From the NCBI GenBank assembly GCA_964456425.1, contig CAYWAX010000001.1, forward strand, positions 20,277-68,872: a stretch of 48,596 nucleotides of DNA, written 5' to 3'. Origin of the DNA: an uncultured Nitrospinaceae bacterium. GTDB taxonomy: Bacteria > UBA8248. The position numbers were made by a program, and so were the translations under genes. Positions 1 through 48,596 of the stretch are shown here, one piece after another. How positions within the stretch are numbered: the stretch's first letter is position 1; each line of letters opens with the position of its first letter. The notes below the pieces were generated by a model, which saw nothing but the letters and a program-made list of their open reading frames with translations, was not told the origin of the DNA and searched no databases.

Positions 1-269
1 CCAGGAACTTTAATAAATCTAATAAAAAAATCCCTTTCTTCTTTCGAAAGAAATCCTATTAGCCTTGGTATCATTTGACTAGATGTAACATTACCTTCTA
101 GATAATGATATGTATGGAACTCTAGGAATTCATTTCCTTCCATTTTTTTTTGTATTTCTGGTATCGCGTATACTCCAATATACATTTCATATGTTACACC
201 TGTATCGATAGAAACAGAGACAGTGTCATCCTGTAATTGTTCTATTTTTCCAGAAATTTTACTTATCAT
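1..269 (-). CDS. ruvA: Holliday junction branch-migration protein RuvA, N-terminal part (3' end runs off the window)
   Basis: Not in the ORF track. Reverse-strand translation from ATG (complement 267-269) reads MISKISGKIEQLQDDTVSVSIDTGVTYEMYIGVY...LIGFLSKEERDFFIRFIKVPG, typical of the RuvA N-terminal OB domain and the F..LI.V.G motif. It lies directly downstream of ruvC. Confidence 0.8.
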   Translation of the reverse strand, partial: MISKISGKIEQLQDDTVSVSIDTGVTYEMYIGVYAIPEIQKKMEGNEFLEFHTYHYLEGNVTSSQMIPRLIGFLSKEERDFFIRFIKVP

Positions 270-288
270 TCTATAACCATTAAAAAAG

Positions 289-798
289 TTAGTTTCTAAT
301 TAAATGACGGTCAAAATCACAATATGCAGTTGCAATTGCATCAGCAAGATCAGGTGGTTCAGGTAAGTCAGATAAATGGAGACGTTGTTGGACTACCATT
401 TGAACTTGTATTTTAGTTGCTCTTCCAATACCTAGTAGAGATTTTTTTATTTCAGTTGCCGAATAATGATGAACAGGAATTTTTTCTTTAGATGCAGCAA
501 GCAAGATAACTCCTCGCGCATGACCCATAATAATTGAAGTTCGTGGGTGATTGTAGTGGCTATATAAGTTCTCAACTGCCATTACATTTGGTTTATGTTC
601 CATGATTATTTTAGAAAGGTCAGTATATAAGTTGCAAAGTTTGATTTCTAAAGCATCTTTTTTTTTGTTATTCAATACTCCCCCTTCTACGAGAACAGGG
701 TCCTTTCTTTTGTCTTCTACTCTCAGTATAGCATAGCCAGTACATGAAAGACCTGGATCTACACCTAGAATGTAGTAAGGAAATTTTTGTGTATTCAT
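289..798 (-). CDS. ruvC: Crossover junction endodeoxyribonuclease RuvC
   Basis: 169 aa. N-terminus ILGVDPGLSCTGYAIL matches the RuvC catalytic Asp motif. yebC-ruvC-ruvA synteny. Confidence 0.9.
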   Translation of the reverse strand: MNTQKFPYYILGVDPGLSCTGYAILRVEDKRKDPVLVEGGVLNNKKKDALEIKLCNLYTDLSKIIMEHKPNVMAVENLYSHYNHPRTSIIMGHARGVILLAASKEKIPVHHYSATEIKKSLLGIGRATKIQVQMVVQQRLHLSDLPEPPDLADAIATAYCDFDRHLIRN

Positions 799-826
799 CT
801 AAAAGTATTTCGTTTAGGCGGCAATT

Positions 827-1576
827 CTAGAGAGTTACTTTTTCCATTTCTTCATCAGAAATATCAAAGTTTGCATAGACATTTTGAACATCATCGTTAT
901 CTTCAATCGATTCAAGTAAACGTAACATTTGTTCAGCTTCTTTTCCTTCAAGTTTTATAGTTGTTTTTGGAATCATCGAGACTTCTGCTGATTCAGGTAC
1001 GAACTTATTTTGTTTAATTTCGTTAAGTATAAATTCAAATTTGTCAGGAGTAGTATGAATTTCGTAAAAATCATCCGTAACCTGCATATCGTCCGCTTCT
1101 GATTCTAGAACTATTTCCATGAGACGGTCTTCATCTTCATCATTTTTAGGAATCAGTATGAGTCCTTTTTTTTCAAAGTTCCAGGCAACTGCATTTGGTT
1201 CTGCCATGTTTCCAGAGCCTTTAGTCAACAAATGACGAATTTCTGAACCTGTTCTGTTTTTATTGTCAGTTAGTACATTGATCAGAATAGCAACACCCCC
1301 GGGCCCATATCCTTCATATGAGAGTTCTTCATAGGTGATACCGTCTAAATCTCCTGTTCCCTTTGCAATTGCTCGAGTTATATTATCCTGAGGCATATTT
1401 GCAGATTTCGCTGCTTGTACGGCAGTTCTTAGTCTAGGATTCCCATCTATATCCCCACCCCCAATTCTAGCAGCAATAGTTATCTCTTTAATTAGCTTTG
1501 TGAAGATTTTCCCTCGTTTTGCGTCCAAAGCACCTTTTTTACGTTTTATTGTACTCCACTTGGAGTGACCTGACAT
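827..1576 (-). CDS. yebC: YebC/PmpR family DNA-binding transcriptional regulator
   Basis: 249 aa. Starts [28 protein letters not shown], the invariant YebC N-terminus. Confidence 0.9.
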
Positions 1577-1766
1577 GCTTTATTTTTCTCCCTGGATTAT
1601 TGATTCAATAGTTATGATAACCTACTAATTTTTAGCATGTGACTTAAATATAGTAAAGAAGTTTCCTGTTCATGATTTTAAATAATTTAACGATTATCTT
1701 TTTTACATAGACTTCGAATTTATGTAATGGTATTTAAAACACATAGTATATCATTGAAAGGAAATA

Positions 1767-2732
1767 ATGGTGGACCCTCTCGAAAGAGGAAAAAAGACTA
1801 TAGAGATAGAAATAAATGCCTTGCAAAATCTACCTGATCGTATGGGAGAAGACTTTGTTCGTGCAGTTAAATTGATTGTAGAATGTAAAGGACATGTCGT
1901 TGTAACTGGCATCGGGAAAAGCGGACTTATAGCACAAAAAATTTCCGCTACTCTCGCTAGTACAGGCACTCCTTCTTTTTTTATTCATCCTGTAGAAGGA
2001 GTCCACGGCGATTTAGGGATGGTTAAAGATGACGATGTAGTATTAGCTTTATCTTTTAGTGGTGAAACGGAAGAATTATTAAGAGTTTTACCAGTTTTTG
2101 CTAGACTTGGGATGGATCTAATTGCAATCACTGGAAATAAAAATTCTACACTAGCGAAACAAGCAGTTTCTTTTTTGGATGTATCTGTTGAACAGGAAGC
2201 TTGTCCTATTAATCTTGCTCCTACTGCTAGTACAACTGCTACACTAGCAATGGGAGATGCTCTCGCAATGTCTGTTTTAGAAGAAAAAGGATTTCGTCCA
2301 GAAGATTTTGCACAATTCCATCCAGGGGGAGTTTTAGGAAGGAATCTTATAAGAGTAGAAGAGATTATGACAAAAGATTTAGATATTCCTTTTGTCGATG
2401 AAAAAGTTTTAATTGAAGAAGTTGTGAAAGAAATAGGACTTAAAAAGTTAGGAATGACATGTGTGGTAGATCAATCAAAGCGTTTAGTTGGTATTATTAC
2501 AGATGGAGATCTACGAAGATCTTTAGAGACAAAAATCGATTGGACTTCTGCTTGTGCGAATGAATTAATGTCTAATATCCCTCATCGAATTAACCCAAAA
2601 GAAATGGCAGCTGTAGCATTGCATCGTATGGAATCATCTTCCATTACTTCTCTTGTTGTGTGTAACGAAGATTCAGATGAAGTGGTTGGGGTAATCCATC
2701 TCCACCAAATTCTTAAGAAGGGTATTGCTTAG
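1767..2732 (+). CDS. kdsD: Arabinose-5-phosphate isomerase (KdsD/KpsF/GutQ family; SIS domain plus two CBS domains)
   Basis: 321 aa. GIGKSGLIAQKISATLASTG SIS motif, C-terminal tandem CBS region. RBS GAAAGGA upstream of the ATG. Confidence 0.85.
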   Translation: MVDPLERGKKTIEIEINALQNLPDRMGEDFVRAVKLIVECKGHVVVTGIGKSGLIAQKISATLASTGTPSFFIHPVEGVHGDLGMVKDDDVVLALSFSGETEELLRVLPVFARLGMDLIAITGNKNSTLAKQAVSFLDVSVEQEACPINLAPTASTTATLAMGDALAMSVLEEKGFRPEDFAQFHPGGVLGRNLIRVEEIMTKDLDIPFVDEKVLIEEVVKEIGLKKLGMTCVVDQSKRLVGIITDGDLRRSLETKIDWTSACANELMSNIPHRINPKEMAAVALHRMESSSITSLVVCNEDSDEVVGVIHLHQILKKGIA

Positions 2733-2736
2733 TTCC

Positions 2737-3468
2737 TTAGATTTCTACAATAAGAAGAACTGATGAAATAATCATTATAAGAATTGCAGTTCCATAAAGT
2801 ATCTTATTTGGTAAAAATTTTATTAAAATTCTTCCTACAGAAAAACCTAAGACTGCTGGGAAAATTCCAATCAAAGATTCTATAATAATCTTCTTGTTAA
2901 ATTGTCCCATACCGCTCAGTGCTCCCACCTGAACCAATGAAAAGAATAGAGTTGCGATATATAAGATTTTTATGAGTTCTGTTTTTTTGATTCCTAAACT
3001 GTCGAGAAACATCACACATAAAGCACTTCCCGTGTAGGAAATTCCACTAAACCATCCACCAAAAAATCCTGCAAAGTAAGTAAAAAAAATCTCATCTCTC
3101 ATGTCCAAATGCACCCGTAGTTTTGAAATACTATGTATTGCGAGTAGGAGAAGAATAAAGCTAATGAAATATTTAATGAATGTTGCTGGAAAAGCAACAA
3201 ACGAAATTACGCCAAGTATAGTTCCTAAGCATCCTGCGCCAATAAATGGAAGGTATCTCTTAATTGATGTAAAAGATATCCCAACATAAATAGAACGAAG
3301 TAACATAAGAGCTAAATTTGGGATTGCGAGATATATAATTGATTCTTTAATTCCAATAAACGCTCCGAGAGTTGGGACGGCAAGAAGAGCAAAATCAAAC
3401 CCGATTGCACCTTCAAAAATTGAAGAAACAAAGATTATTAGTGGTTTTTCCCATTCTATTGTTAGCAT
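2737..3468 (-). CDS. TauE/SafE-like (sulfite exporter family) integral membrane permease
   Basis: 243 aa, hydrophobic throughout (about 7-8 predicted TM spans), Gly-rich helices. The family assignment is by general resemblance only. Confidence 0.6.
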   Translation of the reverse strand: MLTIEWEKPLIIFVSSIFEGAIGFDFALLAVPTLGAFIGIKESIIYLAIPNLALMLLRSIYVGISFTSIKRYLPFIGAGCLGTILGVISFVAFPATFIKYFISFILLLLAIHSISKLRVHLDMRDEIFFTYFAGFFGGWFSGISYTGSALCVMFLDSLGIKKTELIKILYIATLFFSLVQVGALSGMGQFNKKIIIESLIGIFPAVLGFSVGRILIKFLPNKILYGTAILIMIISSVLLIVEI

Positions 3469-3491
3469 TATTCTTTCTAATTTTAAAAAGT

Positions 3492-4475
3492 TTATAGATT
3501 AAGAATTGTTTGAGCATTTTTATGTGAAATATTGTCATATTCATCACTACTTAGTCCTGCATTTTCCAATGTTTTCACTATTTGCTCATCCGTCATATCA
3601 TAGGGCAAATCAGTTCCAAGCATAATTCTATCACTTCCGATAAGATCCACGAGAAATCGAACTACAGGAGAGTGAAATAATAAACAGTCGAAGTAAAAAT
3701 TTGATTTCATATATTCAAGAGGCGATTTTTGTATATTTTGACATTCTTTTCGTACTTTCCAGCCATGCATAAATCTTCCTGCGAGATATGGTGCGGTTCC
3801 TCCACCATGCAAGAAGATAAATTTTAAATCAGGAAGACGGTCAAAAATTCCTGAGAAAATAAGCCTTCCAATGCTATTTGCGCTTTCTGTAGTAAATCCA
3901 ACTAAATTGAAAAGATAGTAATCTTTCATTTCTGACATACCAGCTGGGTTTGCAGGATGAACGATAATCGGAACTTTCAAAGATGCTGCTTTTTCATAAA
4001 TAGGAAAAAAACATTCATGATCCAAGTACCTACCGTTTACATTTGTTCCTAAGAATCCACCTTTTAAACCGAGTTCTTTCACACTACGCTCCAGTTCTAG
4101 CGATGAAAGATTTCCATCTTGAGCAGGAAGGGCAGCAAATCCTGCAAATTTCTCTGGTCTTTCCTTGATAATTTTTGCATACGCATCATTCGATACTTTG
4201 CATAACTCATTCGCAAGTTCGGAGTCGGCCCAATAAACACCTGGATTTGAAGAAAAAGAAAGTATATTCATATTAAGACCCATCTCTTCCATTTTTTTCA
4301 GTCTCAAATCAACATCCGTGAAATTTTGCAGATTGCCAAAAGTCAGGCCTTTGACAATTATTTTTCTATCTCCATCACTGTTTTCTTGCACTTCTGCTCC
4401 AAGTCGTGCGCGTTCTTGTTTTATTAAATTGACATATTCATTAGGGTAAATATGACAGTGAATATCTATATGCAT
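3492..4475 (-). CDS. Amidohydrolase_2 (ACMSD / metal-dependent decarboxylase-hydrolase) family protein
   Basis: MHIDIHCHIYP metal-binding HxH start and C-terminal GTDLPYD motif. Start placed at the ATG preceded by GGAG; the longest ORF extends to 4508. Paralogous to 15472-16467. Confidence 0.75.
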   Translation of the reverse strand: MHIDIHCHIYPNEYVNLIKQERARLGAEVQENSDGDRKIIVKGLTFGNLQNFTDVDLRLKKMEEMGLNMNILSFSSNPGVYWADSELANELCKVSNDAYAKIIKERPEKFAGFAALPAQDGNLSSLELERSVKELGLKGGFLGTNVNGRYLDHECFFPIYEKAASLKVPIIVHPANPAGMSEMKDYYLFNLVGFTTESANSIGRLIFSGIFDRLPDLKFIFLHGGGTAPYLAGRFMHGWKVRKECQNIQKSPLEYMKSNFYFDCLLFHSPVVRFLVDLIGSDRIMLGTDLPYDMTDEQIVKTLENAGLSSDEYDNISHKNAQTILNL

Positions 4476-4647
4476 TGTAACTTCTCCGAGTAAGGAATGA
4501 TTCACCATAGAATCTAAACATTTTGTTTAGACATTTTTGTAATTATAATGTTTTTGAAAAATTAAGTAACCGTGCATTTTATTTATCGGTCATTTCTTTT
4601 CTATGCAATGCAGTTGTAAAATAGCTAATAATTTACTAGGAGAATTC

Positions 4648-7374
4648 TTGAGTACTAAAGAACAAAAGAAAATTTTCTTAATAGATGGTTCGGGATATAT
4701 GTTCCGAGCTTATTACGCGATGATGCGGCAGAACTTAAGAAATTCGAAAGGTACCCCCACTGGTGCCGTTCTTGCTTTTACTCGAATGCTCTTAAAAGTT
4801 ATTAAAGACAAAAAACCTGATTATGCTGCTATTGCTTTTGATAGACCTGAACCCACGCATAGACATTCTATTTTTCCTAAATACAAAGCAAACCGTGATG
4901 CTGCACCAGAAGATCTAGTTTCGCAAATTCCGTTGATTCATCGCGTTGTTGAGATCTTAAATATTCCTCTTCTTGTAGAGGCAGGTTTAGAAGCAGACGA
5001 TCTTTTAGGTTCTCTTGCACACGAAGCTTTGAAAGAGAAATTTGAAGTTCTTCTCATAACTGCAGATAAAGATTTTGCACAGTTAGTGAATGAGAAAATT
5101 CGTATATGGGATCCAATGAAGGATGAAGAATATGGTCCTAAAGAAATCGAAGAAAAATGGGGAATTGCTCCTGATAAATTTATAGACATTCAAGCACTTA
5201 TGGGTGATTCCACAGATAATATTCCTGGTGCGCCAGGCATAGGAGAAAAAACAGCAGTTTCCCTGATTCAAGAATTTGGGAGTCTAGATAATTTATTGAA
5301 ATCGGTTACAAAAGTGAAAAGACCTAGGCAAAAACAAATCCTCGAAGAAAATAAAGATTTGATTTTGCTTTCAAGGGAACTTTGTAGAATTAAGTGTGAT
5401 GCTGAACAGAAAAATTCTCTGGAGAATTACAGATTGAAAGATGCAAATATTGAGTTAGGGAGAGAACTTTTTATAGAAGAACTTGAGTTTAAAAATATTT
5501 TAGAACAACTTCCCGGTTATGAATCTAGTGATTCGAAAACAACAGAAGATACAGAACCTTTGATTCAAAAAAATGAAAAGTACAGAAAAATCATATCAAA
5601 ATCTGATTTAGGAAAACTTATCAAAACTTTGGAGAAGAGTACTTCTTTTTCCATAGATCTTGAAACAACGTCTTTAGACCCTAAAGAAGCTGAAATTGTT
5701 GGTTTGAGTCTGAGTGTTAGTGCAGGCGAAGCATTCTATATTCCTGTTGGACACAAGAATGAACCGAAAAGTGAGCAACTTTCTTTGAAACTAGTAATGA
5801 AGGAACTCTCTCCTTTCCTACTTTCTGAAGAAAAGGAGAAAATTGGTCAAAATATAAAGTATGATATTTCCGTTTTTAGAGAAAATGGATATGAAATCAA
5901 AGGAAAGATTTTTGATACTATGCTGGCTTCTTATCTCATTCTATCTAACCGGACGAGTCATGGATTGGATCATCTTGCAGAAGAATATTTTGGTATTTCC
6001 ACGATTAAATATGTGGATATTTGCGGGAAAGGTGCTAAGCAGATTTCTTTTTCAGAAGTTTCCATTGAAGATGCAACGCAATATGCCTCTCAGGATGCAG
6101 ATATTACCTTTCGTTTAGCAGAAAAAATGAAAGAACAATTGAAGGAAGATAAACTGGACGAATTATTTTCTGATTTAGAAATTCCTCTGTTAGTAATTTT
6201 ATTAGATATGGAGACAACGGGAATTCGATTAAATGTAGACCTTTTGAATAGAATGAGTTCAAAGTTAGAAGTTGAGCTAGAAGGGATGACCAAAAAAATA
6301 TATGAGTTAGCTGAAGAAGAGTTCAATATTAATTCTACAGTACAATTACGTCGCATCCTTTTTGAAAATCTTAATCTTCCGATAATGAAAAAAACAAAGA
6401 CAGGTGCATCTACAGATATTGATACACTAGAAAGATTGTCCCACCTTCATGAATTGCCCAATATGATTCTTCAATATAGACAACTTACAAAACTAAAAAA
6501 CACGTATGTCGATGCTCTTCCAAGACTTGTGTATAAGAAAACAGGTAGAATTCACACTCATTTTAATCAAACTATTACTGCAACCGGTCGTTTAAGTAGT
6601 TCTGATCCAAATTTACAAAATATCCCAATTAGAACAGACCTTGGAAAAGAAATCCGATCTGCATTTATTCCAAAAGAAGGTTGGTCTATTTTTGCATGTG
6701 ATTATAGTCAAATTGAACTTCGAGTGTTGGCACACTTTACACTCGATCCGAGTTTAGTAGACGCATTTTCTAAAGGAGAAGATGTTCATTCTACTACTGC
6801 TTCCGCGGTATTTGGTGTTTCACTGAATGAAGTAACATCAGAAATGCGACGAATTGCAAAAGCCGTGAACTTTGGAATAATTTATGGCCAAGGTGCATTC
6901 GGTCTATCTAAAACACTTGGAATTCCTCAGAGTGAAGCTCGTTCTTTTATTGAAAAATATTTTGAACGTTTTGCAAGTGTCCCCGCATTTGTCAATAAGA
7001 TAGTCGAAGAAGTTAAAGAAAAAGGATATATTTCTACTTTGCTTGGGAGAAGAAGGTACATTCCTGACATTGAAAGTAGAAATCAGAATTTAAGAAGAGC
7101 TTCTGAGAGAACTGCAGTCAATTCTGTTATTCAAGGGAGTGCGGCAGATATAATTAAAAAAGCGATGGTTGATATTTTTACTAAATTAGAAACTGAAAAC
7201 AAACAAACAAAAATGTTAGTTCAAGTACATGATGAATTACTGTTCGAATCGCCTCGAAAGGAATTAGAGTCCTCCATGGAATTCGCTTCAAGCGAGATGG
7301 AAAATGCAATTTCGTTAGAAGTGCCAGTGGTAGTCGAAGTACATGCTGGAAAGAATTGGGGAGAGTTGAAATAG
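4648..7374 (+). CDS. polA: DNA polymerase I (5'-nuclease, 3'-5' exonuclease and polymerase domains)
   Basis: FLIDGSGYMFRAYYA 5'-nuclease start, SIDLETTSL ExoI motif, DYSQIELRVLAH motif A, QVHDEL motif C. Start placed at TTG 4648 after an AGGAG RBS; the longest ORF starts at 4603. Confidence 0.95.
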   Translation: MSTKEQKKIFLIDGSGYMFRAYYAMMRQNLRNSKGTPTGAVLAFTRMLLKVIKDKKPDYAAIAFDRPEPTHRHSIFPKYKANRDAAPEDLVSQIPLIHRVVEILNIPLLVEAGLEADDLLGSLAHEALKEKFEVLLITADKDFAQLVNEKIRIWDPMKDEEYGPKEIEEKWGIAPDKFIDIQALMGDSTDNIPGAPGIGEKTAVSLIQEFGSLDNLLKSVTKVKRPRQKQILEENKDLILLSRELCRIKCDAEQKNSLENYRLKDANIELGRELFIEELEFKNILEQLPGYESSDSKTTEDTEPLIQKNEKYRKIISKSDLGKLIKTLEKSTSFSIDLETTSLDPKEAEIVGLSLSVSAGEAFYIPVGHKNEPKSEQLSLKLVMKELSPFLLSEEKEKIGQNIKYDISVFRENGYEIKGKIFDTMLASYLILSNRTSHGLDHLAEEYFGISTIKYVDICGKGAKQISFSEVSIEDATQYASQDADITFRLAEKMKEQLKEDKLDELFSDLEIPLLVILLDMETTGIRLNVDLLNRMSSKLEVELEGMTKKIYELAEEEFNINSTVQLRRILFENLNLPIMKKTKTGASTDIDTLERLSHLHELPNMILQYRQLTKLKNTYVDALPRLVYKKTGRIHTHFNQTITATGRLSSSDPNLQNIPIRTDLGKEIRSAFIPKEGWSIFACDYSQIELRVLAHFTLDPSLVDAFSKGEDVHSTTASAVFGVSLNEVTSEMRRIAKAVNFGIIYGQGAFGLSKTLGIPQSEARSFIEKYFERFASVPAFVNKIVEEVKEKGYISTLLGRRRYIPDIESRNQNLRRASERTAVNSVIQGSAADIIKKAMVDIFTKLETENKQTKMLVQVHDELLFESPRKELESSMEFASSEMENAISLEVPVVVEVHAGKNWGELK

Positions 7375-7436
7375 CATTCCCCTGCATGTATACCTACCGA
7401 TTTGCAGTATACGCTTCATTTTTTATGGAAAGTTAA

Positions 7437-8102
7437 ATGAGTAATTTATATGCCATTGGTGATATACACGGACATATATCGGTCTTAGAAGAGTTATTTA
7501 TTTCTGTCCCTTTTCAACAAAGAGACGAGATTATTTTTGTTGGAGATTATATTGATCGAGGTCCTAATTCTTCAGGAGTAGTAGATTTTTTGATAGACAA
7601 AAAAAAAGAATTTCCTGAAATTATTTTTCTTAGAGGAAATCATGAAGATATGTTTATTGATTTTTTCGAAGGCACATATCGATATCAAAAAGATTTTTTT
7701 GAGGAAAAGGTTGGAGTAGAAACTTTGAGAAGTTATGGTCATATTCCTGGAACATCATTCACTTTGTCTCTAGAACATCAAAAGTTTTATAAAGAATTAT
7801 TGTTTTTTTACGAGACCGAAGATTTTTTATTTGCGCATGCAGGTTTTCGTCCGGGAATTCCGATTTCTGAACAAGAAAATAGTGATATGATTTGGATTAG
7901 AGAAGATTTTATAGGTGCAAAATATGATTTTGGCAAACCGGTTGTGTTTGGTCATTCTCCTATGTACGAAATTCTGGATGAACTCCCTATTTTATTGGGT
8001 ATCGATACAGCTCTTGTTTTTGGTGGGAAACTCACCTGTGTAAAATTACAAAAACGAAAAATAGTAGAAATTTTTCAAATAGGACAAAAAAATATTGAAT
8101 AA
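7437..8102 (+). CDS. Metallophosphoesterase (PPP-family Ser/Thr phosphatase / ApaH-PrpE-like)
   Basis: GDIHGH ... GDYIDRGP ... RGNHE signature motifs. Confidence 0.75.
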   Translation: MSNLYAIGDIHGHISVLEELFISVPFQQRDEIIFVGDYIDRGPNSSGVVDFLIDKKKEFPEIIFLRGNHEDMFIDFFEGTYRYQKDFFEEKVGVETLRSYGHIPGTSFTLSLEHQKFYKELLFFYETEDFLFAHAGFRPGIPISEQENSDMIWIREDFIGAKYDFGKPVVFGHSPMYEILDELPILLGIDTALVFGGKLTCVKLQKRKIVEIFQIGQKNIE

Positions 8103-8141
8103 TCTTTTCACTAAAATATATTTTGAAATTTTGAGGACTTC

Positions 8142-10376
8142 ATGAAGTCTTCGATTGATTTGAAAGAAAAAGATATCCTTTCTTTTTTTGCTGACAAACA
8201 TTCTCCAGTTTTATTTCGAGAAGTTGTTTCTGCCCTTGGCATTTCTTCCGATGAAAGAGGATTGTTCAGAAAAAAACTTCGCGGTTTGGTAGAAGAAGGA
8301 AAACTTGTCAGATCAAGGAGAAAGTACTCCATTCCAAAAAATATGCCGACAGTTCGAGGTATTTACAGAGGAAACAAACAAGGATTTGGTTTTGTGATTC
8401 CAGAGAAAGATGGCATTCAATCTGAGGAAGATTTATTTATAGGTCCCCGTTCTTTTTTAAATGCAATAGATGGAGATTTGGTTCTTGCTAGGCAGGAAAA
8501 AATGGATCCTGATGGGAGACGTGCCGGTAGAATTGTCGAGATAATTGAGCGTGGTAGAGATCACATTATAGGAAAACTTCTATTTTCCGGAAAACGTGCT
8601 TGGATTGAACCCCAAGAAGATAAGTTGCCTTTCAAAATTATAGTCAATTCCAAGAAAATTAAAAAAAATAATGTGGGTGAATGGGTAGAGACCAAAATTA
8701 GTTCTTATCCCAATCCAAAGGAAGATGGGAAGGGGGAGATAACAAAATATTTTGGTTCACCAGGTGATCCAAAAACAGAAGAAAAAGTGATATGCGAAAA
8801 GTTTGGTCTATTTCAAGAATTTTCTAAATCCGTACTACAAGAATCTGAAAAATATTCTCCTATAGATGAGAAAAAGGAACTTCCTGAAGAAGTTGAGGAT
8901 TGTAGGGGTCTTGAGGCATTTGCGATAGATCCTATAGACGCTAGAGACAGAGACGATGCAGTATCTATCGAATCACTGCCGAAAGGAGGGTGGCGTTTAG
9001 GAGTACATATCGCAGATGTAAGTTTTTTCATCAAAGAAGGTTCCCTTATTGATCAAGAAGCGATGCAAAGAGCCAATAGTGTGTATTTCCCGCATAAAGT
9101 GTTTCCGATGCTACCAAAGAAAATCACAAATCAGATCTGTTCTTTAGACGAAAATAAAGTCCGAAGAACGATGAGTGTTTTTTTAGATTTCAATGCATCC
9201 GGAAATCAAAAAGGATTTCGCGTAGCACAGACATATATTAAATCTTTTGCTTCGTTAGACTACGAAAGTGTTGGGGAGTTTTTAAACGGGGAACCTGTTT
9301 CCAACCCTACACAGGTACTGAAAATAAAAGAATTAGAAAAATCTCTCCTGCAGTTGTCGAATCTCACTCAAAAAATGCGTTCAAAAAGATTTCAAAATGG
9401 AAGTTTAGATTTTGATCTACCAGAAGCAAAAGTTTCTATAGATAAAAACGGATATCCGACAGGGATTAAACGTTCTGATAGGAATCAAGCACATATGCTT
9501 ATTGAAGAGTGTATGCTTGCAGCGAATACGGCAGTTGCAGAGTTTCTTGGTACAGTTCGATCAGAGAGTATATACCGCATTCATGAATGTCCTTCCGAAG
9601 ACAAGGCAAATTCTTTTCGAAATCTTGTTTCAAGACTAGGGTATCCTGCCCCATCGACGGAGATGCTTCTTAAACCCAATGGATTTCAAGAAATACTGAA
9701 TCTATTTCGAGGGAAAAAAGAAGAAAGATTTATGAGCCTAGTAGCACTGCGAAGTATGAAATACGCTAGATACCACCCGAACCCGGGACTACATTTTGGT
9801 CTAGGAATCGAAAAATATACCCATTTTACTTCTCCTATACGCAGATATGCAGACCTAGTGGTACATCGAATTTTGAAAAAAAGATTATTTGAGAAAAATC
9901 AAAGAAAAAAGAAAGCAAGTTTCTTATCTCTTTGCGAAAACATATCTGAACAAGGACGTAAGACAGAAGAAGCAGAGAGAGAAATGATCAATTTTTATAA
10001 AACACTATTTATGAAAAAATATATTGGGAAAGTATTTAAAGGACATGTATCTGGAACCACATCTTTTGGTATTTTTGCAGAATTGGATGATTTTTTTGTA
10101 GAAGGGTTAATTCCATTAGAGTCGATCAAGGATGATTATTATGAATTTTTTCCTGATGATTATTCAGTTATTGGAAAACGAACGAATAAACGTTATCGAT
10201 TAGGCGATCCACTTGAAGTTCTTGTAGAAGATGTGGATTTAGATTTAAGAAGGATTTCTTTTGTGTTATCTGATTTCGTAAAAAAAGAAAAGAAACCAAA
10301 GAAAAAGGGAAAAATAACGAAAGCACGTATGAAAGTTAGAAAACGAAAAGCAATCGGAAAAAGAAGGAAGAGATAA
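8142..10376 (+). CDS. rnr: Ribonuclease R (RNB domain, S1 domain, Lys-rich C-terminal tail)
   Basis: 744 aa. AIDPIDARDRDDAVS RNB motif, HFGL...YTHFTSPIRRYADLVVHR, C-terminal S1 domain then KKEKKPKKKGK tail. GAGGA RBS. Confidence 0.9.
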   Translation: MKSSIDLKEKDILSFFADKHSPVLFREVVSALGISSDERGLFRKKLRGLVEEGKLVRSRRKYSIPKNMPTVRGIYRGNKQGFGFVIPEKDGIQSEEDLFIGPRSFLNAIDGDLVLARQEKMDPDGRRAGRIVEIIERGRDHIIGKLLFSGKRAWIEPQEDKLPFKIIVNSKKIKKNNVGEWVETKISSYPNPKEDGKGEITKYFGSPGDPKTEEKVICEKFGLFQEFSKSVLQESEKYSPIDEKKELPEEVEDCRGLEAFAIDPIDARDRDDAVSIESLPKGGWRLGVHIADVSFFIKEGSLIDQEAMQRANSVYFPHKVFPMLPKKITNQICSLDENKVRRTMSVFLDFNASGNQKGFRVAQTYIKSFASLDYESVGEFLNGEPVSNPTQVLKIKELEKSLLQLSNLTQKMRSKRFQNGSLDFDLPEAKVSIDKNGYPTGIKRSDRNQAHMLIEECMLAANTAVAEFLGTVRSESIYRIHECPSEDKANSFRNLVSRLGYPAPSTEMLLKPNGFQEILNLFRGKKEERFMSLVALRSMKYARYHPNPGLHFGLGIEKYTHFTSPIRRYADLVVHRILKKRLFEKNQRKKKASFLSLCENISEQGRKTEEAEREMINFYKTLFMKKYIGKVFKGHVSGTTSFGIFAELDDFFVEGLIPLESIKDDYYEFFPDDYSVIGKRTNKRYRLGDPLEVLVEDVDLDLRRISFVLSDFVKKEKKPKKKGKITKARMKVRKRKAIGKRRKR

Positions 10377-10420
10377 AAATAGTAGCCAAATTAGGAAGAA
10401 TCGATTATATTTAGTTTTCG

Positions 10421-10455
10421 ATCGAAGGACCCAGTGGGTTTTCTTCGATTTTTTT
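10421..10455 (+). terminator. Rho-independent terminator after rnr
   Basis: ATCGAAG...CTTCGAT stem (7 bp outer plus inner GC pairs) followed by a T-run (TTTTTTT). Confidence 0.6.
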
Positions 10456-10481
10456 ATTTAAAATTGTGAAAAGAGGAAGTC

Positions 10482-10946
10482 ATGAGCGGAGTAAAGATTA
10501 TATCCGTGAATAAAAAAGCAAGAATGGAATTTGCGGTGGAAGATACCTACGAAGCAGGCATGGTGTTAACCGGTACCGAAGTGAAATCTATTCGTGAGGG
10601 ACACGTCAGTCTTAAAGAAAGTTTTGGGGACGTGAGGGACGGTGAAGTGTGGCTAGTTGATTGTCATATTAACCCATACGGACACGGGAATGTTCATAAT
10701 CACGAAACTACAAGGATTCGAAAGCTTCTTTTCCATAAAAACGAAATTCGCCGTTTGATAGGAAAAATTAACGAGAGAGGATATGCGTTAGTTCCCCTAA
10801 AAATGTATTTTAAGGCCGGAAAGGTGAAACTTGAAATAGGTCTCGGAAAAGGGAAAAAGATGCATGATAGGCGTGAGGACTTAAAAAAACGTGATGCCAA
10901 CCGCGAAATTGAACGTGCCCTTCGTGACCGACATAAAGGAAGATAG
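10482..10946 (+). CDS. smpB: SsrA-binding protein SmpB
   Basis: 154 aa. NKKARMEF...EAGMVLTGTEVKSIR...HKNEIRRL, classic SmpB. Confidence 0.95.
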   Translation: MSGVKIISVNKKARMEFAVEDTYEAGMVLTGTEVKSIREGHVSLKESFGDVRDGEVWLVDCHINPYGHGNVHNHETTRIRKLLFHKNEIRRLIGKINERGYALVPLKMYFKAGKVKLEIGLGKGKKMHDRREDLKKRDANREIERALRDRHKGR

Positions 10947-10965
10947 TTTCCTAGGAGATTGTGTG

Positions 10966-11160
10966 ATGAATATTTTTACTGATTATACACTTAGCTGGTG
11001 GCAAATGGGTTTGGTGAAATATTCCTCTTTTGCTTTGGGACTGATGATAGGTTCCATATGGCCTCTTTTTTTTAAACGGTATCGTCTGTTCTTTTGGATG
11101 TTTATCATTGGATCTTGGATCTATCTTATTCCCTTAGGGATACAATTGATGTTTTCATAA
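10966..11160 (+). CDS. Small hypothetical membrane protein (64 aa, two hydrophobic spans)
   Basis: The ORF track gives 10891-11160, overlapping smpB. The internal ATG at 10966 leaves MNIFTDYTLSWWQMGLVKYSSFALGLMIGSIWPLFF... No recognisable family. Confidence 0.3.
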   Translation: MNIFTDYTLSWWQMGLVKYSSFALGLMIGSIWPLFFKRYRLFFWMFIIGSWIYLIPLGIQLMFS

Positions 11161-11185
11161 TCTTCTTTTTTTGTAATGATGGTCT

Positions 11186-11213
11186 TTTACATAAGTTCAC
11201 CATGTGTTATATC
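11186..11213 (+). promoter_or_regulatory. Candidate sigma70-type promoter for the tmRNA precursor
   Basis: TTTACA - 16 nt - TGtTATATC (extended -10), about 50 nt upstream of the mature tmRNA 5' end. By-eye match only. Confidence 0.3.
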
Positions 11214-11263
11214 GCATTCCCACAAAACTTTTGGTCGTCGTTTTGTGGAGAATCTTCATTTAT

Positions 11264-11620
11264 GGGGGCGACCTGGTTTCGACGGGAGGATTTGAAGTCT
11301 GAGCTGCGTGTCGGGGACGCCACTTGGCCCCGTTATCAATGTGGCAAAACTATACCAGCAGATAAACAGCTGGCTCTCGCAGCCTAGATTGCGAGCGTCT
11401 CTCCTTTTTTTGTCCGTGAGATTGGAAGAGACGACGTTAGCGGACTAGTTTGAATTTTCTTCTGTTCGTAGGGAATTTGAGCGAAATTTAATCGAACTAG
11501 CTAGGGTGACTGCACTCTGGCGAGCGCTAACCCCGGCGAATCTTTAATCGCCAGATACACACGTAGACGCTCACGGCTGAAACCTTGCGGACGCGGGTTC
11601 GATTCCCGCCGCCTCCACCA
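11264..11620 (+). ncRNA. ssrA: tmRNA (SsrA), 357 nt
   Basis: 5' GGGGGCGACCUGGUUUCGACGGG and 3' GGACGCGGGUUCGAUUCCCGCCGCCUCCACCA form a tRNA-Ala-like acceptor (GGGGGCG/CGCCUCC with G3:U) and T-arm with encoded CCA. Internal tag frame ...GGC AAA ACU AUA CCA GCA GAU AAA CAG CUG GCU CUC GCA GCC UAG (11342-11386) ends in ...ADKQLALAA. Confidence 0.9.
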
Positions 11621-11686
11621 AATATTTTCTGCTTCTCTATCTTTTTGTTTTCGTTTTTATTCAGAATTGTAGGCCATATTGGGCCT

Positions 11687-12220
11687 ATGAATTCTTTTAC
11701 TAAAATTTGCATACTTTTTCTTATCTTCTCTGTAAATTTTTCTCTTGTTTATGCAAAACAGTCTTTGAGAAAAAACAGGATACATCAAGAGGCTCTTTCT
11801 GCTGCTAAGAAAGGAGATTACGGTGTTGCTTATCGAAAATGGCTCTCTTTAGCGAAAAATGGAAATACAGATGCACAGTATAATATTGCAACGATGTATA
11901 TAAGAGGCGATGGTCTACAAAAAAACAATAAATTGTCGTTATACTGGTTTTTACAAGCGGCAAAACGAGGACATGTTGAATCGCAATTTATGTTGGGTAA
12001 GATATATTATGATGGAATAAGTGTAAGGAGAAGCTATACAAAATCATTCGCATGGTTACATAAAGCGGCAAAACAAGGACATTCAAAAGCGAGAAATAAT
12101 CTTGCTTTAATGTATTACCATGGTAGAGGAGTAAAAAAAGATTTAGGGAAAGCTTTTAAATGGTCTTTAAAAGTATCTGAAAATAATTTAATTAGTACTG
12201 AACATCCTCTGGGTCAATAA
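11687..12220 (+). CDS. Secreted Sel1-repeat (SLR/TPR-like) protein
   Basis: Signal-like N-terminus MNSFTKICILFLIFSVNFSLVYA, then repeated A..W..KAAKQGH..AQ..L..MY..G.GV.KD units. Start moved to 11687 because the longest ORF (11585) overlaps the tmRNA 3' end. Confidence 0.8.
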   Translation: MNSFTKICILFLIFSVNFSLVYAKQSLRKNRIHQEALSAAKKGDYGVAYRKWLSLAKNGNTDAQYNIATMYIRGDGLQKNNKLSLYWFLQAAKRGHVESQFMLGKIYYDGISVRRSYTKSFAWLHKAAKQGHSKARNNLALMYYHGRGVKKDLGKAFKWSLKVSENNLISTEHPLGQ

Positions 12221-12827
12221 TTTTCCAAAGATACCAAACCGCAACGGTTTTATAACCTTCCCATTTTTTAGAAATTTTTATTAAGTTCGGTATTTTGGGT
12301 TCCTTGATTTTATAAATACGTACCGCACTATTTACAAAGCCAAGATCTTTGACAGGAAGAACATTAGATCTATTTAACTGGAAAATAAGGTACATCTGTG
12401 CAGTCCATTCTCCTATTCCTTTGAGCACCGTTAACTTTTCGATAATAGTTATATCATCTAGATTCTGAAATCCAGAAAAATACTTAGGTTCTTCTACAAA
12501 TTTTGTAGAAAGAATCCGGAGGTATTCTACTTTTTGACGAGATAATCCTGAATTTCGAAGGGTAGAATCTTTTGCAGAATATACCCCTTTGGGACTAAAT
12601 CTATCGATATTGGATTTTAGTTTTTTAAGAACGCTTGCTGCAGCAGCTACTGAAATTTGTTGTCCAATAATCGATTTGGCTAACGTTTGAAAGGGGGTGA
12701 AATTTCTTGTGAGAAACTGTGTGTCACCCGCTTTTTGCATGACTTTTTTTAAAATGGGATCTTTTTTTGCAAGTTCTCTTTTCGCTTTATCCCAGTAAAA
12801 AGGTTTTTCATTGTATTTGGTTAACAT
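12192..12827 (-). CDS. HhH-GPD DNA glycosylase (DNA-3-methyladenine glycosylase II / AlkA-like)
   Basis: 211 aa. SIIGQQISVAAAASV helix-hairpin-helix region, LKGIGEWTAQMYLIF, catalytic-position Asp in VKDLG. Confidence 0.75.
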   Translation of the reverse strand: MLTKYNEKPFYWDKAKRELAKKDPILKKVMQKAGDTQFLTRNFTPFQTLAKSIIGQQISVAAAASVLKKLKSNIDRFSPKGVYSAKDSTLRNSGLSRQKVEYLRILSTKFVEEPKYFSGFQNLDDITIIEKLTVLKGIGEWTAQMYLIFQLNRSNVLPVKDLGFVNSAVRIYKIKEPKIPNLIKISKKWEGYKTVAVWYLWKIIDPEDVQY

Positions 12828-12863
12828 AGGGTCTCAACCAAGAGAAGAAAATCAAAAAAGATT

Positions 12864-13457
12864 TTAAGGTTTTCCAATTAACGATTTTCGAAAACGGTGG
12901 GTAACCGTGATTCCATCGATGGGAGGCATGATAAGAGGAAGGTCTTCTTTAGCTACCCTAATATTTATAAAAACAGGACCTGTCCCGCTGATAATTTCTT
13001 GTTGGGCATTGGCAAGATCTTCTTTTGTAATTGCGGTGGAGGCATTTTCTATACCTGCTCCTTTCGCGACCATTTCTAGGTTGGTTCCGCCTGAAGTAGC
13101 CGTTTCTTGGCCACCTGTTTCTCCGTAAATACCGTTATCTAAAACCGCGATTGCTAGGTTAGATGGTTTTTGGGTACCAATTGTAGCTAAAATTCCCAGA
13201 CTCATTAACATATCCCCGTCTCCTGTAATCACTAGAACACGGTTTTCCTCTCTTGCAAGTGCTAGTCCAAGAGCAGTAGGCACGGTCATTCCCATAGCAC
13301 CTATAAAATAAAAATTTTGATCGGTGTCTCCAGCGGCAGCTAAATCCCAGGTGGAGGATCCAAGACCGGAGAGAACAAGAAGATCTGGTTTTCTATCTTT
13401 GACAAGTTCAGCAACGACTTCTCTTCTTAAAAGTGTAGACACCTTAATTTTCCTCAA
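12864..13457 (-). CDS. ThDP-dependent decarboxylase beta subunit (sulfopyruvate/phosphonopyruvate decarboxylase ComE-like, PP-binding domain)
   Basis: 197 aa. ThDP-Mg motif ITGDGDMLMSLGILATIG...VLDNG. 14-nt overlap with the upstream alpha-subunit gene. Confidence 0.7.
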   Translation of the reverse strand: MRKIKVSTLLRREVVAELVKDRKPDLLVLSGLGSSTWDLAAAGDTDQNFYFIGAMGMTVPTALGLALAREENRVLVITGDGDMLMSLGILATIGTQKPSNLAIAVLDNGIYGETGGQETATSGGTNLEMVAKGAGIENASTAITKEDLANAQQEIISGTGPVFINIRVAKEDLPLIMPPIDGITVTHRFRKSLIGKP

Positions 13458-13956
13458 ATTGTTTAGCGCCGATTAATCTTTGCGATAGAAGAACGGAAAC
13501 AGGCTTTCTTGTATTAAACGCAAATTTTACGGCTGCATCTGTCGTTTCATATACCTCTTCAGCATTGTTGGCTCTAAAATTTGTAACTCCCATTGCTTCA
13601 AACACCTTTGGGGTACCCTGTCCCATAGGGACTTGCCAAGGAATAAATTCTCCCCATTCTCCTCGCATAGATACGACCGTGACGAAAGGCATTTTACAGG
13701 TGACAGGAAGAGCAAGGGCATTGATAGTATTTCCTACCCCGCTACTTTGCATTAAAAGCGCGCCTTTCTCACCCCCAAGCCAAGCGCCACTTACAAGACC
13801 TACCCCTTCTTCCTCAGTAGTAAGGGTAACGACCTTGATATTTTCGTCTTGTTCGCACATTTGTAGAAGCTGTAGATGTCCAGCATCCGGAACATGGCAC
13901 ACGCAGGTAATATTCTGTTCTTTAAATACTTTGAATATTTCAGCTGGCCAGTTCAT
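13444..13956 (-). CDS. ThDP-dependent decarboxylase alpha subunit (ComD-like, PYR domain)
   Basis: 170 aa. VCHVPDAG...TTEEEGVGLVSGAWLGGEKGALLMQSSGVGN. The size and split architecture match archaeal-type ComD/ComE. Confidence 0.7.
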   Translation of the reverse strand: MNWPAEIFKVFKEQNITCVCHVPDAGHLQLLQMCEQDENIKVVTLTTEEEGVGLVSGAWLGGEKGALLMQSSGVGNTINALALPVTCKMPFVTVVSMRGEWGEFIPWQVPMGQGTPKVFEAMGVTNFRANNAEEVYETTDAAVKFAFNTRKPVSVLLSQRLIGAKQFEEN

Positions 13957-13971
13957 CTTATTTTTCCTAAT

Positions 13972-14622
13972 TTATTTAGTTTGTTCGTTTGGGTGCACTT
14001 TATCCGGTGGAGGATATACTCGCTCCATTTGGAAAATATCTTGTGTCCTGCAATAGTTAGCGCCGCCAAGTCTTCCTAACGGTTCTAATTTTTCAGGATT
14101 AATATATTTTCCATCAATCATAAGATCCTCTCTTACATGCCACAATAGGATTCTTCCAATCACAAGATGTGTTTTCCATTTATCTCCGTATGTGTGAAGG
14201 TGTTCTAATTCGCATTCCATAGTGATAGGAGAATCTTTAATACGCGGCGCTTTTACGATCTGAGAAGGTTCTGTTTCTAAATCAAGTTCTTTGAATTCGT
14301 TTTCTTCAGGTTTAAAATTTGCAGAACTTTCGTTCATGGCATTTCCAGTTTCATTTACTACGGTGTGTATCACATATCCTTTAGTTTCTATGATATTTCT
14401 AGAGGTATCTTTCATATTATAATCTCGTTCTCCTACAGAAATCGATACCAGAGGAGGAGCATGACAAACGCAGGTAAAAAAACTAAAAGGAGCAAGATTA
14501 GCAACTCCATCGGAACTTATCGAACTTACCCATGCTATAGGTCTAGGAACGATAGAGCCCGCTAAGAGTCTATAAGTTTGCATATGGTCAATTTCAGATG
14601 TATTAAATGTTACGTAACTCAT
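13972..14622 (-). CDS. Flavin reductase-like FMN-binding domain protein
   Basis: 216 aa. IVPRPIAWVSSISSDGVANLAPFSFF is the hallmark of the flavin reductase-like (HpaC-type split-barrel) domain. Confidence 0.8.
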   Translation of the reverse strand: MSYVTFNTSEIDHMQTYRLLAGSIVPRPIAWVSSISSDGVANLAPFSFFTCVCHAPPLVSISVGERDYNMKDTSRNIIETKGYVIHTVVNETGNAMNESSANFKPEENEFKELDLETEPSQIVKAPRIKDSPITMECELEHLHTYGDKWKTHLVIGRILLWHVREDLMIDGKYINPEKLEPLGRLGGANYCRTQDIFQMERVYPPPDKVHPNEQTK

Positions 14623-14648
14623 AAAAATCCTCGTAGAAATATTTAGTT

Positions 14649-14701
14649 AAAAAAAGAATTTATCGCTTTTCAGTATCGATGTGATAGAAAAGCGATAAAT
14701 T
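14649..14701 (-). terminator. Rho-independent terminator after the selenoprotein gene
   Basis: Perfect 15-bp arms AATTTATCGCTTTTC (14657-14671) and GAAAAGCGATAAATT (14687-14701). On the minus strand the hairpin is followed by C + TTTTTTT (plus-strand A-run 14649-14655). Confidence 0.65.
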
Positions 14702-14732
14702 CAGTATGTGTCTATAATAAATTACCTAAACG

Positions 14733-15368
14733 TTATGCGTTTTGTTCAGCCAAGAGTTCATCAAGGACTTCTTCCAGCCTATCTGCTTCAGCCCAGTCAG
14801 CCTTATATGCAATTTTACCCTCTTTATCAACAACAAAAGTCATATTCGGCATTCTGCCAAATGCAGTAACAACTGCTTCATCTAGACCATCAATGAGTAC
14901 AGGAACCTTCATATCATGTTCTTTTACCAACTGTGAAGCGTATTCTTTTTTATGCTCGTAAGATGTGTGCTGTGTGAAATTTTTAAAATATCTACCTTCT
15001 TCAGCATGAGGTTCTTTGGAATATACTACGAAAAATTCTACATCTTTCGAACGGTATTTTTCGTATGCGTCTTCTATGCCAGGCACCTGCCGGCGATAGG
15101 GAGGTCAGGTGATAGCACCAAATTCAATCACGATATTTTTTTTGCCCTTAAAATCTTCTAGGTTAAATTCTACATCTTCTGTAGTCTTTAACTTTACAGG
15201 AGGCATTGCATCTCCGGATTTAAGAGTGTCTACAAATGCGTTTTTTCTTTCTTTTCGAGATCCCGTGAAAACATTACGGTAAATAAACTTCCACTTATCA
15301 ATGTACAGCGAACTCCAGAATCCAAATAATGGGCCCGGAGGTCTATCAAAAATTTCTTCTTTTTTCAT
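14733..15368 (-). CDS. Iodothyronine-deiodinase-like thioredoxin-fold selenoprotein (211 aa; in-frame UGA at complement 15105-15107 read as Sec)
   Basis: Track ORFs 15105-15368 and 14733-15086 share one frame and are separated only by TGA plus six sense codons. The joined product reads ...KGKKNIVIEFGAIT-U-PPYRRQVPGIEDAYEKYRSKDVEFFVVYSKEPHAEEG..., matching the deiodinase FGS.TUP.F ... F.V(I)Y..EAH core. A SECIS-like hairpin follows the UGA. Confidence 0.8.
15074..15099 (-). promoter_or_regulatory. Candidate bacterial SECIS hairpin
   Basis: mRNA reads UGA CCUCC [CUAU C GCC GG C(AGGU)G CC U GGC AUAG]. That is 4 bp, a C bulge, 3 bp, a bulged U, 3 bp, and an apical AGGU loop beginning 16 nt after the UGA. 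G-containing loop plus bulged U resembles the fdhF-type SECIS. Confidence 0.6.
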
Positions 15369-15471
15369 AGAGTTAACCCCCCATGTAGTTAAAAAATTTA
15401 ACTTTCATCTAATGTATTTTAATTATATTTATTTTCAACTCTAATTGCCAGTAATACTTTTTTTTTTATTA

Positions 15472-16467
15472 CTAAAGTCCAAGAAGCTTTGCAGGTATTT
15501 TTCGAAGAATATTATCTTCTTCTTCTGAAGAGAGTCCTGCATCTTCTACAAAGTCTACAACATTTTCCTGCATCATATCGTAAGGATAATCTGTCCCACA
15601 TATAACATGTTCAGAACCAACTTCTTGTACAAGCCATTTGAGACCTGAAGGATTAAACGTAATCACATCAAAATATAGATTTTTAAAATAATGACGAGGG
15701 GGATGAGGTGTATGGACCTTTGTTTCTGGTCGCTCCTCCCATGCGTGTTCTATTCTTCCAATTGCCCAAGGGAGATTTCCTCCTGCATGTGCGAGGAGTA
15801 CCTTAAGGTTTGGATACCTTTCGAAATGTCCTGATAAAATTAATCTAGTGGCTGCGACAGTTGTTGATAAGGGATTCCCAACACAATTTGCCATGTAAAA
15901 GGGGAAAAGTGGTTTATAATCCGCAAAATCAGGATGTATAAAAACTAACGCTCCTAATTTTTCGGCTGCTTCCCAAAAGGCATCAAATTGCGGTTCGTCT
16001 AAAGCCTGACCAGCGATTCTATCAGAAATAATACAACCTAAAAGACCATTAGACATACTTCTTTCCAACTCCTTTGCCGCGTCTACTCCTCCGTTTTGTA
16101 GCGGAAGATTGGCAAGTCCTCTGAATTGAGCATAATTATTTTTACAGAAATCAGCAGTCCCATTATTTTGTAATTCTATAATTTCTTTTCCTTTAGAACC
16201 TCCTATCCAATAATAAAATGTTGGAGGTGGAGGCGATACAAGTGCCATATCAAGTTTATCTGCTTTCATGTCACTTAATTTTCTATCTAGACTAAGAAGT
16301 TGTTCTCCCCATTTTTCTTTAGTAAGTTTAGCGTTATGTTTTGATGAGACCTCGGGAAAAAAACCTTCAAAGCTATCTGCATGTTGCGGACGCTTGTCTC
16401 TTTCTACTTTAGCTAAATCTTCTGCTTCTTGTATATAAATGTGGTGATGCATATCTATGTTCGACAA
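15472..16467 (-). CDS. Amidohydrolase_2 (ACMSD-like metal-dependent decarboxylase/hydrolase) family protein
   Basis: 331 aa. IDMHHHIY start, LLAHAGG, GTDYPYDM. The C-terminus DAGLSSEEEDNILRK parallels NAGLSSDEYDNISHK of 3492-4475. AGGAG RBS before the TTG start. Confidence 0.8.
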   Translation of the reverse strand: MSNIDMHHHIYIQEAEDLAKVERDKRPQHADSFEGFFPEVSSKHNAKLTKEKWGEQLLSLDRKLSDMKADKLDMALVSPPPPTFYYWIGGSKGKEIIELQNNGTADFCKNNYAQFRGLANLPLQNGGVDAAKELERSMSNGLLGCIISDRIAGQALDEPQFDAFWEAAEKLGALVFIHPDFADYKPLFPFYMANCVGNPLSTTVAATRLILSGHFERYPNLKVLLAHAGGNLPWAIGRIEHAWEERPETKVHTPHPPRHYFKNLYFDVITFNPSGLKWLVQEVGSEHVICGTDYPYDMMQENVVDFVEDAGLSSEEEDNILRKIPAKLLGL

Positions 16468-16728
16468 TGGTTTCTCCTTCCTTTCGTTTGTCTATAAAAC
16501 ACATAGTAAGATTTTTAACAACAAACTCTAATGTTTATAAATTAAGTTATTTTGAGCGTATGATTTGTTCTTACAGACGTCAAACGAATTTTTATATCCT
16601 TTTTGTTTTTTTGATGTTGACGTTTACCTTTGAGGAGTGAGAGACTTCCGCACTTGATTTTAGTAGTAGGATTTAAGACAATCACCGTTGTTTTTTTTAT
16701 TAGGTTTAATCTTTTTGATGAGATTTGG

Positions 16729-17064
16729 ATGATGGACAAAAATTCAGAGTTTTTGCCGCGTTCTTATGATGGATTACAAAAACTCCAAAAAGAGTTTCTA
16801 GATTACCAATCTATTGCTTTCCCAACTAGAGAGCCTCGTTTTTTTGCTCTAGAACTAGCTGGTGAGGTAGGAGAACTTGCTAACCTAGAAAAAAAAGAGT
16901 GGAAAGGAAAAAAAATTAAGAATTCTGATTTTGTAGATGAGACTGCAGATGTAATGATAGCTATAATAAATTATGCAAACTCAAAGGGTATAGATTTATC
17001 TTGTGCTGTAAGTGAGAAGATGAAAAAAATTGATAAAATAAGAATAGAAAATCCAGAAGTATAA
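16729..17064 (+). CDS. MazG-like nucleoside triphosphate pyrophosphohydrolase domain protein
   Basis: 111 aa from the ATG at 16729. LELAGEVGELANLEKKE ... DETADVMIAIINYA is the EExxE...D four-helix MazG pattern. The longest ORF starts at 16630 with an implausible hydrophobic leader. Confidence 0.7.
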   Translation: MMDKNSEFLPRSYDGLQKLQKEFLDYQSIAFPTREPRFFALELAGEVGELANLEKKEWKGKKIKNSDFVDETADVMIAIINYANSKGIDLSCAVSEKMKKIDKIRIENPEV

Positions 17065-17087
17065 TTTAAATAAGGAAATAAATATTT

Positions 17088-17897
17088 ATGTCCGACAAAA
17101 TGGTTGATACTGCTTCTCTTGCTGACGTTCAAGCCTCTTCTGATGATAGGAACGTTAAAATTGATAAAGTTGGCGTGAGAAATATTGACTTTCCTATTAT
17201 TGTCCAAGATCGGGATAAAGAGTCACAAAATACCGTTGCAAAGGTAAGTATGTTTGTTGATTTACCTCATCAGCTTAAAGGCACACATATGAGCCGTTTT
17301 ATGGAAATTCTTAATGAGCATGATGGAATAATTGGAGTAGAAAATATTTCTACGGTTTTAGATCGTATGTTAGAAAGATTAGAGGCAAATACTGCTTTTT
17401 TAAATCTATCTTTTCCGTTTTTTATTCATAAAGATGCTCCTGTTACTGGTTCTTCAGGGACTATGGCTTATCAGTGCTCATTTGAAGTTTCAAAAGGGAA
17501 AGTAGATGATTTTTCAATTTCATTAAGAGTTCCAGTTACTACACTTTGTCCGTGTTCGAAAGAAATTAGTGTGAAGGGTGCACATAACCAACGCGGTGAA
17601 GTTATGATTAAAGTTAGATTTAATGATCGTATTTGGATAGAGGAACTAATAGAAATTGCGGAAGATTCCGCAAGTTGCTCGTTATTTCCAGTGTTAAAGA
17701 GGGAAGACGAAAAATATGTTACAGAAAAGGCATTCGATAATCCCCGTTTTGTAGAGGATCTTATTCGCGAAGTCGCTCTTAGATTGAGAAAAGAGTCTCG
17801 AATTGATTCGTTTCGCGTGGAAGTTGAGAATTTTGAGTCTATTCATGCACATAATGCTTACGCGATGATTGAAGAAGATAAATCATCGTCTACTTAA
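17088..17897 (+). CDS. folE2: GTP cyclohydrolase I type 2 (FolE2/MptA family)
   Basis: 269 aa. KGTHMSRF, TTLCPCSKEIS...GAHNQRG, NFESIHAHNAYA are FolE2 signature blocks. Confidence 0.85.
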   Translation: MSDKMVDTASLADVQASSDDRNVKIDKVGVRNIDFPIIVQDRDKESQNTVAKVSMFVDLPHQLKGTHMSRFMEILNEHDGIIGVENISTVLDRMLERLEANTAFLNLSFPFFIHKDAPVTGSSGTMAYQCSFEVSKGKVDDFSISLRVPVTTLCPCSKEISVKGAHNQRGEVMIKVRFNDRIWIEELIEIAEDSASCSLFPVLKREDEKYVTEKAFDNPRFVEDLIREVALRLRKESRIDSFRVEVENFESIHAHNAYAMIEEDKSSST

Positions 17898-17992
17898 CTT
17901 CCTCTAAGTTACAATCTTTTCCTAAGTTATCTATTTAATCAGTTTTTTAAAATTGTTTTACTATTCAATTGTAATTGAGGTTTTTTTATTTA

Positions 17993-20900
17993 ATGGATAA
18001 TAGAAGAAAAAAAAGACTGGAAAATTTGGAAGATACTCTTCGTCAAAGAATTATGATTGTTGACGGGGCTATGGGAACAATGATTCAGTTCCATAAACTT
18101 TCAGAGGAAGATTTCAGAGGAAAAAAATTTGCGACTCATGACTCAGAATTGAAAGGGAATAACGATCTGCTTTCGATTACACAGCCAAAACTGATTCAAT
18201 CTATCCATAGATCCTTTCTAGACGCAGGCGCAGATATTATTGAAACGAATTCTTTCAACTCAACTTCTATCTCAATGGCAGATTACCAGATGGAAGAACT
18301 AGCCTATGAACTGAATTATACGGCAGCTAAAATAGCAAGGCAGGTTGCAGATGAAAAAGAAAAAATTGATTCAAGTGATTTTCGTTATGTAGCGGGAGTG
18401 ATTGGACCAACTAACAGAACTGCTTCTATATCGCCAGATGTGAACGATCCTGCATTTAGAAATATAAGTTTTGATCAACTCGTAGAAGCCTATACAACTT
18501 CTTTAGATGGCCTAATTAAGGGGGGATCCGATTTAATATTAGTTGAGACGGTATTTGACACGCTGAACTGTAAGGCGGCCCTTTTTGCGATTGAAACTTA
18601 CTTTCAAAGAAATATGACGAAACTTCCGGTTATGGTTTCAGGTACAATAACGGATGCCAGTGGTAGAACACTTTCGGGACAAACTACAGAATCTTTTTGG
18701 AATTCTATAGCATCCTATAAACCTTTTTCTGTTGGTTTGAATTGTGCACTGGGGGTTACTCAATTACGAGAATATGTAGAAGAACTGTCTAGAGTTGCTA
18801 ATACAAGAGTAAGTACTTGGCCTAATGCAGGATTACCGAATGAATTAGGCGAGTATGACGATTCTCCTGAATTTATGGCCTCTCATCTTTGTGAATTTGC
18901 TACTTCAGGATTTGTTAATTTTGTTGGTGGATGTTGTGGAACTACGCCTGATCACATAAGAGCTATCTCTGATACTTTATCTTCAATTTCTCCTCGTAAA
19001 ATTCCTGAAATACAAAAACGTTGCCGTTTAAGTGGTTTGGAACCACTTAATATCGGAGAAGAAACAGGATTTGTAAATATTGGCGAGAGAACTAATGTTG
19101 CTGGTTCTGCAAGATTTTCAAAACTTATCTTAACAGAAGAATATGAAAAAGCAGTACAAGTTGCGCTTCAGCAAGTCCAAAATGGTGCTCAGATCATTGA
19201 TATTAATATGGATGAAGGAATGTTGGATTCAGTCAGTGCGATGACTACTTTTTTGAAATTATTAGCTTCAGAGCCTGAAATTTGTAGAGTTCCTTTCATG
19301 ATAGATTCATCAAAATGGGAAGTTATAGAATCTGGTTTGAAGTGTGTTCAAGGGAAACCGATTGTGAATTCGATTAGTCTCAAAGAGGGAGAGGATCCCT
19401 TTATTAAGCAGGCAACACTTGTAAAAAAATACGGAGCTTCTGTTTTAGTGATGGCATTTGATGAGAGTGGACAAGCTGAAACAGCAGAAGAAAAATTGGA
19501 AATTTGCAAAAGAGCATATAAGATTTTAACTGAAAAAGTAGGATTTGAACCAACAGATATTATTTTTGATCCAAATATTTTTGCCGTAGCAACTGGAATT
19601 GATGAGCATAATGATTATGCAAAGGCATTTTTTGAGTCAGTGAGATTAATCAAGAAACAACTACCTGGTTCTTTGGTGAGTGGTGGAGTGAGCAATGTTT
19701 CTTTTTCTTTTAGAGGAAATAACGGCATACGTGAATTTATGCATTCTGCTTTTTTGTATCACGCTATTGAGAATGGGATGGATATGGGAATTGTGAATGC
19801 AGGACAACTCGCAGTTTATGACGATATTCCTAAAGATGTTTTAGAAAAAGTTGAAGATGTTCTTCTAAATAGAAAAAATGATGCTACAGAGAAACTTCTC
19901 GAAATTGCTTCTGAAGTAAAGGGAATGGAAAAAACTAAAGGGAATGACCTTTCTTGGAGAGAAAATTCTGTAGAAGAACGTATTGCTCATGGTCTAGTGA
20001 ACGGCGTTTCTGAGTTTATTGTGGAGGATGCAGAAGAAGCTCGATTAAAGTTTCAAGAACCCATTAAGGTGATCGAAGGTCCTCTGATGGATGGAATGAA
20101 TATTGTCGGAGATTTGTTTGGTTCTGGAAAAATGTTTCTGCCTCAAGTTGTAAAAAGTGCGAGAGTAATGAAGACAGCAGTAGCGCACTTAACTCCATTT
20201 ATCGAAGATAAAAAAGGAGGATCTGGCCTTGGAGAAAAAGGAAAAATTCTTATGGCTACGGTTAAAGGTGATGTACATGATATAGGGAAAAATATTGTTG
20301 GGGTTGTTTTGCAGTGCAATAACTTTGAAGTCATAGATTTAGGGGTAATGGTTTCCTCATCTGAGATTATTAATCAAGCTAAAAAACACGAAGTGCAAGT
20401 TATTGGGCTTAGTGGACTGATTACTCCTTCTCTAGATGAAATGGTGTTCGTCGCTAAAGAAATGGAAAGAATGGGTTTGCAGGTTCCTTTGTTAATTGGT
20501 GGAGCAACAACTTCAAGAGTACATACTGCCATCAAAATATCACCTGAATATACTGGACCTACGGTCTATGTGAAAGATGCATCAAGAAGTGTAAATGTTA
20601 TGAATAATGTAACGAATGAAGATTTAAAGGAAAATTTCTTTAAAGAAATTGCAGATAAACATCAAGAAATTCGTATTAGGAGAGAGAAAAAAGAAACCTC
20701 TTCTAATATTTTATCTTTGAATAATGCGCGCTCAAATAGAATGATGTATGAAATTTCTAATAAAGATATATATAAGCCAAATTTTGTTGGAATAAAAGTT
20801 CTTGAAAATTATCCTATTAAGGATGTTATAGAAAGAATTGATTGGACCCCTTTTTTCTCTGCTTGGGAAATGCGTGGAACCTTTCCTAAAATACTTTCTG

Positions 20901-21688
20901 ATGATTCTTTAGGAGAACAGGCAAAAAATCTTTATGAAGATGCGCAGAAAATTCTCGAATCTATAATAGATAATAAAGAGGTTCAAATGTCTGGAGTTTT
21001 TGGAATTTTTCCAGCTAATTCTGTAGGTGATGATGTTGAAATTTACTCGGATGAAGATAGATTAGAAAGATTAGAAGTTGTTCATTTTTTAAGACAACAA
21101 TTAGATAAAAAAAATAATACCCCTAATTACTGTTTAGCAGATTTTATAGCTACGAAAGAACAAAAAATGGATGATTATATCGGCGCATTTGCTGTCACCG
21201 CAGGACATGGTGTAGATGCTCTAGTTAATAAATATGAATTAAACCATGATGATTATCATTCGATCCTTGTAAAATCGATTACTGATAGGTTAGCAGAAGC
21301 ATTTGCAGAGCACTTGCATGAAAGAGTGAGAAAAGAATTTTGGGGATATTCTTCTAATGAAGATTTTAATAATGAATCTTTAATTAAGGAATCATATATT
21401 GGAATCAGGCCAGCACCTGGTTACCCTGCTTGCCCCGATCATTCAGAAAAAAAGATTTTATTTAGACTATTAGATGTAGAGAAGAATACCAAAATGAAAT
21501 TAACTGAAAGTTGTGCAATTTATCCGGCTGCTTCGGTAGCAGGTTTTTATTTCGGTAGTTCTGAGTCTCAATACTTTGGTATAGGAAAAATTGGTCGCGA
21601 TCAAGTGGAAGATTATGCTATAAGAAAAAATATGGAAAAGAAAGAAGTAGAAAAATGGCTTAGTCCGAGTCTTGACTATAACCCATAA
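17993..21688 (+). CDS. metH: Cobalamin-dependent methionine synthase (Hcy, pterin, B12-cap/B12 and AdoMet-activation domains)
   Basis: GLNCALG and GGCCGTTP Zn ligands, DVHDIGKN (DxHxxG) B12 motif, [11 protein letters not shown]-terminal [12 protein letters not shown]. Start at ATG 17993; the track's TTG at 17975 is a less likely alternative. Confidence 0.95.
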
Positions 21689-21707
21689 TTTCTAGAAAGG
21701 ATTCTTT

Positions 21708-22427
21708 GTGGATAATGCAATTTCGGCAACTTGGTATGATCTACCTGAAAAAGGAAGAGATGATTATATTTCTTGGTTGCATGAGGTGCATATCCCCAAA
21801 ATTTTAAAAAGAAATGGTTATTTATGGGCTACACACATTAAGAATATCTGGAATGAAGATAGGGAAAAAGAGAAAAAAAGAATTTTAGTACATACAGACG
21901 ATACAGGTGTTCCTGAAGGTAATGATTATTTAATACTTTTTGGCGCAGAAATGCCTATTACGTTTTTCAGTCCATCTTCATCTCAATTAGAAGAGACTCA
22001 ATCTCTTGAAGAAAAAGAGATGTTAGGACGTAGAATTGGTGAACGGTGTTGTATTTTTATGGTGCAAGATCGTATAGAAGGACTAGAATCATCTTCTAGA
22101 AGTCCTGGTATTACTCCCGGTCCTGCGATTCAGATAGGGACTTTTAATGTCAATTCCCTTAAGAATGAAGAAGAACTTAGTTCCTGGTATGCACAGGTTC
22201 GTATGCCGCGTCTTAAAAAAATGGAGGGCTGTGTGGGTGCGCGGTTGTTAGTTTCGGTTTCAGGATGGCCAAAACATGGAATTATGTATGAGTGGAAAAG
22301 TGTAGAATCTCTTTTAGATAATTTCACTACGGAAACTATTGAACGTTCTCGAAATGCCGTAAAAAGTTTGATCCATTCCCCAGGTTCTCCTACACTCGGT
22401 GAAAGAATTTGGCCTCTCTCCCAATAA
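21708..22427 (+). CDS. Hypothetical protein with two similar ~115-aa halves
   Basis: 239 aa, GTG start 19 nt after metH with an AAAGGA RBS. The halves ATWYDLPEKGRDDYISWLHEVHIPKILKRNG and GTFNVNSLKNEEELSSWYAQVRMPRLKKMEG look like a duplicated small alpha+beta module. No family recognised with confidence. Confidence 0.55.
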   Translation: MDNAISATWYDLPEKGRDDYISWLHEVHIPKILKRNGYLWATHIKNIWNEDREKEKKRILVHTDDTGVPEGNDYLILFGAEMPITFFSPSSSQLEETQSLEEKEMLGRRIGERCCIFMVQDRIEGLESSSRSPGITPGPAIQIGTFNVNSLKNEEELSSWYAQVRMPRLKKMEGCVGARLLVSVSGWPKHGIMYEWKSVESLLDNFTTETIERSRNAVKSLIHSPGSPTLGERIWPLSQ

Positions 22428-22575
22428 AATTTCTAGTAAATTCATAGATTTTTTCAACGTTTTCCTTGTGGTAAATCTATTAATATTTTATGGTCTTTAG
22501 TATGAATCAATCTATATAAATTTTTGGGCCTATAAATCAGTTGTATTTTGTTACTTTTTAATTAGGGTCTTTTTA

Positions 22576-23079
22576 ATGAACAGAAAAGATTTGACTGTCG
22601 GAATAATCTTTTTTTTATTCAGTTTGATTTATTTTTTTTATTTGATTCCTACTCAGATAATATCTTCTTTCGCTCAAACTGAGTTTGCTGGACGTATTTT
22701 TCTACCTGAAACTTTTCCTCAAATTACAATTTGTATTTTCGGATTTGTTAGCCTACTTTTAGTAGCGGACACTCTTAGAAACAAAGTAGAGGAGAAGTCT
22801 ACTCCTTCTTTAAACAAACGACCTTTTTTTCAATCAGTCATCGTTTTTTTAGCTTCTATGGTTTACGTATATCTTTTGGAGTGGTTAGGGTTTCACTTAA
22901 GTTCTCCTTTTTTCTTGGCTTTTTTAATATTTTTCTATGGAACAAGGAATTGGAGAATAATAGTTCCAGTTGCTCTTCTTGTCCCAATCTCAATAGAACG
23001 TTTTTTTTGGATTTCCTTTAAAGTAATGCTTCCTGAAGGTGAGTTGATTAATCAATTGTTAGGGTACATAAAAGGATAA
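22576..23079 (+). CDS. tctB: Tripartite tricarboxylate transporter small membrane subunit TctB
   Basis: 167 aa, 4 hydrophobic spans, immediately upstream of tctA (3-nt spacer). Confidence 0.7.
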   Translation: MNRKDLTVGIIFFLFSLIYFFYLIPTQIISSFAQTEFAGRIFLPETFPQITICIFGFVSLLLVADTLRNKVEEKSTPSLNKRPFFQSVIVFLASMVYVYLLEWLGFHLSSPFFLAFLIFFYGTRNWRIIVPVALLVPISIERFFWISFKVMLPEGELINQLLGYIKG

Positions 23080-23081
23080 TT

Positions 23082-24587
23082 TTGATGGAACAGATTTTTG
23101 ATGCAATAGTACAAGCTATAACTCTTCAAGCTCTTGGTATGGTTGCTCTTGGAGTTTTTGCAGGTATTACAGTGGGTGCTATACCTGGATTAACAAGTGT
23201 AATGGCTATCGCTGTTTTAGTCCCTTTTTCTTTTTTCATGACGCCGATTAATGGAATACCTTTTCTTTTAGGAATTCATAAAGGAGCACTTTTTGGCGGT
23301 TCAATACCTGCAATTTTGATAAATACTCCAGGCACAGCAGCAGCTGCTGCTACTACTCTAGATGGGTATCCTTTAGCTCAAAAAGGTGAGGCAAAGAGCG
23401 CTATTCAAATGGCACTTTATTCCTCCACCTTAGGAGATACTTTTAGTGATATTGTTTTAATTTTAGCTGCATTTCCTCTTGCAGCAGTCGCATTGCTATT
23501 CGGTCCCACAGAATTCTTTGCATTGATGGTTCTTGGTCTTACTATTATTTCAGCAGTTACAGGATCTTCAGTTTTAAAGGGCCTTCTTTCTATGCTCATA
23601 GGAATTTTGATTGGTCTTGTTGGTCAGGATATTATTTCGGGTTCTGAACGTTTTACATTTGGAATTGCAAATATAGCAGATAGTGTTGGAATAGTTCCGA
23701 TGTTGATCGGACTTTTTGCTATTAGTGAAGTTTTGATTCAGTCTGAGAAAAAAATTGTTGAACTTGCTAATCCGCCAGAATCTTCTCACTTGAAAGGGGG
23801 AAGATCACTAAAGTGGATTGAATTATTTCAAGCAAAATGGGCAATACTTCGTTCGTCTTGCATTGGAACTGCTATTGGAGCGATACCTGGAACAGGCGCT
23901 GCAATTGCCACATTTATTAGTTACGCTCTCGCTAAACGTTCGTCGAAACGTCCTGAAGAATATGGAAAGGGGAGTTATGAAGGAGTTGCTGCTGCAGAAG
24001 CATCGAACAGTGCGGTTGCCGGCGCAGATTTAATTCCGACTTTGACTTTTGGTATTCCAGGAAGTGCTTCAGCAGCTATTCTAATGGGTGCATTTATGGC
24101 GCAGGGATTACGTCCTGGCCCTGAACTTTTTGAAGAACAAGCTTCAACTATGTATGGTATTTTTGCTCTTCTTCTGGTTGGAAATCCTATTATGCTTCTT
24201 CAAGGGAAACTTCTTACTGGATTGTTTGCGAGGTTAGTAACCATTCGGAAATCAGTTTTGGTCCCAATAATTCTTTTGCTTTGTGTAGTAGGTGGCTTCA
24301 TTTATCAGAACAATATTGAGGATGTAAAACTTGCCTTATTTTTTGGTATTTGTGGATATGGTCTTCGTAAGTTAAAATTCCCTCTTGCTCCTCTTGTTAT
24401 TGCATTTATTCTTACTGAAACTGCCGAAGAGTCTATGAAGCAAGCTTTATTACTCTCCGATGGTGATTATTTCGTATTTTTAACTAAAATGGCTGGGGGT
24501 TTTCCTGTCTCAGGATTTTTAATTTTACTTAGTGTTTTCTTATTAGGAATGGCTATTTGGAAGAAGCCATGGGCTGAAGCTGAATAA
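23082..24587 (+). CDS. tctA: Tripartite tricarboxylate transporter large permease TctA
   Basis: 501 aa polytopic. GAIPGLTSVMAIAVLVP and GAIPGTGAAIATFISY repeated TctA motifs. An ATG lies one codon after the TTG. Confidence 0.9.
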   Translation: MMEQIFDAIVQAITLQALGMVALGVFAGITVGAIPGLTSVMAIAVLVPFSFFMTPINGIPFLLGIHKGALFGGSIPAILINTPGTAAAAATTLDGYPLAQKGEAKSAIQMALYSSTLGDTFSDIVLILAAFPLAAVALLFGPTEFFALMVLGLTIISAVTGSSVLKGLLSMLIGILIGLVGQDIISGSERFTFGIANIADSVGIVPMLIGLFAISEVLIQSEKKIVELANPPESSHLKGGRSLKWIELFQAKWAILRSSCIGTAIGAIPGTGAAIATFISYALAKRSSKRPEEYGKGSYEGVAAAEASNSAVAGADLIPTLTFGIPGSASAAILMGAFMAQGLRPGPELFEEQASTMYGIFALLLVGNPIMLLQGKLLTGLFARLVTIRKSVLVPIILLLCVVGGFIYQNNIEDVKLALFFGICGYGLRKLKFPLAPLVIAFILTETAEESMKQALLLSDGDYFVFLTKMAGGFPVSGFLILLSVFLLGMAIWKKPWAEAE

Positions 24588-24620
24588 GCCAAATTTGCTA
24601 CCATTCATAAGGAGAAAGGT

Positions 24621-25607
24621 ATGTATAAGAGTAAAGTTTTTATTTATTTAAGCACACTGGTTCTTGCTGTTCTTTTTACACTGGTTGGAAGTGCAGATGC
24701 TAAATATCCAAATAAGCCAATTAAGGTTATTTTAGCAACTGGTGCAGGAGGCTCACACGATATGCATTGTCGTGCTGTTGCAAGTGTAATCCACGAACAC
24801 CTTGGACAACCTTTTTTGTGTACAGTTCGAGGAGGAGGTGGTGGTAAAATTGGAATGACTGCACTAAAGCGATCAAAACCCGATGGATATACTATAGCAC
24901 TTGGTTCAGGTTCACATTTTGCAATAGCTCCTCATGCAAGAAATATGGGTTTTGACCCGAAGACTGATTTTATTCCATTCTTTCAAGTTAATTACGCTCC
25001 ATTTTTACTTGTAGTTAGATCTGAAAAACCTTGGAAAAATTTACAGGATCTACTTGATGACGCTAAGAAACGTCCTGGTAAGATTTCTATATCCTCAAAT
25101 GGTGCATGGGGTTCTAGTCACTTGGGAATTTTACAGATGATGAGAGCTAAGAATGTTAAATTTAAGCATGTTCCCTTTAGAGGTGGAGGTAAAGCTTGGC
25201 AAGCAATGTGGGGTGGTCATGTTGACGCTGGTTGGGCTAATGTTACAACTGGTGGAACTTTAAGTAGAGTAAAAAGAGGACAGTTAAGACTGCTTGCTAC
25301 TGCTTCAGAAGAACGTATGAAAGAATTTGGAAAAAAATATCCAACCTTTCGAGAATTGGGTGTAGATTATATTTATAAATCTTGGAGAGTTTTTATGGCT
25401 CCTAAAGGAACTCCTAATGATCGAATTGAAGTTTTGAAGACTGCTTTGCATAAAGCTTCTAAGAGTAAGACCTTGAAAAAGTTGATAAAGCGTTTTGGGG
25501 AAAGTCTTGCTCCATTATCTGGTCCAGCTTTGAGAAAAGCATATGACAGTGAAATTGATTTTTATGGAAATCTATTTAAGAAAATGGGTTACAAGAAAAA
25601 GAAATAG
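24621..25607 (+). CDS. tctC: Tripartite tricarboxylate transporter substrate-binding protein TctC (Bug family)
   Basis: 328 aa. Signal peptide, then YPNKPIKVIL...GGGG...PDGYT...HVPFRGGG, typical of Bug/TctC receptors. Confidence 0.85.
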   Translation: MYKSKVFIYLSTLVLAVLFTLVGSADAKYPNKPIKVILATGAGGSHDMHCRAVASVIHEHLGQPFLCTVRGGGGGKIGMTALKRSKPDGYTIALGSGSHFAIAPHARNMGFDPKTDFIPFFQVNYAPFLLVVRSEKPWKNLQDLLDDAKKRPGKISISSNGAWGSSHLGILQMMRAKNVKFKHVPFRGGGKAWQAMWGGHVDAGWANVTTGGTLSRVKRGQLRLLATASEERMKEFGKKYPTFRELGVDYIYKSWRVFMAPKGTPNDRIEVLKTALHKASKSKTLKKLIKRFGESLAPLSGPALRKAYDSEIDFYGNLFKKMGYKKKK

Positions 25608-25631
25608 TTAGAAATTATTACGCAATAATTT

Positions 25632-25667
25632 TGGGGCGGGATTTATTCTCGCCCCATTTAATTATTT
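25632..25667 (+). terminator. Rho-independent terminator after tctC
   Basis: TGGGGCGGG-ATTTATT-CTCGCCCCA (9-bp GC-rich stem) followed by TTTAATTATTT. Confidence 0.65.
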
Positions 25668-25806
25668 ATAGTTAATTTTCAATAATTTTTTCAAAATCAT
25701 ATCTGCTTCTAATTAAAAATTTCTAAATGTGTTGAATAAAAGTCCTTTTTTCTTTAGTGTACCGTCTTTATTTTTGAAACGGTTTTTTTTTTGCGTTAGA
25801 ATCGTG

Positions 25807-25842
25807 AAAAAGATAAAATTAATTAGAAAATTTTATCTTTTT
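25807..25842. repeat. Perfect 14-bp AT-rich inverted repeat (AAAAAGATAAAATT / AATTTTATCTTTTT, 8-nt spacer)
   Basis: Read directly from the sequence. It lies about 30 nt upstream of tRNA-Leu in the tctC/tRNA-Leu spacer. Confidence 0.5.
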
Positions 25843-25873
25843 AAAAAATAGATTTGAATTATGTTTAAAATGT

Positions 25874-25958
<85 letters not shown>

Positions 25959-26017
25959 AATAAACAAATTTTTCTTGTTATTGATTTTAAATAATTATCT
26001 GTTTTTGGGGAAAATTA

Positions 26018-27367
26018 ATGTCAGAAATTACAATTAACGATGTTAGTGATTGTACAAAGAAGCTTGAGGCGGGAATACCTAAAGAGGAAGTTTCTAATGC
26101 GATTGAGAAAGCATTTTTAAATTTATCTGGAAGAGCAAATATAAAGGGATTTAGAAAAGGGAAAGTTCCTCGGAAAGTTTTAGAGCGTTACTACGGCGAA
26201 GAACTTAGAGCGGAAGTCTATACTAATTTAATTTCAGATTCATTTACAAATATTTTGAGCGAAAAGGGTATGAGACCTGTAGGTGAACCGAATGTTACTG
26301 ATATAAATATGAATGATGATTCTAAAGAATTGACTTACAAGGCTACTTTAGAGGTTATTCCACCAATTGACTTAAAAGATTATAAAGGAATAGAGGTAAA
26401 TATTCATAGTCATCCAGTAACCGAAGAAATAATTGATGAAAATATTAAGCGATTATTATATCAATCTGCAACTTATGAAGACGTAGATAGAGTTGCAGAA
26501 ACTGGTGATTATGTTGTTTTTGATATAGAGGCATTTAAAGATGGAGAATCTGTTCCTGGTACTAAAGGTGAAAATCAATCTCTTATTTTAGGCGAGACTC
26601 AGAATGAAAAGCTTTTAGATGAGTCTGTACTTGGAATGAAAATAGGAGGGGAGAAAGAAATAGATTTCCAACCTCCAGGAAGTACTAGTGAAGATTTGGA
26701 TGAGCAAAAATTTATTTTTAAATTAAATTTAAAAAGTGTGAAAAAACCTAACTTACCTAATCTAGATGACGATTTTGTGATTTCTCTTGGTAGTGAGATG
26801 AAAACTGTGGATGATCTTCGAAAACAAGTTAATCAAGATTTAAAAATGTCAGAAGAGCAGCAAAACAGACAGCAGGGAATAACAAAATTAATTGAAAAGC
26901 TGATTGAAAATCACCCCTTTGAAGTTCCTCCTACTCTGGTTAGGAATGAGGTAGAGGGTAAGATGAAAGAAGTAGAAAGACGTTATAGAACTGAAAACCC
27001 TGAAATTGAAATAGGCGAAAATCAAAGAGAAGAATTACGTTTAAAACTAAAACCTGAAGCTGAGAAGCGAGTACAAGAATTAATACTCATAAATCGTATA
27101 AGAGAAGCTGAGAAAATTAGCATTAGTCCAGAAGAGATAGATTTGCATATTCAAGAAACTGCTCAAAGATATGGTATGGAAGTAGAAAAATTAAAAAAAC
27201 GTATGGCTATGACTGGTTCTATAGAATCTCTTATTTCTAATCTTAATTTTAATAAAACGATTAATTGGTTGTATGATGAGGCTAAAATTGAGGTTGAAAT
27301 CCATAATATCAATGATCATTCTCACTCTGACGAACATGAAGAGAACGATCAAATAGAGGAAGGATAA
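26018..27367 (+). CDS. tig: Trigger factor (ribosome-associated PPIase chaperone)
   Basis: 449 aa. [17 protein letters not shown] ribosome-binding signature. tig-clpP-clpX synteny. Acidic/His-rich C-terminal tail. Confidence 0.9.
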
Positions 27368-27371
27368 AAAA

Positions 27372-28013
27372 GTGGCTCTTATACCTATGGTAGTAGAACA
27401 AACAAATAGAGGTGAACGTGCCTATGACATTTATAGTCGTCTTCTAAAAGAGAGGATTATTTTTCTAGGAACTCCTATAGATGATCAGATTGCAAATCTT
27501 GTTACTGCACAGTTGTTGCATTTAGAGGCAGAAGAACCTGATCGAGAAATCTCTATTTATATTAATAGTCCTGGTGGTTCGGTCACGGCCGGTTTAGGTA
27601 TTTATGATACTATGCAGTATATAAATTCCCCTGTATCGACGATCTGTGTTGGTCAGGCCGCTAGTATGGGAGCTCTTCTCTTAACGGCTGGTTCAACCGG
27701 TAAACGTTATGCACTTCCAAACTCTCGTATTTTGATCCATCAACCCTTGGGTGGAGTACAAGGACAAGCATCTGACATTGATATACAGGCACGAGAAATA
27801 TTAAGGATGCGTGAGAAACTCAACAAAATACTATCTCAGAAAACAGGCCAAACATTAAAGACAATAGAAAAAGATACTGATAGAGACAATTTTATGTCTG
27901 CAGATGAAGCAAAGTCTTATGGGATAATTGATGAAGTGATAGAATCAAGAAGTGATCAACCATCTAATATTTCAAAATCAAAATCTGGAAAAAAAGATAA
28001 AAATGTCGAATAA
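27372..28013 (+). CDS. clpP: ATP-dependent Clp protease proteolytic subunit ClpP
   Basis: [34 protein letters not shown] (active-site Ser), IHQPLGG (His). GTG start. Confidence 0.95.
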
Positions 28014-28055
28014 TATCCTTGAAAGTTTTATATTAAATTTTGAAAGAGTCTACTA

Positions 28056-29294
28056 ATGTCTGAATTGCCCCCTGACATCTCTGTTACTAATTGTTCTTTC
28101 TGTAACAAGAGCCAAGAAGAAGTTAAAAAAATGATTGCAGGTCCGGATGCCTATATTTGTAATGAATGCGTTGAACTTTGTAATGAAATTCTTACTGAAG
28201 AAATAAAAGAAAATTTGGAAGATGAACAAGGTGTCCTTATCAAACCAAGTGAGATTAAGGAAGTTTTGGATCAGCATGTCATAGGTCAAGAAAAAGCAAA
28301 GAAAATCCTATCTGTAGCAGTCTATAATCACTACAAAAGAATTGATGCCGAAATCAAAGAAGAGGATGCAGAATTAGATAAGAGTAATATACTTCTAATT
28401 GGACCGACAGGATCTGGAAAAACTTTGATGGCAAGGACTTTAGCCCGCCTCTTGAATGTTCCTTTCGCTATTGTTGATGCGACTACTCTTACAGAAGCAG
28501 GTTATGTTGGAGAAGATGTTGAAAATATAATTCTTAAATTATTACAATCTTCAGATTTTGATTCAGGGAGAGCGGAAAGAGGAATAATTTATATAGATGA
28601 AATAGATAAAATTACTAAAAAGAGTGAAAATCCTTCCATAACCCGAGATGTATCCGGAGAAGGAGTGCAGCAGGCACTTCTTAAAATCATAGAAGGGTCT
28701 ATTGCGAGTGTTCCTCCTCAGGGTGGAAGAAAACATCCTCACCAAGAGTTTGTTCAAGTAGATACAACAAATATTCTTTTTATATGTGCAGGTGCTTTTG
28801 TAGGATTAGAAGAGATTATACGTAAGAGGATAGGAAATCAAGGAGTTGGTTTTGAAGCTGATTTAAGGAATGAGCAAGAAATTTCTTTAAGTGAAATCCT
28901 TTCGAATGTCACTCCAGAAGATCTTTTGAAATATGGATTGATTCCTGAATTTATTGGAAGATTACCTGTTGTAGCATCGTTAAGTGAACTTAATAAAGAT
29001 GCCTTAATTGAAATTCTTATAAGACCAAAAAATGCACTGATAAAACAATATCAAAAATTCTTTGAATTAGAGGGAGTAACACTTACTTTTACAAAAGATG
29101 CTCTCGATTGTATTGCTTCTCAAGCTCTTTCTCAAAAGTCTGGAGCACGTGGTTTAAGATCAATTATTGAAAATATGATGCTTGATACGATGTTTGATTT
29201 GCCTAATATGATAGATGTGAAAGAGGTTTTGGTAAACGAAAAAGTAGTCAATTTAGAAGAAAAACCAAATCTAATATATAAAAGAGCAAGTTAG
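28056..29294 (+). CDS. clpX: ATP-dependent Clp protease ATP-binding subunit ClpX
   Basis: [17 protein letters not shown]...ICNECV zinc-binding domain, GPTGSGKT Walker [10 protein letters not shown] Walker B. Confidence 0.95.
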
Positions 29295-29315
29295 TTTTTC
29301 AAAAATTTTTTTTGA

Positions 29316-29390
29316 AGGCGCGTAGCTCAGGGGGAGAGCGCTTGCTTGACAGGCAAGAGGTCGGCGGTTCAAAACCGCCCGCGCCTACCA
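29316..29390 (+). tRNA. tRNA-Val (anticodon GAC), 75 nt with encoded CCA
   Basis: AGGCGCG/CGCGCCT acceptor, GCTCAGGGGGAGAGC D-arm, CTTGC-TTGACAG-GCAAG anticodon arm, GGCGG-TTCAAAA-CCGCC T-arm, A-CCA. Confidence 0.9.
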
Positions 29391-29423
29391 CTTATATTTA
29401 AAAGGATAAAGTTAATTTCAAAA

Positions 29424-31295
29424 ATGTCTAATAATAAGGATAGTTCATCCGAGAAAATAATTGCTGCTAAAATAGACAACCAAGTTGTAGATTTAGATAT
29501 TGTGTCCCCTGACGATGATAAGGCGGAATTTATTTTGCTAGGTTCGGAGGAAGGTAAAGAAATACTTCGTCATAGTACGGCACATGTTATGGCACAAGCA
29601 ATTCTTGAAATTTTCCCCAAAGCACTCTTTACAATTGGTCCACCAATAGAAAATGGTTTTTATTATGATATTGATTTAGAGAGGTCAATTACATTAGATG
29701 ATCTTGATATCATAGAAAAAAAGATGAAAGAAATTGCAAAAAGAAACTTGCAGTTTTTAAGGCAAGAAATTGAAAGAGATGATGCAATAAAACTTTTTAG
29801 CGATTTGGGGCAAAGTTATAAAGTAGAAATGATTAAAGATCTCTCTGTTGAAGAAAAACTTTCTATTTATAAACAAGGTGATTTCATAGATCTTTGTAGA
29901 GGACCACATGTCCCTTCAACTAAATCTTTAAAGTTTTTTAAACTTTTAAATGTTGCAGGTGCTTATTGGAGAGGCGATGAAAATAACAAGATGCTTCAGA
30001 GGATTTATGGGACATCTTTTCCAAGTGAAAATGAACTCAATGACTATCTGACTATGTTAGATGAATCAAAAAAGAGAGATCATAGAACACTAGGGAAACA
30101 ACACAGTTTATTTTTAACAGATGAAATGGCAGGTAGTGGACTTATATACTGGCAACCTAAAGGAACAGTTATTAGAAAAACTATTGAAAGATTTTGGGAA
30201 GACGAACATGTACGAAGAGGATATGAATTAGTTTCGATTCCTCATATTGTTAAAGATGAAATGTTTCACACCTCCGGACACTACGAGTATTATCATGAAA
30301 ACATGTATGTTTTAAACGTTGATGAGAATGAGTACGTTTTAAAGCCGATGAATTGTCCTGGACATATTTTAATATATCAACAAGCTATTCATAGCTATAG
30401 AGATTTGCCAATTAGATATGCAGAATTGGGAACAGTTTATAGATATGAGAGAAGTGGAACTCTGCACGGTATGCTTCGTGTTCGTGGATTCACTCAAGAT
30501 GATGCACATATTTTTTGTACCCCTGATCAAGCAGAAGACGAAGTATTGGCAGTTATAGATTTAGCTCATTTTATGCTTGAAACATTCGGATATAATGATT
30601 TCATAACCGAACTTTCAGTTCATGATAGTAATAATTTTGAAAAATATGCTGGGGTTTTGGAAGACTGGGAAACTGCTGAAACCGCTCTTATTAATGCACT
30701 TGAAAAGAGGCAAATTTCTTATAAGCGTATTGAGGGGGAAGCAGCATTTTATGGGCCAAAAATTGATATAAAAATGCTAGATGCATTAGGTCGTGGATGG
30801 CAGGGGCCTACCATCCAGTTTGATTTCAATTTGCCAAAGCGTTTTGATTTAAATTATGTGGGACAAGATGGTGATCGTAAAAAAGTAGTAATGATACATA
30901 GAACAGTTTTAGGTTCAATGGAAAGATTTGTAGGAGGTTTAATTGAACAATATTCTGCATCTTTCCCAACTTGGCTTTCTCCGATACAAGCTCGTGTCAT
31001 GAGTATATCAGATGATCAAATACCTTATGCTGAAGAAGTATTGAAAGAATTAAAAAAATTTAATATTAGAGTAGATTCTGACTTTAGAAATGAGAAAATA
31101 GGTTATAAGATACGACAAGCGGAATCAGATAAGGTTCCATATATGCTAGTTATTGGTGCTAGAGAGGTAGATTCTTCTCATGTTTCTCTTCGTGTTCGTG
31201 GACAAGGGAACAAAGGTTCCTTTATAATCAGTGAATTGATTGAAAAAATTATAGAAGATATTAAATTAAGAATACCTTCACCAAGGGTTAATTAA
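29424..31295 (+). CDS. thrS: Threonine--tRNA ligase
   Basis: RHSTAHVMAQAI, class II motifs (FRGDE-like YWRGDENNKMLQRIYG, RVRGFTQDDAHIF). Start moved to ATG 29424 because the longest ORF (TTG 29346) lies inside tRNA-Val. Confidence 0.95.
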   Translation: MSNNKDSSSEKIIAAKIDNQVVDLDIVSPDDDKAEFILLGSEEGKEILRHSTAHVMAQAILEIFPKALFTIGPPIENGFYYDIDLERSITLDDLDIIEKKMKEIAKRNLQFLRQEIERDDAIKLFSDLGQSYKVEMIKDLSVEEKLSIYKQGDFIDLCRGPHVPSTKSLKFFKLLNVAGAYWRGDENNKMLQRIYGTSFPSENELNDYLTMLDESKKRDHRTLGKQHSLFLTDEMAGSGLIYWQPKGTVIRKTIERFWEDEHVRRGYELVSIPHIVKDEMFHTSGHYEYYHENMYVLNVDENEYVLKPMNCPGHILIYQQAIHSYRDLPIRYAELGTVYRYERSGTLHGMLRVRGFTQDDAHIFCTPDQAEDEVLAVIDLAHFMLETFGYNDFITELSVHDSNNFEKYAGVLEDWETAETALINALEKRQISYKRIEGEAAFYGPKIDIKMLDALGRGWQGPTIQFDFNLPKRFDLNYVGQDGDRKKVVMIHRTVLGSMERFVGGLIEQYSASFPTWLSPIQARVMSISDDQIPYAEEVLKELKKFNIRVDSDFRNEKIGYKIRQAESDKVPYMLVIGAREVDSSHVSLRVRGQGNKGSFIISELIEKIIEDIKLRIPSPRVN

Positions 31296-31297
31296 GT

Positions 31298-31864
31298 ATG
31301 GTACAAAGATCTCGAGGTAATGAAAAAAACAATAGGTCTGGACCTAAAGCGAATATGGATATTTCGGCTTCAAAGGTTCGAGTTATAGACGAAGACGGGG
31401 TTCAATTAGGGGACCTTTCTTTAGAAGCTGCAGTAGTTGCAGCAGAAGAAAGAGATTTAGACCTTGTTGAAGTATCACCAAATTCTGATCCTCCAGTATG
31501 TAAGATTATGGATTTGGGTAGATATAAATATATTCAACAAAAAAAAGCACAAGAGGCAAAAAAGAAACAAAAAATTGTAGAAGTTAAAGAAGTTAAATTG
31601 AGAATAAAAATAGAAGAGCATGATTACCAGATAAAGAAAAAACATGCTGAGAGATTTTTGAATGATGGAAATAAAGCCAAAATAACTATAATGTTTCGAG
31701 GTCGTGAAGTTACACATTCTCAATTAGGAAGAAAATTAATAGATAGAATGGTAGAAGAGTTAGATGAAGTTGGTGTAGTTGAACAAGAACCAAATTTAGA
31801 AGGTAGAAATATGACTGTTGTAATTGGACCTAAAGTATTAAAAAAAGGTTCTCCAAATTCATAG
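31298..31864 (+). CDS. infC: Translation initiation factor IF-3
   Basis: KVRVIDEDGVQLGDLS...DLDLVEVSPNSDPPVCKIMD...KEVKLRIKIEEHDY. The ATG lies 3 nt after the thrS stop. Confidence 0.9.
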   Translation: MVQRSRGNEKNNRSGPKANMDISASKVRVIDEDGVQLGDLSLEAAVVAAEERDLDLVEVSPNSDPPVCKIMDLGRYKYIQQKKAQEAKKKQKIVEVKEVKLRIKIEEHDYQIKKKHAERFLNDGNKAKITIMFRGREVTHSQLGRKLIDRMVEELDEVGVVEQEPNLEGRNMTVVIGPKVLKKGSPNS

Positions 31865-31896
31865 GATTTAAATAAGATTCGAAGAGGAATTAGAAA

Positions 31897-32094
31897 ATGC
31901 CTAAGCTTAAGACCAATAGGGGAGCAGCTAAGAGATTTAAACTCACTAGTAGTGGAAAAGTGAAGTTTAACCACTCTCATCGTAGACATATCCTTACTAA
32001 AAAATCTACTAAACGTAAGAGAGAACTTAGACATAGTTCTATTGCTAACCCTATTGATGAGAAGATGATTAAAAGGCTTTTGCCTAATAGTTAA
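31897..32094 (+). CDS. rpmI: 50S ribosomal protein L35
   Basis: [23 protein letters not shown]..., canonical L35. Confidence 0.9.
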
Positions 32095-32195
32095 TTTAGA
32101 AAGATTTTAGTATCGATGGTTGCGTTATTTATTGCATGTAGATATATTCGCTGACCTCGTTTGTTTGAGTTTCTTTAAGTTTTTAGGAGTTTCAG

Positions 32196-32549
32196 ATGCC
32201 ACGTTCAACTGGAAATGTTGCTGGTCGTGAACGACATAAAAGAGTTTTAAAGCAAGCAAAAGGTTTTAGGGGTGCTCGATCAAAGCGTTTCAGATCAGCT
32301 CGAGAAACTCTACTTAGATCAATGGCTTACGCAACGAGAGATAGAAGAACTAGGAAAAGAGAATTTAGAAGATTATGGAATGTGAGGATTAATGCTGCAG
32401 CTCGTGAATTTGGTTTATCCTACAGTAAATTTATAGGAGGATTAAATAAAGCTGGAATTGATGTAAATAGAAAGGTTTTAGCAGATTTAGCTGTAACCGA
32501 TCGATCATCTTTTTCACAATTAGTAGAACTAGCTCGGGCAGAAATTTGA
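32196..32549 (+). CDS. rplT: 50S ribosomal protein L20
   Basis: [30 protein letters not shown]..., canonical L20. Ends with TGA. Confidence 0.95.
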
Positions 32550-32567
32550 GTCGTTCCTTTTTTTTCG

Positions 32568-32599
32568 AGCTCCTCCTAATTAGGTGGAGCTTTTTTTTT
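32568..32599 (+). terminator. Rho-independent terminator after rplT
   Basis: AGCTCCTCCT-AATT-AGGTGGAGCT hairpin (one mismatch) followed by a run of nine T. Confidence 0.75.
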
Positions 32600-32613
32600 A
32601 TGGGGTCCTTTAG

Positions 32614-33705
32614 GTGGAAATAAGTTATTTAGAGAAAATAGGCAAAGAGATATTTGAGTTATTATCCTCATCTGAAGATATTTCTAATTTAGATGAAATT
32701 CGACTGAGATATCTGGGTCGTAAGGATGGGTTAATAACAAAATTAGCTAAGAATTTAAAGACCCTTAATATTGATGAGAGACGTTTATTTGGACCGTTGG
32801 TAAATAGTCTTCGTTCACTTATAGAAGAATTCGTGAATGAATTTAAAAAAAACGGAAGAGCGTCGGCTTTAGAAGTTTTATTGTCTAAAGTTAAATTAGT
32901 TGATGGGAAATCTTTTTTATTTGAAAAATTTGAAGTTTCTGTAGATTGTTTGACCGATTCAATTGAAGAAAATGATTCAAATAGAATTATAGATTTAACA
33001 ATTCCAGGAAAAAAAATTCCAATTGGTCATAAACATCCTCTTGTTCAAACAACAGAGGATTTGATTCAAATATTAACTAGGCTTGGTTATAGTGTTGCTG
33101 AAGGACCTGAAGTAGAACTTGATTTTTTTAATTTTGAAGCTTTAAATATTCCTAAAGATCATCCAGCCAGAGATATGCAGGATACCTTTTATATTTCTGA
33201 TGAAGTCTTATTAAGAACTCATACTTCTCCGGTGCAAATAAGAGTTATGAAATCTCAAGAACCACCCGTGAAAGTTATTGCCCCTGGAAAAGTTTTTCGT
33301 TGTGATGCCGATATAACGCATTCTCCTATGTTTCATCAAATAGAGGGATTATATGTTGATAAAAATGTTACTTTTTCAGATCTAAAGGGTACAATTGAAA
33401 CCTTTATCTCTGAAATTTTCGGTCCTGAGTTTCGTGTCCGTCTTCGACCTAGTTTCTTTCCTTTTACAGAACCTAGTGCTGAGGTCGATATTGCCTGTGA
33501 CCATCTTGCTAATGGTAATTGGATGGAAGTATTAGGTGCAGGGATGGTCGATCCTGCTGTTTTTGAAGCTGTCGGTTATGACCCTGAAGAATGGAGTGGT
33601 TTTGCTTGGGGATTGGGTGTGGAAAGAATTACAATGCTTCGCTATGGAATAAGTGATATTCGACTTTTTTTTGAAAATGATCTAAGAACAATTAGACAAT
33701 TCTAA
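32614..33705 (+). CDS. pheS: Phenylalanine--tRNA ligase alpha subunit
   Basis: HPARDMQDTFY, LRTHTSPVQIR, FRPSFFPFTEPSAEVD, GLGVERI class II motifs. GTG start. Confidence 0.95.
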   Translation: MEISYLEKIGKEIFELLSSSEDISNLDEIRLRYLGRKDGLITKLAKNLKTLNIDERRLFGPLVNSLRSLIEEFVNEFKKNGRASALEVLLSKVKLVDGKSFLFEKFEVSVDCLTDSIEENDSNRIIDLTIPGKKIPIGHKHPLVQTTEDLIQILTRLGYSVAEGPEVELDFFNFEALNIPKDHPARDMQDTFYISDEVLLRTHTSPVQIRVMKSQEPPVKVIAPGKVFRCDADITHSPMFHQIEGLYVDKNVTFSDLKGTIETFISEIFGPEFRVRLRPSFFPFTEPSAEVDIACDHLANGNWMEVLGAGMVDPAVFEAVGYDPEEWSGFAWGLGVERITMLRYGISDIRLFFENDLRTIRQF

Positions 33706-33730
33706 AATATCCTATTAAAGGATTAAGTAT

Positions 33731-36160
33731 ATGCTAATCACCTTGAATTGGTTATCAGAATTTCTGGAATTAGAAGAAAAAAATAATAAATTTGCAATTT
33801 GCCTCGCTGAAGAGTTGTTGCTTTCAGGTTTGGAGACAGAAGTACTAGAGATTAATAAATTAGATTGCACTAATCTTATAATCGCCGAGATTATTACTGT
33901 AGAAGGTCATCCTGATGCAGATCGACTCAGTTTATGTACTGTAAATGATGGTTTAAATGAAAGACAGATTGTATGCGGTGCAAAAAATGTTAGTCCTGGG
34001 CAAAAAATCATATTAGCTAATCCTGGTTTTGTTTTTCCTGATGGGCAAAAGATTAAAAAAACAAAGATTCGAGGTGTCCTAAGTGATGGAATGATTTGTT
34101 CAGAAAAAGAACTGGGGATTGGAGAGGATCAAAGTGGCATTATGGTTCTTGGGATAGATTCAGAAGTAGGGATTTCACCAAAGGAAATTCTTGGTTTAGA
34201 GGATCCTATTTTAGATATATCTATTACTCCAAATAGATCAGATTGCTTGTCTGTTCTAGGAGTGGCAAGGGAAAGTTCAGCCATTTTGGAAAAAAATTTA
34301 AAGATTCCAGAAGTCACAGTTAAAGATGAACCTATAGTTGTTAATAAGAGTATTGAAATTCTAAATCCTACAGATTGTCCAAGATATACAGCAAGAGCAG
34401 TTTTTAATGCAAAAATTGAAGATTCTCCAAATTGGTTAAAAACACGTTTGAGATCCTCTGGGATGCGTCCGATCAATAATGTAGTTGATATCACAAACTA
34501 CGTTATGCTTACTTTAGGTCAACCCCTTCATGCGTTCGATATGGATAGTCTTAGTGGCGATAAAATTTTTATAAGAAAATGGGAAAAATCGGATGGTCAG
34601 TTTCTTGCTTTGGACGGCAAAAAATATGATATGTCTAAAGAAGATCTTATGATTTGTGATGCTAGAGGCGCAATTGCTTTAGCTGGCGTAATGGGAGGTA
34701 TTCATACAGAGGTCAATAAAGAAACTAGAAATATCTTATTTGAAAGTGCTCACTTTTCTCCCTCTTGTATTAGAAAAACTCGTCGTAAGATTGGTTTAAA
34801 TACTGAAGCATCATATCGTTTCGAGAGAGGAGTTGATCCAAATGGAACTGTTTTAGCTTTGAATATGGCAGTTGAATTGACACGACAATTAACTGAGGGG
34901 AAAATTTCTGAAACAATTATCGATATTTATCCAGTACCTTTTAATCCAATTCTAGTATCTCTTCGTTTGGAAAGGATTAAAAACTTATTAGGTGTGACTT
35001 TTAGTGGAGATGAAATTAAAAAATTATTGGAACCTCTCTCAATTAATTGTTCTGAAACTAATAAGTCAGTTATTGTTTGTGAAATTCCTACTTTTAGATC
35101 GGATATTACTCGTGAAATAGATTTGATTGAGGAAATAGCAAGGAGAAAAGGATACAATACTTTTAATTCCTCCCTTCCCAGAACTTCCAAGCCACCTGAT
35201 TCACCTTCAAAAAGAAGAAGCATAGAAACACGGGGAAGGGATGCAATGATTCATTCTGGTTATGATGAAGCTATCAATTATAGTTTCGTAAGTTCCTCGA
35301 ATCTTGAATTATTAGGTGCAGATTTAGATAAAATAGTGACTTTAAAAAATCCTCTTAGTAGTGAGATGTCTTCTTTAAGAACTACGCTTCTTTCAGGTTT
35401 GCTTCAAAATGTTTCTTTAAATATTAATCATGGACAGCGTTCAATAAAACTTTTCGAAATAGGGAAAACATTTGAAAAGGACAAAAAATTACCAAAAGAA
35501 TTTCTTAAGATGTCAGCAGTTTTAATTAATTCTGATATTGTCGAACTTTGGGGAGATGGTATATCTCCTGGTGGGGATTCTCCTTTACCTAAAGATATTT
35601 ATGCTTTAAAGGGCACTATAGAAAGAGCATTAGAATTCCTCAATTTTCCTGCTTTGAAATTTGAGAATACTGATCCTGATCTTTCTAGTCCTTATGAAGT
35701 TGGTTCCTATGGAAAGATAAATTTAAATGGTCAGCATATCGGAGAGATAGGATACATAAAAAGAGTTTGTCTTGAAAATTTTGGAATTCATCATAAAGTA
35801 TGTTCTTTTGAAATAAATCTTGATTACCTTTCTAAAGAAGAATTTTCTATTAAAAGAATGTCAGAACTAAATCGTTATCCAGAAAGTTTCAGAGATTTAG
35901 CAATTGTTTTAGATGAAAAAATATCGAATTCTTCGATAGAAATGGTAATTTTTAAGGCGGCAGGAGATATTCTAAGTTCAATTAAATTATTTGATGTATA
36001 CCAGGGTACTAATATAGAAAATAGTAATGAAAAAAGCGTTGCATATTCTCTAGTTTTTAATAATCCAAATCGAACTTTAAAAGACGAAGAAGTTAATAGT
36101 GCCTTTAATTCTATTGTTTCCAATTTAGAATCTAAGTTTGGTGCACGTCTTAGATCATAA
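33731..36160 (+). CDS. pheT: Phenylalanine--tRNA ligase beta subunit
   Basis: 809 aa. N-terminal tRNA-binding OB (HPDADRLSLC), B3/4, B5 and C-terminal FDX-ACB domains. Confidence 0.95.
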   Translation: MLITLNWLSEFLELEEKNNKFAICLAEELLLSGLETEVLEINKLDCTNLIIAEIITVEGHPDADRLSLCTVNDGLNERQIVCGAKNVSPGQKIILANPGFVFPDGQKIKKTKIRGVLSDGMICSEKELGIGEDQSGIMVLGIDSEVGISPKEILGLEDPILDISITPNRSDCLSVLGVARESSAILEKNLKIPEVTVKDEPIVVNKSIEILNPTDCPRYTARAVFNAKIEDSPNWLKTRLRSSGMRPINNVVDITNYVMLTLGQPLHAFDMDSLSGDKIFIRKWEKSDGQFLALDGKKYDMSKEDLMICDARGAIALAGVMGGIHTEVNKETRNILFESAHFSPSCIRKTRRKIGLNTEASYRFERGVDPNGTVLALNMAVELTRQLTEGKISETIIDIYPVPFNPILVSLRLERIKNLLGVTFSGDEIKKLLEPLSINCSETNKSVIVCEIPTFRSDITREIDLIEEIARRKGYNTFNSSLPRTSKPPDSPSKRRSIETRGRDAMIHSGYDEAINYSFVSSSNLELLGADLDKIVTLKNPLSSEMSSLRTTLLSGLLQNVSLNINHGQRSIKLFEIGKTFEKDKKLPKEFLKMSAVLINSDIVELWGDGISPGGDSPLPKDIYALKGTIERALEFLNFPALKFENTDPDLSSPYEVGSYGKINLNGQHIGEIGYIKRVCLENFGIHHKVCSFEINLDYLSKEEFSIKRMSELNRYPESFRDLAIVLDEKISNSSIEMVIFKAAGDILSSIKLFDVYQGTNIENSNEKSVAYSLVFNNPNRTLKDEEVNSAFNSIVSNLESKFGARLRS

Positions 36161-36163
36161 TCC

Positions 36164-36193
36164 TTGACAATTTACGTATGCAATCAATACAAT
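36164..36193 (+). promoter_or_regulatory. Candidate sigma70-type promoter for the zapA / 6S RNA unit
   Basis: TTGACA (36164-36169) - 18 nt - TACAAT (36188-36193), just after the pheT stop and about 40 nt before the next ATG. Confidence 0.4.
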
Positions 36194-36231
36194 GAGTTAT
36201 ATAGTTTTTTTGTATTCAAAAGGTATACTTA

Positions 36232-36492
36232 ATGGTATTGAAAAAGATGGATAATCTTGAACTAGATATAAAAAAGATCTTAGAAGAAATACTATTATTG
36301 AGAAAAACTGTTGATGAGATGGCTGTGTTAATTGAAAAAACAAAAAGTGATTTAGAAAAAGCAAATGAGGAAATTTTATTAAATAGTGAAAAACTAGAGG
36401 GTTTAGAATCAGAAAATGACAAACTTAATAATTCACAAAAGAAAGCTATAGAACGTGTTGAAAAAGTACTTTCAAGTTTATGTGTAGAATAG
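36232..36492 (+). CDS. Small coiled-coil protein (ZapB-like in character only)
   Basis: 86 aa, heptad-rich and acidic (LEEILLLRKTVDEMAVLIEKTKSDLEKANEEIL...). Directly upstream of zapA. Confidence 0.5.
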   Translation: MVLKKMDNLELDIKKILEEILLLRKTVDEMAVLIEKTKSDLEKANEEILLNSEKLEGLESENDKLNNSQKKAIERVEKVLSSLCVE

Positions 36493-36507
36493 TGATTGGA
36501 AAAAGAA

Positions 36508-36783
36508 ATGAGTGAGAAGAAATTAACTTTGAAGATTTTTGGACAAGTTTTGAATTTAAAGAGTGATGCTGATCCGGAATATGCTCAGAAACTTGCAGAT
36601 TATGTTGATAAACAAATTATGAAAGTTTCTAGACAGAGCAACGATCCGCTTAAAGTAGTTTTGTTGGCATCCATGAATATTGCTAATGACTTTTTTAGTG
36701 AACAAAAAAACTTAATTGATAGTAATGAAGCTATATCTGAAAAGGCTGATAAGCTAATTGAATTAATTAAGGAAGCTGTTTAA
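36508..36783 (+). CDS. zapA: Cell division protein ZapA
   Basis: LTLKIFGQVLNLKSDADPEYAQKLADYVDKQI...VVLLASMNIANDFF fits the ZapA pattern. ATG 36508 chosen; a TTG at 36496 is the longest alternative. Confidence 0.75.
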   Translation: MSEKKLTLKIFGQVLNLKSDADPEYAQKLADYVDKQIMKVSRQSNDPLKVVLLASMNIANDFFSEQKNLIDSNEAISEKADKLIELIKEAV

Positions 36784-36847
36784 ATTCAGGTCTACCAATA
36801 TCTTTCGTTGTTTTCCTAAGTTATTTCTTCTATTTCATTATGATTTA

Positions 36848-37030
36848 AAGACCCTGTCGTGAACGTGATGGGTGAAAGTATTTGACCCAGTAATTTTTGA
36901 AAAGGGAATCCTTCCATAAGGTGGTGAGTCATTTCCATTTGGATTTGAACCTAAAGCCTAATTTTGGATACCCACCTGGCCAAGGCTGGGTTCATAGCTT
37001 AACTCACACGGCACAATGATGGGGTCGTCT
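36848..37030 (+). ncRNA. ssrS: 6S RNA (SsrS), about 180 nt; ends approximate (+/-10 nt)
   Basis: 270-nt ORF-free spacer between zapA and the 5-formyl-THF cyclo-ligase gene, the conserved ssrS locus as in E. coli zapA-ssrS-ygfA. A long imperfect closing helix pairs GACCC/UGUCGUG/GACCCAG (5' arm) with CUGGGUU/CACGGCA/GGGUC (3' arm). An internal AGGUGG/CCACCU helix flanks an open central region. Segments GGUGGUGAGUCAU and CACCUGGCCAAGGCUGGGUUCAUAGC resemble E. coli 6S as I recall it. Confidence 0.75.
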
Positions 37031-37053
37031 AAAAAATATTTAGGATTTAAATT

Positions 37054-37650
37054 TTGACTTCTTATAATCTAGTAGAGAAGAATTTTTTGAGAGAAAAAAT
37101 AAAAAAAAGAAGGAATGGTATATCCGAGAGTAAAAGAAGCGTTTTCAGTTTTAATTTATGTAATAGACTTGAATTCTTTTTAACAGTTTTTCAGTTTAGA
37201 AATATAGCGATATTTTATCCAATTGATCAAAATAAGGAGATTGATATTTCTTCAATTTGGGGATTTTTTAAAAATCCTAATAGAGTTTTTTATTTTCCAA
37301 AAGTAAATGGCAAAGACCTTGATTTCTATTCAGTGGAAAATTTCAGAGACGATTTTTCAGTTGGATATTCGAATATTTTAGAACCTAATGATTGTGATAT
37401 TGAAGTTGATATTTCAGTTTTTGATGTAATACTAACTCCTGGGTTGGCATTTGATTTGTATGGAACTAGATTGGGTTATGGTAAAGGATTTTATGATAAA
37501 TTTTTGAGTATTTTAGATTTAAAAACTATAAAGGTAGGTGTAGGTTATTCATTTCAGTTTTTTTGGGAACGAAGTATACCATCAAAAGAATGGGATCAAC
37601 GTCTTGACTGGGTTATAACCGACAAAGAGTTGATTAAATGTTCCTGTTAA
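37054..37650 (+). CDS. ygfA: 5-formyltetrahydrofolate cyclo-ligase
   Basis: 198 aa. LTPGLAFDLYGTRLGYGKGFYDKFL signature. TTG start. Confidence 0.8.
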   Translation: MTSYNLVEKNFLREKIKKRRNGISESKRSVFSFNLCNRLEFFLTVFQFRNIAIFYPIDQNKEIDISSIWGFFKNPNRVFYFPKVNGKDLDFYSVENFRDDFSVGYSNILEPNDCDIEVDISVFDVILTPGLAFDLYGTRLGYGKGFYDKFLSILDLKTIKVGVGYSFQFFWERSIPSKEWDQRLDWVITDKELIKCSC

Positions 37651-37667
37651 ATATATAGGAGGTGCTA

Positions 37668-39242
37668 ATGTTATCAATACCAAATTTATTGATCATTCTC
37701 TGCATTGTAATGGTCTTAAGTATTTTGATTATTTTTTTTCTAATCTCTAATTCGAAAAAAAATATCTCAAAAGTCCAAAGTGAGTTTGAAGATAAAATAA
37801 AGTTAAAGGAACAAAATGCAGACGAAAAATTGACGCAAAAAATGAAAGATTTAGAAATTAATTACAAAGGACAGATGTTCCAACTTAGAGAGAAACTAGT
37901 TAATGAAAACAAAGATAGATTTGATGAATTGCAAAAAATTGAAAGCCGTTTAACTCAACGAGAAGAAGTTCTAGACAAAAGACGTCAAAGTCTTGATTCA
38001 AAAGATTTTTCAATTGAGAAACGATTATCAGAGATGCAAGAGCGTGAAAAGAAAATAGAGGAAAACGAAAAACATTATGTTCAGTTAATAGAACAAGAAA
38101 ATATGAAACTAGAAAGAATTTCAGGTTTAACTGCTCAAGATGCAAAAAAAGAATTGATGGATAAATACGAGGAAGAAGCGAAAACAGATATACATGATCA
38201 AATCAAAAAATACGAAGAAAAAGTTAAGCAAAATTTAACAATGGAATCACAAAAATTGATTGCGGCTGCTGCGGAAAGGTACTCAAATGACTATGTCGCA
38301 GAAAGTTTAGTGAGTGTTGTATCAATTCCAAGTGAAGAGATGAAAGGTAGGATTATTGGTCGAGAAGGAAGGAATATCCGTGCACTTGAAATGGCAACAG
38401 GTGTAGATATTATAGTTGATGATACTCCTGAAGCTGTAGTTGTTTCTGCATTCGACAAGGTAAGAAGAGAAATAGCTAGATTATCTCTAGAATATCTGGT
38501 CGAAGATGGTCGAATTCATCCGGGTAGAATAGAAGAAGTGGTCAAAAAGACTACAAAAGAAATAGAAAATCTTATTTTACAAGCTGGAAAAGATGCAGTA
38601 GTTGAACTTTCAATTAAAGATGTTCATCCAGAATTAATAAAATATCTTGGACGGATGAAATATAGAACAAGTTATAGTCAAAATGCACTTGAGCACTCAA
38701 AGGAAGTTGCTCACTTAGCTGGAATTCTTGCGAATGAATTAGGTTTAGACCCTTATATGGCAAAAAGAGCTGGTCTTTTTCATGATATTGGAAAATCTGC
38801 AACACATGAGATAGAAGGATCTCATGTTGAAATTGGTTTTGATATGGCAAGAAGGTTTAAAGAACCACCTCAAGTACTGAATGCAATAATGTCTCATCAT
38901 GAGGATGAAGAACCTAATTGTATAGAGTCTGTTTTAGTGAAAGCTGCAGATACACTATCAGCGGCTAGGCCTGGAGCACGACGTGAGATTGCAGAAAGTT
39001 ATGTAAAAAGACTAGAGGCGTTAGAGGGGATAGCAAATTCTTTTAAAGGGGTAGAAAAGTGTTATGCCCTTCAGGCCGGACGTGAGATAAGAGTAAGCGT
39101 TTTGCCTGAAAGTGTTTCAGATTCACAGGCAGATTTTTTAGCTAGAGATATAGCAAAACGTATTGAGTCTGAACAAACATATCCTGGTGAGATAATAGTA
39201 ACAGTTATCCGAGAAACTCGTCATATGGCGACTGCACATTAA
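37668..39242 (+). CDS. rny: Ribonuclease Y (N-terminal TM helix, coiled coil, KH and HD domains)
   Basis: GRIIGREGRNIRALE KH motif, HSKEVAHLAG...GLFHDIGK HD motif. ATG 37668 sits 5 nt after AGGAGG; the track's GTG 37662 overlaps the RBS. Confidence 0.95.
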   Translation: MLSIPNLLIILCIVMVLSILIIFFLISNSKKNISKVQSEFEDKIKLKEQNADEKLTQKMKDLEINYKGQMFQLREKLVNENKDRFDELQKIESRLTQREEVLDKRRQSLDSKDFSIEKRLSEMQEREKKIEENEKHYVQLIEQENMKLERISGLTAQDAKKELMDKYEEEAKTDIHDQIKKYEEKVKQNLTMESQKLIAAAAERYSNDYVAESLVSVVSIPSEEMKGRIIGREGRNIRALEMATGVDIIVDDTPEAVVVSAFDKVRREIARLSLEYLVEDGRIHPGRIEEVVKKTTKEIENLILQAGKDAVVELSIKDVHPELIKYLGRMKYRTSYSQNALEHSKEVAHLAGILANELGLDPYMAKRAGLFHDIGKSATHEIEGSHVEIGFDMARRFKEPPQVLNAIMSHHEDEEPNCIESVLVKAADTLSAARPGARREIAESYVKRLEALEGIANSFKGVEKCYALQAGREIRVSVLPESVSDSQADFLARDIAKRIESEQTYPGEIIVTVIRETRHMATAH

Positions 39243-39243
39243 T

Positions 39244-40026
39244 ATGTCAATAAAAATATTATTTATTGGTGATATTACTGGAAAAGTTGGTAGAAAGATG
39301 GCTGTTGAGAGAGTTCCTCTTTTGAAAGAAGAGGGAAATGTGGATTTTTGCGTTATTAATGGAGAAAACTCAGCGGGTGGTTTTGGTATAAATTTACAGA
39401 ATGCTGACGATCTTTTTGAATGTGGCGCAGATGTGATAACTACGGGAAACCATGTTTGGGATAGAAAAGAAATTAAAGATCTTATGTTTACAGAATCAAG
39501 ATTGCTTCGACCCGCCAACTACCCAGAATCTAATCCTGGAAGCGGACTTTACATATCTTCCAGGAATACTCCTAAAATAGTCATTATTAATCTTATGGGA
39601 AGAGTGTTTATGCCTTCTGTAGATTGCCCTTTTAGAAAAGTTGATAAATTATTGACAAGTTTAAAAGATGAGGAATATATAATTTTTGTTGATTTCCATG
39701 GTGAGACTACTAGTGAAAAGGTTGCTATGGGATGGTACCTTGATGGTAAAGTTTCTGCAGTGGTAGGAACTCATACACATGTTCAAACGGCAGATAATAA
39801 AATTCTTCCCAAAGGAACTGCCTATATAACTGATGTAGGTATGACAGGTCCTTTCAATTCAGTTATAGGTATGGAAACATCGATTGTTCTTGAAAGATTT
39901 CTTATGGGAGTACCTAGAAGATTAGAGCCTGCTAAAGGAATTGGACAACTGAACGGTGTATTGATTGATATTGATCCTATAACTAGAAAAGCCGAATCTA
40001 TTCAAAGGATTTCAATAGTAGAATAA
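39244..40026 (+). CDS. ymdB: YmdB-type metallophosphoesterase (2',3'-cyclic-nucleotide phosphodiesterase, TIGR00282-like)
   Basis: ILFIGDITGKVGR...DFCVINGENSAGGFGI...TTGNHVWD...DFHGETTSEK...GTHTHVQTAD. rny-ymdB synteny as in Bacillus. Confidence 0.9.
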   Translation: MSIKILFIGDITGKVGRKMAVERVPLLKEEGNVDFCVINGENSAGGFGINLQNADDLFECGADVITTGNHVWDRKEIKDLMFTESRLLRPANYPESNPGSGLYISSRNTPKIVIINLMGRVFMPSVDCPFRKVDKLLTSLKDEEYIIFVDFHGETTSEKVAMGWYLDGKVSAVVGTHTHVQTADNKILPKGTAYITDVGMTGPFNSVIGMETSIVLERFLMGVPRRLEPAKGIGQLNGVLIDIDPITRKAESIQRISIVE

Positions 40027-40113
40027 AAAAAAGATAGAAATTCCAATATTTGATGAAATAAAAATAAAGTATTTTTGAAGTCTAATATCTTCTTTCTATA
40101 AGAAAATTTTAAA

Positions 40114-41646
40114 ATGAAAAATTCTTATAATCCTACAAGCGAATTTCAAAAAAAAATGCCTGGCGAATTTCCCTTTACTAGAGGAATTCGTCGAGATATG
40201 TATAGAGGTAGATTTTGGACAATGCGTCAATATGCTGGATTCGGATCTGCTTCTGAGAGTAATGAAAGGTATAAATATTTGTTGTCTAAGGGACAAATGG
40301 GGATTTCTGTTGCGTTCGACTTACCTACCCAAATTGGTTATGACGCAGATAATGATTTGTCTGTGGGAGAAGTTGGACGAGTAGGCGTTTCTATATCTTC
40401 AATTGATGACATGGATTTGTTGCTTAAAGATATTCCACTAAACAAAGTATCTATTTCAATGACTATAAATTCTACAGCTGCAATTTTATTATGTTTTTAT
40501 ATAGGGATAGCAGAAAAAAGAGGTTTTGATATTAGTAATTTAAGAGGCACAATCCAAAATGATGTACTTAAGGAATATATCGCAAGAGGAACTTATATAT
40601 ATCCTCTGGAGAATAGTCTCAGACTCATATCGAATACTATATCTTATTGTAGTAAAAAAATGCCTAAATGGAATCCGATTTCAATTAGTGGATATCATAT
40701 TCGTGAGGCAGGTTCTACTGCAGTACAGGAAATCGCATTTACACTGTCGAATGCGATAGCTTATGTTCAATCTTCTCTTGATGCCGGGATGAATCCTGAT
40801 GTTATAGGCAAACAGATTTCATTTTTTATGAATGTACATAATAATTTTTTAGAAGAAATTGCAAAATTTAGAGCTTCAAGGACTCTTTGGTCTAAAATAA
40901 TGAGAGAAAGATTTGGTAGTAAAAATGATGAGTCTTGTAAATTTCGTTTTCATGCACAGACTGCAGGAAGTTCTCTGGTTGCACAGCAACCTAAAAATAA
41001 TATAATTCGAACTTCATACCAGGCTTTGGCGGCTGTTTTAGGTGGGACACAGTCTTTACATACAAATTCTTGGGATGAAGCTCTCTCTCTTCCTACCGAA
41101 GAAACTGCAAGCCTGGCACTAAGGACTCAGCAGATAGTTGCAGAGGAAACAAATGTTTCCTCTACAGTTGATCCTTGTGGTGGTTCTCACGTTCTTGAAA
41201 AAATGACTTTAGAATTAGAGAAGAGTGCGTTAGCTTTGATTGAAAAAATAGATTCAATGGGAGGAATAGTTGCCTCTATTCAAAATGGTTGGGTACAAAG
41301 AGAAATCCAAGAAAGTGCATTTAAATTTCAGCAAGAAATTGATGATGGAATTAAAAAGATTGTTGGTCTTAATTGCTTTAACGAAAATCATGATTTAGAT
41401 GTTCCATTGACAAAGATTAATCCAGATATCGAAAAAGAGCAATGCGAAAGATTAGAGACTCTAAGAAAAACAAGAAATGAAACAAAAGTAAAAAATTCTT
41501 TAAAATCACTTTCTGATTCGGCTAAAAATGACAGTAATTTAATGCCTTATATTTTGAATGCTGCAAAGTCTCATGCTACTTTGGGTGAAATATCTGATGA
41601 ACTTAGAAATGTTTTTGGTCTATATAAAGAACAGGTAGTTGTTTAA
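40114..41646 (+). CDS. Methylmalonyl-CoA mutase-family catalytic (substrate-binding TIM barrel) subunit, no B12-binding domain
   Basis: 510 aa. PGEFPFTRGI, FWTMRQYAGFGSA, SVAFDLPTQ, GTIQNDVLKEYIARGTYIYP. It retains the Tyr (RQYAG) and Arg (ARGTY) that I recall distinguishing MCM from isobutyryl-CoA mutase. Confidence 0.85.
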   Translation: MKNSYNPTSEFQKKMPGEFPFTRGIRRDMYRGRFWTMRQYAGFGSASESNERYKYLLSKGQMGISVAFDLPTQIGYDADNDLSVGEVGRVGVSISSIDDMDLLLKDIPLNKVSISMTINSTAAILLCFYIGIAEKRGFDISNLRGTIQNDVLKEYIARGTYIYPLENSLRLISNTISYCSKKMPKWNPISISGYHIREAGSTAVQEIAFTLSNAIAYVQSSLDAGMNPDVIGKQISFFMNVHNNFLEEIAKFRASRTLWSKIMRERFGSKNDESCKFRFHAQTAGSSLVAQQPKNNIIRTSYQALAAVLGGTQSLHTNSWDEALSLPTEETASLALRTQQIVAEETNVSSTVDPCGGSHVLEKMTLELEKSALALIEKIDSMGGIVASIQNGWVQREIQESAFKFQQEIDDGIKKIVGLNCFNENHDLDVPLTKINPDIEKEQCERLETLRKTRNETKVKNSLKSLSDSAKNDSNLMPYILNAAKSHATLGEISDELRNVFGLYKEQVVV

Positions 41647-41678
41647 GATAGTCTTTTTTTTTGACAGGTGAGAATGTG

Positions 41679-44324
41679 ATGACAGGAAATCAAATACGAA
41701 CTGCTTTTTTAGATTTTTTCTCGAATAAAAATCACAAATTGACGAGAAGTTCTTCTCTTATACCTTTAAGTGACCCGACTTTATTATTTACAAATGCTGG
41801 TATGGTTCAATTTAAAGATGTTTTTACCGGATTAGATAAAAGGAACTACAAAAGAGCTGCTTCATCTCAAAAATGTCTCCGTGTTAGTGGAAAACATAAT
41901 GATTTAGAAAATGTAGGTAGGACTGCACGCCACCATACTTTTTTCGAGATGTTAGGGAATTTTTCTTTTGGAGATTATTTTAAGGAATCAGCTATCGAAT
42001 TCGCTTGGGATTTTTTAGTAAATGAAATTGGTCTCGATAGTGATAAAATTTGGGCAACTGTTTTTTTAGAAGATGATGAGGCTGAAGAAATCTGGTCTAA
42101 AAGAATAGGAATCCCATCTAATCGTATTGTGAGGATGGATGAAAAAGATAATTTCTGGTCAATGGGAGATACAGGACCTTGTGGACCTTGTTCAGAGTTG
42201 ATTTATGATCAAGGGACAGAATTAAATGGGTCTCCTCCTGGAGTAGATAATGATGACGGTGATAGATTCTTGGAATTATGGAATCTAGTTTTTATGCAAT
42301 ATGACAGAGATATCAAAGGAAATTTGAATTTACTTCCAAAGCCTTCAGTTGATACTGGTATGGGGTTGGAGCGTCTTGTTTCTGTCGTTCAGGGAAAAAA
42401 GAGTAATTTTCATACGGATTTATTGATGCCAGTCATAAAGTTTTGTGAAGAAAAAACGGGTATAAATTACGAAGGAAGTGAAAATGATAGAGATGTATCT
42501 TTTAGGGTCATTGCTGATCATAGTAGAGCTATAAGTTTTTTAATTAGTGACGGTATATTACCTAGCAATGAAGGTAGAGGTTATGTGTTGAGGAAAATAG
42601 CTCGTCGTGCGATGAGACACGCTAGAGTTCTTGGTATTACAGAACCTTTCCTATCTGAAACTGCTTATGTTTTATCTGAAAATATGGGGACTGCTTATCC
42701 AGAGTTACAAGATAATTTAAACTTTATATCTAAAATTTCTACAGTTGAAGAAGAAAGATTTTCTAAAACCTTGTCGCAGGGACAACCAAGGATGGATGAA
42801 TTATGTGAAAAAGCGAAAGCATCTGAAGATAAGATTATTTCTGGAGAGGATGTATTTACTCTTCTTGATACCTATGGATATCCGTTGGATCTGGCTATTG
42901 AAACATCTTTATCGGAAGGTTTAAAAATAGATCATGAGTCATTTGATAAAGCTATGAATAACCAACGTGAGAGAGCCCGTTCTTTTTGGAAAGGTTCAGG
43001 AGAGCTTGCAGTAGAAGAAATATGGAAAAAATTAGAGAGTACTTTTGGTAGTATATGTTTTGAAGGATACTCAAAACTTTCTGTTTCATCTCAAGTGATT
43101 ACAATAGTTAAAGATAATGTGGAGATAGAAAAAGCGGAAAGTGGTTCAGAAGTTGATATTTTAATAGATCCCAGTCCATTTTATGCCGAATCAGGAGGAC
43201 AGGAAGGTGACCAGGGATATATAGAGTGGGATTCCGGTTCAGCTATAGTTTTAGATACAAAAAAACCGTCTAGAAACCTAAATGTTACTAGAATCCGTAT
43301 AGAAGATGGAGAGTTGTCACCGTCACAAAAGATTATGACAAAGGTAGATAATCTCAGAAGAACCAAATTATCTGCGAATCATACTGCTACTCATCTATTA
43401 CATTATGCTTTAAGGGAAGTATTGGGAGATCATGTTAAACAAGCAGGCTCTCATTTGTTTCCTGATAGACTACGTTTTGATTTCACTCATTTTGCTTCTC
43501 TTTCGGATCATGAGAGGGAACAAGTTGAGGATATAGTAAATAGTTATGTAATGAATAATAAAGAGGTTTCTACACGTGAAATGTCTTTAGATAATGCTCT
43601 TTCTATTGGAGCTACTGCTTTATTTGGAGAAAGATATAGTGAGAATGTTAGGGTTGTTTCGATAGGAGATTTCAGTACAGAATTATGCGGAGGGACCCAT
43701 GTTAAATCGACTGGCCAAATTGGTTTTTTTAGGATCACGCAAGAGAGTAGTGTTGCTTCTGGAGTCAGGAGAATTGAAGCAATAGTAGGAGAAGATGCTT
43801 TTTCAAATGTAAGGAATGAACAAAAAAAATTGAATAAAATTCGACAGATTTTAAAATCTGCTCCAGATGAGGAAGTGAAAAAAATAGAAGAATTATTAGA
43901 AAGTTTTAAAAATCTTGAAAAAGAAATTAGTTCTGTTCGAACCAAAGAATCAACCTCCGAATTAGAGAGCCAAATTAAAGATGTTCAGGAAATTGATGGA
44001 ATTCGCTTTGTCGCAGTTCGTCATGATGGAGTAGATTCCAAAGAACTTAGGAGTATGATCGATTTTTCGAAATCAAAGATTGAAAGTGGAGTTGTCATTA
44101 TAATTTCAGTTTTTGAAGAAAAAATTTCTATTGCTGTTGGAGTCACGAAAGATATTTTGAATCGTATACATGCAGGAAAATTAGTTGGGAAAATTGCATC
44201 TAGTCTTGGGGGGAAGGGTGGGGGTCGTCCTGATTTTGCCCAAGCAGGTGGTGGCAAAGAAATCAATAAAATTGATCAGATTCTTTCAAGTATTCCATTA
44301 TTTATTAAAAGCAATTCTGAATAA
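41679..44324 (+). CDS. alaS: Alanine--tRNA ligase
   Basis: IRTAFLDFF, FTNAGMVQFK, RHHTFFEMLGNFSFGDYFK, editing-domain HTATHLLH...CGGTHV, C-terminal DHHA1 with GGGRPDFAQAGG. Confidence 0.95.
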   Translation: MTGNQIRTAFLDFFSNKNHKLTRSSSLIPLSDPTLLFTNAGMVQFKDVFTGLDKRNYKRAASSQKCLRVSGKHNDLENVGRTARHHTFFEMLGNFSFGDYFKESAIEFAWDFLVNEIGLDSDKIWATVFLEDDEAEEIWSKRIGIPSNRIVRMDEKDNFWSMGDTGPCGPCSELIYDQGTELNGSPPGVDNDDGDRFLELWNLVFMQYDRDIKGNLNLLPKPSVDTGMGLERLVSVVQGKKSNFHTDLLMPVIKFCEEKTGINYEGSENDRDVSFRVIADHSRAISFLISDGILPSNEGRGYVLRKIARRAMRHARVLGITEPFLSETAYVLSENMGTAYPELQDNLNFISKISTVEEERFSKTLSQGQPRMDELCEKAKASEDKIISGEDVFTLLDTYGYPLDLAIETSLSEGLKIDHESFDKAMNNQRERARSFWKGSGELAVEEIWKKLESTFGSICFEGYSKLSVSSQVITIVKDNVEIEKAESGSEVDILIDPSPFYAESGGQEGDQGYIEWDSGSAIVLDTKKPSRNLNVTRIRIEDGELSPSQKIMTKVDNLRRTKLSANHTATHLLHYALREVLGDHVKQAGSHLFPDRLRFDFTHFASLSDHEREQVEDIVNSYVMNNKEVSTREMSLDNALSIGATALFGERYSENVRVVSIGDFSTELCGGTHVKSTGQIGFFRITQESSVASGVRRIEAIVGEDAFSNVRNEQKKLNKIRQILKSAPDEEVKKIEELLESFKNLEKEISSVRTKESTSELESQIKDVQEIDGIRFVAVRHDGVDSKELRSMIDFSKSKIESGVVIIISVFEEKISIAVGVTKDILNRIHAGKLVGKIASSLGGKGGGRPDFAQAGGGKEINKIDQILSSIPLFIKSNSE

Positions 44325-44333
44325 GAGGTACTT

Positions 44334-45527
44334 TTGCAATCTGATAATCCTTCGAGTATAAAAACTAAAACAGCTTTTCATCGAAAGAAATTATCCTATC
44401 TTGTTGTTGCACACATAGCTAATGATAGTTGTTTTGGATTTTTGTCACCTATTATTCCGATCTTAAAAGAGATGCTTAATATTCCTCTTTCTTTTGTTGG
44501 ATTTCTTGGTCCAACACTTGCTGCTACAGGCGCCCTTGGCCAACCTATCTTTGGAATGATTGCAGATAGATTTCAAAAAAATTGGTTGCTTGCACTAGGT
44601 CCTATTCTAGGAGGATTAATTTCTTTCGCTACTACCGTGAATAGTATCCCTGTTCTATTTATATTACTTTTTATTGCCGGTTTAGGTTCTGCTTGTTTTC
44701 ATCCAATAGCCTCAGTAAGAGCAGTTCAATTTTCTGGAAATAGGAAAGGATTAGGAGTTTCAATATACATTGCAGGTGGAAGGTTGGGAGTAAGTCTTGG
44801 CGCAGCTATGGCTACCTTTGTAGTAACATGGTTTGGTGTTGAAGGGCTACCTTATACTTGTCTTGTTGTTTTTTTTATTGGATTTTTATTGTTTTTTTTG
44901 AATTTAGATTCGGAACAAAAGGTCCAGGAAAAATCACCTAAAAAAAATCCTATAGATATTAGATCTTTAGGATTAGTCTTTCGTTCTCTAATGGGACTTT
45001 GGTTCGTTAATTATTTTCGTACAGTAGTTACTATGTCTATTTCTTTTTACCTTTCTATTTACCTTATAGAAAAGGGGAATTCTTTTGCAGATGGCGGTTT
45101 TTCTATATCCTTTTTTTTATTTGCAGCTGCTATTGGTGGGATTTTTGGCGGATACCTTTCGGATCTTTTTGGTAGAAGGTCGGTGATAATTTTTTCCTTA
45201 TTAATTGGAACTCCTTGTATAGGTATATCACTATATTCTAATGATATTTTTTTTCGTTTACTTTTTTTAATTTTGGCAGGAGCTGCTTTTTACTCTCAGA
45301 TGGGAGTTTCTGTTACTTATGCGCAGGAAATAATACCTGAACATGCAGCCTTAGCAAGTAGCTTTATGTTAGGAGTGGTTTGGTTTTGCTCAAGTTTGAC
45401 AATGCCTTTAATCGGTGTAATTGCAGACCATTTTGGAATACTGATAGTTATGCCTGTTACCTGTTTAATCTTTGGTACGCTTGGACTTCTTTTGGCTTTA
45501 AGGTTACCAAAATTAGAAAACTTTTAA
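44334..45527 (+). CDS. MFS transporter
   Basis: 397 aa, about 12 TM spans. GMIADRFQKN (MFS loop 2-3 motif) and GYLSDLFGRR in the second half. TTG start after an AGAGG RBS. Confidence 0.8.
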   Translation: MQSDNPSSIKTKTAFHRKKLSYLVVAHIANDSCFGFLSPIIPILKEMLNIPLSFVGFLGPTLAATGALGQPIFGMIADRFQKNWLLALGPILGGLISFATTVNSIPVLFILLFIAGLGSACFHPIASVRAVQFSGNRKGLGVSIYIAGGRLGVSLGAAMATFVVTWFGVEGLPYTCLVVFFIGFLLFFLNLDSEQKVQEKSPKKNPIDIRSLGLVFRSLMGLWFVNYFRTVVTMSISFYLSIYLIEKGNSFADGGFSISFFLFAAAIGGIFGGYLSDLFGRRSVIIFSLLIGTPCIGISLYSNDIFFRLLFLILAGAAFYSQMGVSVTYAQEIIPEHAALASSFMLGVVWFCSSLTMPLIGVIADHFGILIVMPVTCLIFGTLGLLLALRLPKLENF

Positions 45528-45528
45528 T

Positions 45529-46125
45529 TTAATTTTCAAATTGTTTTGCCCGCATTTTATCTAGTAGGTCGGAGAAAGATGATCTGTTAAGTATTGATTT
45601 AAATTGGTCTCTATAAGTTTTTATGAGACTGACTCCTTCAATTACTACATCATATACTAACCAGCTCTCTTTTTTTTTATGCATTTTATAATAAACTCTT
45701 ATAGGTTGTTCTTTTGTGACTACTAAAGTTTTTACTTTTGCATAGTTCCCGTCGATTGATTCCTTTGTATATTGAACTGTTTGGCCATTGTATCGCTCTA
45801 TTTTTGATATATATGTTGATTCCAAAAGATATTTAAATGAATAGAGGAAATCTTTTTTTTCTTGGCTAGTTCTTTTATGCCAGGCTCTTGAAAGAGCTCT
45901 TTTAGCCATTTCATTGAAATCAAATCGTTGTTCAAAAACTGATCTTAATTTATTTCTTCTTAATAAGGATTTATCTGGGCCTTTGAAAGAAGGTTCATCT
46001 AAGACATACTTTAATTCATTGATACTATCTCTGATTTGAGTTTGTGGCTGGCCGGAAAAGACAGAGCTAGAAATACAAAAAAACAGAATAATACTCACTA
46101 TTGAGATTAAAGAAAAAGATCTCAT
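45529..46125 (-). CDS. mlaC: MlaC/Ttg2D-family periplasmic phospholipid-binding protein
   Basis: 198 aa, signal peptide, FDFNEMAKRALSRAW...Y..F..LLESTY pattern. Downstream of mlaD. Confidence 0.75.
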   Translation of the reverse strand: MRSFSLISIVSIILFFCISSSVFSGQPQTQIRDSINELKYVLDEPSFKGPDKSLLRRNKLRSVFEQRFDFNEMAKRALSRAWHKRTSQEKKDFLYSFKYLLESTYISKIERYNGQTVQYTKESIDGNYAKVKTLVVTKEQPIRVYYKMHKKKESWLVYDVVIEGVSLIKTYRDQFKSILNRSSFSDLLDKMRAKQFEN

Positions 46126-46186
46126 TGCTGTCCTTTAATTTTCATAAAAGAAATATGTAAAGAAAAAATCTAGCTCATTATATAAG

Positions 46187-46630
46187 TTATTTGACTTTTC
46201 CAAAAATGAATTTTCCAATTAGTTTTTCGAAATCAAGAGGAGGTTCAGTTTCTCTAATTATTCCTCCTGCATTGATTTTTTTTTCTGCTCCGCCCTGACT
46301 AATACTTAAATATTTAGCTCCTAAAATTCCTTTTGTCCTTATGGATGCTATTGCATCTTCAGAAAGTTTAATAGATTTTTTTAACTGTAAGGTTACTACA
46401 GCTTCTTCGTCTTTAAGTTCTATTTTTGAAATTTTGCCGATAGGGACTCCAGACATTTCTACTGAAGCTCCATTTCTTAGGCCAGAAACACTTTCAAACT
46501 TTGCTTTGACTACGTAGGTGTCTGAAACAAAAAAATCTATTTCTCCAAGATGTACCGAGAGGTATACCAAGGATGCTATCCCAATCATAAAAAACACCCC
46601 GACAGACAAATCGATTTTACGTCGTTTCAA
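46187..46630 (-). CDS. mlaD: MlaD (MCE-domain) outer membrane lipid asymmetry protein
   Basis: 147 aa. N-terminal TM anchor then MCE domain: F.SVSGLRNGASVEMSGVPIGKISKIEL. Confidence 0.8.
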   Translation of the reverse strand: MKRRKIDLSVGVFFMIGIASLVYLSVHLGEIDFFVSDTYVVKAKFESVSGLRNGASVEMSGVPIGKISKIELKDEEAVVTLQLKKSIKLSEDAIASIRTKGILGAKYLSISQGGAEKKINAGGIIRETEPPLDFEKLIGKFIFGKVK

Positions 46631-46649
46631 TTTAAATCTCCTTGACTGA

Positions 46650-47429
46650 TTAACGGAAAAACATTGATGTTAAAAAATAATCGCTTATCAAAATAATAAC
46701 AGACGACATAACGACTGCTGAAGTTGTGGCCTTACTTACTCCTTCTGCTCCATGACCACAGTTATAACCTTTATATGTACAAATCCATACTACTAATAGA
46801 CCAAATGCTAGTGATTTCCAAAATCCACCCATTAGGTCACTCATTTCAACTTTAGATGACATTTCTCCAAAATAAACTCCTGAATTTAATCCAAGTAATT
46901 TTACCCCAACTAAATATCCACCAAAAATTCCAATTAAATTAAACATTGCAGTAAGTAGAGGAAATACTAAGATTCCAGAAAGAATTCTTGGCAAAACTAG
47001 TTGTTTAAGCGGTTCAACGGCCATACTTTTTAAAGCATCAATTTGTTCTGTAATCACCATTATTCCAATTTCAGCCGTCATAGCTGAACCAGCTCTTCCT
47101 GTTACAACTAGAGCAGTTAAAACCGGACCTAACTCCCTTATAAGACTTAAGGCAACTGCGGGACCTAATAGACTTTCAGAACCAAATTTTTGAAGTGTAT
47201 AAAATCCCTGAAGCGCTAAAACCATACCAGTAAATAGTCCTGTTAAGATAACAATTAGTACTGAGCCGAAACCAATGTCATAAATTTGTTTTATAAAAAG
47301 TTTAAGTTTAAATTTTGAGCGGAAAAGAAATGAAAAGACGGAAAAAAGAAAAATTACTGAGTTGCCAGTTTTTTCAATGATAAGAATAGATTTTCTGCCG
47401 AATCTTTCTATTAGATGAATTAATTGCAA
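46650..47429 (-). CDS. mlaE: MlaE-family ABC transporter permease
   Basis: 259 aa. REL(G)PVLTALVVTGRAGSAMTAEIG.M..TEQIDAL is the MlaE/YrbE signature. Confidence 0.85.
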   Translation of the reverse strand: MQLIHLIERFGRKSILIIEKTGNSVIFLFSVFSFLFRSKFKLKLFIKQIYDIGFGSVLIVILTGLFTGMVLALQGFYTLQKFGSESLLGPAVALSLIRELGPVLTALVVTGRAGSAMTAEIGIMVITEQIDALKSMAVEPLKQLVLPRILSGILVFPLLTAMFNLIGIFGGYLVGVKLLGLNSGVYFGEMSSKVEMSDLMGGFWKSLAFGLLVVWICTYKGYNCGHGAEGVSKATTSAVVMSSVIILISDYFLTSMFFR

Positions 47430-47475
47430 ATTTATTTTTAATCCTATTTTAGTTTTAAACCAGATTTAGTAAAAA

Positions 47476-47497
47476 CTTAGATATTTAAATATCTAAG
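47476..47497. repeat. Perfect 22-bp palindrome CTTAGATATTTAAATATCTAAG in the divergent mlaE / membrane-protein spacer
   Basis: Read directly. A second perfect 14-bp palindrome, ATACACTAGTGTAT, lies at 47525-47538. Confidence 0.5.
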
Positions 47498-47609
47498 AAA
47501 ATAAAAATGAGGCTGAAAAAAAACATACACTAGTGTATCTTTGTAATACGTTTTAGAGCAACTTTATAAATCTTCATTGTGGTTTTTTGAAAGAGTTAGA
47601 AAGGTGTAT

Positions 47610-48386
47610 ATGCAGGACCATAGGGAAACAAACCAGATCCTACATTATTTCAAATTTGCTTTTAATGCTTTTTTTGATAGTTTTAATCAGACTACATTGG
47701 TAGTAGTTTCTATAACTTTACCAATTGCCGTTGTTGCGTATTCTATACAACCAGAGATTGCATCAATCGTTAAGGATAAATCAGATGTTTCATCTTTTTT
47801 AATTTTAAAATGGCTTTTTTCTCAAGCAATATTAAGAGCAGTTTCAATATTTGTTTTTATACTTGTAATACTGAGACTAGAGTTGCAAAGGAAAGGAGAG
47901 GAAACTTTTTGGGATTTCTCGTTAGCTTTTATTAGTTTTAAAAAAGTCATCTTGATTGATTTTGCCTATTATTTTGGATTACAAATTTTCATAGTATTAG
48001 TTCTTGTTTTTATTAATCTCCTTGTAGCAACGTTATTGGGGGTAAGTGGCTTTACATTACTCCTTTCATTTTCCTTAGTGTTCTTTGCAGCAATCATACC
48101 TTTTATACGCTTTTATTTTTGTACTTTTTATGTATTGTTAAAGCAGAGTAATTTCAAGGATTCATTTAAGCAAGCAAAGCTTCTATCAAAAAATTCTGAA
48201 ATTAAAATTTTAAAATTAGTTAGTGGTTACTATATTTGTACTGTTTTCTTGTTATTATTTTTGTCTTCTATTATTGGTTCTTCTTTATTTTCTCAGATTA
48301 TTCTTCATACATTAATTTCGATTCTTTTTGTTCCATATTGTTATGCAGGATATTCTCTTTTCTTTGACTTAGAAGAAAGTAAGTAA
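47610..48386 (+). CDS. Hypothetical polytopic membrane protein
   Basis: About 258 aa from ATG 47610 (AAAGG RBS); the track's TTG at 47577 is the longest alternative. Several long hydrophobic spans. No family recognised. Confidence 0.5.
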   Translation: MQDHRETNQILHYFKFAFNAFFDSFNQTTLVVVSITLPIAVVAYSIQPEIASIVKDKSDVSSFLILKWLFSQAILRAVSIFVFILVILRLELQRKGEETFWDFSLAFISFKKVILIDFAYYFGLQIFIVLVLVFINLLVATLLGVSGFTLLLSFSLVFFAAIIPFIRFYFCTFYVLLKQSNFKDSFKQAKLLSKNSEIKILKLVSGYYICTVFLLLFLSSIIGSSLFSQIILHTLISILFVPYCYAGYSLFFDLEESK

Positions 48387-48393
48387 GAGGTTT

Positions 48394-48596
48394 CTAAAGA
48401 TTAATCTGAAAACGAAGGCCATCGTAAGCCATTTCAATATTATCAGGAAGTGTTCTATTGGTTTCTTCGTACTCAAGTTCATAATTTGTATGAGTAAAAA
48501 AAGTTTTTTCAGGATCTAGATATTTCGAAATCTTAATAGCCTGCTCTACCGTAAGATGAGATGGATGTGGTCTATGGCGAAGAGCATCAATAATTA
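48394..48596 (-). CDS. MBL-fold metallo-hydrolase (PhnP/YycJ-like), C-terminal fragment; 5' end lies beyond the window
   Basis: Not in the ORF track because no start codon is in the window. The open reverse frame reads ..IIDALRHRPHPSHLTVEQAIKISKYLDPEKTFFTHTNYELEYEETNRTLPDNIEMAYDGLRFQINL* (stop at complement 48394-48396). Confidence 0.5.
   Translation of the reverse strand, partial: IIDALRHRPHPSHLTVEQAIKISKYLDPEKTFFTHTNYELEYEETNRTLPDNIEMAYDGLRFQINL

Follow-up and report, generated by a model that had tools for sequence, protein, structure and literature searches.

Prokaryotic "deiodinase-like protein" selenoproteins were described in 2005 from the Sargasso Sea (Zhang, Fomenko & Gladyshev; PMC1088965), and a 2026 review lists the prokaryotic deiodinase-like family with the motif UxxC (PMC13188914); both sources agree with the statement, in a first-pass annotation of the DNA studied here, that such proteins are known mainly from marine metagenomes and are uncharacterised. 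For the protein described here, the best relatives of solved structure are the vertebrate deiodinases Dio1-3 (4TR3/4TR4, 9H48), whose SECIS element lies in the 3'UTR and whose proton relay is formed by Ser, Thr, Tyr, Glu, His and His (127/129/157/160/162/182 in Dio2 numbering; PMC11592359). The gene that we describe belongs to the selenoprotein family known since 2005 and is not a new kind of system.

In bacteria, a SECIS-type loop recruits SelB-GTP-Sec-tRNA(Sec). The reference element is the SECIS of Escherichia coli fdhF, a hairpin immediately 3' of the UGA whose upper stem carries a bulged U and whose loop, closed by G-C pairs, begins AGGU, with GU at positions 23-24 from the UGA. A model of the bacterial SECIS (bSECIS) asks for an apical loop of 3-9 nt on a stem of 4-16 bp, a G in the first two loop positions, a spacing of 16-37 nt between UGA and loop, and an MFE of -7.5 kcal/mol or lower (PMC13188914).

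Here we analyse one locus in a 48.6-kb stretch of Nitrospinaceae DNA (the window), and compare it with these systems. The Nitrospinaceae take their name from major marine nitrite oxidisers. The best overall explanation of the locus, which we hold with high confidence, is a single gene for a 211-residue cytoplasmic thioredoxin-fold selenoprotein of the deiodinase family (PF00837), in which UGA88 is read as selenocysteine (Sec) by way of a hairpin within the coding sequence.

One reading frame interrupted by a single TGA

The segment 15368..14733 of the minus strand is a single reading frame of 211 codons with only one internal TGA (Table 1). The first-pass annotation had described two ORFs here, 15105-15368 (87 aa) and 14733-15086 (117 aa), both on the minus strand and in the same frame, separated by this TGA and six sense codons (CCT CCC TAT CGC CGG CAG); the sequence confirms that description, and frameshifts or further stops are absent. 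The joined 211-aa product reads ...NIVIEFGAIT-U-PPYRRQVPGIED..., and the two adjacent "fragment" ORFs are one deiodinase-family gene. Automated annotation was expected to yield fragments, and it does: in public records the gene is broken up into 'hypothetical proteins' of 86 aa and 116-124 aa, and one JGI record labels a C-terminal fragment 'peroxiredoxin'.

Table 1. Features of the deiodinase-like locus, in window coordinates.
Feature	Position	Strand	Details
Amidohydro_2 family protein, upstream neighbour	15472..16467	-	Pfam 98.6 bits
Promoter-like site CTGGCA-18 nt-TATAAT	15422..15451	-	Within the 103 nt that precede the gene; consensus scan, 10/12 positions
Shine-Dalgarno-like G-rich run GGGGGG	15377..15382	-	8 nt upstream of ATG; putative, read from the sequence
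Deiodinase-like selenoprotein CDS (predicted)	14733..15368	-	211 codons; ATG 15366-15368; TAA stop 14733-14735
UGA codon 88, read as selenocysteine, predicted catalytic residue in FGAIT-U-PPY	15105..15107	-	Conserved TGA, Cys column, Dio2/Dio3 alignment
SECIS-like hairpin inside the CDS	15074..15099	-	Loop AGGU 15085-15088; bulged U 15081; lower stem CUAU/AUAG
Intrinsic-terminator-like hairpin	14649..14702	-	~16-bp stem then U7; 30 nt past the stop codon
Flavin reductase-like protein (FMN-binding split barrel), downstream neighbour	13972..14622	-	Pfam Flavin_Reduct 84.3 bits

A deiodinase-family protein without a conserved cysteine

The Pfam family T4_deiodinase (PF00837) matches the protein with 61.4 bits (cut-off 27), but Redoxin (62.6 bits) and AhpC-TSA (53.2 bits), of the same clan, also exceed their cut-offs, so Pfam alone does not discriminate the family. 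Comparison of a bacterial-family profile with the PDB does: Dio3 is matched at E 4.8e-32 and Dio2 at 2.8e-25, with the next structure at 1.9e-17, and Dio2 and Dio3 are also the best PDB matches of the single sequence. The top Foldseek match is 4tr3, the Dio3 catalytic core, closely followed by structures of Bcp1, ResA and AhpE. We made an AF2 model of an orthologue (P0002, a Gly variant at the U site; pLDDT 89), in which helix alpha-1 starts at residue 88 and residues 116-135 form a non-regular segment at the loop-D position, shorter than in Dio2 and Dio3 and without the conserved Trp. These comparisons bear out the family proposed in the first-pass annotation.

The active site follows the vertebrate pattern closely. 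FGAIT-U-PPY aligns column for column with FGSATCPPF of Dio2 and FGSCTCPPF of Dio3, matching the FGS(A/C)T-U-PPF of Dio1-3, and the UGA thereby falls on the position at which Sec was replaced by Cys in the Dio2 and Dio3 crystal constructs, the catalytic residue to which it had been assigned at the outset. Further along, VYSKEPHA matches VYI(E/D)EAHP. Five of the six relay residues are present, as Thr87, Tyr116, Glu119, His121 and His134, all invariant in the orthologues and aligned with the deiodinase relay; the position of the relay Ser is Ala85. The possible counterpart of the Dio-specific insertion (loop-D / omega-loop), which lies between the EAH and QH motifs, has 12 residues between the two His compared with 16-19 in Dio1-3.

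Other features set the protein apart from Dio1-3: the SECIS-like element lies within the CDS, there is no clear transmembrane anchor, and no Cys is available for internal regeneration. The thyronine clamp is incomplete, with an equivalent of Dio3 His202 present and Arg275 aligned with Met/Asn in GRMPNMTF. Because the relay Ser is replaced by Ala and the equivalents of Dio3 Arg275 and Trp207 are not conserved, a thyronine-like substrate is unlikely, and thyroid hormones are not the expected substrates. On these comparisons we file the protein as a member of the deiodinase family and not as a thyroid-hormone deiodinase. The NCBIfam model NF038285 'deiodinase_rel' (hypothetical equivalog, 347 aa) has a cut-off of 250 bits; the protein reaches 91 and matches over only the C-terminal 146 profile positions; judged by this score, the protein is related to that subfamily and not a member of it.

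The gene shares with the prokaryotic deiodinase-like family the PF00837 thioredoxin fold, occurrence in marine bacteria, an in-frame UGA at the active site, Cys homologues, a bacterial SECIS-type hairpin immediately downstream and the want of biochemical characterisation. It differs in its motif, which in the Nitrospinota clade is U-P-P-Y/F with no conserved Cys while the family, whose published representatives are AACY01143874 and MFL2763324.1, is listed as UxxC, a distinction drawn from the review's description. With U-P-P-Y/F and no conserved Cys, the Nitrospinota active site is therefore closer to the animal type.

The same selenocysteine could serve a selenium peroxiredoxin or thiol-type oxidoreductase, acting on hydroperoxides or protein disulfides, and not a dehalogenase; we regard this as a possible though not a probable reading, and the decoding would be unaffected by it. 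The protein has its thioredoxin-like fold in common with peroxiredoxins (BCP/PrxQ, AhpE) and ResA/TlpA, together with an N-terminal beta-hairpin and a nucleophile where helix alpha-1 begins, and the Foldseek E to their structures is ~1e-10; the Redoxin and AhpC-TSA scores are on a par with that of T4_deiodinase, Bcp1, ResA and AhpE come close behind Dio3, the JGI fragment bears the peroxiredoxin name, a generic redox role was proposed for the bacterial proteins in 2005 (PMC1088965), and deiodinases themselves have been called peroxiredoxin-like (PMC11592359). However, the peroxiredoxin motif PxxxT/SxxC, which genuine Prx relatives (L016-L022) carry, is missing, as Ile stands at -7 and Ala at -3 to Sec in VIEFGAIT-U; the Sec column is the only 'Cys' column of the orthologue alignment, leaving no CxxC or UxxC redox pair and no second Cys for a resolving role; in the profile search the deiodinases are 15 orders of magnitude in E ahead of all other thioredoxin-fold structures; and the deiodinase Tyr/Glu/His/His/Thr relay is invariant.

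Selection on a hairpin just past the UGA

RNAfold reproduces the hairpin drawn in the first-pass annotation, with stem CUAU.GCCGGC, loop AGGU and return strand GCC(U)GGCAUAG at -12.2 kcal/mol; it begins 5 nt past the UGA, and its apical loop lies 16 nt past it. The stem consists of 6 bp, interrupted by one bulge, and a further 4 bp. We applied the four bSECIS constraints of PMC13188914 by hand, and the hairpin lies within all of them, with its 4-nt loop, the placement of G, the 16-nt spacing (the lower limit) and its MFE. Among orthologues the loop has 4-5 nt, with G at position 2 followed by G or U: AGGU here, AGGUG or AGUU in other clades, and in GC-rich clades a perfect 7-bp stem carries a 5-nt loop. 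With the SECIS of fdhF the hairpin shares its place immediately 3' of the UGA, the AGGU loop with G-C closing pairs, nearly the same spacing of the GU from the UGA (positions 22-23, compared with 23-24 in fdhF) and a bulged U in the upper stem; it differs in the bulged U being on the 3' side and confined to the AT-rich clade, and in being shorter overall.

Orthologues keep the hairpin as well as the TGA, in line with the first-pass annotation, but the stability of the hairpin did not exceed that of dinucleotide shuffles (z = -0.42, an ordinary value). Resampling synonymous codons under window codon usage gave P = 0.004 for the observed fold energy, and when codons were permuted, P was 0.004-0.03 for AT-rich orthologues and, without significance, 0.04-0.5 for GC-rich ones. 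We therefore rejected hairpin stability alone as evidence and relied on conservation at synonymous sites. The six 6-codon windows starting +1 to +6 after U have the lowest synonymous variation of the gene (0.07; the median is 0.51). Every orthologue encodes R+5 by CGG and Q+6 by CAG, and codon +7 is always GTG or TTG. The hairpin is built from the rare codons CGC, CGG, GTG and GGC: in the window's own genes, CGC makes up 3.2% and CGG 1.8% of 679 Arg codons (window 35% GC), and the codon choices for YRRQVPGI have a joint probability of 2e-7 under window codon usage. RNA-level selection acts on the hairpin independently of the protein sequence.

Compensatory pairs occur, with C-G changed to U-A in one orthologue (L024) and U-A to C-G in another (L009), though events are few overall. 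The stem falls into three registers among the orthologue clades, and for this reason there is no single covarying consensus structure. A permissive Rfam scan of the hairpin region returned no SECIS family, only noise at E >6; bacterial SECIS elements are poorly represented in Rfam, so we treat this null as uninformative.

The conserved codon at +7 also invites the proposal that the gene is truly split, the UGA ending an 87-residue peptide and the C-terminal 117 residues being made separately from the GTG/TTG at 15084-15086, after which the pieces associate. Both codons are possible starts, and gene callers begin the downstream ORF there. We consider this very improbable: no Shine-Dalgarno spacing precedes GTG 15084-15086, the codons from the TGA to the GTG encode an invariant PP[YF]RRQ that matches CPPFRRQ of Cys homologues and CPPF of Dio2/Dio3, and the break would coincide exactly with the catalytic residue, where helix alpha-1 begins. 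The GTG at +7 is conserved because it is part of the hairpin loop.

The UGA is conserved and aligns with cysteine

Some 20 distinct full-length orthologues have a TGA at this very codon. They come from independent assemblies of Nitrospinota/Nitrospinaceae (drawn from ENA, JGI, Logan and NCBI; GC 38-63%) and include a 100% identical JGI contig; the sole orthologue without it (L001) has GGC instead. Both upstream and downstream of the TGA, dN/dS is ~0.02-0.28 and pN lies far below pS, with synonymous sites saturated between clades. Both halves of the gene are under purifying selection.

More distant homologues, taken from a library of 1.84 billion representatives, pair the UGA with cysteine. The first-pass annotation had suggested aligning Cys homologues, and Cys stands at the U column in 95 of the 116 that span the site; ~33 further homologues are C-terminal fragments starting just past that column. 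The 2005 study had used >50% TGA/Cys pairs as its selenoprotein criterion (PMC1088965). Homology and the position of the TGA are far beyond chance, but hairpin stability alone is not. It is almost certain that the in-frame UGA encodes selenocysteine as the catalytic residue.

A pseudogene, or a sequencing or assembly error in a Cys (TGC/TGT) gene, is hardly credible. The window itself represents one assembly, and the GGC of L001 shows that the codon can change; yet the same TGA recurs in orthologues from independent samples and assemblers, and selection maintains both halves without a frameshift or other stop.

UGA elsewhere and the Sec machinery

UGA had been taken to be an ordinary stop in the rest of the window, and this proved right. 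ORF 32187-32549 is ribosomal protein L20 (rplT; Pfam 141.6 bits) and ends with TGA, with the profile covered to its end, and none of the ~45 other genes of the 48.6-kb window has an internal TGA. Genome-wide reassignment of UGA to Trp (code 4) or Gly (code 25), codes that some pipelines have applied, as shown by the W at the site in one library entry (P0001) and the W or G in others, can be set aside as having next to no likelihood, given these genes and the Cys, not Trp or Gly, of homologues at the U column.

Neither selA, selB, selC nor selD was found in the window (38 ORFs examined), in the orthologue loci retrieved, or in 10-kb extensions past the window start or around one further locus (P0033); tRNA-Sec was likewise absent from the window and from 21 orthologous loci. 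SelA and SelB are reported in sponge-symbiont bins, including a 'Nitrospinae' bin of a different lineage (PMC5649159). In L009, a Mo enzyme beside the gene was considered as a second selenoprotein and rejected, having no in-frame TGA; the upstream ORF is a separate PNPOx-like protein.

Gene neighbourhood

The deiodinase-like gene seems to be transcribed on its own in the source genome, as suggested by a promoter-like site, a Shine-Dalgarno-like run and a strong terminator (Table 1). The terminator-like hairpin folds at -23.9 kcal/mol (RNAfold; z = -6.0, with 0/200 shuffles as stable). The number of promoter-like sites in the region is not above that in shuffles, which makes the site at 15422..15451 weak evidence.

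Adjacency to the Amidohydro_2 gene is conserved in the two closest clades. That to the flavin reductase gene recurs across clades, in the window clade and in seven further loci (L001-L004, L015, L026, L027), and in L009 and L024 a PNPOx-like protein occupies the flavin reductase position. The terminator between the deiodinase-like and flavin reductase genes weakens the argument for an operon.

Discussion

We propose that the AGGU loop, 16 nt past the UGA, would recruit SelB-GTP-Sec-tRNA(Sec), that selenocysteine would be inserted at UGA 88, and that translation would then continue. The Sec would lie at the N-terminus of helix alpha-1, near Thr87, Tyr116, Glu119, His121 and His134, from where its selenolate may attack a small electrophilic substrate. 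Deiodinase-type reductive removal of halogen from a phenolic or aromatic compound is the most likely activity, a prediction that we make tentatively, with a hydroperoxide as the main alternative; the dehalogenase reading draws on family resemblance and a loose gene context. Because there is no conserved Cys, the oxidised selenium (Se-X or Se-OH) would need an external reductant, and the flavin reductase or PNPOx-type flavoprotein that recurs beside the gene is a candidate for this role.

A bolder form of the proposal, speculative and rather unlikely, would make this Cys-free, Sec-only enzyme of the marine nitrite-oxidising Nitrospinaceae and their relatives, with its animal-type active site, a genuine selenium-dependent reductive dehalogenase of iodinated or brominated phenolic metabolites, regenerated by the adjacent flavoprotein and not by a resolving thiol. 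If true, thyroid-hormone deiodination would have a bacterial counterpart, possibly its evolutionary precursor, and selenium would be tied to the cycling of halogens in the sea.

The existence and decoding of such selenoproteins are textbook matter, and the question of the family's function dates from 2005. The corrected reading restores a complete redox enzyme from fragments annotated as hypothetical or as 'peroxiredoxin'. Should the UGA be decoded as Sec, there are Nitrospinaceae that need selenium for one protein or more. A clade with the deiodinase-type relay but no Cys offers a clean model for the function of bacterial deiodinase homologues and for the recycling of their selenium.

A single in-frame UGA interrupts a conserved gene

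The minus-strand frame of the deiodinase-like gene comprises 211 codons, interrupted only by a TGA at codon 88. A mechanical ORF list cuts it there into an 87-aa ORF and a 117-aa ORF starting at GTG, separated by six sense codons (CCT CCC TAT CGC CGG CAG). Re-read from the sequence, the joined product, ...KKNIVIEFGAIT-U-PPYRRQVPGIEDAYEKYRSKDVEFFVVYSKEPHAEEG..., is identical to that given in the first-pass annotation, which had proposed a recoded UGA. UGA is an ordinary, if rare, stop here, because the ORF for ribosomal protein L20 ends in TGA, as that annotation had pointed out, and taking TGA as sense puts an internal TGA into none of the window's other credible genes. TGA is nearly unused as a stop in the window (only rplT among ~45 credible genes; the 32 stop-to-stop ORFs that reach 200 codons or more stop at TAA in 25 cases and at TAG in the other 7, never at TGA), and genome GC is 34.7%.

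Public gene calls are fragmented in the way that had been predicted for automated pipelines: nearly all homologues in a large protein collection are C-terminal fragments of 116-124 aa, with the 86-aa upstream part annotated as its own gene. Named records read 'hypothetical protein [Nitrospinae bacterium]' or 'peroxiredoxin'. One library entry has Trp at the UGA site, indicating that its gene caller had used code 4.

Among public sequences, the nearest lie on MAG contigs with the label uncultured Nitrospinaceae or Nitrospinota; neighbouring genes are collinear and 88-100% identical in the closest contigs. Protein identity is 97% and 90% at two related loci (L007 and L014), and a JGI metagenome contig (L023) is 100% identical. 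We took the gene from 23 related loci, yielding about 20 distinct full-length sequences of 38-63% GC, drawn from a variety of samples and assemblers. The TGA lies at the same codon in all but one of these loci, between the flanks EFGAIT and PP[YF]RRQ. Synonymous sites are saturated between clades (pS 0.4 to >1), and non-synonymous differences are low both upstream and downstream of the TGA, with dN/dS of 0.02-0.28 where computable, which excludes a pseudogene or assembly error. The exception, L001, has GGC (Gly) at the site: ACG GGC stands in place of ACC TGA, GGG replaces GUG in the hairpin loop, and the remaining gene looks intact. Either L001 truly lost Sec, presumably leaving a catalytically dead protein, or the change is an error in this one 2.8-kb contig.

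Coordinates of features in the window and in related loci
Feature	Location	Strand	Remark
Deiodinase-like gene	window 14733-15368	minus	
In-frame TGA	window 15105-15107	minus	codon 88
Upstream ORF	window 15105-15368	minus	87 aa
Downstream ORF	window, from 15086	minus	117 aa, GTG start
SECIS-like hairpin	window 15074-15099	minus	
Terminator hairpin	window 14649-14702	minus	
L20 (rplT) ORF	window 32187-32549		TGA stop
TauE sulfite exporter, Amidohydro_2	window 2737-4508		second Amidohydro_2 paralogue
RNase R	window 8142-10376		trans-translation cluster (8142-11620)
SmpB	window 10482-10946		trans-translation cluster
tmRNA	window 11264-11620		trans-translation cluster
Split thiamine-diphosphate enzyme	window 12864-13956		two overlapping ORFs
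tRNA-Val	window 29316-29390		
649-aa ORF	window 29346-31295		listed TTG start
6S RNA	window 36848-37029		Rfam 66.8 bits
5-Formyltetrahydrofolate cyclo-ligase	window 37054-37650		
Gly-containing orthologue	L001 14-664		ENA ERZ23491842 scaffold_12031
HTH + RVT_1 pair; inserted HNH-endonuclease gene	L002 11025-12246; L004 4629-5402		GC-rich relatives
Peroxiredoxin homologue	L019 2833-3222		Chloroflexi MAG JACPRP010000053.1
SelO homologue	L024 251-1819	opposite to deiodinase-like gene	

Cysteine occupies the UGA position in homologues

Cys/Sec pairing is the standard SECIS-independent test for a selenoprotein (PMC1088965). An exhaustive phmmer search with P0002, a full-length orthologue with Gly at the site, returned 1603 relatives, of which 405 reach E <= 1e-10. 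Among the best 149 of the 1603 matches, 116 span the site and 95 of these 116 have Cys in the U column, in motifs such as FGSYTCPVFR and FGSITCPPF, the alignment that the recoding proposal had called for; about 33 of the same 149 are fragments starting directly 3' of the site, as expected for more UGA forms. A split gene, with an 87-aa product ending at the TGA and a C-terminal product starting at the GTG, is unlikely: the six intervening codons encode an invariant peptide, Cys homologues translate that peptide (e.g. YTCPVFRRQVE, YTCPPFRRR), and it aligns with the CPPF of the vertebrate deiodinases Dio2 and Dio3.

Taken together, the comparative evidence argues strongly that Sec would be inserted at this UGA. 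No selA, selB, selC or selD was found in the window, the 36 fetched loci or the 10-kb extensions.

An in-frame TGA was also seen in L019, a Chloroflexi MAG locus, where it falls exactly at the peroxidatic Cys of a peroxiredoxin homologue (FFYPLDWTPV*TRELPS). This is probably a Sec-containing Prx, a known selenoprotein family.

The downstream hairpin is constrained as RNA

RNAfold recovers the hairpin drawn in the first-pass annotation, with an apical AGGU loop, a bulged U and -12.2 kcal/mol. Its stability is unremarkable against dinucleotide shuffles (z = -0.42), and permuting synonymous codons within the gene in GC-rich orthologues gives fold-energy P of 0.04-0.5; Rfam has no match for it, which we treat as uninformative. 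The stem is written in rare codons, CGC-CGG-CAG-GTG-CCT-GGC: across 38 window genes (679 Arg codons), CGC and CGG make up 3.2% and 1.8% of Arg codons, GTG 12% of Val and GGC 9% of Gly. By this usage the codon choices of YRRQVPGI have a joint probability of 2e-7, and only 0.4% of synonymous recodings fold equally well. Among orthologues, synonymous variation reaches its lowest values in the whole gene in the six 6-codon windows that open at positions +1 to +6 after U (0.07-0.23; median 0.51). All have CGG at R+5 and CAG at Q+6, whereas 3-5 codons are in use at each of the other invariant Arg columns. Pairing is maintained: most orthologues have C-G at pair 15-29 and L024 has U-A, at the cost of a Gly-to-Asp replacement; at pair 12-31 the window has U-A and L009 has C-G; and a G-C stem pair becomes G-U in L025. 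Rare codons, frozen synonymous sites and maintained pairing show that the hairpin is under constraint at the RNA level.

The stem register varies by clade and the loop start is constant, 16 nt past the UGA. The bulged U and 4-nt loop belong to the AT-rich clade. In some GC-rich clades the 7-bp stem is perfect and carries an AGGUG loop; in others a CCGGC-AGGU-GCCGG top is accompanied by a 3-nt internal bulge. In its GC-AGGU loop, and in how far this lies from the UGA, the element is much like the E. coli fdhF SECIS. The hairpin agrees with all four constraints of the bSECIS model: a loop of 3-9 nt, G in its first two positions followed by G or U, UGA-to-loop spacing of 16-37 nt, and MFE <= -7.5 kcal/mol (PMC13188914).

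The protein belongs to the deiodinase family

With U read as C, three Pfam families score above cut-off: Redoxin (62.6 bits), T4_deiodinase (61.4) and AhpC-TSA (53.2); NCBIfam 'deiodinase_rel' scores 91 bits, under its cut-off of 250. The best single-sequence matches in PDB are Dio2 (9h48, E 3.9e-9) and Dio3 (4tr3, E 7.4e-8), and their alignments cover the entire catalytic domain. With a bacterial-family profile the E-values are 4.8e-32 for Dio3, 2.8e-25 for Dio2 and 1.9e-17 for the thioredoxin-fold protein that ranks next; at the level of sequence profiles this search is decisive in assigning the predicted protein to the deiodinase family, as originally called, over other thioredoxin-fold proteins. 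An AlphaFold model of P0002 (pLDDT 89.3, pTM 0.82) has the Dio3 catalytic core as its top Foldseek match, with Bcp1 and ResA close behind.

Dio2 uses a proton relay of Ser127, Thr129, Tyr157, Glu160, His162 and His182 (PMC11592359). The equivalents here are Ala85, Thr87, Tyr116, Glu119, His121 and His134, all invariant among orthologues; five of six match, Ala85 replacing Ser127. In contrast to animal deiodinases, the protein has a shorter loop-D insertion, lacks equivalents of Trp207 and Arg275, and has no obvious membrane anchor. No Cys is conserved anywhere among orthologues and the window protein has none; the peroxiredoxin motif PxxxTxxC and the ResA motif CxxC are absent.

Genomic context

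The gene is flanked by a promoter-like site, a G-rich SD-like run and a terminator hairpin (~16-bp stem, then U7; -23.9 kcal/mol, z = -6.0), which a terminator scan missed because it limits loops to 8 nt. In this genome the gene probably forms a monocistronic unit. Its neighbourhood takes two recurring syntenic forms. In one, MetH, FolE2, a MazG-like gene and Amidohydro_2 precede the deiodinase-like gene, followed by an optional luciferase-like monooxygenase, flavin reductase, an optional hypothetical gene and PNPOx; in the other, Iso_dh and a GNAT (FR47) gene precede it and two MFS transporters follow on the opposite strand. A PNPOx-like flavoprotein lies directly downstream in L009 and L024, and a cupin and FAA-hydrolase gene upstream in L025. 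L024 also carries a homologue of SelO (protein adenylyltransferase) ~2 kb upstream, with an MFS transporter between. GC-rich relatives have an HTH and reverse-transcriptase pair a few kb downstream of the locus, and one GC-rich variant an HNH-endonuclease gene between the deiodinase-like and luciferase-like genes, which suggest local mobile-element activity.

Elsewhere in the window, the flavin reductase gene is followed closely by two overlapping ORFs, one for the N-terminal and one for the C-terminal TPP-binding half of a split enzyme similar to sulfopyruvate or phosphonopyruvate decarboxylase. The tmRNA encodes the tag peptide ADKQLALAA. The 6S RNA lies directly upstream of the cyclo-ligase gene, as in the ssrS-ygfA arrangement of E. 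coli. The listed TTG start of the 649-aa ORF, whose position suggests thrS, falls within tRNA-Val, so the true start must be further downstream.

Likely function and significance

The favoured reading, at slightly less than even likelihood, is a selenolate-based reductase with deiodinase-type chemistry, namely reductive halogen removal; hydroperoxide or other redox chemistry is the main rival to dehalogenation. Action on phenolic or aromatic substrates would fit the recurring FMN-binding split-barrel partner and the nearby aromatic-metabolism-type enzymes, purely as guilt by association. With no resolving Cys, the Sec enzyme would have to be regenerated by an external reductant.

The first prokaryotic deiodinase-like selenoproteins with Cys homologues and a bacterial SECIS were reported from the Sargasso Sea in 2005 (PMC1088965), and the family appears in current reviews still without assigned function (PMC13188914). 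Unlike the UxxC form listed for the family, this clade has U-P-P-Y/F, an animal-like site with no Cys. The 'Nitrospinae' selenium literature that we found concerns sponge-symbiont bins (PMC5649159) and a selenoprotein-rich lineage assigned by GTDB to a separate phylum, UBA8248; the AT-rich Nitrospinaceae clade of the window is not covered there. The original observation and its interpretation are both upheld, and the gene is a well-supported new member of the prokaryotic deiodinase-like selenoprotein family: the finding is no new kind of system, and is a correct re-annotation.
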